Notes under the pieces: model-generated
Seen by the model: the letters and a program-made list of their open reading frames with translations, nothing else
Database searches by the model: none
What the model was told of the DNA's origin: nothing
Made by a program: the position numbers and the translations under genes
Shown here: positions 1 to 64,000 of the stretch, one piece after another
How positions within the stretch are numbered: position 1 is the first letter of the stretch
How the letters are laid out: each line of letters opens with the position of its first letter
Assembly: GCA_030704615.1 (NCBI GenBank)
Contig: CM060733.1
Location: forward strand, 29,698,001-29,762,000
Direction: 5' to 3'
Origin: Takakia lepidozioides
Taxonomy: Eukaryota > Plantae > Bryophyta
DNA: 64,000 nt

Positions 1-819
1 AAAGATTCCCTCCTCGCCTCCTTCAGAGCATCTTGGGGAAGAGGAGGAATCATTTGTTGCAACATTGATACGGACTCATGTACATGGGCAGACTCCATAC
101 CTGAGCTCTGGAAACACCGATGGAGCACCATCTTCGGCCTCCCCTGACTTGGACTTGGCAGATATTAACTGGAAGCACATAAGGAGGGGGTCTAAATCTA
201 AGTTGATCTTCCTCGGATAGACATCTTCCGAGTTTCGCTCCTTGGCCGTTCTGGCCTGTGCTCTTACTGTTCGTCGTTCCGTTCGGTTCCCTCTGCACTA
301 GGGCACCTCTCTCTCATGTAGGTTTTCATTGCTATGAACTAATCCCAGATTAGCTCTCTGCACTATGGGCAAATCTTGCAACCAATAAGAGATGGATCTA
401 CCAGGGCTGCATGCGTAGACAGGTCTATTTTTTACCCAGTTCACTGTTCGTTGGAATCTCCAACACGGTCCCGTGTGTTAAGCCTCATGGCAATATGTAA
501 GGGTTTAATTTTTTCCCTATAAATTTCCAGGGCCTCTCATCCCTTTTCGCTTAAAAAAAAAAAAAACAAAAAAAAAAACAGTAATGTTTCCAGCATCCTG
601 GAGGCAGATACTCTTCCGTGTAGATAGGGGTAAAGAAAGCTCCACAGGGTTTCGTCATACGAGGATGACAAAGATCTCAAAACACAAATACACAGGAAGC
701 CATGCAACAATGGGCACTTGGTCGAAAGCAAATGGCTGCACTTGCACTGAGACTTGAGCCTCAACAGTTTTTGACTCTCTGATGATCATGATTGCCAAGA
801 AATTTGAGGAAACGAGCCA

Positions 820-1337
820 CTGTGAGGTGGGGTGGGTATCTTCACGCAGAGTTTGCCAATGAATTCTTTGGATTGAAAGATAGCTCGTTCAAGGAATTTC
901 CCTTTTTCAAAGATGCCTGTATTATCATTGTGGTCAACTCTGGCTGCTCAGCTGCACAGCTGCACAGTGGTGGTTTTCACAGCAGAACTAAGACAATTTG
1001 GATTTCGAACGTAAGTGCACACAGGTGGCCTTATGGGTGGAGAATCAATCGAACTCGCCTTCGGTGAAAGCTGGGCTTGCTAGTATGGCACAAGGTCGAG
1101 AGCGTAGTGATGATTCTATGCTCAAAATGCAGCGGGGACCAAGATGGCCGAAAGAGGGCGTCGACTTCACGCCTACCAGCCATGGGCTTGTGAGGGCACT
1201 GTGTGCAGACTCCGATACTTTTGTCTGTCTCTTGCAAGAGTGCATCAAAGTGAAAGTCCTTGCAGAGGGGAAGCAGGTGCATGTCCGCAATTCCGTAGTT
1301 CAAGCCAGGCATTGTATTCAACACCCTTGTCAACATG
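820..1337 (+). pseudogene. 5' fragment of a PDF-motif + PLS-PPR gene (paralog of the 7932-10587 gene)
   Basis: Colinear with ~8030-8677 at DNA and protein level ([60 protein letters not shown]...[25 protein letters not shown]...FNTLVNM). It has an 8-nt duplication (gctgcaca x2), an in-frame TAA, internal deletions, and breaks off in the first S motif. Confidence 0.85.
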
Positions 1338-1462
1338 CAGGAGCAAGGCGGACGCCAAGATATGACTGTTTTGGAAGCCCCACCATTGAGCTATTCGTGC
1401 ATGTGTGTTTTCACCTCTTTTCCTTTCTTTTTAGGTTTCCACCTGCAGGTCTATAAAATAGG

Positions 1463-3116
1463 ATGCGGACCACTTTCTATGATGGGCTTGGTAAGTTGGC
1501 TAGTCTGGTCGATCTGACTGAGTGTTTTTGACATGTTACTGCTACTGGGGTTACAGGCAAATATCCAGAAAGCCAAGATATAGAGATGGTGAAGGTTTGG
1601 AATTACTATGCTGCAAGCCCCAGTCAATGGTGGGACACTCGAGGTAATAAGGTGAATGCCTGTCAGCTTTGAAGTAGACAATAAGATGCATCTCCCAAAT
1701 TGATGATACCACCCATGATCTCTCTCTCTCCTTTCTCCTCTCTGCTATTCTCCATAACCCACAGGGCAATATCATTCATGTGTCTCCTATCTGCTGCAAC
1801 AGAGAGGGACATTGGATCCAAATCACAGTTTGTATTATGAGAGTACTGCCAGCTGTTAATCAACACTTGATTCCTCTAAGTGAACAGCCACATTCACATG
1901 TAACACATTTGTTGGACAAATGGTGAATCACCTTCATGCTTTCTTAGCTGATGATGTATTCCATGCAACAGAATGCAGTATGAGGACAATGCCTGGTCAT
2001 TAATCAACACTCAATCCCCTGTGTCTGGAATATTGTCAGCTGTGGGTGGGGTCTGCCTTGAATATCCTTACTGGTTTGAACCCTTGAATGGCTCCAAGAG
2101 GGGTGAATGCTGGCAAAGAGATTCTCTCAATTCTCTTCCTCCCACTACTTTGTAACTCACTCAATTCCCTCTGCAATATTTGTGTCTGCTGTGGGAGAGT
2201 GCTATGTAAATTCTGGGCTGCCTCAAATATCCTACTGGTTTGATGATCAATGCTGGCAAAGAGAAAGTTTCTCGCTACACTCTCTTCCTCCCACAACTTT
2301 TTAACTTTTAAACTCAGAGTAGGAACTAGCGTCTGATATGTAGGGGAGGTGTTGGCTGTGTTGCTCATGTTTTGTCATTGTCAGCTTCTGATAGTAAAGA
2401 GGAGGGAGCTATGCATGTTTGTTGTGGAGGCAGGAACAGCTGATGGAGACAGGGATGGATCATGGGTGCAGGTCCATCCAAGGGGACCAAATTTCAAGCA
2501 CAAGAGTACCAATGAGGCTCTGTGGATTTATGGCTACAAGAAACCTCCTTTAGATGGTCGGTTGGAGAAGCTGGATACAGCTAGGGGTAAGTATCATGAA
2601 ATACGTCGATGAGATGGAAGGTTACAAGTGCGAGATTCTCCCACATCATCTCTCTCTTTTGCCATTATAAGTTACACACAAGCACCTTGGTAACAATGTC
2701 TCTTCCATAGGGTTTATCTGGTAATGCCTACGAAGATACTGGATACGACCTGGCATTTTTATAGTTCTAGGTTCAGCAGTTGGTGTTTTCCCTTTCAGCA
2801 GAGAGAGAGATGATGCCAACCGAAGTTCGTATAAATAAGAGCCTCTTCCCCTTGTGGGTACTGCCCTTTCTCTTTTGTGTCCGTATGTTTTCACCCTGTG
2901 TTTTCCTTTTAGGTTTCCACAGGGGCCGGCTGAGATAACATGTACACCGCTTTTGCATCATGGTCCATGGATCTTTGATCGATCTGAATGGTTGTGACAT
3001 GTTAATGCTTCTTCTTTGCAGGCAACAATCCTGAAAGCGAAAATGCAGACGTGGAGAGGCTTTGGGCCAACCATTTTCCAAATCCAAGTCAATGGTGGGA
3101 CAATGGCGACAATAAG
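1463..3116 (+). CDS. Predicted upstream exons (1463-1490, 1557-1651, 2472-2586, 3022-3116) encoding OSB-type PDF motifs, splicing in frame to the PPR-DYW exon at 3840
   Basis: All junctions are GT-AG and phase-compatible (1,0,1,0). Translation: ...VKVWNYYAASPSQWWDTRGNK|VHPRGPNFKHKSTNEALWIYGYKKPP...VERLWANHFPNPSQWWDNGDNK|VEINPRGSDFKH... matches the W-x-NP-x-WWDNR-x-K-x-NP-x-PDFKHK-x-EALW pattern. The joined ORF is 982 aa. The true start codon is uncertain. Confidence 0.65.
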
Positions 3117-3839
3117 GTGAATTTGTGTGAAGATACAGCAGAAGTAGACAACAATCTCTCTCTCTCTCTCTCTTTCTCTTTTTCTTTTTTCACCAACTTT
3201 CAAAATCTCAACGCTGAGCCTAAAACCCTGGCCCTTTTGGAGTGTAACTGCTGGCCAGACACACAGCAGAGTGATGCTTGTCTGAAGGGCTCTCTAGAGG
3301 AAGTCTGGAAAGCCCAAACAAATTGTTTATATCAAGGTAAGTACCACTACTGGAGTGAGCCCCTCACAAAGGTAGTGGCTGTTCCCATTTGTTCCACCCA
3401 AACTGGGCGCGGTCTATGGCCACAAGGCTACAGCGAACAACATCTCATCAGTACATTCTTTTTCTGTGCGTGGATGGGGCTGCCAGTTTGCACATGTTTC
3501 ACATCTGTTGCAAGCTAGAGGCTATTGGAGCAGTTCTGGATAGACCTTATACTTCCTAGAGCAAGGGTATTGTCAGCAGATTAATCTACACTCAATTCCT
3601 TACTCAGAGATTGTGTTGGCTGTGTGTGAGCACTATAGAATTTCTGAGCTGTATGAAAGCCCCTGTAATTGGATTGTTTTCTTCACAGTATGCAAGGCAT
3701 AAGAGAACTTGGGGTTTAGAGTTGGGGTTTCTGAAGTGTTATTTATGGGTTAAAATCGTCAGCTACTTGCAGCGAGGCAGATCTATTCATTTTGTTGTGG
3801 AGGCATGAATAGCTGAAGGAGGAACTGGATGGAGTGTAG

Positions 3840-6455
3840 GTGGAGATCAATCCCAGGGGATCAGATTTCAAGCACAACTGTGTCAACGAGACACTGTGCA
3901 TTTATAGCTACAAGAAATCTATGTGGGAAGACTGTCAACTGGTAGCAGCAGCAGCACCAGTGTATGAATCAGGCAGGACTGCCATGATGACTTCTTTTAA
4001 AAGAAATTCAAAAGGGGGATTCCACATGAACTCCTCTGGCACTTGTGGGAAGAGACTATGTATGGCAGGACAATTGAAAGAGGCTCTGCAAATTTTGGAC
4101 CAAGAAGGCAATTCAGCAGACTCCAATACCTATGTCTGTCTTTTGCAGGGGTGCATGAAGATGAAAGGCTTAGCAGAGGGAAAGCTGGTGCATGCCCACA
4201 TTATCCGAAGTGGATTCAAGACGAACCTCTTTCTTCAGAACACCCTCATGGACATGTACGCGAAGTGCGGGAGTGTGGTGGATGCACGCCGAGTGTTTGA
4301 CAAAATGCCTTTACGAGATGTCTTTACATGGACTATAATGATGACAGGATACGCCAAGCATGGGTATGGGAGGAAGGCCATCGAGTTATATGAGCAAATG
4401 AGACAGGAAGGGATCACGCCTGACAATGTGACATTCACATGCGCTCTCAAGGCATGTGCCAGCCTAGGAGCCCTGGAAAAGGGTGAAGAGGTGCATGCTG
4501 ACATAATCAAAACAGGAATTAAGCCACATGTCATTCTGGAGACTGCCCTGGTCAACATGTATGCCAAATGCGGGAATATGGAGGATGCACGACAAGTGTT
4601 CAATACCATGGCTCAGCGAGATGTGGTTGCATGGACGGCGATGATCACAGGATATGCTCAGCATGGGTGTGGCAGGGAGGCTTTGGAGACATATGAGCAG
4701 ATGATGCACAAAGGTGTGCCTCCCAACGAAGTCACCTTTGTCTCCGTTCTTAATGCGTGTGCCAGCCTGGGAACCCTGGAAAAGGGCATTGAGGTTCATG
4801 CTCTCATGATCAAAGCAAGGACTAAGCCAAATATCATTCTGGAGAATTCGCTTGTTGACATGTATGCAAAATGCGGGAACATAAAGGATTCACGTCAAGT
4901 GTTTGACAATATGGCTATTCGAGATTTGGTGTCATGGAATGCAATAATTGGAGGGTATGCTCAGCATGGGTGTGGCCAGGAGGCGTTGGAGACCTATAAG
5001 CAAATGTTACTGGAAGGGGTGACACCTGATAATGTCACATTCATTTGTGTTCTAAATGCGTGTGCCAGCCTGGCAGCCCTGCAAAAGGGCAGAGAGATCC
5101 ATGCTGGCATCATGAAAGCTGGAATTGGGGCAGATGTCATTCTGGAGACAGCACTTGTCGACATGTATGCCAAATGCGAGAACATGAAGGATGCAAATAA
5201 AGTGTTCCAAAGTATGGCTACACGAAATGTGGTTTCATGGAACGTGATGATCACAGGCTATGCCCAGCATGGATGTGGTAGGGAGGCTTTGGAAACCTAC
5301 GAACAAATGATACAGGAAGGAGTGATACCCGACGAAATCACCTTTGTTTGTGTTCTCAACGCTTGTGCCAGTCTGGCAGCCCTAGAAAAGGGTAAAGAGG
5401 TCCATGCTGACATGATTAAAGGCAGAATCAAGCCAAATATCATTGTAGAGAATACCCTTATAAACATGTATGCTAAATGTGGGGACGTACAGCATGCGCA
5501 TGAAATTTTGGAAAGTATGGCTAAGCGAGATGTGGTCTCATGGACTGCGATGATCGCAGGATATGCTCAGCATGGTTGCGGTATGGAGGCCCTGCAACTA
5601 TTTGAACAAATGAAACAAGAAGGATTGACACCGAATTGCATCACTTTTATAGGTCTTCTGTCTGCATGCAGCCATGTGGGACTGGTGGAAGAAGGTCGAT
5701 ATTACTTTGATTCCATGAGCCAAGATCATGGTCTATCTCCATCGGCAGAGCATTTTGGCTGCATGGTGGACCTTCTTGGCCGTGCCGGGCAACTGGATGA
5801 GGCAGAAGACTTGGTTCACAATATGCCATGCGAAGCAGATGTTGCGGTGTGGGGGGCCTTGCTTGGTGCCTGCAGAATTCATGGTAATGTGGAGGTGGCA
5901 GAACGTGCAGCAAAATTCCTTCTCAGGTGGGATCCACAGCACGCTGCCACATATGTGTTGCTATCCAACATCTATGCTGCGGCTGGCAGGTGGGATGACA
6001 CTGCAAAGGTGAGGAAAATGATGAAGGACAGAGGTGTCAGAAAGGAGCCAGGATGCAGCTGCATTGAAATCGACAACCGTGTGCATACATTTGTCGTAGA
6101 TGACAAGCTGCATCCACAAATTGATGAAATCCTTGCTGAGTTGGACAGGTTGTCTGGGCAGATGAAGAAGGACGGGTACATACCCGACACGCGCTTTGTA
6201 TTGCATGATGTGGAGGAGGATGAAAAGGAATTTTCTCTTTGCCAGCACAGTGAGAAGCTGGCGATTGCTTTTGGGCTCATCAGCACATCCCCTGGGACTC
6301 CTCTTCAAATCATCAAGAACCTTCGGGTATGTGGTGACTGCCACACAGCCACCAAGTTCATCTCAAAGATTGTTGGACGAGCAATTGTTGTACGGGATGC
6401 CAACCGCTTTCACCACTTCCAACATGGTGTGTGTTCTTGTGGGGATTACTGGTGA
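3840..6455 (+). CDS. PLS-class PPR protein with E1-E2-DYW:PG domain (organellar C-to-U RNA editing factor), main exon
   Basis: 17 PPR motifs (L1-S1-P1 triplets ending P2-L2-S2), E1/E2, PG box [22 protein letters not shown] and terminal CSCGDYW in an uninterrupted frame. The GTG 'start' is more likely a splice acceptor (tag|GTG). Confidence 0.97.
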   Translation: MEINPRGSDFKHNCVNETLCIYSYKKSMWEDCQLVAAAAPVYESGRTAMMTSFKRNSKGGFHMNSSGTCGKRLCMAGQLKEALQILDQEGNSADSNTYVCLLQGCMKMKGLAEGKLVHAHIIRSGFKTNLFLQNTLMDMYAKCGSVVDARRVFDKMPLRDVFTWTIMMTGYAKHGYGRKAIELYEQMRQEGITPDNVTFTCALKACASLGALEKGEEVHADIIKTGIKPHVILETALVNMYAKCGNMEDARQVFNTMAQRDVVAWTAMITGYAQHGCGREALETYEQMMHKGVPPNEVTFVSVLNACASLGTLEKGIEVHALMIKARTKPNIILENSLVDMYAKCGNIKDSRQVFDNMAIRDLVSWNAIIGGYAQHGCGQEALETYKQMLLEGVTPDNVTFICVLNACASLAALQKGREIHAGIMKAGIGADVILETALVDMYAKCENMKDANKVFQSMATRNVVSWNVMITGYAQHGCGREALETYEQMIQEGVIPDEITFVCVLNACASLAALEKGKEVHADMIKGRIKPNIIVENTLINMYAKCGDVQHAHEILESMAKRDVVSWTAMIAGYAQHGCGMEALQLFEQMKQEGLTPNCITFIGLLSACSHVGLVEEGRYYFDSMSQDHGLSPSAEHFGCMVDLLGRAGQLDEAEDLVHNMPCEADVAVWGALLGACRIHGNVEVAERAAKFLLRWDPQHAATYVLLSNIYAAAGRWDDTAKVRKMMKDRGVRKEPGCSCIEIDNRVHTFVVDDKLHPQIDEILAELDRLSGQMKKDGYIPDTRFVLHDVEEDEKEFSLCQHSEKLAIAFGLISTSPGTPLQIIKNLRVCGDCHTATKFISKIVGRAIVVRDANRFHHFQHGVCSCGDYW

Positions 6456-7601
6456 AAGGAGCAACATGCAAGAGTGAAAGTACGTCTCTTGAAACTTGAG
6501 GTCGGAAGGCCAATAAATTGCTCCATTTTAGTAAGCAATAGGTAAGCTGGAAGAAGGATGTTGTGCAATTGAATGTGACAGTCTGTACTGTATGTGGACA
6601 TGATCATGGTGACCTGCAGACACATGGCCAAGCTGGCCATGTTGTGCCAAACATGTGGTAGTGATGTTATCCATTCACGCGACCTTCATATTAGTCTCCT
6701 GTCTGGTATCTTTGAGGATGACTGCAGGTATAGTAGGTTGCACCGTATTTTGCACAACGACCATTGACTCCACAGGAAGAAATGGTAGGTCATTCACACA
6801 ACAATTGCGGGTTACCCTTGAAAAAGCCCAGGAGTTAAAAATCGCTGACAACCTGGTCAGGATGCTAAAACCAGGGTATAGCATTCGGTGAGAAGAATGA
6901 CATACACAAGCACTCTAGAGGAGCCAAAAACAGAGTTATATGCACGACCAGATGTGGATCATGGAGTCTGCAGACAGACTACTGTAGGCATTGTGGGCAG
7001 TTCTGCTGATAGAATTTGTTAAATGGGTTGTCATCATGAACCTGTATCAGTGAATATGTGCATCCACCTCTGTTCCCAAGTTATTCGCATGAGTCTATAT
7101 GTATTATGACCCTACAGCATCAAAAGCAACAAGACTGGCAGCTGAGGCACAAGTAGAATCTGCTCCTGTTTCTTCTGCCATTGTTTCATCTGCCATCAAA
7201 GTTTTCTGGCTACCCTGCCATGCCATCTATGTTTTGGGCTGCCTCCCCTCTACTTTACAGTCGTCACTTGGGCCCAAAGCATTTGTCTCAAGAACGGGAT
7301 TAGCTCTTGATAGAAATGCCGACTATGCAGTGCAGTTCAAGAACACTTCCTCTGCATCTAAAAGTTGGCAATCCAGTGAATCCAGTCAATGTACATGTCT
7401 CTATTCATTCACACCTTCCCACACAAATACTTGCCCATGGCAGTTGTTGTGCTTCGTGACCCACATTACATTCCAAACGATAGAGAGTAAGCATTGAAGA
7501 ACACCAGCAAAATGATAGGGATCAAGTTCTTTCTCATCGTTTTCTCTGCTGCTCTTTGAAAAAAGGATAAATATAACTCATCATCATATTCTTACGTACT
7601 C

Positions 7602-7673
7602 GCGTTTGTAGTCCAACGGTTAGGATAATTGCCTTCCAAGCAATAGACCCGGGTTCGACTCCCGGCAGACGCA
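7602..7673 (+). tRNA. tRNA-Gly (anticodon UCC), nuclear plant type
   Basis: GCGTTTG/CAGACGC acceptor stem, ATTGC-CT-TCC-AA-GCAAT anticodon arm, GGTTCGACTCC T-loop/B box, discriminator A. AT-rich 5' flank and a T5 run at ~7709 as a likely Pol III terminator. Confidence 0.97.
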
Positions 7674-7931
7674 TACACTGGACTTGTAACGTACTCGAAC
7701 TCCCTCTCTTTTTCTCTTTCTGCCTCATTCCTGGGAGTGAGAGACGTGCAAGTTCCCCGTTCAGTTTGCTGGTTTTGCAGCGCAGTGTTTCTGAGGACCC
7801 ACAAACTGTGGAGCTGCTTTGATGTCTGCGTGTGTTTGCATATGTGGAGAGTCTCGCACTCGTCCTGCCCCATCTTTTCGTTTTGTGATCTACACACACA
7901 TGTGGGTCTTGTTAAGCTTGCAGTTCTAGTT

Positions 7932-10587
7932 ATGAAGGTCGAAGTTGGGAGTTCCTTGGAGTTGGGAAGCAGGAGGAAACAGGAGTTTCTCGCAGAGCAT
8001 TCGCAGTTGGGGGACCGGAGGATTGTGGAGGTGAGGAGGGTACCTTCATGCAGAATAGGAGGGAGTTTGTCAATGAATGCTTTTGATGGAAGGGGGCGTA
8101 GCTACAATTTTCGTGGTTTTGGTATCAGTAATTTTTTCTTTCTTTTCGGCAGGAATGAGAGTTGCTTGTTCAAGGTATTTCGCTTGACTTGAAGATGCCT
8201 GGGTAATCTTTGTAGTAAGCTATGGCTGCTCAGCTGCACAGTGGTGGTATGCACAGAAGAATTTGAACTGTGTGGACTTCAAGTGGAAGCGTACGAAGGA
8301 GGCCATATGGATAGAGAATCAGTCGAACCCGCCTTCGGTGAAAGCAGAACTGACAGCTATGGCACAGGGTCGAGCCCAGTCTGGCGATGGTTCTATGCTC
8401 ATTTTACAGCATGGACCAAGATGGACAAAAGAGGGCGTCCATATCGCACCTACAAGCTGTGGGGATGTGAGGGCACTGAGTAAAGAGGGAAGACTGAAAG
8501 AGGCGCTTCACACTCTCGACCGACAAGGCGTTCAGGCAGACTCCAATACTTTTGTCTGTCTCCTGCAAGAGTGCATCAACATGAAAGCCCTTGCAGAGGG
8601 GAAGCAGGTGCATGCCCACATTTTACAAAGTAAGTTCAAGCCAGGCATCATTGTATTCAACACCCTCGTCAACATGTATGCCAAGTGCGGGAGCATGGTG
8701 GATGCACGGCAAGTGTTCGAGGAAATGACTCAAAGGGATATATTCACGTGGACTACGATGATGGCAGGATACGCTAAACATGGACAAGCTGAGGAAGCTT
8801 TCAAAATCTACGAGCAAATGGAAGGGGATGGTGTCATGCCCAACAGGGTCACATTCGTTTGCGCTCTCAATGCATGTGCCAGCCTTGGAGCTCTGGAGAT
8901 CGGCAAGAGGGTGCATGCTGACATCAATAAAGCTGGGATTGCGTCATACGTTGTTTTAGAGACAGCTCTCGTTGACATGTATGCCAAATGTGGGAGTGTA
9001 AGAGATGCCCGTCAAGTGTTTGACAAAATGACCAAGCGAGATGTGGTCGCATGGAATGCAATGATCGCAGGATACGCTCAGAATAGCCATGGTGCAGAAG
9101 CTCGTGGTGAAGAGGCCCTCCAAATCTATGCGGAAATGCAACAGGAAGGTGTGACTCCTGACAGGGTGACATTCATTTCCGTTCTCAATGCGTGTGCCAG
9201 CCTAGGAGCGCTGGAAAAGGTCCAGCAGATCCATGCTGATATCATGAGAGCTGGAATTGCTTCATATGTCAATTTGAATAATGCCCTTCTCCACACATAT
9301 GCAAAATGCGGGAGTGTAAAGGATGCATGTCAAGTGTTCGATAAAATGGCCAAGCGAGATGTGGTTTCATGGAATGCAATGATCACAGCATATGCTCAGA
9401 ATGGGCAAGATGAAGAGGCTCTGAAACTCTATGAGAGAATGCAGCGTGAAGGTGTGACACCCAACGAGGTCACATTTATTTGCGTTCTCAATGCGTGTGG
9501 CAGTATTGGAGCTCTGGAAAAAGGCAAGATGGTCCAGGCGGACGTCGTTAAAGCTGGAATAACGCCATATGTCAATTTGGAGAATGCCCTTGTCGACACA
9601 TTTGCCAAATGTGGGAGTGTTTTAGATGCGCATAAGATGTTTGAAAAAATGGTCAACAGAAATGTTGTCTCATGGAGTGCGATGATCACAGGATATGCTC
9701 AAAATGGGCATGGTAGGAAGGCCCTACAACTGTTTGAAGAAATGCACAAGGAAGGCGTGAAGCCGGTTGGCATCACCTTCATTTCTGTTCTGTCTGCATG
9801 CAGCCATGCAGGCCTAGTGGATGAAGGCCGTCACTACTTTGATTCTATGAGCCGAAATCATGGCCTCACACCTACAATGGAGCATTTTAGCTGCATAGTG
9901 GATCTTCTTGGCCGTGCAGGGCAATTGGACAAGGCAAAGAATTTCATTAAGAAAATGCCTATCCAACCAGAATCTTCGGTGTGGTTGGCCTTGCTTGGTG
10001 CGTGCCGACTCCATAGTGATGTGGAGGTAGCAGAACATGCAGCAAACTGTGTTCTCAAGCTGAATCCACAGCATGCTGGAACTTACGTGTTGCTATCAAA
10101 CATCTATGCTGCAGCTGGCAGGTGGGACGATAGGGCAAAGATGAGAAGATTGATGGAGAACAGAGGAGTCCAAAAGGAGCCAGGGTGCAGCCGCATCGAG
10201 GTCAACAATCAGGTGCATGCATTCCTTGTAGATGACAAAGTACATCCAAAACTAGAGCAGATTCATTCTGAGCTGAAGCGATTATTTGTGCAAATGGAGG
10301 AAGCCGGGTACGTCCCTGACACACGCTTTGTACTGCATGATGTGGAGGAGGAGCAAAAAGTATCCTCTCTTGGCTACCACAGTGAGAAGCTGGCCATAGC
10401 TTTTGGGCTCATCAGTACTCCCCCTAGGACCCCTATCCGTGTCATGAAGAACCTTCGGGTGTGTGGTGACTGCCACACTGCCATCAAGTTCATCTCAAAG
10501 ATTGGTGGGCGAACCATTGTTGTACGGGATGCCACCCGCTTTCACCACTTTCGAGATGGACTTTGCTCATGTGGGGACTATTGGTGA
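7932..10587 (+). CDS. PDF-motif + PLS-PPR-E1-E2-DYW:PG protein (14 PPR motifs), with a probable 1-nt frameshift at 8187 separating the N-terminal leader
   Basis: Open frame 8188-10587: EDAWVIF...[39 protein letters not shown], then PLS repeats, PGCSRIE, HSEKLA, VCGDCH, CSCGDYW. The first in-frame ATG is at 8359. Upstream ATGs at 7842/7932 join only if A8187 is removed, as in the paralog at ~890-915. Confidence 0.9.
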
Positions 10588-12527
10588 ATTGAGATTCAAT
10601 TCTTAAAGACCTACACAGGAAGCCCAAAGACAACAGCCAGGACAGCCTATGTGACCCAAAGAAATGGACTGAGATCAACACCCAAAGACAAAGTGACTCA
10701 TAAAGGTTAGTGGCCTAACTCTCATCTTCTAAACGGGATCATCTTCTTGAGAGAGCAAAGAGAGATGATCACACACACATTCAACTTAGCCCTAGCTCTT
10801 TGCTGCCGTATACCCATGCACAGTGGTGACAGAGCAGAAAGGGGAAGCAGCTGGAGGAGTGGGATGGGATGATAGCAGAAGGAGGGCCACTATGGAGACG
10901 GAAGGTGTTCTGTTGTTGGAGGGGAAACCAAGAAAGAAGAAAGGAATTTCATAATGCCCACAGAGAAAGAAGGACCCTAGATCGAGCTACAAAAAGATCT
11001 GTCAAAATTAAAGAGAAAAAACTTGCAAGTGGACTGATTCTTAAGGTCATCATGGGTCTTGCAGCTCCTTGTGCAGGAGTGTGCTATTGAAATCACTTCA
11101 CATCTGTTCCGCTCCCCTGGAGAGCGGCTTCTACTGTTGCTGCGGTTGGCCCATGACACACCATTGAGGTGAGCTTTCTCTCTCTCTCTCTCTCCCTGCC
11201 CTTTTTCTCACCAGTCAACCACAGTTGGCACACCTATTGCAATGTAGAGGGCTGACAAGCAGCACTGGACTCAACCGTATGCTCTCTACTATCATCTCAA
11301 GGGCAGCACATAAACAACAGTGAATTCTCTGCAGGCCTATTCTTGTTGACTGTATTAGTGCTATTGGCTTTCACGTTGAGCGTCATATAGTGCAACCAGC
11401 CTAAGACCAGCATCTTTGAAACCTAGGGAAAATTCCTTGAATGAGTTATGTTCAGTCGAAAGAATTCATTGGCGAACTCTTGCCGTGTTTACGTGAAGAC
11501 ACGCATCTCACCTTCACAATCCTCTGGTCCCCACTGTGAATTGTTCAGTGGATCAAAAGTCTTTACTCTTGCTCCTGCCAAGAACTCGCGAGTCAAAAGA
11601 AGTCCCAAAATCGACGTTCATAGTAAGAACTGAAAGCTTAACAAGGCCTGCATGTGCGTGCACATTACGAAGAGGAAAGGCGGGCCAGGACAAATGCAGG
11701 ATCCACGTGTGCAAGAACAAGCAGGCATGAAGAAAGTTCTGGATGCATGTGACTTTCAGTCAACAGATTGAACAAAGACTAGGTACATGAGGGTTACCGC
11801 ATTCGAGTTGATTACTTGCTCTCATCTAAAAGACCGCGCTGGGCCATTGCAAATATCAGCAACATCCGGAAGCTCCAATGCACTGATCTATCCCCAGGAA
11901 GAAAAAGCACCAACACTGTAGGATCTGGTTGGTCTCTCAATTTGAAATTCAACAATCACTACCTCGTAGAGAGAAAGTAGCAGTTCTGATATCTCCTAGG
12001 TTTACTACACCAGACAATGTGCATCTGCCAGAAGTCCAACCTTGGTCTACAGTTTGGTACACAATTCTGCCCCCTTGGACTTGGAATGATTGCATTGGTT
12101 GCGTCGTGAATGCATTGACAAGCACAGATGTGAGAACATGGAGAGGAGGATAGGAAACCCATTGTTTATATGTTGGGGTTCTTAGAAAACATGAGCTTTG
12201 AAGCTTTGTTGAAATTCGAAATCTCAGGTCAGTCACAACTTGTCTGCATGTTCTTACCTGTATATCAATGTCTGAAGAGGGTTTCCATGCTCAAGGTGAT
12301 GCTCAAAGCTACACAGCTAAGGCTTTTTACCCAGGGTGTTGTCCTTGATAAATGTTCACCATCAGTCCTAGACCCAGAGTAGTAGTGAGGTAGTGCTTCC
12401 CGGCACTCGCAGAGAAATTCGTATATGTGGGTTGTGACGATGATTGCTTGCATGACTCAAAAGGCTATTAGCCGACAACACGAAGGTTTTAGCAAGGTGT
12501 CCAAAAAGCCTCTCATTTTAAGATAAT

Positions 12528-12866
12528 AGCGTCTTTATGGGCACGTGCGAGGTGGCCGGTGGGCCTCGTGCACGGACGCCCAGCTCCCCCTACCCCCCCT
12601 CGTTGCGCACGTTGCTACAGTCGTGGGCGCGGCTGTAGCAACTGCGGCCCACCAGCAGCGCCCGCGGCCAGTCTGCCTGCAAGTCCCCTGCCCATGAGTC
12701 CGCTGCCCTCTAGTTTGCCAGTCCGTTGCTGGCGAGTCGTTGCCCAGCAGTATGCCAGTCCGCTGGCCCGCTGCTGGCCAGTCCCCTGCCATCCAGTCCG
12801 CTAACGGCGCAAGATCTTCACCGTCCGTTCCCATAACCCATCCGAGCCCTCCATTTTTAGGGCTGC
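12528..12866 (+). repeat. MULE left TIR
   Basis: Reverse complement of ~37775-38158, through ccgtccgttcccataa..ccatcc.agccctccatttttagggctg. Confidence 0.9.
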
Positions 12867-13115
12867 AATTCAAACCTTTATCCCTGCCGCCTGCCACTTG
12901 CCAGCAACCGCGAACGTGTGTACTGTTATCCTGGTAGGTTGTCGATTGTGTCCTGGGTACTGCGACACGTTTCTTGCAAGTTTTGAAGCGTGTCATTTGT
13001 ACTGTACAGGGCATGGACGTGGAAGCAAAACCCGATGATATACTGATCACAAAAAGCCGGCTTATACGGCCTCTTCGACAATGTTTGCAGGAAAGATCTC
13101 CATTGGAAGAGTGAG

Positions 13116-16100
13116 ATGCAATATGGGTTTATGGGTGTGCGAGTGAATGTTCAAAAGGCTTGCATACCTTGGGATAGAATTGGTGACTTTGTCCTAGGAG
13201 AGGAGAGTTTGGAGGACTACCCCACTCAGTTTTGGGTGAATGTCCATTCTAAAGTGGAACCCGGCCCACGGCAGAAAAACAAAGAAAAATGGTTTGAAGG
13301 ATAAATTAGCATAGAGAAATGCAGTTTTTACAAGCAAATGTGCCCAGAGCCAATACATTTCTGTCCAGTATTACGTGTGCACCATCCTCAGTCTTTTTGA
13401 CGTTTCATTGCATGTCTGTTGCCATTTTTTGTTTCACGAGTGCTCTGATTTTATGCTTTCACAAGTCGATGGATATCGATTTTTGATTTTTATGTCCAGG
13501 TATCAATGCTGTTACGGTCCGGATGACAAGCGCACCAACAAGACAATAGTGGAGGATCCAAAACTGAAGCGTGGAGGACCTCTTGTGGGTGCTGGAACAT
13601 CTTGCCCTCATAAAGGCCCAAGGAGAAAGAAGTCGGAGTATGGAGAGTATTATAAGCGTGGTTGCCAATGTTGTTTCAAGGTCCAGCAATGCTACCTCGC
13701 CCCTGACATCTGTGTCCTCACGTATTACAACAACATGGAGCATAGAAATGCGCAAGGGAAACCCTCGCATGGGAAATCCGCTGAGTTCAAGAACACCCGC
13801 CACGCCTATGCACCAAACATTAGCGAGGAATTGAAAGCCTGGGTCGTCGAGTGTTTGTGTCAAGGCCTGTCGGTCGCCTAAATCATGATGAAACATAAAG
13901 AGCACGTGATGAACAACACCGACTTGGGCGATGCATGGACCTATGATGATTTCTTGTTGGAGCAAGATGTTCGCAACCTTGCCGAGAAACGTGTGTAACA
14001 AACCTTCAAAAAGCACGCCGATGATGCGGAGAGTGTGCGCATGTGGAGAGACCAAAATCTTGCGTCCGTTTTTTTCTATCAAGAAGAGAAATTAGAGCCA
14101 ACATTCGAGCATTTTGATGGAGATTTGACATTCACTATTGGCATACAGACTCCGTGGCAGAAACGACGAATGCTGGAACTAGGACATGCCCGTATCGTTG
14201 CATACAATGCAACTTTTGGGACAAATCATGACAATGTACTATTTGAACGATTCCATGGACTTGTGGGAGCATGATAACATAGTACCATGCAGTATTCACA
14301 TAAGATTTGGTGTGCTGACCCTTTCTGTATGTTTTCATATGTACGTTGCGGAAGACCGAGGGGCAGACCCACTGTGAACCGCTACAGACCTCATCACTCT
14401 TATGAAGTCTTCTCGTGCACAACTGAGCGGAATTTGCATGCTCTGACCATCTGACATTGTGCATTCGAACAATTCCCATTGTACACGTTGATGGTCTTCG
14501 ACGAGTGGTTGAACGGTATACCAGCTGCCTATATTCTATCCGCGAGAAATCGGACAACAGACTTGGTGCCGTGGATGAGAACCTTGCGCGATTCACTCCT
14601 CGTAGATATGCCGAGCTAGCGATCCAATGCCTTCATTGTGGACGATGCCGACGCAGAAATCAACGCTATTCGGTAAGTCTGTTGGTCCACAGCACCTGTC
14701 CATTGTCGAGGTCCGCTGCAGCAATCCATTGCTACAGTCCACTGGCAGACTCCTGTGGCGAACCCCGATGGCAGTCCGCTGGGCAAATCCACTGGCCAAG
14801 TCGTCCAGTGGGTCAGTCCACTGCGCCAGACAATTCATACAAGTCTGCTGGTAGTCCGCTCGTCAGTCCGCTGGCAAGTCCACTCAGCAGTCCCTGACAA
14901 GTCCGCTCGGCCGTCCGCTGCCAAGTCCACTCGGCAGTCCCTGGTAAGTCCGCTCGGCAGTCCGCTGCCCCAGTCCTAGCTACGGGGAAGTCCAACGGGG
15001 AAGTCCAATGGGCAGTCCAATGGGGTTATTCCAACACAACAAGGTTATAACATTGTACTGTTCACTGGGCGAGTCCAGTGGATCTGCCCGCTGATACAAA
15101 TCGCTGTTACAGTCCACTCCGGCAGTTCACCATTGCAGTCCGATCCCAAGACTCTAATGTGTACCATGTGTGTTGTGCAGAATTGTTTTTGAATGAGTAC
15201 TCATTTTCCTTTGCCTTTGACATGTCCGCAAGGCATGGGTGAAGCAATCATGCAAGAAAACGAAGGATCCGGTGACCGCTGTAAACTTGTTGAAGGATAT
15301 GGGAGACCTCATGTACTGTAGAGGACCACGCAACAAGAAAAGAACGCTTTGGTGGGTTGCAAGGAGAATCCGTCGTATGATGTCAAAATACCCGAAATGA
15401 CGTGAATTTCTTGACTATATCGAGCAGTATTGGAAGCCCAAAATAGGAATGTGATGTACAGCAGCCCGCCATGTCCTTCATGCTAGCCAAGACACAAATG
15501 CCAGCATTGAGGCATACCATGGAAATCTGAAGGCAAGACTTGCAATGGGGAAAGACAAGACGAGTGGTCGTAGAGTGGACTGGCTTATATGGGAACTCAC
15601 TGGCCGTGTGTTAACACACTACTGGTATGCAATCCATTTGAAGACCCACGGGTTCATAAAGAAATGACAAACATGAAAAGTACATATCCAATTCTATACT
15701 TGCAGCACAAGTCATTCATGCTGAGAATGTTACTCTTCCCTCGAGACCTAGTGAACTGAACCAGCTTATATTCTCAGCAGCAACCACCCCGGCACAACAT
15801 ACATTGTTTACAATCTTGATTGCGATTGGGCTTGTTGCACGTGTCCATGGGCAATGAAGGGAAACTTATGCAAGCATCAGGTCCGTGTCCTGAAGATGCT
15901 TCACCCTGACCTGCAGGATGGCCTCCTTGTGCGCACTTGTGGCACGACGCTGGGAACCATTCATGGAGGATTACCTAACTTGCTCTTGGGCAATGGTGCC
16001 GGCATCAACGACGAATCCAATTAGTTCATGGAAAGACCTCCTCCAGACGACTTCCCCTATGACGAGGTACCGCTGGAGGTCCCAGCCTCTATGGAACAAG

Positions 16101-16438
16101 AATTCGCGGACATACTTCGCATTGTAGGCGATGACAAATACCTGGAGGCACATACCCTATCTGCTCTTTGTATCTGCAGAAGGCAGCTCGTTGATATTAT
16201 GGCGAAAAGTGCGGCTGGAATGTTTCACCCTGCGGCAGCAAAGGCTTTCTGTCATCTGAACGACAATAACAACATGTCTCTGAAAAGGAGACGAGATTTC
16301 GTGGAGGCTTGGAAAACCCGGCCTAGGGTTTTACAGAGAATCACCAAGAGGGTGTCTGCACCTGCAACTGCAGCACATATATACTCGACAATTCGCAAGG
16401 TTTCAAGTCGTGTAGGTGTCACCGAGAAGACAATGTAA
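13116..16438 (+). pseudogene. MULE transposase with SWIM zinc finger (multi-exon, inactivated)
   Basis: RGCQCCF, IVAYNATFGTN (first catalytic D appears as N), FIVDDADAEINAI, CL*HVRKAW, DTNASIEAYHGNLK, RRVDWLIWEL, SWIM WACCTCPWAMKGNLCKHQ (~15828-15880). Several premature stops. Confidence 0.85.
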
Positions 16439-17245
16439 TTCTACAATTCATCTAGTAGCATTGTCCCTTTCTGAAATACAAGTCCGTCAGTCTGGTGGCA
16501 TGCGCACACAACACTGAGTCCACTTTCATGTGCACATTAACAACACTCATCTACAGTCTCCACAATCCCAGCAGACTCCGGCACAAACTCCTATCAGACT
16601 CCTGCAGGGTCCCCCAACGGACTCCTGCACAGTCTCCCAACTGTCTCCCACACAGTCTCCTAACGGACTCCTGCACAGTCGGGGAACAGACTCCTGCACA
16701 GTCTCCCAACAGACTCCCGCAGTCTCCCAACACACTCATGTCAGCAGACTGCGCACGCCAGTAAGCCAGTCTGCTGCCCAGTTCACTGTCCCTCCACACT
16801 CCGAACGTCTGCTCACCACACTCCCACCTCATTCCTGCAACTCTCCCAACAGACTGCTGGACAGACTAAGTCTCAAGCAGACTTATCCACAACAGCAGAC
16901 TCAAAATGGACAGGCTCGTAGTGGACTACCTCCCTTACGACTCATGCCGCGACAGCGTCCCAGCGGACTCATGGACTGAACAGACTAGGTACCAGACCCA
17001 CCAGTCCCATCCTCGGCAGCATACTGCTCGCACATTCAAGCTCAGCAAACTCGGGTACACAGTGCATGAAAAAATTTAGACCATTGTGTCCATTGAGTTC
17101 AATGACAATATTACAAAAACATGTCAGCACCCATAGTACACAAAAGTGTTCATCAATCACCACTGGAATAAAAAACGAAAAGACTCGCATTCTTTATTAT
17201 GGTACACAGACTTCACAAGACAAGTACATCATACTCATGAGGTAA

Positions 17246-18209
17246 TGTTAGAGGGCTGCTTGGGACTTAGACGCTTTTACGGGTTCTGTGGGGTACCCTT
17301 AATTTTTGCGCAGACTTATGAATGGTAGACTGAGACCAACAAGAGCCTTAGGGGTGGCAGGCGCAAGCTTTAAGGGGGGTAGACAACTTGTCATAGTCTA
17401 TCACAGCCAGACACAACCCGACACAGCTTCGCACATCCAGTCACAGCCCGATACAGCTTTACACAGCCCGTCACAGTCTATCACAGCCAGACACAGTCTG
17501 ACACAGCCCGACACAGCTTCGCACAGCCAGTCACAGTCCGACATAGCTTTACACAGCCAGTCACAGCTCGGCACAGCTTGACACAGCCTGTCATAGTGTA
17601 CATGGGGAACAGTTATCATTGACAAGGAACGACTGTGTGGGAACGACATCTGCAGAGGGAACGTGTTGCTTCAGGGGTGACAGTTAGAACAGCTTGCGGG
17701 TAGATTAGACAGGGCGGCAACATGAAGAGATCATTTCTTGAGGAGGGCGACTTGTTCAGGAGAGGAGGAGACGTAACGGAGAGCGGAAACAGTGAAGAGG
17801 AGATGATGACTTGATTGAGGCTTAATTCATGCAAGCTGTAAAATTATACAATAGGGTAGATTAGGGACACCATGGCATAGGCATGATACATGATTAATCT
17901 TAATCCGATACTAAATCGATACAAACTCATACTGTGTAGAGAGACATGAGAGAAGCTATGGAATGAATGCATGATTAATTGGAACTTAGTAGATTACTGA
18001 AGCAATCTGATGCTTCAGTATACATGGTAAGGTAAATTGATAACATGAAGGCAAGAAGGAATACAAATAGGAAGCACAACCATGATTCACTAGCTGTAGG
18101 TCATGACTGATTGTTCTGAGCGGGCTGAGTGCTTAGAGATATCCAACTCTTCTATCTTGGAGTTTCCACCTCGGAAGCGAAGGGATGGGTGAATAAAAGC
18201 TGTTCGACA
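17246..18209 (+). repeat. Gypsy 5' LTR (964 bp) containing 10-bp cacagcccga-type tandem array
   Basis: Highly similar to 29385-30436; TG...CA termini. Confidence 0.93.
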
Positions 18210-18211
18210 TT

Positions 18212-18229
18212 TGGCGATCATACTGGGGA
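18212..18229 (+). other. Primer-binding site, probably tRNA-Arg
   Basis: TGGCGAtcatACTGGGGA just after the LTR end; resembles the complement of plant tRNA-Arg 3' ends (from recall, not searched). Confidence 0.6.
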
Positions 18230-18809
18230 ACTGGGTCATGAACAACCAGATGTGACAGACATCTGGTGGGATCATGGTGGTTGGAGAATTAAAGAATTTG
18301 ATATGAATCAAATTCCCTGTGGAACTGAGAAGGAAAGATTGTCCAAACAATTCTTTCAGAGGTTCTTGGAATTGCCAGACGGTTGTAAAGAAAACATTCT
18401 TAAGAGAGTGCATGATGCTGACCCTGAGTGGGGTCTGGAGAAAGGAGTGATAAAGATTTATCAGGTGGCCTATAGAGGAAGAGCACGTTGGTTACCAACA
18501 CTGGTTTATGTGATAGCATTGCTATCCATTAAGCGAGTAGAGTTTGAAGGCTGGGAGGAAAGGAAGGTGAATGTTTATACTCATATGCATGAGGAGCTTA
18601 TACTGGTAAAGAATTGGATTCCAAAGGATATTCTGTGGATCAAACTCACACCAAGAACAGACTTGTTTGCCATATGGTTATATGGTAACGGAGACTTCTA
18701 GTATAGCCAAGGGTGCATTGAAGCTTGAAAGAAACCCAGGCATATACGAGAGATACTACAGAAGAGAGTTTTGGTATTTGCCACATTAAAGAAATGAAAG
18801 ACATGGGAC

Positions 18810-21800
18810 ATGAGTGATGAAAGAGAAGCTAGACTCCAGAGATATTCAGCAAAAAGAGAAAGTTATCTGAAAGCTAATTATCCATATCTTTGGGAGAGAG
18901 GAATAGACATAGGGGAATCATCTGGACCTCTCACACCATTAAGATCAGAGAGTACATCACCCATACCGGAAGAACTAGAGTTGGATGCCACTCCTTCTTT
19001 TTCTTTGCAAGAAAGATTAAGGGAATTGGTACAGGAAGAAGATCAACCACGAGGTGAAAGATCTGAGGTACATCCCTGGATAAATGATTTGACATAAATC
19101 TTTGATAAGAGTTGGCATGGAACACCAAAAGCATGAACTCCAGTTTCTGAAACAGAAGATGAAGAAGGAGGAGAGGATGTGGAAGAGCCAACGGAGAGTT
19201 CAAACTCTCCAACACCATTGCAATTGAGTTACATGAGTGAAGAAGAAGAAACCCAAGGGCAGAACTTGGAAGATGAAAACAGGGAGAAGAAATTGGAAGA
19301 TGAAGAGTATGAAGAAGTAGACCCAACAGCTGAGGTTGAGACTACAACCAGGACATCCCAACCCGTTGGACTTGGATCAAGTGGAGCACTTGGATCACAG
19401 GCCAACGAAGGTGTCGGCTCAGGGGGATCAGGCGGGCAGCCTGGATCTGGCTCTGGGGGGCCAAGGAGTGTGGGAAGTAGTGCAACTGGAGCTGGGAATA
19501 CTGTGAATACAGTGGGGCCAGTAGCAGGGAGTGCTCAGGGGCCAGCACTTGGTGGAAGTTCCACCACATTTACCACAAGTCCTCAAGGACCAACACCAAC
19601 AAGGGGGCCATCACCTGTCAGTGGGCAGGGGGTAGGGCCACAGATGGCGTTACAACCAACACGGACAAAACCACCTTTTCCAATATATTCAGGAAAAGGG
19701 GATCCTGATGTACACATTAGTCAATTTGAGCACATGTGTATTGTGAACAATGAGAATGGCGATGATGCCAAGATGAGACTGTTTCCTTGTTCACTTATAA
19801 AGAAAGCAAGTGAATGGTATGCAAGATTCCCTGATAATCATTTCCTAACCTGGAATGGCTTGAATACAACATTCCGAAATAGGTTCAGGACAAGTAAAAC
19901 TGAGGATGAAGTGTATGGAAGTTTACAATAGTTAAAGCAAAAGAAGCATGAAACTGTTGAGGAGTATATGGAAAAGATGGAATTGATGATGAAAAAGTTG
20001 ATTGCTGTACCAGCACCAGGTTTACAGAAGACTTGGTTTGTGAGTGGACTAAGACCAGAGTTGCAAAAGAAAGTAGATATATTACCCCATAATACAGTGG
20101 AGGAGGCATTTGAAACAGCGAATAGAATTGAGCAATTGGGAATGCTCAAGAGAGAAAAAAAAGATGATGAGGACTCTGAGGATGAGTCAGATGAGGAAAA
20201 GAGCAAGAGCTTAAGAGGAAGAGTAAGAGGAAGGAAAAGTTGAAGAGGGATAACTATGAGAAAAGATTAGAAGAAATCTTGAAGAAGTATGCCACAGAGG
20301 CTGCAACACATTGGAGGAAGGGTGTTTGGTGTACAAAATGCCAGAATGAAGGCCATACCACCACTGAATGCCACATGAAGGAGAAACACTGTACTATCTG
20401 TAAAATGGATAACCATTCTACTGAGAATTGTTATTACAACAGAAGGACAGCTGCAAGAGAACCTAGGCAAGTAAGGGTGCATCAAGTGCAACCCCAGCCA
20501 AGAAGAAACAGTGATCAGGACCACTATGGTAGGCCTAGTGGTTATAACAATGGCATGGAAGGGAGAGGTAATCCAAGAAGGAATTACTAAGGAAATTCCA
20601 GAGGCAACTATCAGGGTAATCCAAGGGGGAATTACCAGCCAGGGAATCAGGATTACAGAAACAATCCCAAAACAGACCAAGGGCGAGGACCTAATGGGGA
20701 AGAACTGTGTTACTATTGTAATCAGGCAGGACATCGCAAGGCAGCCTGTCCATTCTGGATCAGACACCAGAATGAGATGAGAGCTCATGTGAATGAGGGG
20801 CCAGTGGTGGCAGCTCACATGGTTAGGCCATGTGTTGTACCAGAAGTAAGTACAATGATAGTAACCAGAAGCAAAGCTAAATTAATACCTCCAGTAGATG
20901 AGGAAAGTGATGATAATGAAGATGGCAGTGATGTGCCTGAAGATGATGAGGCTTGGAGAGATGAGAAGGAACTGCACAAGGAAGTGGCAGATACCATAAG
21001 GGAAATGCAGAAGAGTACTGATATTCCTATGGCAGATTCCTCTGATTCTGAAAGAGAAGAGGAAGTGAGTGAGGATGAAGGGAAGAAAGAAGCTGCAGAA
21101 ATGCAGAGTAATGAAGGGACTTTGGCTGAAGTAATATGCCAGTCCAAAGCGGAGATTACCATTGGACAGCTATTGGCTGTGGCACCTTATTGTAGGCACA
21201 GGCTGTATCAAGCAATCAATCAGATTGCCCATGTGACAAGGAACACAGACCTGAACAGCAAGGTGACCAGTTATAATGTGAAGTCGGAAGGGCGAGAAAC
21301 AGTCATGGACTTTGATGATTCTATGCCAGTAATCCAATTGAGAATTGGAAGCACAGAACTAACTGATGTACTGATAGATGGAGGCTCTGGAGTGAATATC
21401 ATGACAGACCAATTAAAGCAAAAGCTTGGTCTAAGTAACATGAAACCAGCCCCATTTACAGTAACAATGGCAGATCAAAGAAGTGTTCAGCCATTGGGAT
21501 TGATAAGAGGAGTTAAGATACAGATTCAAAAGATGATCTTTAAGATCACAGTAACTGTGTTGAAAATGGATGAAGTTATGGAAGCTTACTCCTTATTGCT
21601 GGGTCGACCGTGGCTGAAACAGGCCAGGGTATTCCATGACTGGAATTCCCAGTTACTAACTGTGCATGATGGGATACACAAGATACAAATCACCACTAAG
21701 AAAAATCTAGTAGACTACCTGCTACGAGAAGACCTCGAGGGGTCAGGGAGTATGACTGGAGGGGAGGACTTGATGAGGAGCAGGAAGCTACCCTGTTTGC

Positions 21801-24800
21801 TGCACACCCAGAGTGGGAGCAGGTTACAGAGATGCAACTGGAAGGCCTAAGTTGTTTAAAAGGTATCTGCTGTGGTGTAGTGACAGCAACACCAATTGAG
21901 GGTGAAACAAACAGTTACCCACCACATTTCTATGAAGAAAGAGAGGGAGAAATGGAAATCCTAGAGGAATAAGCCATTGTGAGTTTACAGGATGAAGTGA
22001 TGACTGGTTGGACAATCAGAGCTGATGAGCAGGTGAGAGAAGTGAATGTGGGAACTGAAGAGGAACCGAGGATGGTGAAGGTAGGGGCTGATTTGGAGCC
22101 TGAATTCTTTGAGGAAGCTAAGAGTCTGTTCATCAAATACAGAGATGTATTTGCTTGGAGCTACGAGGATCTGAAAGGGATACCACCTGAGATCTGTCAG
22201 CATAAGATTGAACTGGAACCAGGATCAGTACCAATCAAACATGCAAGGTACAAAATGAATCCCAACTATGCACAGAAGGTTGGGGAAGAGATCAAGAAGT
22301 TGGCTGAGGCTAAGTTTATATACCCGATAGAGTATACAATTTGGTTGTCACCCATTGTGATAGTTCCCAAGAAGAATGGTAAACTGAGAGTTTGTGTGAA
22401 CTATAAGAAGTTGAATGCTTGTACGAAGAAATATTCTTTCCCTTTGCCATTCACAGAAGCGGTATTGGACACTGTGGCAGGCCATGAGATGTACTCATTC
22501 ATGGATGGCTTCAGTGGTTATAATCAAGTGCAAGTGGCAGAAGAAGACCAGGGAAAAACAGCTGACATCACAGACTAGGGTGCTTATGCATACAAAGTCA
22601 TGTCTTTTGGACTTTGTAATGCAGCAACAACTTTCCAGAGAGTGATAAGTGAATATTTTCATGAGTATCTGGATGATTTCATGCAGGTGTTCTTGGATTA
22701 TTTCATTGTGTACAGTTCTAAGAATGAGCACTTGCATAAATTGGAGTTATGTTTGGCCAGATGCAGGATGAGAGGTCTGGGCCTGAATCCAGAGAAGTGT
22801 ACTTTCTGTGTGAACTCAAGGGTGCTTTTGGGACACATTGTGTGTAAGAGGGGACTTCTTGTGGATCCCAGAAAGACAGAGGCCATTAAAGCCTCTCCAC
22901 CACCAGTAAATGTTAAGAGTCTAAGGAGATTCCTTGGACAAACAAGTTATTACAGAAGATTTGTCAGACGGTATGCACAGATAGCAGCACCATTGAGCAA
23001 GCTTCTGAATAAAGATGCAATGTTTGCATGGACAGCTGAATGTCACTAGGCTTTTGAGGAACTTACATTGTCAGTAACAACTATACCTGTGCTGATTGAC
23101 CCTCACTGACATGTAGTATTTCATGTTCACTGTGATGCCTCAGGAGAAGCGTTGGGAGCAGTGTTAGCCCAAAATGTTACAGGAAACATAGATTCACCTG
23201 TGTACGATTCTAGCAAGTTGATGAACAGTGCTGAAAGGAACTATAGCACAACTGAAAGAGAAGCACTGGCAATGATTTATGCAGTCAAGAAATTCAGACA
23301 TTACCTATTGGGAAAGAAGTTTATGTTTTATGTGGATCATCAGGCTCTGATTTATTTGGTGAACAAGCCTTTGATAAGTGGAAGGATAGCAAGGTGGTTA
23401 ATAATCTTACATGAGTTTGAGTTCGAAGTTGTTTACAAGCCTGGCCGTTTGCATCTTGTGGCAGATCACTTGTCACGCCTATCAACAGGAGAGCCCGCTA
23501 CAGGAGTAGACGACCAACTACCTGATGCGAGTTTGTTTGCAGTGGAGGTGCAGGGAAGTGCTAACCAGTGGCCAATCAGATACTACCTTACTCATGGTCA
23601 GTGCCCACCTAGTTATGGAAATGAGCAGAAGAAGAGAATCGCTATCAAGGCTTTAGCTTATACTATGGTAGGGGGCAGAATATATAAGCTAGGATCTGAT
23701 GGAGTACTTAAACGATGCTTGTACCACCATGAAGTAAATAAAGTTTTGGAGGAAGTTCATAAATGAGTGGCTGGAGGTCATTTTGGAGAAGAGACTACTA
23801 GTAGAAAGATACTACTTGCAGGTTACTGGTGGCCTACTTTGTTCAAGGATGTACACAAGTATTGTAAGAGTTGTGATGAGTGTCAGAGGCTAGGACCATT
23901 GCAGAGATCTGGGAAGATGGCTTTGCATCCTACGATGTCTCCTAAACCATTTCAGAAATGGGGACTAGACTTTGTTGGACCAATTAACCCACCAGCCAAG
24001 AATACACAGAACAAGTATATAATCACAGCCAATGATTATACTACAAAGTGGGTGGAAGCTAAAGCTTTGAGGGACAACACAGCTAAGTCCACATCAAGGT
24101 TCCTGTATGAGAACATACTTACAAGATTTGGCTGTCCCCTGGAATTTATCAGTGACCAGGGAAGTCACTTCATTAATGAGACCATAGAACTATTGACTAA
24201 AAAGTTCATGATTGTGCATAGGAACAGTACAACTTATTACCCACAGGATAATGGGCAGGCAGAGGCTACCAACAAAATACTATGTACTATCTTGGCTAAG
24301 ATAGTCAATGCAAACAGAACAGATTGGGATACAAAGCTGTTGACGGCTTTGTGGTCATATAGGACTTTATATAAAGTCACCACTAAGTATATACCATTCC
24401 AATTAGTTTATGGTATGGAAGCTTTACTTCTAGTGGAGTTCTTGTTACCTACCATGAGAACGGAATGGGGAAGGAGAATGGAATTGGAAGATTCAATTAA
24501 GGTCATCATGTGGAAGAAGTACGTGCTGATGCAGCAGATAGCATGACCAGAATTCAGATTAAGAGGAAGGATCAATTTGATGAAGGTAAACTGAAAACTT
24601 TTAAGACGGGTGATTTGGTTCTGTGGTTGCAGAAGAAGGGGAAGATTAAGGCTTCTAAGCTTAAATCACCATGGAAAGGACCTTATATCATACAGAAGAT
24701 GTATGATAACAACACCGCCATGTTACAAACCATTAACAAAGAGATGTTGGGAAGAGTCAATGCCAATAAGTTGAAAGGATACAGTGGTATCCACGACAAA

Positions 24801-25079
24801 CCATTGCAACATGATTTGCATATTGAAACACAGACACAGTCACGGGCTGCACCGGTAATACCAACGGAGCATGAAGCACTTGTCGTAAAGCCAAATGTGT
24901 ATGGCCTGAGCGGAGAACACGGGTGTTCGCACAGTTATCACAGCCCATCACAGTGTCACACAACCTATCACAGTCCACCACAGTTAGACACAGCCTGTCA
25001 CAGCCCAACACAGCCCATGCGGGTTACACAGTCCATAGGGTCAGTGACAGGTGGACGCGGGTTACCGTCAGAAAAGTAG
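18810..25079 (+). pseudogene. Gypsy gag-pol (three CCHC knuckles, aspartic protease, RT, RNase H, integrase) with stops and frameshifts
   Basis: FPIYSGKGDPDVHI, CTKCQNEGHTTTEC, CTICKMDNHSTENC, CYYCNQAGHRKAAC, LIDGGSGVN, WLSPIVIVPKKNGKLRVC, DGFSGYNQ, VFLDYF (catalytic D lost), CDASG, GGHF...CDEC, WGLDFVGP, SDQGSHF, WKGPY. Confidence 0.93.
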
Positions 25080-25416
25080 CCGTCAAGTGAAAGAGAAGTT
25101 TGGAAGTCAAACTCGGAGAATGTGCCACGCAAACAGGGGAAGTCGGAGACATGTCTAAAAACGAACACGTGGTCACTAGGGCGAAGCACACTGCTGTGCA
25201 TAAATTGCAGAAGTGGGTATCATCATGCAAGAGAACAAATCGGCCGTCAAAGTACCTACCCGGTACATCAGCCAAAACTATTTGTGGGCCCATTAATGCA
25301 TTTGGGGCAGGGGTAACGGAACCATTTCCGAGTACAGAAAAGAGGGATTTTTACCACATGTGCTGTCCTAACCTTGAGTCTTAAAGAAACTCCCTTCTTG
25401 GAATAGATTCCTTATC

Positions 25417-28400
25417 TGCAATCTTGCCTTGTGCTCAACCACATCCACATGACCCAATGGCAATTCGAACAATTGCTACAGGTACTGCAGAGTAATTTCT
25501 ATATCTACTCCCCTCACCTGGGTTACTCCCGTCCTAGGCTCAAAGTTCTGAAGAAATTGAAGCATATACTGCCGATGATGCAATGGCCAGTCCTTGCGTA
25601 GCAGCCCCTCCAATCGCAACTCCCTCAGCAGTTGCACTGCTTGCGGTGTAGCAATTGTTTGCTTCTGCAGTAACGTGGTGCTCTTCACCCGGATATCCTC
25701 CATTCCCCTCACTCTCTTCATTCTAGACAAACAAAAAGGCCTTGTTTGAAACAGCTGAAGAAAAGCTTGCAGGGCACAGAGCATAAAGGTATGGTTGGCA
25801 CAGAATGGAACAGGTAAGAGCGTGTAAACCTGTGGGGCTTGCAAGTATCGAGTGAGAGAGAATGTACTCTCGATTCGTTCGTCCTTGCGCCACTGCGTGA
25901 GTAGTAAAGCGAGCGTGTAATCCGTTATATCCGCCATAGCTACAAAGCTATAGCTTTGATTGCCCCTCCCGTCGAGACACGGGCTATTTGGAGCCACCCC
26001 GACTCTTCCGCTCATAACTCTTCCGATTTCTTGTTCTTGTTTCTTGGAGGGAACCACCTGCATGAAATTCTCGCTCCTGATTGGCTGTTGCTTGCATAGG
26101 TATTTTTTTAATTCTACCCCCCTCCGTGGACATTCCCACCTTGCTTGCACCAAAGCCGAGTACCCAGGGCTCAGAGATGTTGGCCAAATACTGAACGTTC
26201 TGTTTGCCATGAAACAGAACCAACAGTATTTGAGCAGGTCATTCATAGAGGAGATACTGAAAGCCTTGCGAGGAGAGGATGTAGCTTGAGCAGAGTTAAT
26301 GTACAATGGTCTGATGGAAGAGATGAAGAGGTTACAGGGCACTGCTGCTAAGTCTCTGATCATCGTGTCTGGCCCAGTCATTGCTCAGATTATTCTTGAC
26401 TCTTGCATACTTGATGCGCGAGATTGTAAGGAGATGGGAGTGTTTGAGGCAGCAACCACTGCAATGGAGGAGCAGGGTTCTTCACATAGTGAGGGTGGAC
26501 TGCAGAGCAACACCAGTCTAAGAGACAGAAGAGGGGTATGACTGTAGTGGTGGATCCACTGGCTTCAAGAAAGTAGCAAGATGATGTTTCCCAAGCTCTT
26601 GTCCAGGATGGGGCACAACAGCACAGAGAGGGCTGTTATTACTAAAAGCACGACCTTTGGAGAGGGAAGAAGAAGTCACTTTGGTACCACAGCCATCACA
26701 GCCAGTTGAATCGGTTGTCTCAGAGGTACCTCAGTTAGTACATGCTGTTCCACCAGAGCCTATTGCTCTGGAAAGAGAAGGGTTGGACATTCCCACTACA
26801 GAGCAGGTTGTGGCAGAAATTGAGAAGGGTGACCTTTTCTATGAAAACTCTGGCTTGGTCAGGGAATCAGTGGTACCAGAGGTGCAGAGTCTGTCCAGGG
26901 AAATCTTTGTTGTGCATGTAATACCCACACCTGTGACGGAGGTACTAGGGGTAGAATATAAGGACACTGCAGCACCTGTGGAGGATGAGGTGGTTCAGGA
27001 AGAGGATCTGGTGGGGCAATGGCTTGAATGGTTGGTGAAGCATCACACTATGGAGGATCAAGGAGAACAACATCAAATTCACCATGATGACCCCCAACAG
27101 GCCATGCTTATGAGTTCCATAAGCATGACACTCAATTTGTTGGGCACTTATGTGAAATCCCATGTTCCATCTACCCAATTGGCAGCTTTGAGGGAGGAAC
27201 TCAGGAATGAGTTTGAGACTTGAATTGCCACTGAGTGTGCTAACAAGGTAGATGAGGAGATCAATCTCAAGTTACAGCAAGAGTTGGAGGACACAAAGGC
27301 TGCCTTGCAGTTGGCTAAGGGACATTTGATTGAAGCAGATCTCGAGCAGGACCAGTTGCATGAAGCACATAAACAACAATTATACCAATTGCAGGTGAAG
27401 CATGAGGGCAAGTTGCAAGAAGTGAACGTACTACATACAGAGTTGGAGGCAGTACATCAGAGGATGACCATACAATGTGCTACACTAACAACTGCTCTAG
27501 AGCAAACTGCATTAGAAGTTAACAGACAAGGGGAGAGATGTATGATGGCAGAATCTGAGATAATAGAGCAAGGGAAACTCATTGTTGATTTGCAGGTTAC
27601 AATCTGTCGCAATGAGAAGACTTTCCAACAGTACAGACAAGTTGAGGCTGACCAGGAGAGGTACATCCTGGAGTTGCAGCAAACAGTCATGGTCAATAGA
27701 ATTGAACTCTCTGTGGCTAACAAGGCTTGGAAGGAAGCCAATAATCTGGCTGCTGCCTATGTGGGCCTGGTTGAACCTCATGCGAAGCGCATGGAGGCTT
27801 TATAGCAGCAGTTAGATGTGTACAGACTCACGGAGGAGCAGATTCTCAGGGGTGCCACACAGGACTTGGTGGATAACCACCTTATGCAGTTATGGTTAGC
27901 ACAAGGACCGGTAGAAGGCAAAGCACCAAGGAAACTCACCCAGGGCGAGATGAATGAGCTCAGATTGCAGGTGCAGAACATTGCCACAATTACTATCGAC
28001 AATGTCTATAGTAGAATAGCGGAGCTACAGGAGGACGTGGAAGGCCTGCAGACTCAAGTGGATGACCTGAGTTCAAATATTGACAAGAGAGTCTTTGTTC
28101 CTGAGGAGCAGCTGATGACTACTTATTTACATGCCAGGACTCTAATTTTTCAGTCTCTTCGCAGGGGGTGCATGAGATGTCGGTCGTAGAAGGGCCAGTG
28201 GTACCAATACCACAACAGGTGCTTGTGAAGGTAGCTGACCATGTTGCTACTACAGCAAAACCACACCCTGAGGTATGGGGGGATGCTGCTTTTAACCCAC
28301 CTAGGACTCATGCTGCACGGGAGTACAGTCGGGCTATGATTATGCCTTTCAACCAAATTCCCATTGTGCTGGATTTGGCTTGGAAGGAATTTAGTCCTCC

Positions 28401-29346
28401 GCAGTCGTTGGCACATTACTACTAGATCATGCGCATTTGGTTGCCAGTGGCAACTCGGACTAAGGTTCTTCCGAACAATCAACCCATTGAGGATCATCAC
28501 TTTGCAAGGTACTGGTCTGAGGCATGTACCATGCTGAAGGAATTAATTGCCTTCCAGGTTGTACATGGGTACATCTATACCAAGACCAAGGAGGTATCTA
28601 GTATTGTCATGGGCTGTGGATTATACTATGCTGCTTGTTTTATGGCACGTTATCACATTGAGCAGCAGAAGATGCAATCACGAGTTCTGAGTTATTCCAG
28701 TGGGGATCATTGGGTCTTACCTTCAGTGCCACCTCATATGTACTTCTATGATGCAAAAGTTATGATGCAGAAGGATTCCCAACTTCGTTCATGGTTTAAT
28801 TCGGCTTGGAACAATTTGGCAACAGAGAAATTCGGCCCTGATGATATTTTCTTTAAGGGACATGAAGCCTGGAAATACTTACACTATTCCAAAGTCATTG
28901 GCACACCTCTCACCTATACGGCTAAGGAGTTCAGGGCGTTCACTAATTTTGCTTGCAAGCGCTTACAGCAAGTCGTACAGTTTAAACTTCCAGACATGGT
29001 GGGCCCACATTGTATGCCACGCAGGATTCCCGAGAAGCCACTTAAAGTTCGGCCGTTAAAACACCTAAGGGGGGACGAGGATTCTGATACTATTGGTTCT
29101 TCATAGGACTTTTTTGACATGGCAGAGGACTATGCACTTCAGATGGCAGAGAAGAAACGACGGGGATCTCCTATGCTTGAGAGGTTACCTCGTTATCAGC
29201 CAAAGGAGGGTCAGACATTTCCAGGTAGTGCTCAATCGCCTCCATCAGCCAGTGACAGGACTCGGGCTCACACACGGAGTCCTTCACGAGACTCTCACCG
29301 ACAGAAGGGTGCTCACTCACAAAGGTTTGCTGATCCCAAACAGTAA
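25417..29346 (+). pseudogene. Large retrotransposon accessory ORF (plant-transposon-protein-like N-terminus, coiled coil, unknown C-terminus); its first ~100 codons lie inverted on the minus strand
   Basis: Minus-strand MKRVRGMEDIRVK...QFLQNFEPRTGVTQVRGVDIEITLQYL*QLFELP...EHKARL joins in frame at TTGCA to plus-strand HRYFFNSTP...KALRGEDVA*AELMYNGLMEEMKRLQ... ORFs 26657-29346 continue it. Confidence 0.7.
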
Positions 29347-29384
29347 ACCGTGAGGACACAACTTTTTGAGAGGGGGAGGGGTAA

Positions 29385-30436
29385 TGTTAGAGGGCTGCTT
29401 GGGACTTAGACGCTTTTACGAGTTCTGTGGGGTACCCTTAATTTTTGCACAGACTTATGAATGGTAGACTGAGACCAACAGGAGCCTTAGGGGTGGCAGA
29501 TGCAGGCTTTAAGGGGGGTAGACAGCTTGTCACAGTTTATCACAGCCAGACACAGCCCGACACAGCTTCGCACAGCCAGTCACAGCCCGACACAGCTTTA
29601 CACAGCCCGTCACACTCTATCACAGCTAGACACAGTCTGACACAGTCGACACAGCTTCGCATAGCCAGTCACAGCCCGACACAGCTTTACACAGCCCGTC
29701 ACAGTCTATCACAGCCAGACACAGTCTGACACAGCCCGACACAGCTTCGCACAGCCAGTCACAGCCCGACATAGCTTTAAACAGCCAGTCCCATCTCGGC
29801 ACAGCTTGACACAGCCTGTCACAGTGTACATGGGGAACAGTTATCATTGACAGGGAACGACTGTGTGGGAACGACATCTGCAGAGGGAACGTGTTGCTTC
29901 AGGGGTGACGGTTAGAACAGCTTGCGGGTAGATTAGGCAGGGCGGCAACAGAAAGAGATCACTTCTTGAGGAGGGCGACTTGTTCAGGAGAGGAGGAGAC
30001 GTAACGGAGAGCGGAAACAGTGAAGAGGAGATGATGACTTGATTGAGGCTTAATTCATGCAAGCTGTAAAATTATACAATAGGGTAGATTAGGGACACCA
30101 TAGCATAGGCATGATACATGATTAATCTTAATCCGATACTAAATCGATACAAACATACTGTGTAGAGAGACATGAGAGAAGCTGTGGAATGAATGCATGA
30201 TTAATTGGAACTTAGTAGATTACTGAAGCAATCTGATGCTTCAGTATACACGGTAAGGTAAATTGATAACATGAAGGCAAGAAGGAATACAAATAGGAAG
30301 CACAACCATGATTCACTAGCTGTAGGTCATGACTGATTGTTCTGAGCGGGCTGAGTGCTTAGAGATATCCAACTCTTCTATCTTGGAGTTTCCACCTCGG
30401 ATAGCGAAGGGATGGGTGAGTAAAAGCCGCTCGACA
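29385..30436 (+). repeat. Gypsy 3' LTR (1052 bp)
   Basis: Copy of the 5' LTR with about 90 bp more of the cacagc tandem array; preceded by the PPT. Confidence 0.93.
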
Positions 30437-31140
30437 GAGCAGTTTCTCTACATTGTCCAACCCCCGCACGATATACTAGGCACACTGCATTCGCTGCTCA
30501 AGTGCAAACTTGAAAGTAAACCAGTCCTTCGTGAAAGGTGTTCCTTTCTCTGGCTTTGCAGTCTTGGAGACATTTCCTCTGACTTTTGCCCACTCATAAA
30601 ACACTTGAATGAATGACATCACGTAAAAGCCACACTCCCAGTTGAATGGTGACTGGGGCACATCAGGTGCATGGAACTGAAATGCTTGGACAATCTCATG
30701 CCACTCCGGTGAGTCCATCGAGTACCCTAAGCACTCAACATGAAGCTTCCGAATCCACCCTAGAACAAAGGGACAACTATGCAAGTCCCTGATAGAGTTT
30801 AGGTGAGTGTAACAGCCCTTGCGGAGGTTGATGATACAAACACTCCAGTGCCCCCTGCAATGGTATCAAACAACATGGCGTCATTGCACAGTCATGATGG
30901 GCAGACTCAACAGACTGGCACTCAGCAGACCGAGCACTCAGCAGACTCAACAGACTCAATCTTCAAACCTAGTCCACTAGACAGATACACAGCCCAACTT
31001 AATCGCTCATAGTCAAGAGGACACTGCGGAACCAGACTCTGACTCAGGAGACTTAGTCTCAGCAGACTTGGCAGAGTTCTTACTGGTCCCCAATTGGCAC
31101 GAAAATAAAATCGCACTCTTTCAAGTCCTTGCCCAGTCGT
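30437..31140 (-). pseudogene. Ulp1-like (peptidase C48) SUMO protease domain carried by the MULE
   Basis: KECDFIFVPIGDQ|intron|GHWSVCIINLRKGCYTHLNS...DVPQSPFNWECGFYVMSFI. His and Cys motifs are present and the catalytic Asp position is N. The 3' end is interrupted by the Gypsy insertion. Confidence 0.8.
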
Positions 31141-31699
31141 TCAGTGCTGAGGCAACCTTTGAAGACCTCCACAAGGCTTTCATGTTGCCCCGCCCCCAAT
31201 GACTTCAACACCGTCCACGTCCACGTTGGAAGAAGAGCAATAGTCTCGGTGAACGCAGCCTCAACCGACTTCTCATAGAATCGACACCACAGCTCCAGGA
31301 GTCTATCTGTGGACTCCGACTCAACCTTTCCAAGCGCCTTTATGTCATCCGGCGTTAGTCCGCATTCAAACCGTGGGTCAGCATCAGTATGGAATTACCC
31401 GCCTTGACGTGCAGACCATGTGCTTTGCCAAATCGAGCAACCATCCTGCACAGAGCAGACCATCCTTCGGTAAGTCTCATGTACTGAACAAACTGACGAC
31501 AACATGGTACAAACACTCTACAGGCTGAACAATTCATCAGTAGCCTGAACACTCAGTTCCGCACGAGGTTGACAGTACTGGCAGACTGAGCACAGCAGAC
31601 CGGTTTGGAGAGCAGACTGTGTAGAACATGGCAGACCGAGCAGACTGACAAGACTGACCAGTCTCAGACAATGATGACAATGGGCGAGCAAACTGACCA

Positions 31700-34600
31700 C
31701 AACAGACCGCAAAGCACTTAACGACAAAGACAGACGACCAAGGCCGCGGTTTTTGTTCATAAAGACGTTAGACTTTTTCTTCGCAGGTCTCTTGGTACTC
31801 GGACCCTCCTCAACCTCCTCAGCATGGTCCACGATGGTCCGCTTCTTGGCTTTGCCGAGCTCCCCTGGGAAGCAAGGACAGTTGTAGGCGGGCTGGATAG
31901 AGCAGACAAACGCAGCGCTGCCGCCCTACTTCGCAACAGAAGCTGGTCAGCAAGTTTGTTTACACTTGCTGGACTTGTCTTTGCAGCTTCATGGGTCGCA
32001 TGCGTGCTCGGCTGCCGGTTGTTCGTCAGTCCTTTCATCTGTGAACTGTGCAGTCTGCTAACCACTCTGCGGTCCAGTCTCTTCCTCAATATGGGCAGTG
32101 TGCTCGGTGGCAAGTTGGTCATCAGTCCTTCCCTCTGTGAAGTGTGCAGTCTGCTGGTCAGGCCACGGTTGAGTCTGTTCTTCACTGAGCTGTGTAGTCT
32201 GCCACTCTAAGCTATCCTGGTCAGTCTTTCTCTCTATGACCTGTGCAGTCTGCTGGTTAGTTTGCGGTTCAGTCCGGTCATCAATGAAGTCAGTTTGCTG
32301 GCCCGCCGCAGGTTGCTCGGCAGTCCTTCCATGTGTCGACTGTTCAGTCTGCTGGTCAGTCTGGTGGACAGCCGGCTGGGTGTTCTGATCTTGTAGGCCG
32401 AGGAACAATCAACTTCTCCATGGACTTGGGAAACATCCAGAACATCTATGGAAGACCCACCGGCAATTGCATCCTCAGACTCTTCTGTAAGGTCTATGAT
32501 ACGGTTTTGTGTTCCCGGATTGAGTTCGGTCATCACGTAAGACTCGTCTATGCAAGATTGAGCTGGAAGGTCATAGAAGGCAGACCACAGGGAGCTGGAT
32601 AATAATGCTTTATCGGTGACCTGATGACATCGTCAGTGAATATGCATGGGGAAAAGTAAACTCGTTCAAAACACTCATACTGGCATATCCAAAAACATGT
32701 TATTGGGAACTTTGCAGAAATTCGTCCACAGGGTCCCGGTGAGGCCAGTGCATCCGAGTCTGTTGCACAATCCACGGAACAGACTGGCTGTTAGTCTCCT
32801 GGACAGTCTATTCGGCCATCTGCTGAGTGGGTTTGACAGTGTGCTGTACAGTCTGTTGAGGGGCAATCTGCTGGCTGGGTTCGCCAGTCTGCTGCTCAGT
32901 TTGCTGAGGGCAGTCTGCGCCATGTTTGCTGGTCTGCTGTACAGTCGGATTAAGGGTAGTCTATTGGCCGGTCTGTTCGCCGGTCTGCAGCAAAATCTTC
33001 AAAGTGCTCTGCCCGCTCAGTAGTGTTTGCACATACTGAGTATGTGTGTGCGGGGCAGTTTGCTAGGAGTGGTCCGGCCTACTACCCGGGATGGTCTGGT
33101 GCACATGCTCGGTCTCCAGCACTTGGGCAGTTTGCCCACATGTGTCGTGGGGAATATGTTGTTGGACATTCTCGTGGCCAGTCTGTTTGACAGTCTCCTG
33201 AACTCTTTGTAAAGCCAGGACAACGTCCCTTGCACCTCTGGCAAAAGAGTCGAAAGCAGCCTGCACTTGTTTGTCTCCCAGATCAACTTGCCCTGCAACA
33301 CATGTTTCTGCAAATGTGAACTTATAAAAAAGATGGCAAAAAGAAATGGAACTGAAACACGAAAGATGCCCATAACATTTTACCTTCCAAGAAATTTCCA
33401 ACGAGGCCAATGTCCTTGATTTGCCGGCACAAATATGCTCCATTGAGATGAGCAATGGCGCCAATGCGGTCTTCAGTGGGGGTCCCACACCACATGACTT
33501 TGAAGACATTGGGATTCTGCAAAAGAATGTCGAATATTGCTCGCTCCATCACCAATGCAAACCACTGCAACGCGCCATCCACCACAAACTTCTGTGACTG
33601 GTCTATTCCATGGAGCAAGTCCATCCTCAAACTATGCAGATCCTTCATCAACTTGCAGAAATTGCCAAATTGCATCCATCTGTGCTGTAGGAAGGAAGCT
33701 GCCATGCGCTCAAAGTCCTCCTCAGTCAATCCGAACAAATGCTTTCTTCTCCCCCCAAAGGTTGGATGTGCCATAGGCCTGAGGTCTTCAGGCCGTGGGT
33801 CATCCATGAGAATCAGTTGCACAAGTAGAGGCGATACATTTTGGACGGTTGTGGCTTCAATGGCAACAGCAGAGGCCCGACTTCCAGAACATGGTTGGCT
33901 TCCTCAATAGAAAACTCCATGGAATAATGAAAGGGTACAAATGACCACCGGCGGTCCGCAACAATCTGGTGAAGCTCATTATGCCAATCCAAATGGGGAT
34001 TAATTTCTCCCCACCTAAGCCGGGGAAGTGTTAGGTCTTCAGCTCCGGGTCGAATTACAGGTGATGGCGATCGCCAAACGCAAAAAGAGTCGTGCTATGT
34101 GGGAGAAAGGCAGTCTGCTGGATGGCAGATCTTCCCATGGGCATGGGCTGCATGGTGGGCTCCTGGAGAGGAGTCTACAGGATGACAGGCTGCTCGTTGG
34201 GAGTCTGCTAGATGACAGGCTGCTGAATGGGAGTTTGCTGGATGACAACATGTTGAATGGCCGTCTGCTGGATGACGGCTTGCTGAATGGGAGTCTGCTG
34301 GATGGTATACTCGGCTGTCCCAGTCTCATCCCCCCTCGACACGTGTTCAATATGTAATGCCGCTATAGCAGCAGATGACCCATGATACTTCAACAATATG
34401 TACTTCCGCACGCGGTCACTACTACAGTGGGGGGGGGGGGTGGGTTTAGCGATGCCCCAGCGACCTCCAACTGCCGCGATTAGCGACGAAAATACTCTAC
34501 GGCGCCCGGGGCGCGCCAGGGGCATTTTGCGACGTCAGGAAGTCGCAGAGATGTCGCTCCCGGAACGTCGCTAATTAGCGTCGTCGGGGAATCGCAAACC

Positions 34601-37500
34601 CCCCGGGACCCACGGGCCAGGGCGCCGGCGCGACTTGCGACGTCTGGGCATAAAAAAAAAAAAACGTTTATTTCTGCGACGCCACATAAGGGACGTCCGG
34701 GGGTCGTAAATGCGACCCCCGGACGTCACAGTTTAGGGGGGTACATTTGAATTTAGATGGGAAAATTTGAAATTTGAATTTCAAAAACTAGTTGACCATT
34801 GACTTTGCGTTCACCACTGACTCCGGTTTTGTCCAATGGCAGTTCATACATTGTTCTACATATATTAGGCAATGCATACTTGAACCTAGGATCTCTCATT
34901 ATAACATTTCTAAGACACTACACACTAACCAACAAATCTACAATACATCTACGTATTACAAAAGCAATCAAAGTATATATATACATATCAAGAGTTAGCT
35001 CCTACATTGACCAATAGATTGAACATGCTGGCAGGCACATTGACGAAGAACCACATGCGGCACAGACACAGTCTGGTCTAGCGCTAGATTACATGGAGTC
35101 TGCTCCCTCACCCCTTGGGCAGGTTGTGCCCTGCCCTCTTTCAGCACTGTTCTTTATGTTTTAGCACATTGTGAAATTGGGCTAATTCGCCATTTTGCTC
35201 GGTATTCTTACAGGATGTTCATCCCTCTGTCGGCAGACTGTCTACTTCTGAGGACATGACATCTTCCGCCCATGCTGCAAACGTGGGATCGACAACCAAG
35301 AAAGGTGTGGTGGTGAGCACGCCCCCCATTGTGTTGCAGATTATGCGTACTCTACAGGAGCTCTCACACCTGGAATTTGCACCGAGACTTGTCCCCAGGG
35401 TTCGTCAAGAACAAATATCTATCAATGGCCTAAGTTTTGCAAAACTGCATTGCAACTTATTGTTGGACAACGGCTGTAGTCTGAGGATGCCAAGCCCATT
35501 ATGCTCTACAATGTACTCCCAAAATCAATTTTCCGCGACGCCCCCAGGACGCCGGGGAATCGCAGCGTAGCAGCCCCAGCGACGGCGGGGAATCGTAAAT
35601 TATTTTTTTTTTTAAAAAGAAAAAAAAGAAAAAAAACGGGTTGTTTTTTTTTTTTTTTTTTTTTTTGGGCATTGCGATTCCCCGCCATCGCAGGAACGCC
35701 CGACCGTCGCAGGGCTGCGACGCCTCGTTGCGATTCCCCGGCGTCGCAGCATCCCGGGAGCGTCGCAGCGAATTGTTGCGACGCCAGGGCATCGCAACCC
35801 CCCCAACGCGTTGGCGGGGAATGGGGTCAGGCCCCTTTCCGGCGACGGCATGACATTGCAAGATGCCACAACGTCGTCCGAGCGCCGGCGTTGCGATGCC
35901 CCGACGTCACAAGTCCCGGGCCGAGCGCATGTGCGACGCTGCAATCGCAGGGGGGTCGGCGCGTCCGGCACACCCGGGGTCCCCGGCGTCGCTAACCCCC
36001 TCTAAACGTAGTAGTGGGTCCACTTTCGCACGCACCGCAGTCACTTGTAAAATAACATCGTTGCTCGGTATCCGCCAAGCTTGAATGGCCCTACGAATAT
36101 AAACACATTCATCCTGGTATACGGCATAGAACTTGGACGTCAGGAACATAGACGTGGACTCTATATTCACCTCATGCAGCGGATTGGACTCACATACCAG
36201 CAGACTCACAGACGTGACGTACGTACGTACGGTGGAACCAACTAGTAGACTGTACCAGTAAACTGGACCAACGGACCGGACCAACGGACTAACAAACAGA
36301 CTCAGTAAGTAATGCAACGATATGAAACAGACTGACTGACGAGCGGACTGAGGAAAGAGCGCAACGGACTGACCAGACTGAACAGACAATGTGACCCCCA
36401 TGATGGACTCAAATAGCACAGTAAGCAGCACAGAGAACAGACTGGGGGGTCAAACTGACCATTACCTCCTCTACTTCTTCGTCGTCGTCTTCATCTTCAT
36501 CTTCAAAGCTGTTCAACCAGTTCTGTTCCGTCTGTCGGATGAATGTGTGTAGCAGACCTGACTGGGCAACTCTGTAGAAATAACGAAAGAAGTATGGATC
36601 CCCAATTGTTGGCACTCTGGTGGGAAAAGCCCAAAGTCAACGAGGCGCAATGTGCCAGGGCAGACTGGCCCTTCAGTGCTCTGTTGAGTATTTTGTTTCA
36701 ACCCTAAACCTCTGGCTTGGGGGTCGCGATATTTGTGTGAGTCTACTGCCCAGTCTGGTCAGGCAAGTCAATGTCCACTAGATTTGTCACCCCTTCTAGG
36801 CCTTCGAAGTCATCATTCCGGATAATGGTTTGCCCAACCTGAACAGATTCACTTTCAGTATCAGTACTGATGGTATGGGTCTGCCGCCCAGGATGGGGTT
36901 GAGTCTGCTGCGTGGATTTTGCCCTTGCCTCGCGAGCAGACCTTGCAGCCTTCTCCTTTTTTTGCCTTTTTTTTTTTTGGGCCCCATCACTCAGTTTACG
37001 TTTTCTGGCAGCGTCCGGCGTTCCCTGCACTCGCACATCGTCCATTGACGGGCCACCACAACGGACGCCATACCGTGCACGCACTTCCTCCAATTCAAAA
37101 GTGCAGGGGTCAAGTACTGATCCACGCATGCGCATTGTGGCCTCTTTGACAATCGACATTTTTTTCAGTATCGGCCAAGGCTTGAAATCCAGGGGAATCG
37201 TTGCAACAGTTTCTTTGCAACCCAAAGAAGGGACAGAAGAGCTTGTCCTTCTGCCAATTCGAGTTTTTGGGCTTCCGCGCACGGAGGTCTACAAATGCAC
37301 GACGGATGCAAGCCGCTATACTTGGTCACATAAACAGTCCCATCGTCCGATACGAAATCTGCAATACACGTCCCCATGTGTATACGCTTCCGCCATTTTC
37401 GCGCCTATGTTACCCATAGGTTCTTTTAACGAACTAAACTTGTGAAGGCTCTCATGAGGGATGTTGTACGAAGGGGTTAAACGTTTCATGACGGATCACA
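31700..37500 (-). pseudogene. Multi-exon MULE cargo gene(s) of unknown function, convergent with the transposase
   Basis: Series of minus-strand ORF segments (36743-37282 with KRK/KKKRQKK basic patch, acidic exon ~36460-36615, 36170-36017 + 34416-34208 rejoined across the CACTA, 33322-33822, PSTKRPAKKK at ~31790) upstream of the Ulp1 domain. Confidence 0.55.
34417..36016. mobile_element. Non-autonomous CACTA (En/Spm) element, 1.6 kb
   Basis: Termini CACTACTAC...GTAGTAGTG, 3-bp TSD GGT on both sides, GC-rich subterminal GCGAC/GTCGC repeats at both ends. Confidence 0.92.
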
Positions 37501-37774
37501 AGCAGAGGACGTTATCGAGAACAGATGTCCGCATTTTCCATATTTATGACATAGAACCACACCATAAAACGAAGATTCCCGAAAGCATAACAAGAAGACA
37601 AAAATAGTGGAAGCATATGCACGATGGTGGTTGTAGTGCCGAGACAGTCCTCTCATGTTCAAGCACACGCTTCATCATCATCATGAACATTGCGCGCAAA
37701 AGAGGAACATCGGACAACAAAGAGCCGTCAAAAGAGAGAGGCCGGGATTTGGTGGCAATATCATTGCCATTTTT

Positions 37775-38158
37775 CCAGCCCTAAAAATGGAGGGCTAGGA
37801 TGGATTATGGGAACGGACGGTGGAGATCCTGCGCCGTCAGCGGACTGGATGGCAGGGGACTGGCCAGCAGCGGGGCCAGTGGGCTAGCGGGCAGACTGGC
37901 GGACTGACAGACTGCTGGGCAGCGGACTGGCCAACAGCGGACCGGCAGATTGGAGGCCAGCGGACTCATGGGCGGGGGACTGGCGGGCGGAATGGCCGCG
38001 GCGAACGGGGGCGCGGGCGGGGCGTGTGTGAGCGCTGCTGGTTGGCCGCGGGCGCGGCTGGGCGACCGTGCGCAACGGCGGGCGGGGTGGGGTGGGGGGA
38101 GCATGGCGTCCATGCGCGGGGCCCACCGGCCACCTCGCCCGTGCCCATTGAAGACGCT
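37775..38158 (-). repeat. MULE right TIR
   Basis: Inverted copy of 12528-12866. Confidence 0.9.
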
Positions 38159-41100
38159 TTTAAGGTAGTTACACCCAAATGTGAGCGCTTAAGCAGATAT
38201 GCCCATACAATTGGTGCAGTAAGGGGAAAAATTATATGACTGGATGAGCAATTGAACAAACAGCTTGTGGTTTGAATTGCATGAATTTTGGACGAAGTGG
38301 CTAATTGATATATATTATCAAAGTGGCAGGGCACAAAAATGCTATGCCTGAGCTATAGAGGGTACCATAACTCACTGAAATATTATCTAATATGAAGCCT
38401 ACATGTGACCTGATATGCACGAGATGTGCACTTGAAATGGCCCAATAACTCACCCAACTTCGGCCCACAAGAGCAAAAGGTATCCTATAAAAGGCCTCCA
38501 TTTGGCAAATACGCTGGTCACAGTATTCAGTACGTTTTTGTTCATCTAACAAAGCACCATGGGGCCCACAATGCCCATGAAGGAACCTAAATCAGCCCGT
38601 TTGCAGTAAGGTCGCCATTTAAGGGCAGGCAGGACCACTTTACACCCCAAAAATAGGGGTCCATTTTGAGACCTGCTCATATTTGGGTGTTTCTACCTTA
38701 TCTTAAAATGAGAGGCGTCCAAAAGAAGGTCAACTGAGAACTGGTTTTGCGAAAGATCCACAGAAACTGCCTTTGCGATTGTATGGTAGGGGAGTCAGTT
38801 ATTGATTGACTAATTTCAGGGTATGAAAGGAATGCTACATTGGCATGGATGATTTGGATGACCTCTACATTGGGCACTTACACAAAGCAACACAAAATGA
38901 GGTTGAAACCCTGATCTGCACGACATTGTGAGAAACAATCCATCCTCGACAATTTCGTCAATCCAAGGTTGTCTCTTCATCACCAATTTGGCGAGCTCAA
39001 AGCTCCACGGATGATATGAATATTCGCCACCAAACACGAAGTGGCCAGGCAACTCAATACCATGTCCCTAGGATGGAGCATAGAACACAGTTGTCTTTCC
39101 TGGTTTCTCTTCAACAAAATGTAGACACATCCAGCTCAGGATTCCTCGGCTGCATCCCTGGCTGCTGCTCTCGAGTTTGCTGTGAGGGAATTCCCGTATC
39201 CAAGGAAATCTACTGTCTCGGCCGCCGATGGCAGTGATGCTCACAAGGCAGCACTGCCTTCCGGCGGAGCGAGGAGCCAAGCTTCATAACACGGGGCAGC
39301 AGGGGTGAAACACCACCTCCTGCTCCAGCACCCCGTTGCAAAGTCTTAAACAATAAAGTAAGGGTCCTTTTCGACCCACCCACGCCCTTTTTTTTTTCTC
39401 CAGAGAGTATTCATGCATTCATGCAGGCAAATGAATCCTCATTGAAGAATGTGGAAGATTGTGGGCTGCATCATGGCAGAACACATCGCCCTGTGCTTTT
39501 CCTGTCGTGGCCTCTGAAATGGAGGGCAGTGTTCAATCTCGGATTCTTCATTCTGATGAATTTCCTGGTATCAAAGGCAGCTGTTCGACACTTCAAGCTA
39601 GAGAGAGGAGTGAGTGAAAGAGTCTGGGCAAGTTTGCTATCCCGTACTCTTGGATATGAACAGAAAGACAGAAAAGTCACTCTGAGGAAAGATGTCAATG
39701 TGGAAGTAGAGGATGCGATTATAATGATGAGGTCGGTAATACCAGTTGGATTGCAGCTATTTGCGCTGCTGCCTGTCCTGGGAGGTGACAGTGGTGTGAT
39801 GTCAGGCCTCATCTCCAAGTCTCGATCGTAAGCACCTCCTTGTCGAACAGCCTATAACAATACTAGAGGTGAAATTTTTAGATATGGAGAACGTACTGTT
39901 TGCAAGTAATCTGATACCTTGAAGCTTCCAATGTGTCAAACCTTATTTCATATTGTGTCCGTGCAGCTTGTTGGTGCTCACAGCTTTTCTCTTGTCGGCT
40001 GCCATTCTGGCCAGATCGTTTGTACCTCGATTTCTAAAATTGATGGTGCGCCTCTCAGTCCAGGTGGTTTACAAAAATACTAGTGATCTAGTCCCATCTA
40101 TGATAGACCCCGCCAGAGTGATTCAGACTGATGAATTTGTCCTTTACTGAGATTAACGGATTGAAAGGATTGTACGCCAAGATTCCAAATTGATTGTCGC
40201 TCATGATGGCAAAGCTGTTCTATAGATAAATTATAAGTCACGTTGCTTTCGTGACTCTGAGCAAGCGTTAACGGGTGGCACTTCAGACTTTAGACCTCTG
40301 CCATTAACCTTAGGCGCAGTGTCTATGTCTATAGCTGTGCAGTCAGTTTTTTAAGTGTGTCGACTTGTTGTTGTGTATCAATTCCCAGACCATGTGGATG
40401 AGTGACCCCTGAAGAGATCTCGAAGAGATATGAGTTCGATGGGTCTATGGTCTTTTGCTAGAGACAGTCAAAGGAACCAACTCTCTTTTTTCGGCCTCTT
40501 TTTTGTTCCTGAAAGGAACCTGGAGCTGTACCCTCATGTTATTGAAATGCAGATGTACCTTGCAAAAGACCAGAGTACAGACAGTTGTTATTAAGCATCT
40601 CATATCTCAAAGCTTCCCCAGGGCCCCAATATCCTGTTTTGATGGCTGTTTTGTAGACAGGTGATTACAGGGTTACTGATTGTCTTTTTCCAGCTCCCTG
40701 TGAGGGATCTGTCATGAATGTTGAAATTGTCCCTTTCCATCCCCACAGCTAGCACTGTAATTGCAAAGATTGCGATAAGGTCAATTTAGGCAAGTGAGAG
40801 AATGTCATGGTTGGTTGCATCCAGAGGAAGTCTGCAGTAAGTCTCTATAGGTTGCTGCATCATAGACCCAATTGAAGGCATAGGGATGGGAAGTAGATGG
40901 GTGAGCTGATAAATGATGGAGAGCTAGGAAGGGGAACATAGGCACTGTATTGCAAAGCAGATGGAGATCATGTCATGGTTTGCAATTCGACTTGCTTTGT
41001 TTGCAGGTGAAGGGAATAACCCAGTTGTACATAACATCTGAAATCTTCAGAACATGCTGGTTGATAAGAACTGGACTGTGAAGTAGGTCTTCTGATGCCT

Positions 41101-41948
41101 CTGTATTATGTAGTGCATCATCCAAGCTTAAGCTTAAGCTGCAGCTGGTTTCAAACTCAGGTGATGCTGATTGTCTCACCAAGTATACTAGGGTGGTAAT
41201 TTCCAGTAATATCTGCCACTTCATGTATTTTTTTTAATTCTCGACAGCTGTAGAAAGTTTCATAATTCACGTGAAACAATAGAAAGGGAAACCCTAAATC
41301 ATCAATGTAAACATTCCATTCTAAGAAGAACTCACGCATTCAAATTACAAGAATGTACAGAACCGACTCAAACCAAAAGAAAGAAACGCCATGTTCGATA
41401 TTTTAGCATTTTCAACAACAATCTGGCACCCAAGACTAGCGAAGATTCTGTGAGCAAAAGGAATAGTGTGGCCAGTTTCGAAATTGAAAGTAACCAATAT
41501 AGCCTTGAGATATGGAATGATCCAGAATCGTCTCGAAACCTTGCCGATCACTCCGACTAAGGTGATCAACTTTTGCGGCCAGAGCTTCAGCTCCACTTCA
41601 ACGTATGGAATCCAAGCAACTCAATTGACAGTTATCATCCGCCATGTATGCAAACTCAATGGAATATCAAAGTCACACCCGTCATCATCGATGAGGTCGG
41701 CGCCTGGTCGGTGATTTGGCCGAACAAAGCTCGGGCGAATGATATACTTCCATAGATGGATTTGCTGCTGAGAACAATCGTACACTGAAACAGAAGTGAA
41801 CGAATAGGTGATTGAAAAGATGACTCTGTCAGAAAATGCTTACCAGCTGATTTGTCTTGGCAGTGGATCCTTCTCGACTACAACCAGAACCATCTGAAGT
41901 GACTGCAAAGCCAGCTAAAGTTCGGTGCTCTCGATCGTGCCCAGGCTC

Positions 41949-42020
41949 CTCCAGCTCTTTCTGGAACGATCACCTACTCCTGTAGACCTCCGCGTCTGGC
42001 CTCTTACACTCTGTATAAAT
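41949..42020 (+). promoter_or_regulatory. Heat-shock element and TATA box of the sHSP gene
   Basis: TTCtgGAAcgATC at 41959-41971 and TATAAAT at 42014, about 185 bp upstream of the ATG. Confidence 0.55.
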
Positions 42021-42198
42021 GCATCACTGAGCTCATCGGATTCATCAAAACCGCCTTCAAATCCTCCTATAGCAATTCGAGAGCAGTCGAAGCACAATTG
42101 AACTTGGGTCCTCAAGTCCTCTTCCTTGTACTTTCTCATTTGAGCTTACAGTTCTTGAGTTCTCGACCCAGCTAGAAGGTCACTTAGTGAGAGAAATT

Positions 42199-43088
42199 AT
42201 GGCTCTTGTTTTGTCACCGTGGTTCGGGAGAGGGTGCGGGCGCCGCACAATTAGGCCGTTCAGCTTCGGCAGCCCTTCTCTGTTCACCGACCTCGTCGTC
42301 ATCAAAGTTCCGCAGATGCAGATGAGGCAGGCTTCATGTGCGCCGGTGCAGGGCCGTATTCCCGCCATGCCCAATGCTCGTGTCGTGCAATGGTCTGAGA
42401 CGGCAGACTTGAACATCTTCAAGCTTCGCCTGCCAGGTACCAATCATTTGAGTTACCCACACAGTCTTTTTGATTAGCTACTCCTGGTTAACGAATTTGA
42501 TTCTGCAGTTTCATGTTTAATATTGACTCCGAGTGAGTTTTTCTATTGGTAGCTCAAACAAGGCGCGACACCATGTCACTGCCTCTTGCAGCCATCCACA
42601 CAATTGTTTGCAGCCGTGACCCAACTGATTTTTGATTGAATATTTGAATTATCTGGACAGGCTTGAAGAAGGAGGACCTGCACATCCAGGTAGAAGACGA
42701 TCGAACTCTGTACATTAGTTACAGTAACCAGCCTAAAGAAGAAGCCCAGCAGGAAACCACGGACAAAGAAGCTGCCACTACTGATGCGCAATCCAAATTA
42801 GAGCAGAAACCCGGCAGCTGCAGCTTCATGCGCAAGTTCAAGCTTCCAGGGAATGCCGACTTGGATCAGATCAAAGCGGAAGTTGCCAACGAGACGTTGA
42901 CGGTCACAGTGCCGAAGCGGAAGCCGAAGACACCCGAGACTCGCAAAATCGAAGTGAGTGAAGGCGGAGCTGCAGCAACGAATTCACAGGCCACCTCCTC
43001 CACCACTCCATCACCCGAGGGCAAGGCCGCCGAGAAATCTAAGCAGCCTTCATCATCGGACGCAAAGCCTTCGACCTCCACTGCATAG
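42199..43088 (+). CDS. Small heat-shock protein / alpha-crystallin-domain protein, 2 exons (42199-42436, 42661-43088), 221 aa
   Basis: VQWSETADLNIFKLRLPG|LKKEDLHIQVEDDRTLYIS...SFMRKFKLPGNADLDQIKAEVANETLTVTVPK...RKIEV; phase-1 GT-AG intron. Confidence 0.9.
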
Positions 43089-43790
43089 AGCTCAGTGGAG
43101 TTTCGACAGCTACCTAAATGCGGCACACTCTACTGTACTAGATCTTGGATCCCAAAGGAATACCCCTCGTAGATTGTGTCGCACTTGGATGCGCTTTCCT
43201 TTCGTAATGTCGTAGCTGTTCTTGTGTTTTTGGTATCACCAGCACTGTGACATGGCTTTTCTTTGCATTCAGATGTGCATCACGATTTGATCGTGTTTGT
43301 ATCCTGATTGCAAGGCGTATGTATAGAATAAGACCTCAGCAGGAACTGTAGAGAAATTAGTTCAGTGCTTGAGCAGATTCAATGGTGTATTTAGTTTTAA
43401 TGTGCAGACGCTCTGCTTCTGCATCACTATTAATAAAAGCTATATGTCACGTTACAGCATCAAAGTTAGCCTCTTTGTACGTTAGAATTACAGGCCTGCA
43501 AAGATGAGATTGTATATTACCACAGGACCGATGCCTACTAGAGACCTCATTTGGCCAGTTTGGGAAGAGCGAATAGCTTGGGGCCGCGGGAGGATTGGAG
43601 AGGAACGAAGTGGCCCGTCCATGGGAGGTAGACACATGCACTCTAAGGTGGTTGGAGTGGCCAATGGGATCGTGTACATGCAACGACTTTTTGTTTTTGT
43701 TTTTTGGTGCATGGGATAGGCCCACCTGTACGTCTAGGTCAGCGTAGAAGTAAGTAGGATGGGCTTGGGATGAGCGGTGGGCCCTCCTAC

Positions 43791-43868
43791 TTCTAGAGCT
43801 TTCCAGAAGCATAATGAGGTGGTGGCCCCTCTAGAAAGCTCCAGCACAGCCTGCAAAGACAATATAAA
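43791..43868 (+). promoter_or_regulatory. Orphan heat-shock promoter (two HSE arrays + TATA)
   Basis: TTCtaGAGctTTCcaGAA (43791-43808), CTCtaGAAagCTC (43829-43841), TATAAA at 43863. Confidence 0.6.
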
Positions 43869-44041
43869 GAGGGTAAGGGGTATGGAGTTTATTAAGTTTC
43901 TTCCGCCTCCCTTTGCTTTGCTGGGCTATGCAAGCATGGCCCTTTAGAAAATAGAAATTTGGAACCTCAACCATCAACTAATTAAAAAATCTCTTACTAT
44001 GCTGCATTACTATGTTGCATTAAGTTGAGTTTTGTACAAAG

Positions 44042-47000
44042 TTATTGGTGGACACAGGAGCGTCGCACTCCTTCAGGACACCGGCAACGGCACGGAAGTT
44101 GGGACTCCCGACAAGTGATGTGGGGGCTTCTATTGAGGTGCGTTCTAAAAGAGAACCACAATTGGCGACGAGGTTGGCGTTCGATGTTCCTCTTCAGCTC
44201 GGGAGCTGGGAGGGACGTGAGAACTTCACCATTTGCGAGATCGATGGAGTGGATCTCATTTTGGGGATGACCTTTTTGAGCAAATTAGGAGCGGTCATAG
44301 ATGGCCGCAAGAGAATAGTCACGCTACCGTGTGGGAATGGTGGCGAAGTTTTAAGAGTGTCGGAAACGTCAACCCAGTGGGAGGGCAAATAAACCTGTTG
44401 TCAGCGAAAAAGTGGGCCGTGGAGGAGCCACACGAGCCCCAGTTTTTGCTCTACGTAAGACAAGTGAAGGGAGAAGGCGATGGGGATCCGAACCCAGATT
44501 GGATCAAGGGGATTTTGGAGAAATATCAAGATATGATGCCGGAGGATTTACCAAGCGGCTGGCCACCGCGAAAAGGAGTTGACCACAAGATTGAGGTGAT
44601 ACCGGGATCGGAGCCGCCTGCCAAGGCGCTCTACCGGTTGAGCCACAGAGAGTTGGTCGAGCTGAAGACTCAGCTCAAGGATCTAATGTCAAAAGGGTAC
44701 ATCTGGCCGAGTAAGTCACCTTACGGAGCCCTGGTGCTATTCGCGGATAAAAAGGACGGGACGCTGCGGATGTGTGTCGATTATAGGGCTCTGAATAAGG
44801 TGACTATAAAAAACCGATACCATTTGCCAAGGATCGACGACCTCTTCGATCGGTTGGCAGGAGCGAAGTATTTCAACCGGATCGATTTGCGCTCCGGGTA
44901 TCATCAAATTCGAGTGGCGGAAGGAGATGAGGAAAAGACCGCGTGTAGGACAAGGTATGGTTTATATGAGTTCTTGGTGATGCCTTTTGGGCTCACCAAC
45001 ATACCCGTAACCTTTAGCACGCTAATGAACAGCCTTTTCCAGGAGTGGTTGGACGACTTTGTGATCGTGTACATCGACGACATCTTGGTGTACTCGAAAA
45101 CAAATGAAGAGCACCTGGAGCAGCTCAAAAGGGTGTTCCAGAAATTACGGGAAGGGAAGCTGTATGCCAAAGCTTCAAAGTGCGAATTCGGGGTCACAAA
45201 AGTGGAGTTCTTGGGGCATGTGATGACACAAGATGGGATCAAAATGGATGACAGAAAGGTGAGAGCAATCTTGGACTGGGAGCCTCCGACTTCGGTCCCA
45301 GAAGTGCGATCCTTCTTAGGACTCGCCTCCTATTACCGAAAGTATGTGAGAAATTTCGCCAAGATCGCGGGGCCGCTGTCAGACCTCCTGTGTAAATCCA
45401 AAGTCTGGGTATGGAACACCTTTTGTGGCCAAGCTTTTGCCGAGTTGAAGCAGCGGATGACAGAAGCTCCAGTCCTGAAAATCCCGGAGTTCAACCGCCC
45501 ATTTGAGATTCATACGGATGCGTCGGACTTCGCGATTGGAGGTGTACTCATGCAGGATGGACGTCCAGTGGCTTACGAAAGTAAGAAACTGAATGAAGTG
45601 GAGTGGCGGTGGCCAACGCACGAGAAAGAGATGAAGGCGGAAAACATTGCCTTAAGCTTTGGCGCCACTATGTTGGTTCCAACCCGGTAAAGGTGTTCAC
45701 GGACAATGTCACGGTGAAGTATTTTGCCACGCAGCCTAAGTTGTCCCCAAAACAACTTAGGTGGCAAGACACTTTGGCAGTGTTCGACGTGAATATCCAG
45801 TACAAACCGGGATGGGACAATGTGGTGGCCGATGCTTTAAGTAGAAAGCAGCAGCTCATGTTAGTGTACAAGGGCGAGACGGTGCTTCAGAGGAAGATCC
45901 GGAAGACTTACCGGAAGGATGAGATGACGAAGTCCGTGATGCGGGACTTGAGGATGGGGGTTAAATCGCAGTTCCACTTGCAAAATGGACTACTACGGTA
46001 CAAACAAAAGTGTCTCTACGTGCCGAAGGAAGGGATCAAAGATAGTCTCTTGAGAGAATGTCATGATGGCCCGCTTGCGGGCCACGGCGGAGCCAAGCGC
46101 ACCGCAACACTCTTGAAAAAAGAGTATTTCTGGCCCAAACTAAGGGAGGAGGCCGAAGAGTATGTCAAGACGTGCACCACATGCCAACAAAACCGGAGCG
46201 AGTACAAAAAGCAAGCGGGGCTGTTACAACCTTTGCCGATTCCAGATGGGTCTTGGGAAAGTGTCTCGATGGACTTCATGACTGCTATGCCGCTGTCAAA
46301 AGGATTCGATGCAATCATGGTGGTGGTGGATAGGTTCAGTAAAATGGGCCATTTCATCCCTACCAAGGAGCCTGCAACGGCACAAGAGACGGGGCGACTT
46401 TACTTCGCCCACGTCTTCAAGCATCATGGACTCCCGAAGGATATTGTCTCGGACCGCGATCCAAAGTTTACTAGTAAATTTTGGAGGGTACTTTGGAAGA
46501 AAATGGGGACGAGGCTCAAAATGAGCACCGCCTTCCGACCTACGACGGACGGCCAAACGGAAAGGGTGAATTCCGTGGTGAAGCAGATCTTGCGGAATTA
46601 CGTGTCAGCGGATCAATCGGACTGGGTGGAGTACTTAGATGCGGCAGAATTCTGTTATAATAACACAAAACACTCCGCAACGGGAGTTTCCTCTTTCGTA
46701 TTGGTCTATGGAAAAGCACATCTGGTGCCGACAAGTTGGGCCGCCTAAGACGTTGAGGAACCGGCAGCAGTGCTAGAAGAATGCGAACGTTTGTTAAAGC
46801 TCGCAAAGTACAACATTGCCAAAGCTAGGAAACGGTATGAACGGCAGGCGAATCGGAAGCGGAGGGAGGTCAAGTTTGAGGCAGACACGGAGGTCTGGTT
46901 GAACATCAAGAATTTTCGACTACCTCCGGAAGTGAGTCCGAAGTTCGTACCTCCGTATGCGGGACCCTTTCGCATCCGGAAGGTTATGAATGAGGATGTG

Positions 47001-48505
47001 TATGAATTGGAGCTGCCGGCAAACAGCAAGGTGCATCCGATATTCCACGTCTCCTTTTTGAAGCCTTACTTTAAAGATGAAGCGCGTCCGAATCGGCATC
47101 TAGTGTTGCGTCCGCCACCTGTGCTGTTGGATCATGAAAATGAACCTGAGTACGAGGTGGAGGCAGTGCTTAAGTCGAGGAGGTTCAAGAATCAAGAAAC
47201 GGAGTATCTCGTGAAATGGAAGGGCTATCATCATGTGGAGGCATCTTGGGTGCGTGCCTCAGAAATGGGAAACGCATCCGAGGCGGTTACAGCTTTCGAA
47301 GGGCGACCTCAAAAGCGGAAGAAGCGTTGATGGGGACATCAACCTTGGATCGTGGGGGAGGAAATGCATGCTTAGCCCGGCTTAGCTAGCTCAGGAATCC
47401 GATTGCAAAAACTTGTATTGTACAAATTTTGTTATAAATGAAATGGTTTCCAAATGTTCTGCGTCCTATTTTGTTTGGAATGGTGATGCATGGTATGGTT
47501 GGCTACTGTGTAGAATGTATGCTAAGCTTACAAAGTGGGAGAGGTAAATTGGATTAATCGTGTGTTTGTGTGGCGCCGAAATCGGGTGACTCCCACCCAA
47601 GGGGCAAGGAAACTTGCACCTTCGTTGGGAGTTCATGTGCTAGTGCGCACCTGGCGTGTGCGCGTACTATAATTGCGCTACCGAGGGGGTTGCCTTGTAG
47701 TGCGGGCTAACGCGGAAACTACGTACTTCCGTTCACGTACTATAATCGTGTAGCCTCGGGACGAAGTCGTAGTGCGGCTTCGGCGTGTTCCCGTACCTCA
47801 GGCCAGCATTCCAAGGCGGACCCAATTGTGATTGGGGAGCACGGTTGGTTCAAGGTTATCTTCCTAGTAAAAAAGGGTTTAAGGCGAGCCCTTGCTCAAG
47901 GTGATGCCAAAAGCGATATCACGAGCGGTCACAAACAAATGTTGTTGCAGTAAGGCAATTCGATCATCGAGGAGGATCGTTCCTTGGCCCTGAAGTGGGT
48001 CAAGAAGAGTGCACTGGGAGGAGCTTGAGAGGCTCCACCCTTGGCCGGGACTTGGAGGAAGTCGACAGTGTCGCGCTCCAAGTCTCCAATGTGCGCGACA
48101 CTGTCCGCGGGGGTTCCACAAACAACACCATCCTTTTATGGCAAACCACCACGAAGACCCTCGATTCCCGGTGATGAGTCGCGGTGAGTCTTAGCCCACC
48201 CACCACGGCCCCATTGGACCGTGATGAGTCCCAAGACTCCCCACGACTCCCACCACAAGGTTTCCGCCCCATGGTGAGTCCTATGTCACCCCCACTAAGT
48301 TCCGCTAAGCTACCACCACCCCTCGTGGAGCCACCCCCACCGCCGGTGTGCGGGGCTCCACCTAGTGAGCGCCTCCGCCTCTTTGAGTGCCTTGGGCACT
48401 CAAGGGTGCTTCAGCCCCCCGTACCTATTGATGCCACCGCCCCCACCACAGGGGCAGCCCCCTCTGCGTCCCGACCCCCTGCCCTCAAGGCAAAGGGCCG
48501 CGACA
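44042..48505 (+). mobile_element. 5'-truncated Ty3/Gypsy chromovirus (PR-RT-RH-INT-chromodomain, PPT, probable 3' LTR 47365-48505)
   Basis: [61 protein letters not shown]...CTTCQQ, SVSMDF, SDRDPKF, DGQTER, GPF, chromodomain EYEVEAVLK..YLVKWKGY, PPT gggggaggaaa. Two frameshifts and a stop; gag and 5' LTR absent. Confidence 0.92.
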
Positions 48506-48672
48506 CGATAACAAGGTGTGGTAACAGTTCCCAGTCCAGATCCCCAACCATCAAAGTTAGCCGGAGTGGAATTGAGGCTTTCTTACGTAAAAATCGCCCA
48601 AATGGAATAGACTGATTTAAATATGGTCTACATACTAAGCCCTTGCATGTTTGGAAATCAAGTATCAAGTAG

Positions 48673-48803
48673 CAAACAGAAGTGATGATCGTCGACGATA
48701 ATCACCTCTACCCAAATGCCAAAACAGATCAGAAGTGATGATCGGCACCGACAACCACTTCTGCTTTGTTTTTTTTTTTTTTTTGGAAGAATACGGAGAA
48801 AGG

Positions 48804-48835
<32 letters not shown>

Positions 48836-49530
48836 AGAGCAAAGCAGAAGTGATTGTCGGTGCCGATCATCAAAAGTGATTATCGGTTCTGCTCTGTTTT
48901 TTTTTTTTTTGAACAATACAGAGAAGGAAAAAAAAGAAAAAAAGAAAACAGAGCAAAGCAGAAGTGATTGTCGGTGCCGATCATCATAAGTGAATGTCGG
49001 CACTGACAATCGCTTCTGCTCTGTTTTATTTTATTTTATTTTATTTCCGTAATTAAAATAAATAAATAAAGAAAAAAACATAGGTTGTCGGTGCCGATCA
49101 TCATAAATGATTGTCGGCACCGACAATCACATCTGCTCTGTTTTGTTTTTTTTTTGTTTTTTTTTAATTACGGAAAAAAAAAAAACTAGAGCAGAAGTGA
49201 TTGTTGGTGCCGATCATCAGAAGTGATTGTCGGCACCGACAATCACTTCTGCTCTGTTTTTTTTTTTTCTGTGGAACAATACGGAGAAGGAAAAAATAAA
49301 AAATAAAAAATAAAAAATCTGTTTATTTTATTTCTTTGGGAACAATATGCAGTTAAAAATAATAATAATAATAAACAGAGCAGAAATGAAATGAAACCGA
49401 TCATTAGAAGTGATCGGTGCCGACAATCACTTCTACTCTGTTTTTTTTTTTTTTTTGTCCCTTTTTTTCAAAAAAAAGAAAAAAACAGAGCAAAGTGATG
49501 ATCGGTGCCGACAATCACTTTTGCTTTGTT
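48673..49530. repeat. Array of ~27-bp units (agaagtgattgtcggtgccgatcatca) in alternating orientation, separated by poly-A/poly-T tracts
   Basis: Repeated cagaagtgattgtcggtgccgatcat / tgtcggcaccgacaatcacttctgct blocks forming nested inverted repeats. Confidence 0.85.
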
Positions 49531-50329
49531 TTTTTTTGTTTTTTTGTTTTCCGTATTGTTCTTGAAAAAAAATTGCTCCTGTCTCTTTTGTGTCGCTATG
49601 TACTGCAGGCTTCTTTTTGATACCGTGATCCCTTTTCTCTTCGTTATTTTGGGAGGAAACATGATCTTCCTTGGTTAGCCTCAATGGAGCCTTATGAGGT
49701 TATTTTGTCCTCATTGTAATTGTTATTGTAAAACTTACAATTGTAATTGCAGAATGTGGTGGAATAGATCCGACGGTTTTAGGCGCATTTCCCATTTTGG
49801 GTATTTTGATGGTATTCTTGATGGTATTTTGGTTTCATATTCCCTAAATTCATCCTACGGTCATAGGACCCTCGGGTATAGGCGTCGTATGTTTCGGTTG
49901 ACGTGGCGGATGCTGACATGGTGCCACGTCAACATTCGACACCATGGCAACCTGTTGGCATCACGCTCACGCCACGTCACCAATGTGTGAGCGTACACCC
50001 ACACGCTCACGTGTGAGGCTCGCGCGGTTGCGTCGTTGATATTTTTGTGATACGAGTCCAACACTGGTTTCAACTTGAGAAACCTAGTTGAATTTCAGTT
50101 TATATATGGTTTTTTTTTATTTTTTCATTTTTTCATTTTAGAAATACATAATTCATATGATTTGGATAAAAAAAAATCAAATCCCCATGATGGAGAGTTG
50201 TGCTTACGATACCAAATCCCTAGTTTGTCACGAGGTCTTGGTCCCTGGGTAGCAGGCTTGCCCTCGTGACTCACTATGAGGCAAAATGCGCCCTACGGTG
50301 AGCCTTATTTCATATAGAACTAGCAGATG

Positions 50330-51262
50330 TCCCAAACGTAGTTCAACTAGCAGGTGTCCAAAATTTGCTTGCAAGTGTCCAAAGTGGACCAATGGTTTGT
50401 AGTGAAAGTGAAATGGAAACTTGCAGCTTGACATGTTGTCGTCCTACACTATTGGGTGGAAGTGTACGAGCTGTTGTGCCTTTCAAGATGACTTGTAGTG
50501 GTAGGGTTGACCCAAAAGCTGAAGAAGATATTACTCCAATAATCTGCCTCAAAGTTTTGTCCTCCATATCTATGACATGAATATGTTTAGTTCCCTTGGT
50601 TTCCCAGTGTCTTCACCACCTGAAGGCACAAAGACGTATCCTGTTTGATTTTGTTGACCACTCACTGAGGTGGAATATTGTAAAGTTTGACGAGGTAAGC
50701 TACCCATTGTGCAATTAGTGTCCATTGTTTCTCCCCGTCTTTGGGAAGTTTCGATGTCGCTGTGGTTGACATTCAGTAAGACCAGTAAGGTAAGTCTACA
50801 TAAACAACCTAGTCCACCTCAGTGTCACCTTAAAGCCTCCACGCTTAGTAGCTCTGGTGCACGATTTTCACAATCCCACGGATGATTGGTTGCACAAGAG
50901 TTGTTGTAAGAGGTTGGCTTTTAGCTCTTGAGAATGCTCACGATTTCTTCTTTCAAATTTGGTTTTTTTTCCATAGTTGAGAGGTATTTGGTAGCAACAA
51001 GGGAGGCAATCCCTCATTTTATGATTTGTCTGAATTTTTCTTTCAGCACTCATTGTGGAGTAATCCATTATGCAAATGATCATTTGCTGAACTTGTCATA
51101 TGGGATATAAACTTCTCCAGGTTTCATGTGAAAAGCCTTGAGGTAATGCAAGGCTGCACCCAAGCTACAATGTCTTTTTACAACTGCGTAGATGGGAGGC
51201 CAGAGATGAGGAGCAAACCAATTGGTGTATATGATTGTTTGTTTGTGCGCCATGATATTCAT
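50330..51262 (-). pseudogene. pogo/Tc1-mariner DDE_1-type transposase relic
   Basis: YTNWFAPHLWPPI, QTGYVFVPSGG...KGTKHIHVIDMEDK..RQIIGVISSSAFGSTLPLQVILKGTTARTLP...NHWSTL; frameshifted. Confidence 0.7.
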
Positions 51263-53461
51263 CTACACAAATTACTTCACTAAGTGCTATCACCCACCAT
51301 GAAAACTTGAAACATTAGAACAATGCAAACAACATAACCCACAGATCAAAAATAAAATTGTTCATCCACATCAATTACAATCAAATACTTATGAGGATGT
51401 ATGTACAACGAATTTGAGTTGGGTGACATAAATTAGCCCGAAAATCTTGGCCGGGATTTTCGAAATTAAAATATTTTTAAGGACAAAAATTAAAAAAATT
51501 ACGCGAACCATTTACTCTGGCATAGGCTTGACGAACTGCATAGGCAAGTACGGTACTCTCACTTGAGGTTGTTGATGGTGCCAGAACAGCGTACGATATT
51601 GATAAATAGTTATTATATTGCATAGGAAAAGGATTGCGACTTATTTGGCGCAATCTGCAAGTACTAAGCCTCATGCTTTTGTCCCACGTTGACGCCATTG
51701 TATCGAAATGAACAACGTCTTTGGGCCCAGCTGACTTGGATATTCTTGTAAAGTGGAACCCTCAAAAAAAAGAGAGCCGGCCAACACGACCCACATGATC
51801 ACAATCCAACTCTTTGCACGTTTTTAATTTAATGTGCACAAGGTGTGCTCACAATTTTGAATTACACAATAACCTATTTATTGCCCCCTTTTGATGCTCA
51901 GCACAGATACTAGAAGTTTTGAATTACTTCAATCAGGAACATTTCATCCATAATGTAAATGAATGAAACCCCTGGATGAATAATTTTATTCATGTTGACA
52001 TGTTGTGCTGAGTGTGCATGTATTTCATGCATTTATTTTATTTCAAAATAATTCTCCAAATACATATCCGTAGTATGATGGCAGTTACCATCGGAGCCTG
52101 CCACCATGTACCGCGAAACTTGTGCCATGTAATGCACCCAACTGCACGCATTAAGACTGTCCTCATGTTCACCATCATCGCTTGTACTATATGTACCCTC
52201 ACCGGGCGGACCGGGCTGGGCCGCCGGGCGGAAATGCGGGCTGCACGGCACCGTTGACAAGGAAGTGCCCGCAATAAAGTACCTAAAGCCAGTTCACATG
52301 TCGACGTGGCCCCACGCCTTCTACACGTCAACCCGGCCGCTGCCGCGGGCCATCCCTTTGCTTCTGCTTCGGCCGACCCGACGAAGGCGTGGGTTGCGAT
52401 CTGTGGACCGGTGGCACGCGTCTGCATTAGATATTCCTAACTACCCACTTATTTACTGAATAATTTTTCGCGAGGTAATTCAAAATAGATTATCATTTGG
52501 AGATGAATGACGTCCATCGGTGGTCCCTCCTGTGGATGCAACTAGTGGCGTTATGGATGAAAAATGATGCGCAAGGCGACGATAGTGGGGTGGACAAGGG
52601 TCGGTAATGCGGGTAAGAAAGAGTAATAAGTGGAATGACGGGCGGTGACGCCCGGCCCGCGATTGTCCCCGTTCTCATCGCGCCAGTGTGCGTGCTGCTG
52701 CCATAGCTGGCCTGATCGAGCGTTGGGATTGCATTGCTTGCAAGCAGATTCATGCAAATCAAGGATTACGGAGTTTGTAGAGGGAGTTTGCTTGATCTGG
52801 ATTGGAGATGCTTCCTTCTCTCGGCTTGTGTGGGCCTGTCAAGGGTGTTACCATCGGCCATAGCTAAGCTTTGCGAGCTTTCTTGGACATTCAAATATTT
52901 GCATGCAATTAAGGCTCAAGGAACTTTGAAAAGAATTTGATCCTTTTCCTCTCGCGGTACTTTCTGCTCATGCTTGTGTGCGTCTTCGGTGATCGTCGTT
53001 GCGTACTCGAGGTTTTGGATTTAGAGGAACGCGTTCTTCAAAGGGACTTTTGCTCTTGCACTCCTTGTTTCTCTTCCTCGTGTTTGCTACTGGAGGTTTC
53101 TCTCGATGTTCCTGTTTTGGAAGAAGTTCTTATAATACATGGGTGTGTTACAGCAAGCGGTACAGCTGCGGCCAGGGTGGACATGCAGCTCACAGGGGCT
53201 TAACATCCGGAATGTCTGAACGTGGAGGAGAGGAGGAGAAAGATGCATCATGAGTAGGAGTGGATAGCGGCAGTGGATAGCAGGCCGTGGTAAAAGCTTT
53301 CAGGAACAGAATATACAGACAGAGACATAGAACAGGCGGGCTTGTATAGGACTAGCAGGTAGTGCAGATTGAAACGCACGCACCCCTACCAGATGACCGA
53401 TTTGGTGACGAATGTGTAAGCTTTAATTGACAAAGCGGACTTAAGCTAGGTGGGCCACGTC

Positions 53462-55308
53462 ATGGCGGCTCAAACACAGGCCAATGGGAAGAAGCGAGCT
53501 CCTACGGGTTGGAAACTGAGAATGCCGTGGGGACAGAGTGGAGACTCACAGCACAATCAATCAATTTCAGTTACAGGACAACAGAATGGGGATGCCTCAG
53601 GGTCTCGTTCCTCAATGTCGTCCATAGCAAAAGCCTTTCTTCTAAACCGCCGACAACTGCGTCTGGATCCCGACAAGAGCTTGCATTTCCTCTGTAAGTT
53701 CCATATCATCTTTCTATTTTAGTTTTTCTTTTCCGCAGAGCTTGTTTACCGACCTGGCATCACGTATAGCGATGCCAAAGAGGTTGCTCATTTGCGGAAC
53801 CTGTCCGCAGAGGACGGTTTGCTCCAAAAATTTGGGGAGCACAGGTTCTCTATAACTTACAGCTTGCTTATCTCTGGTGTGTATAATAATCATTCAATAG
53901 TAAATAATAGACCTCTTGCTCACAATTACAAAGAGACTGATATCATAAATCCCAAAGTGTAAGCTTAGGCAGAGGTCTCTGTTAGCTGCGTACTATTAGC
54001 ATCTGTGTGAAGGTCCACACAGACACTTTCCAGCAACCATCAACCAATCATGGCCAGCATGTTGATAACAATGCTGGGAGGAGGATTTTCAACTTTCAAA
54101 TGTATTGGAGGTCCCTTGAATTGTGTTTTTTTGGGGGGGCGGTGGTGGTGGGGAGGTCGGTCCTCTTAGTCTGTGTGACCGGTTCTCCAAAACATGATGC
54201 CTGAGGTGAGAGTTGAAGGATCATGCCCTCTGGTGGTTGGCTAAGATCAAATCGGTGAAGTGCAAGCAAACTCTCCTTGAAGCCTGTCTTATGGACTTCT
54301 GATGGCACAATGTCTCAGAACTAACAGATTTTGTTCTCAATGTGGCCCCAGATGAACCAGGAAAGCAAGTGTCGAGTGCAATCAAAATAAAAAATGTCAG
54401 CCACTCACATGTAGCCTTCAAAGTAAGTGAGTGTATGTATTCATTTTCCATCGTTTTTCGCATATTTGAGGAGCAGAAGGGATTCAGAGGAAAGATTGCT
54501 AATTCTCTTAGGTTAATGTTTACCAGTCTAATCTCTACCGATCGTATTGAATATTGGACACGAGGATTTAGTCTCTGTACTGTGCTTGATCTAACAGAAA
54601 TGTGGTAATATTCACTTGCAGTTTCAAACAACAGCCCCCAAGAGCTGCTTTATGCGCCCTCCAAGTGGTGTTCTGTCGCCAAATGGTTCCATCATTGCAA
54701 CTGGTATGTAGGATTTAGATTCTCACAAAGCATGCTTTTTGTTGGTCAGTAGAAATCAAACAGGCATTCACTATCAGACACAGTCCTCCATGTCCATGCA
54801 ATGAGATTGATGGGATGGTTATGTCTCAAGCACTCCATGCTGTTTGGAGTTTTACAATTAGGATAGAAGGGTCTTTAGATCTCTTTTTAAATGGTCACTA
54901 TGATATGGATGCAACGTGTAATCTACTTATAAGATGGCTTGCCATTGTGAAAGGCAAGGCTCTTATTCCCTCCCTTGGTACCTGGGTGATATAGGTTTGA
55001 TGGCTCTATTTGCGTATTGTCTCATGTTTCTTCAAAAAGTATTATGAAAATATGTCTGCTTTTGAGAGAGCGTTGACCAACTAGTTAAGAGGTAATTTCT
55101 GTTGTAAGATCTTGACAAATGTGCTTGGCAGTTGTTAAATTTGTGGAACAGACAGAGCGACCATGGGAGAAGAAAACTAAGGACAAGTTCAAGATTGTCA
55201 GCTTGGCAGTGAATGAGGGTGTTGAATATACTCCAGAATTGGTAAGGAGAAAGAGAAACAATGGCTAAATGTCTCACTAACCAAAGAGGGAAAGGAGACC
55301 TGCAGGGG

Positions 55309-55340
<32 letters not shown>

Positions 55341-57208
55341 CTGGCCTTTACGCAGGTGCTTATGGAGAAATACAAAGCCAGTGCTCAAAACTGGGTGGAT
55401 ATGTTGAGTGTCGCACTTTGTTTAGGATGTTTTCAACTGACAAGGTTTTATGGAGGCTGTTGTATTCCCATGGTGATTTGTATGGATAGGAGGTCCAATG
55501 TCTTCACATTTCCAAGTATCTTCTGTGAAGTTTCAGCAATCTTAGCGTCTGTATTCGGCAAGAAATTGACTATCCCGTGGTGATGTTGTGGCCTTCATAA
55601 GTTTGAGGAGCAAAAAGAGGTGGTGGCTGTAGAGTGCATTCTGCGTGTCGTATTTATTGATCCTCAACGAGCCTCTCCCGTAAGTTGACCTTCCATGCAC
55701 TGGCCTTACTGCAAGTAAAACTACATAGAAAAGGTTCCGATGCCTTACTAAGGCACGTTCCAGCCTAGCAGCTTTTGATGCCATTGTAATGGTATATGGT
55801 CTTATGCTAACATCAGGACTTCTCAACATGTTACTTCTGTTTCTGTTACAAGGAGAGCTTGGGTTTGGAGAACCCAGCCTTGGTCGTCTTAAGCAGTTAA
55901 AGCCACAGCCAAGTTCTTCTGCCATCTTTTCACTTTCCACTGTCCAGCAATATTGTCTGCCATGCATATTCCACAGAGGCCCTTTCTGAATCGTTTTAAT
56001 TGTTCAAATCTTGATTCATGCATTTTGATATTGAATTGTGAATTAATGATAGTAGCCTGCAATTTGAGGGAGGGAGGGAGTGACTGCACAGTATTCTCAC
56101 TTAGGAGTAGTTTTTGAGCAATTCATCACAACAACGAAGTCTCACATGCCCATGTCATATGGGACACAGGAGGAACTGGAAAGGCTGCAGACGCGATTGG
56201 CAGAAGCTGAGGCAGCAGAAGGGGCCCAGAAGAAGCCACAGGAGGACAAGACACCCAAGGGTGCATTGGTGGTGGAGGGACTTGTGATTGATGAATGGGT
56301 TAGTGGCCCCTCATCCCTCTTCTCTGTTGCAGCTATCACCCTGTCTTTCCTCTGGAGGTTATTCAATTTCTCTGTTCTGTTGCTTGTACGCTTTATGGTT
56401 CGAACTATGGTTCCATATCTCCTTTGAAGTTTTGGCTGGATAAAGAGTGTCAGAGAGTTTCTGCTGATATGTATGTGTAAAGTGCATACTCAAATGAAGT
56501 GGAAACATCTTGAGTAGAGGAAGAGGATTAACACTGGCTATATACTATGACACCATCACAAACAGTACTAATTTCAGTACCATGAGACCATAAATTCCAC
56601 TAGTAACTGTCAGCTAGAGGGAACCTGAAACCTGGTATGAGCTTTAGAGGTTGACAGGAGTTTTTCATCCAGTCAGGGTTAATACTTGGACTCTATAGGA
56701 CTTTAGCATTACAACTTATAAGTGCATCTCTCCCTGCCTCCTCTGGTAAAGTGCATTGGAGGCCAGGATTGATTTTGAGTTGACTGAAAGTAAGAAAACT
56801 ATCATCTTGAGCAGACAAGTGATCACTTTCCACATGTTGTCAAGTACCCTAAGCCTGTATCAATTTCTGTTACATAGTTTGCAATCCTTTTACATGTATT
56901 CTGAATTGTGCTGAATGAGATGTTCAAGTAATAGATTCTATTTCAGAACGATATGCTGATAGCTGTACTACAGTGGTCAATGGTTGTGTCTTCCCATCAG
57001 GATGTGCAGTGCTTCTGTTGGGCCATGGATCTGGAAATACATGGTTTCCATTTACTGTTCTTTTATCTTCGTCTTGCTGTGCTACCTAGAAAGTCTCGTA
57101 ATGAGCAATGTATTATTTACGGAACATCATGGTGGGATTGCATTACAGAAGCAGCGCAGAGAAAATTATCTGGCACGCCAACAATCCGAAGGTGCAGAGT
57201 CTCTATGA
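53462..57208 (+). CDS. Vesicle-associated protein 4-like (PVA4/MAMI-type MSP-domain protein), 7 exons: 53462-53693, 54352-54422, 54622-54703, 55132-55241, 55602-55679, 56170-56298, 57149-57208; 253 aa
   Basis: RRQLRLDPDKSLHFLYEPGKQVSSAIKIKNVSHSHVAFKFQTTAPKSCFMRPPSGVL...KDKFKIVSLAV...ELFEEQKEVVAVECILRVVFIDP...GLVIDEWKQRRENYLARQQ; all introns GT-AG and in phase. Confidence 0.93.
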
Positions 57209-59306
57209 GGCCACGAAGAAGCTGATGTTACCTGTTATTTACTTCTTATTTAATGCATGAAAGGATGGTCCAATCGAAGTGGACATGGAAAATCATAAAT
57301 CCGTAAATCCAGGTTGCAGGCTGGTCACAACATGTGGAATGGTATTCTCTTAGGATCACTGTCTTCTATTGCAACTGTTTCAAAGCTGTGTCTTTTCTTG
57401 TGTATACCTACCTGGCCTAGTGAGGTCCTACTGTAGGTATTTCGCTCATGATATCAGTTGGAGTTGGTGGCTACAGGAGGATGTGTTTTTGTGTACAGCT
57501 ACTATTGAGTTTCACACTATTCTTTGTTTGCATATGTTGGGATTGTTGAGACATGTACATGATTTTTGCAGGAACAAAATCTACTCACTCTGTATTTGCT
57601 CCTGGTGGGCTGGCTAATTTATGCTTTTCATTGAGGAGGAAAGTTGGGGACGGATGCTCTATGTGGACAATGAATACGGTGTCGATTATATAGAGATCTC
57701 TGGTTTCAATTCTTTGTTTGGTTAATGGCAATGGTTGAGAGAATCAAATGTGTCATGTTTCATGACATATACTAGGTAAGATTGACATTGACTTGAAGTG
57801 GTCGCTGAAGAATTTAGCTGTCACTGTTACCCTCTCTCTGTCACCAGATTATGTCATGGCATTAGTAAATATTCTGTCTGTCAACCATTTGACGATAGAG
57901 TTTGCAGCTAACAACAATCAAGAATCTTCCTACAGAAAGATGACACCACGTGATGATCATATACATGGCGGAAGTGAAAACTGCAGTAACCTTTGGGAGT
58001 CACTGGGACTCTGCAGTGCGCAAAAAGGACCACATCAGTGCATGTATAGAGGGGTGGAGCAACCAATCCAGGTGTGACTGCCCTTGTCCATGACACATAA
58101 ATAGATTGTCTCTATCCACAGTCTGTGCAATCCTGGCTATTTTGCATTGCTAAAAGATGTCCCCATGTAGAGAGTGTTTCTCTTGGATGGACCTTCCTTT
58201 TTAACCCATTTGTAATTCATCAATCAAAAGTCAACTCACCAAACAGATGCAGCTGCCTTTGTAGTCAGTGGATGCACAAGGCCTGAAGAAAATAACTTAG
58301 GAAGTTAACATGTACAGGTACACTTTGATTTCGAAATCAAAGGTGATATATTTGCCCTTCCTTTCTCTTTCAGTGGTACAGAGTGGGTCGGGTCAAAGGT
58401 GACTAATAACTTCCCCTCCCCTTTGTTGATTCACTGGTAGAGGAAAGCCTCCACTGCAGATGATTACCTCCCATTTCCACTGGCTGTGACAAGAAGGGCT
58501 TCGTTGTGAACCAGTGTGCATCATTCACTCCTTGATCTCTATCATCAACATACCTACAGAGTCCAGCATCAGCAGATTCTCGTCCCAGAGAGGTTTCACT
58601 TAAATTGAAGGAATGCGATCAGCAAAAACATTGAACTGCAACAATCAAGACTTCCTCACAAGACATACAGTGACTGACCCATCACCTTTCAAATATAAGC
58701 AAACATATACAACCTTGCAGACATAAGTTACCCTGGACTTGGAAGGAATTTTGCATTGAACCACCATGGATTTTTAATGGACGCAGAATTTTTCTGGGCT
58801 AATCATAGGGGCTGTTCCGCGTACTTCGGGCCTGGCTCCATGGGCATCATCCATGTGTCCCAAATGAAGGCGCAGTTGCCAGTAGAGAGGCCTCGAGATA
58901 AGAGGCTTGAAAATAAGAACCACACCCCACTAAATGACAAGGATATTCTATGCACACACATATCATCCAGTTCCACCATGATTTCTTAAAATCAATGAAA
59001 CATTGTTCCCCTCCTCACATGAGAAGTTCCCTAACAGTCAAGGGATCTGTGTCACTGCCATGGGAGGATGAGGGCAACAACTCAAAACCATAAGAGGAGA
59101 GAAAACGGCAGATGGGTGGGAGACACTGCCATGCCCAGCGTCTGCATTCACACGACAAAGGCTCCCAAGATGGCTAAGTCCCTAGGGTGGCAGTCACCGA
59201 AAACCGCCATTTTTCCATTTCTAGGCCCACTCAGATCCGCCCCAACCTGGGAAAATGGTGCCGAATTTGCAGTTCAGGGACCTCATTGTGTTTTTCATGA
59301 ATGCAG

Positions 59307-61661
59307 GTACTGCAAGTTCTCCCTTTTGGAGAAAGGTCATCTGTCTTTCGAGCCACCATTCTTCCTGGCATGGAGGAACCCTGGGGCTGACTCCATGTAC
59401 ACTGACGATATTGTGAAGGAGTGGCATCTGGAACATTTGCGTGATTGCCCTTGGTATGTGGACCTTCCGCCCGGCATGCTCAACCCATCCGAGTTTCAAT
59501 TGAAGCTGGATGCTGAGGCCCGACGAAACCGAGCTCCGCTGCCTCCGCTGGGTGCAAAAGAGGCAAAAGCGCTTGCGAACTCCAGGAAAGCGGCAGAGCT
59601 TGCTCAGGCAGGAATTCAGGAGAAATTGAATGAGAAGAGTAAAGGCCAAAGGAAAATGACAAGGAAACAGGTGAGTGCAGTAACACCCAAAAAACAGAAA
59701 ACCATCGGGGCATCGGAGCAGGCGCAGGAGGGGACCCAAGAGAGTGACTCGGACGACGACTTTGTTCAAGGTCCTGCCACTGCTGTTGCTGCTACCCCCA
59801 GTCACCGGTCGTCCGGGTTCCCAAGTCAGTTCGGAGTGGGACTGGCTCTGCCAAGAAGTTGGCATTTGAGGGCGAGCCTACACGGCGGTATTCGGCGGTG
59901 ACGTTTACGCACAGGCCAAAGCTAGAACCTCCAACCATCATCCAATGCGTCAATGAGAGCTTCCTTGACGCTCTCGCTGCCAGGGCGAAGAAGGTGGCAC
60001 ACAGCAAGTCTCTGGCGGAGCAGAAGGGGAAAGCCAAGAAGAGCGTTGCCGGTACAGAGCCTAAAGACACCCCTGGTTTTGAAGCCATGATGGAATTCTT
60101 CACGGCTGTGAGCACGGATTGCAAGAGCACTCGGGGGGGGTTGAGGTGGAGAGAGCTTGCGACATGATTCTCCTCGACATTCCAGATGGGGAGCTGCTGG
60201 AGGGCCTGGATGGTGTGCCCACCTGGAACAGGTTTACTGAGGACTACTGGAAAGCCGGGTTTGGGCTGGCAGGGATGCTTCTGGATGACGGTGGATGTGT
60301 GGTTGTCCTTGCTACAAGAGGGAAGACCACAGAGAATGCGGTGGCAAGGTGGACACCGAAAAGTGTCACCCCGGTCCTCCTTAGAAAATGGTTCTGCATC
60401 AATACATAGGGGTTGCGAACAGAGGGCCAAAGTGTAAGTTATCAATCTATTGCATTCACCTCATTTTGTGGTGTATCTAAACAAGATCCCGGAGTTGATC
60501 CCTATTTTGTTGGATGTGCAGACATTGGTGTTTGAGGCATATTGCTTTGTGAAGAGAGGGTCTACGTTCAAATTCCGCAACGACGGTCGTCTTGTTGATG
60601 CCGCCTGGACCCTGTTACCTACGATGTCATCTACAACTATGTGCCCCACTCCAGTATGCCGAAGGACACAAAGACAGGCAAACCGTGGCGGTACAACCGG
60701 ACCCAGAACCCTGCTTTCATCCAAACCCTCATGGAGACGTGCTCGGATGTCCAAGGGCGGATTCTGGACCTCACATGCGGCACGGGTAAGCCTTCACGTG
60801 CTCAGTTTGTCCCCTGGCCCGATTGCAATTGCATGCCGCAAGCTATTAACCGTCCGCTTTGTTCCTCAGGTGCTTCAATGTGGGCAGGGACGTTGTCCAA
60901 CAGGCATGTGTTCGCCTTCGAGCCAGACACTGCCCTCCACAACTCGGAACTTGCAGTGGCTGAACGTCTGCCGAAAGAGGAAGAGGCATCCTCGGAGGAT
61001 GAGGAAAAATCCGAGAAGGAGCAGGGGGAGGAACAAGTTGGGATCGAGGCCGAGGAGCCCCCGGTGTATGAGTGAGTGGTCGCATTGTAAGTTGCCTCCA
61101 GATTTCGTGAGGCACCTCCCTTTGCTCTCTTATTTCATTGAAAACCCTTTCTGCTTCTGCAGGTATTGACATTCTTGAAGTGGATTTGTTCTTACTGTAG
61201 GATGCCAAGTATGGCAGGAGGGACATCTACACTGGAGTTCATGGGCAGGAGGAACGTGCCTTTTTTTGCCAGGGGGGATTTCATGCCTAGTCCAGAAAGG
61301 GACTACATCCTTCCTACTTATGCTACCCGGCTTGCTTCGGTGTCCATTAGGAGGTGTTCCGAACCTAGTCGTGTACAGCAGATTTTAGACGAGGCAAGCC
61401 TCAAGAAAAATGAAGATGAGGGAGGAGGCAGCAGCTATTAGAGCCCGTCGGGCTCGTAGATTTGTGTTGGATTCTGCTGAGGAAAGTGGGGGAGAAGAGG
61501 CAGAAGATTCCCAGGAGGTGAGGTGGACAGTCCCCCAAGGAGAGGACGGCATTTTTGAGAGGCATACTGCAACCGATGCATCACAGAGCTCGGAGGATGG
61601 GGGGGATGAGGGGGATGAGGAAGAAGGAGGGCCAAGTTCCTCAGAAGGTGTAGGAGAGTAG
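59307..61661 (+). pseudogene. Intron-containing beta-class amino DNA methyltransferase-like gene (N4C/N6A family), decayed
   Basis: Motif IV-like CDMILLDIPDG (60176), VPTWN, LLDDGG, GKPWR...FIQTLMETCS, motif I RILDLTCGTG|ASMWA...RHVFAFEPD (84-bp intron 60786-60869). Catalytic motif precedes the SAM motif. One TAG and several frameshifts. Confidence 0.7.
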
Positions 61662-61872
61662 TTCCCATTCCTACTATGACAGTTAGGACACACTTGTATA
61701 GACGTGGCTTGCCACCAAATTTGCAATAAAATGTTGCATTTCATTGCTATGACGAGTCCACATGACCCTATTTCCGTGCCTCCTAACCATATTTCCGTGG
61801 ACACAATTCGGCCCGCTCATGCTTTTTTTTTTTCCGCTCATGCTCATGCCGCTCATGAAATAGCAGCCCCCC

Positions 61873-62860
61873 CTCCTTGTGCTGGCAAGGCTTGTACCTC
61901 GTCCAATGGAAAATGAGGAACAAAAGTCTTTGCCTGCAAGTATGTGGCCAATAATTGTTCCTCAGGAACAAACTCCCTCTTGTCAATGTCAGAACTCAAT
62001 TCATCCACTTGAGTCTGAAGTCCGTTCACATCCTCCTGCAACTTAGCTATCGGACTATAGACAGTGTCTATAGTTCCTATGGCAATATTCTGCACCCGTT
62101 GCTGAGATCCTTCATCTCATCCTTAGTCAACTTCCTAGGTGTCTTTCCCTCCACTGGTCCTTCTGTCAACCACACCTGCAAGAGGGTCATCCACCAATTT
62201 CTGTGTAGAAATTCTGAGATCCTGCTCCTCCTTGAGCTTGTATGCTCCCAACTGTTGCTCCAACCATTCAATGCGCTGGTGATATGGTTCTTTCAAGGCT
62301 GCAAAGGCAGCCATCATGTTGTTGGCTTCCTTCCTCCCCTTCTCAGCCACTGAAATGTGTTTTTCAACACAACATTATTCTGCTAAAGGTGCAAAATCTT
62401 CTGTTCTGCTATTTCCTTGTGGAGCCTCAGCTCCTTGAGGGAAGCTTTGTGGCGAGTTATGGTATCCTTCATGCCAGAGATTAACTCGTTCTGGTGAACG
62501 ACCTCAGCTTTAGCCTCCGCCCACAGGTTGGCCTTCTCCCTAAGCTGTGCATCAACCCCTTTGTAGCTTAGCCTCATAGTCCATAGACTGCGTGGTAAGT
62601 TTTTGGTTAGCTGCTACTAACCCAACATTAACTACTTTATCTGATGCCAAAGCCCCCTCATGGCTGGTTTGCAACTGATATAGTTGCTGATTGTGAGCAC
62701 TTTGCAGCTGCTCCTGCTCAAGACCTGCCTTGATCATATCCTCTTTTGCAAGCTGTAGGGCAGCATTGGACTCCTCCAGGGTTTGCTGTAACTTGAGGCT
62801 TTCCTCAACATAAGTTCTCTTTTCATCACATAACTTAGAAGAATACCCTAGAATAGCCAT
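61873..62860 (-). pseudogene. Relic of a Gypsy accessory ORF homologous to ~27250-28150
   Basis: LEESNAALQLAKEDMIKAGLEQEQL, LQVWLTEGPVEGKTPRKLTKDEMKDL and LQEDVNGLQTQVDELSSDIDKREFVPEEQLLATYLQAKT align with the plus-strand copy. Confidence 0.85.
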
Positions 62861-63082
62861 ATTGACAACAAAGACATGCTCACGACTACAACAGTTGAAT
62901 ATAAAGGTGTCTGTGATTCTCATCATCAGCTTCTCTGCTCCCTTCTGAAGGCATTCACAGCAACATAGAATTTTCATCGTGGCGAGGAAAAAGTGACATG
63001 AAATAAAAGTTGAACAATTCATGAAAACTATGCCCATTTCCATAATTTTGCCTCCTATGTTTCAAAGGTGACAATTGCAATA

Positions 63083-63568
63083 TGTTGGAATATCACACCA
63101 TGGCTCTCAGTGATTCCTAATAATTCCTAATAATTATGCCCTTGTATTTCTCCGTTTCTTTCTATATCGATAGGTTCAGGCTTGACGGTGATGCGGTGGA
63201 GATAAGCCTCATTAGTATGAGTAGTGTGGGTAGTTAGTGAGGTTGACGGTGATGCCGCGGAGGAGATAAGCCCATTAGTGGAGGTAGTTGGTTAGGTAGA
63301 ACTACTCTCTGTATACATATCTGCTCTCCTGATGTGTGTTTTCTATCTTATGAACATACAAGAATTTCTCATGGTATCATAGCAGGAGTTACAGTATCTG
63401 TTGAGTGCTTAGGATCCATGGAGTTGGATCTGTAGGGAGGGTTGAACTTGTCTAGGACGAAGTTGCTAAGACTGTGAGACACTATGTCGATAGTACGATA
63501 GATTGTAGTCTAGGACGAGATTGCGTCTCAAAGGCTGGACTTACTCTCTGCTCTCTTATCTTCTTTTC

Positions 63569-63599
<31 letters not shown>

Positions 63600-64000
63600 T
63601 CACTTTTAAATACTACCTCTCTCCTTCTCCCTTAGGTGGTCTGAACAAGTAGTCATGACAGGTCTTGAAAATTCTTTCTCTGAGCAATACAAACTGGAAG
63701 GTGCTTCCAACTACGTCACATGGAAGTTTCGGATACAGAACATTTTAGAACGAGAGGATCTATGGGAGCATATTGAATCAGACTCTGAGGAAGATGAAGC
63801 TGATTCGACAAACTCAGTAGTCCTACCAGACCCAAGGGACGATGCTCTACTGCGACGACAGAGGAGAAAAGCGTTGTCTATCATAAAGGTGTCAGTGAAA
63901 GATCAGATCATCCCTTTCATTCTCAACGCCAAAACTCCAAAAGAATGTTGGACAACGCTTCAGAGGCAGTTCGAGGTGAAAAACAATGCGAAGCGATTAG
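63083..64000 (+). mobile_element. Ty1/Copia retrotransposon 5' end: LTR 63083-63371, PBS 63372, gag from 63655 (runs off the window)
   Basis: TGTTGG...TCA LTR, TGGTATCAtAGC initiator-Met PBS, KLEGASNYVTWKFRIQNILEREDLWEHI...KALSIIKVSVKDQII...AKTPKECWTTL. LTR limits are inferred from one copy. Confidence 0.88.

Follow-up and report, generated by a model that had tools for sequence, protein, structure and literature searches.

Two PPR-DYW genes with PDF motifs lie on the forward strand of the window (the whole 64,000-nucleotide stretch of Takakia lepidozioides DNA analyzed here); a third is not supported. Gene 1 comprises four exons, A to D, with GT..AG borders and a reading frame that is continuous through the joins. 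Exon A (positions 1557 to 1651, phase 1 to 0, first in-frame ATG at 1586, 22.2 bits) encodes the N-terminal half of PDF1, and exon B (2472 to 2586, phase 0 to 1, 30.8 bits, with a record in run X2) encodes its C-terminal half, a P-N-F variant. PDF2 is divided between exon C (3022 to 3116, phase 1 to 0, 21.4 bits), where a conserved Arg is replaced by Gly, and exon D (3840 to 6455, 16.0 bits), where the motif reads S-D-F and a conserved Trp is replaced by Cys. Exon D continues through a linker into five PLS triplets, E and E+ motifs, and a DYW:PG deaminase with HSE and CxxC; the DYW domain (PF14432) spans 6174 to 6452 (Pfam E value, 8.6e-45). In a probable RNA contig, positions 1402 and 3838 are separated by exactly 303 letters, which fit exons A, B, and C; the RNA nature of runs X1 and X2 is conjectural, and the contig's three middle pieces were matched by length. 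The frame-consistent exons and the fitting contig bear out the initial annotation of gene 1 as two intron-split PDFs fused in frame to a PLS-E-DYW:PG protein.

The gene 1 transcript begins with a 5' exon at 725 to 1402 (donor GT after 1402), represented by contigs 725 to 916 and 896 to 1402 in run X1. The initial annotation, whose quoted peptides were all found at their positions, had treated 820 to 1402 as a pseudogene with a decayed PDF and as one of three PPR paralogs with PDF-like motifs. The contig makes this segment a 5' exon of gene 1, which rules out three intact paralogs, and a working PDF in each of three paralogs is not supported; moreover, only a broken first PPR repeat is found there, so that it does not represent a third PPR-DYW paralog. 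Besides this repeat, the exon contains a broken PDF and a linker, in a frame different from that of exon A. It shares 69% DNA identity with 8152 to 8676 in the gene 2 region and is, judging by sequence, a copy, now decayed, of the 5' part of a gene-2-like gene. The decayed PDF (941 to 1066, 19.6 bits on the OSB-derived profile) carries a frameshift caused by an 8-nt duplication near 955 and a TAA stop at 989 to 991, within which the run X1 allele has A990C. The following intron (1403 to 1556) uses a cryptic donor inside an ancestral intron homologous to intron 2587 to 3021. By frame arithmetic, an upstream ORF at 1085 to 1583 (1085 to 1402 spliced to 1557 to 1583) ends 2 nt ahead of the main ATG. 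In this transcript, the only one observed for gene 1, upstream ATGs are numerous and an in-frame transit peptide is absent; other isoforms or downstream starts may exist, and gene 1 has apparently exchanged its original leader for a piece of a decayed paralog.

Gene 2 is open throughout from its first in-frame ATG (8359 to 10587) and comprises a linker, four PLS triplets, E, and DYW:PG. The single intronless PDF attributed to this gene is present at 8200 to 8352 as a degenerate V-D-F motif with a fused-type signature (26.9 bits; 35 bits on a fused-type profile), but it lies behind an in-frame TGA directly upstream (8185 to 8187, within the exon expected to begin at acceptor 8153) and ahead of the first ATG, so that its translation is only putative. 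The same stop cuts off the leader from the PDF. This putative old leader exon (7822 to 8030) ends at an AG/GTGAG donor and has stops in the frame that it shares with an inverted, decayed copy on the reverse strand (11402 to 11731), which was recognized by sequence comparison, covers the gene 2 leader exon and the start of the PDF exon, and is the fourth leader copy in the window. No codon-position bias was seen between the leader and the inverted copy, and the coding status of the leader is therefore unproven. The gene 2 linker matches Diphasiastrum members of the PDF-PPR group.

The bodies of both genes are, by their domain content, ordinary PLS-E-DYW:PG C-to-U RNA-editing factors. Pfam PPR, PF20431, and PF14432 score above cutoff in both; S-motif anchors are spaced 101 aa apart (five in gene 1 and four in gene 2), as in a P-L-S array; the E motifs, PG box, DYW domain, HxE, and CxxC are intact; and the position-5 residues of the PPRs, read from crude anchors, are the T/N/S usual in RNA recognition. 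PLS-class editors are usually drawn as a transit peptide followed by repeats and E/DYW. The moss PLS-E-DYW:PG editors PPR56 and PPR65 have in common with the PDF-PPR proteins the 101-aa PLS spacing, E/E+, PG box, HSE, CxxC, DYW end, and intronless body, whereas the PDF-PPR proteins add one to three PDF modules between the leader and the repeats.

Match of the PDF motifs to OSB proteins

The PDF pieces were scored against a profile trained on 78 PDFs of SSB-domain (OSB-type) proteins, those of gene 1 exon by exon. Exons A, B, C, and the 5' part of D scored 22, 31, 21, and 16 bits, with 27 bits for the gene 2 PDF and 20 for the decayed copy, and these six pieces were the top six among 2,524 six-frame segments of the window. 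A chance motif is ruled out by 2,000 shuffles of each piece, the best of which reached 5 to 13 bits, below all six real pieces. Exons A and C are independent tests because they were absent from the query that gathered the training set. A profile of the C-terminal half recovered 54 SSB+PDF proteins and 9 PDF+PPR proteins, and a reciprocal search reached OSBs with E values down to 1e-17. The proposed OSB-type identity is thus upheld by the profile scores, the reciprocal search, and a fold match to an SSB cluster. The OSB-invariant columns (W, W-W-D, R, K, P-D-F-K-H-K, L-W, and P-x-W) are kept at 83 to 99% in fused relatives, the range being 85 to 99% for the W, D, R, K, P-D-F-K-H-K, and L-W columns. 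Residue losses in the window are D to N in PDF1; R to G, P to S, K to N, and W to C in PDF2; and several in gene 2.

A Pfam scan returned no family for any PDF piece; because no Pfam model hits it, the module has been invisible on ∼70 genes of one clubmoss and in mosses, liverworts, and ferns. A word-indexed homolog search with the window's own degenerate motifs yielded no matches, which reflects motif degeneracy and length limits rather than an absence of homologs. PF00436 (OB-fold/SSB) was not detected in the scanned ORFs of genes 1 and 2, and these genes are therefore not OSB proteins. The assignment of the PDF exons to a separate neighboring OSB gene was rejected, given this result and the contig that joins them to exon D. 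OSB1-4/pTAC9 and the PDF-PPR proteins have in common a ∼50-aa PDF, its conserved residues and predicted fold (Atlas TM 0.82), and tandem copy variation, and the phase-0 intron of PDF-PPR genes recurs at the corresponding position in PDF-repeat genes. The former combine an OB-fold (SSB) with C-terminal PDFs, whereas the latter lack the OB-fold and carry the PDF N-terminal to the PPR array.

The PDF-PPR family in seed-free plants

It is virtually certain that the PDF-PPR family is real and fused. PDFs were found in 77 PPR proteins, including 73 Diphasiastrum clusters as well as Sphagnum and Calypogeia proteins, and the architecture is also present in the fern Adiantum. Intact members include the Calypogeia gene of CBCUJL010000068.1 and Diphasiastrum O6H91_10G000700. 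The suggested family across seed-free plants hence holds for mosses, liverworts, clubmosses, and ferns, with the PDF under purifying selection, and the named fusions found all come from seed-free plants. Sampled members (n = 84) have one to three PDFs each (median, 70 bits); HxE-CxxC is present in 19, and 65 are without a DYW domain. The distance from the PDF to the first repeat is 10 aa in moss and liverwort and about 57 aa in clubmoss, and the leaders of the relatives are basic and acid-poor. Intron positions match and intron phases are identical in Sphagnum, Calypogeia, and Diphasiastrum (phase 1 before the PDF and phase 0 inside it), and the phase-0 intron also occurs in two PDF-repeat loci. 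Moss, liverwort, and Diphasiastrum PDFs form one clade (starred; support, 97/88); a single clade for all fused PDFs was not rejected by the test applied (p-AU = 0.18).

In agreement with the initial annotation, which knew of no characterized example, a literature search (without Zaegel et al. 2006) found no description of a PDF-PPR fusion. The extra domains catalogued in moss PPR proteins are RRM, LAGLIDADG, SMR, NYN, CBS, and SAP, with no mention of PDF/OSB (PMC9459714); a survey of PPR fusions over 364 genomes does not mention PDF or OSB (PMC13386178), and a survey published in 2026, which covers 182 OSB genes, does not mention a PPR fusion (PMC13393729). PPR-RRM (PPR4/ORRM types), MORF-P, and RanBP2-PPR proteins likewise carry an accessory nucleic acid- or partner-binding domain in cis with PPRs. 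These are mostly rare or P-type, whereas the PDF is joined to PLS-E/DYW editors, occupies ∼70 loci in one clubmoss, and has DNA as its known ligand.

In predicted structures, the PDF forms a compact unit that is connected to the PPR array through a hinge. The AlphaFold model of a Diphasiastrum fused PDF is compact (pLDDT 95), and the model of PDF plus PPR (pTM 0.70) dips to pLDDT 62 in the linker. In the Atlas, the PDF model matches three PPR/DYW clusters (TM 0.85 to 0.88) and the SSB cluster (TM 0.82), both sides of the comparison being predicted. Searches of the PDB with Foldseek and VIA-align were negative (best E, 2.5; best Z, 3.1), a result that by itself does not establish a new fold, and an ESM Atlas feature search returned only weak phage hits (<0.8). 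The mean net charge of fused PDFs is about +0.5 to +1.

Within the family, the PDF is very probably functional. In Diphasiastrum, its dN/dS is 0.08 to 0.41 (all Fisher p < 0.03), compared with 0.88 for leader and linker, and 15.5 of 130 nonsynonymous sites differ between moss and liverwort, the synonymous sites being saturated. This purifying selection contradicts a family-wide vestige. The gene 1 PDF pair, however, looks neutral in sequence comparison: dN/dS between PDF1 and PDF2 is 0.84, pN = pS is not rejected (p = 0.82) over only 55 codons, and the value differs from the 0.25 of E-DYW (p = 0.003). The earlier caution that the window copies may be vestigial fits this ratio, the lost conserved residues, and the broken leaders, and it is doubtful that the gene 1 PDF still works. 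At this locus, the module would be on its way out, with gene 1 retaining two in-frame, relaxed PDFs, gene 2 a PDF cut off by a stop, and both PPR-DYW bodies constrained.

Proposed origin and role of the PDF module

An intronless PPR-DYW copy may have become linked to the exons that encode the PDF in an OSB-like gene, with the two-exon PDF module later duplicated in tandem. The best overall explanation, whose chances we regard as even, is an old land-plant family of PDF-PPR C-to-U editors (PLS class, E or E-DYW:PG) in which the PDF is an accessory single-stranded nucleic acid tether. The PPR array would select the site in the transcript, leaving deamination of C in RNA to the DYW domain, and the separately folded, hinged PDF would be a sequence-nonspecific binder of single-stranded nucleic acid. 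Published work assigns ssDNA binding to the PDF (PMC6963530, PMC13393729), which mediates it in AtOSB1 (PMC6963530); OSB1/2 prefer ssDNA over RNA (PMC4166229), and OSB1 limits R-loops and acts in recombination (PMC8330923). The PDF ligand would most likely be ssDNA, as in OSB1/OSB2, and the module would keep the editor at the organelle nucleoid, close to nascent transcripts; we hold this ssDNA/nucleoid role tentatively, at slightly less than an even chance, and the conserved fold could instead serve RNA or protein contacts. Its position N-terminal to the array, toward the 5' end of the RNA being bound, means that the PDF cannot present the target C. Characterized moss editors act alone in E. 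coli (PMC6397227), and the tether is therefore not required for catalysis. A bolder reading, possible but less probable, is that of a large, ancestral class of seed-free editors with their own ssDNA-binding module, coupled to the nucleoid, transcription bubble, or R-loop, which MORF-like trans helpers apparently replaced in seed plants; editing would then be cotranscriptional or linked to genome surveillance.

If the PDF had switched to RNA, it would be a built-in editing helper that binds the transcript nonspecifically 5' of the PPR site and raises affinity or unfolds structure, like ORRM, MORF, and OZ1 in trans in seed plants. Such a role would suit a hinged module that lies 10 or about 57 aa from the first repeat, where the 5' end of the RNA binds; furthermore, the named fusions found are all from seed-free plants, MORFs are confined to seed plants, and PPR fusions to RRM, MORF, and RanBP2 domains have been reported (PMC13386178). 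We nevertheless consider it rather unlikely, given the preference of OSB1/2 for ssDNA (PMC4166229) and the OSB residues that are unchanged in fused PDFs, where nothing points to a switch in specificity. That the PDF is kept for protein interaction or solubility, acting in OSB/nucleoid docking, self-association, or PLS folding, is improbable: its published function is ssDNA binding (PMC6963530, PMC13393729), and the model (pTM 0.70) does not show the PDF capping the PPR array, even though it is compact, Trp-rich, independently folded, and of low net charge, varies from one to three tandem copies, and belongs to a family in which most sampled members (65 of 84) lack DYW and so need partners.

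The PDF might also be a passenger, left when a PPR retrocopy inserted into an OSB gene and gained a promoter and transit peptide along with roleless exons. Retroposition drives PPR expansion in early land plants (PMC13386178), the intronless PPR body starts within the exon of the PDF C-terminal half, and the window PDFs look neutral or disconnected while the bodies are constrained, so that the PDF is dispensable in some copies. This would account for the origin and the local state but not for family-wide retention; the low dN/dS of Diphasiastrum PDFs relative to their flanks and the moss-liverwort conservation largely refute it for the family, and we give it a slim chance. The least credible proposal, which we regard as very unlikely, is that the PDF brings the deaminase onto organelle ssDNA, for DNA editing or recombination surveillance at PPR-specified sequences. 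An ssDNA-binding-type module and an intact cytidine deaminase do occur in one chain, and OSB1 acts on R-loops and in recombination (PMC8330923). Conversely, the position-5 residues (crude anchors) are those of RNA recognition, the DYW domain is of the ordinary PG type, most sampled members are without the deaminase, a PPR-DYW structure contacts RNA ribose and phosphate (PMC13324415), and the literature search turned up no work on DNA as a substrate of DYW editors.

PDF-PPR proteins permit a direct test of two questions: whether editing in organelles is coupled to the nucleoid and to nascent RNA, and how seed-free plants sustain heavy editing without MORFs. The editing assays available in moss and E. 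coli offer a clean comparison of editors with and without the PDF, which, if it boosts editing, would be a 55-aa component for the engineering of PPR editors. The intact members Calypogeia P0240 and Diphasiastrum P0208/P0210 are better test subjects than the window copies.

PDF motifs and exon layout of the Takakia genes

Two complete PPR-DYW bodies lie in the window, at 3840-6455 (gene 1) and 8188-10587 (gene 2, its downstream neighbor), both terminating in DYW and carrying PLS triplets, an E motif, the PG box, and the HSE and CxxC motifs. A profile of three C-half pieces of the motifs preceding them, searched against 1.84 billion proteins, gave 130 matches, including 54 with an SSB-like domain (called by an iterated local profile seeded with three Pfam PF00436 matches) and 9 with PPR arrays. 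On a second profile, built from 78 PDFs of SSB-bearing proteins, gene 1 exons A, B, and C and the 5' part of exon D scored 22, 31, 21, and 16 bits, the gene 2 motif 27 bits, and the decayed copy in the supposed pseudogene (820-1402) 20 bits. Shuffled pieces (2000 each) reached maxima of only 5 to 13 bits, and when all six frames of the window were scanned these six places scored highest, bearing out the initial annotation, which had placed OSB-type PDF motifs before the PPR arrays. Exons A and C were absent from the query and are therefore independent tests of the match.

Exons A (1557-1651), B (2472-2586), and C (3022-3116), all on the forward strand, have GT..AG borders and phases 1>0, 0>1, and 1>0, so that A, B, C, and D join in frame; the model was searched one exon at a time. 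A+B (PDF1) and C+D(5') (PDF2) represent a tandem duplication of a single two-exon module, adjoining intron DNA included, and a phase-0 intron occupies the matching position in PDF exons of two unrelated plant loci. The frame from ATG 1586 comprises, by arithmetic, 963 codons. In gene 2, a TGA (8185-8187) lies upstream of the PDF and the earliest in-frame ATG is at 8359; splicing to a candidate acceptor, 8216 or 8242, might avoid this stop. The bodies are open and constrained over 3984-6455 and 8359-10587, yet neither has an evident in-frame transit peptide. Targeting may come from downstream starts (ATG 3984, ATG 8359) or unseen isoforms; the ∼25 residues after the putative start at 3984 in gene 1 are basic and acid-poor.

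Transcript-like contigs and the 5' exon of gene 1

Two sequencing runs of the same organism, X1 and X2, contain the stretch; the data are contigs only, and their RNA status is a guess. Contig depth is about zero across unique intron bins of these presumed RNA runs. An X1 contig of 1192 nt spans 896-1402 and 3838-4216 with 303 letters in between, which by arithmetic equal A+B+C minus two letters shared with the acceptor, the middle pieces not being displayed as an alignment; an X2 contig includes exon B and continues beyond. From the X1 contig, the supposed pseudogene is therefore the 5' exon of gene 1, and three tandem PPR paralogues are reduced to two complete bodies. This exon duplicates a gene-2-like 5' end in decayed form (69% identity, with an 8-nt duplication, a stop, and deletions) and is spliced from a cryptic donor within an old intron. 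Its frame differs from that of exon A, upstream ATGs are numerous, and a uORF stops 2 nt before ATG 1586. As observed in the X1 contig, gene 1 has two PDFs in frame without a transit peptide; we infer that two tandem paralogues were fused through a deletion to give the present gene. In paralogue contigs, A and B are joined with the expected spacing of 23 letters, and a form with a single PDF also occurs; together with the high depth on PDF exons, these contigs point to many PDF-bearing paralogues in X1 and X2.

Several minor features were observed. In the decayed PDF, TAA at 989-991 of the window is TCA in X1, with the 8-nt frameshift persisting, and X1 also carries a 3-nt insertion at 1100. 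The segments 14-515 (before gene 1) and 3200-3600 (inside the intron at 3117-3839) are repeat-like, and contigs of other loci give them high depth. Genes 1 and 2 have between them a forward-strand tRNA-Gly(TCC) gene (7602-7673), which lies about 150 nt ahead of the putative old leader exon of gene 2, and an inverted, reverse-strand decayed copy of that leader exon and the start of the PDF exon, with no PPR body behind it, is found at 11402-11731. Ty3/gypsy-like retrotransposon remnants (gag, protease, RT, RNase H, and integrase pieces, recognized by eye) occupy 19179-24546 and 44233-46748.

A PDF-PPR family in seed-free plants

The matches combining PDF and PPR came from the clubmoss Diphasiastrum complanatum, several species of the moss Sphagnum, the fern Adiantum capillus-veneris, and further assemblies. 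With one Diphasiastrum PDF as query, 77 proteins were found, every one with PPR domains. Most belong to Diphasiastrum (73 clusters, representing about 70 loci); three are of the Sphagnum type, and the remaining protein, with a full DYW, belongs to the liverwort Calypogeia fissa. Family proteins carry one to three PDFs (median, 70 bits), with a gap of 10 or about 57 residues to the first repeat; deaminase ligands are present in 19 of 84, and leaders are mostly basic and acid-poor. The linker of gene 2 resembles those of Diphasiastrum members; the Takakia genes thus have that junction too. Moss, liverwort, and clubmoss genes, like gene 1, have a phase-1 intron ahead of the PDF and a phase-0 intron inside each. 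An independent structure search of the Atlas (protein structure clusters) recovered three PPR/DYW clusters (TM, 0.85 to 0.88; 57 to 127 members) and an SSB cluster (0.82). The fused PDFs of moss, liverwort, and Diphasiastrum form one supported clade; a single origin of all fused PDFs is possible (not rejected; p-AU, 0.18). Among Diphasiastrum proteins, P0173 has a second PDF within its PPR region (residues 680 to 733), possibly two merged genes. The proteins P0009, P0030, P0047, and P0128 carry several PDFs each and matched neither SSB nor PPR.

The PDF module is very probably functional in the family, because dN/dS is low, nonsynonymous change is small, and OSB-invariant residues are retained (at 83 to 99% in fused PDFs of relatives). 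Ten pairwise comparisons of Diphasiastrum PDFs, non-independent and several with high dS, gave dN/dS of 0.08 to 0.41 (P < 0.03 in every pair); in one pair, the leader and linker gave 0.88, the PPR part 0.38, and the E-DYW part 0.34. Between the Sphagnum and Calypogeia PDFs, synonymous sites are saturated and 15.5 of the 130 nonsynonymous sites have changed. The dN/dS analysis suggested in the initial annotation thus indicates purifying selection in Diphasiastrum, whereas gene 1 PDF1 and PDF2 (0.84 over 55 codons) are indistinguishable from neutral and differ from the E-DYW parts of genes 1 and 2 (0.25; P = 0.003). Invariant residues have been lost, mostly in PDF2 and gene 2. Judged from sequence, the PDF copies in the window are relaxed, in keeping with the earlier caveat that they may be vestigial.

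The fusion is real, widespread, and testable, the window locus being a partly decayed example. No description of it was found in the literature searched, which included few subscription papers, and the main texts of a moss PPR domain review (PMC9459714), a study of editing-factor fusions across 364 genomes (PMC13386178), and a survey of OSBs from 2026 (PMC13393729) make no mention of it.

Possible roles of the PDF

AlphaFold predicts the PDF confidently as helix, small sheet, and helix (pLDDT, 95); no solved-structure match for the model was found. In a model of the liverwort PDF and first repeats, both parts are confident, and the dip at the linker (pLDDT, 62) and the pTM of 0.70 are consistent with a hinge. 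PPR arrays bind RNA with the N terminus toward its 5' side, so the PDF would lie far from the edited C.

The favored reading, a tentative one by analogy with OSBs, is that the PDF serves as a sequence-independent tether to nucleoid ssDNA, which would concentrate an otherwise normal RNA editor where transcripts are being made. In OSBs, the PDF is the part that binds ssDNA, and OSB1 and OSB2 prefer ssDNA over dsDNA and RNA (PMC4166229, PMC6963530, PMC13393729); OSB1 also restrains R-loops (PMC8330923). The leading rival, a less probable one, makes the PDF an RNA-binding editing helper in cis: MORFs are restricted to seed plants (PMC13386178), and the PDF-PPR fusions named here are throughout from seed-free plants. 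That the PDF is a protein-contact module seems unlikely, that it is a passenger more unlikely still, and DNA deamination is the most improbable reading.

A predicted structure model (mbe487382e32b) searched against the Atlas showed a PDF-like shape in two Uroviricota (phage) hypothetical clusters (TM, 0.63 to 0.65) and a weak likeness to a bacterial Rad52/22-family cluster (0.42) (rows 5, 6, and 8). These model-based likenesses offer a lead to a possible phage origin of the module.
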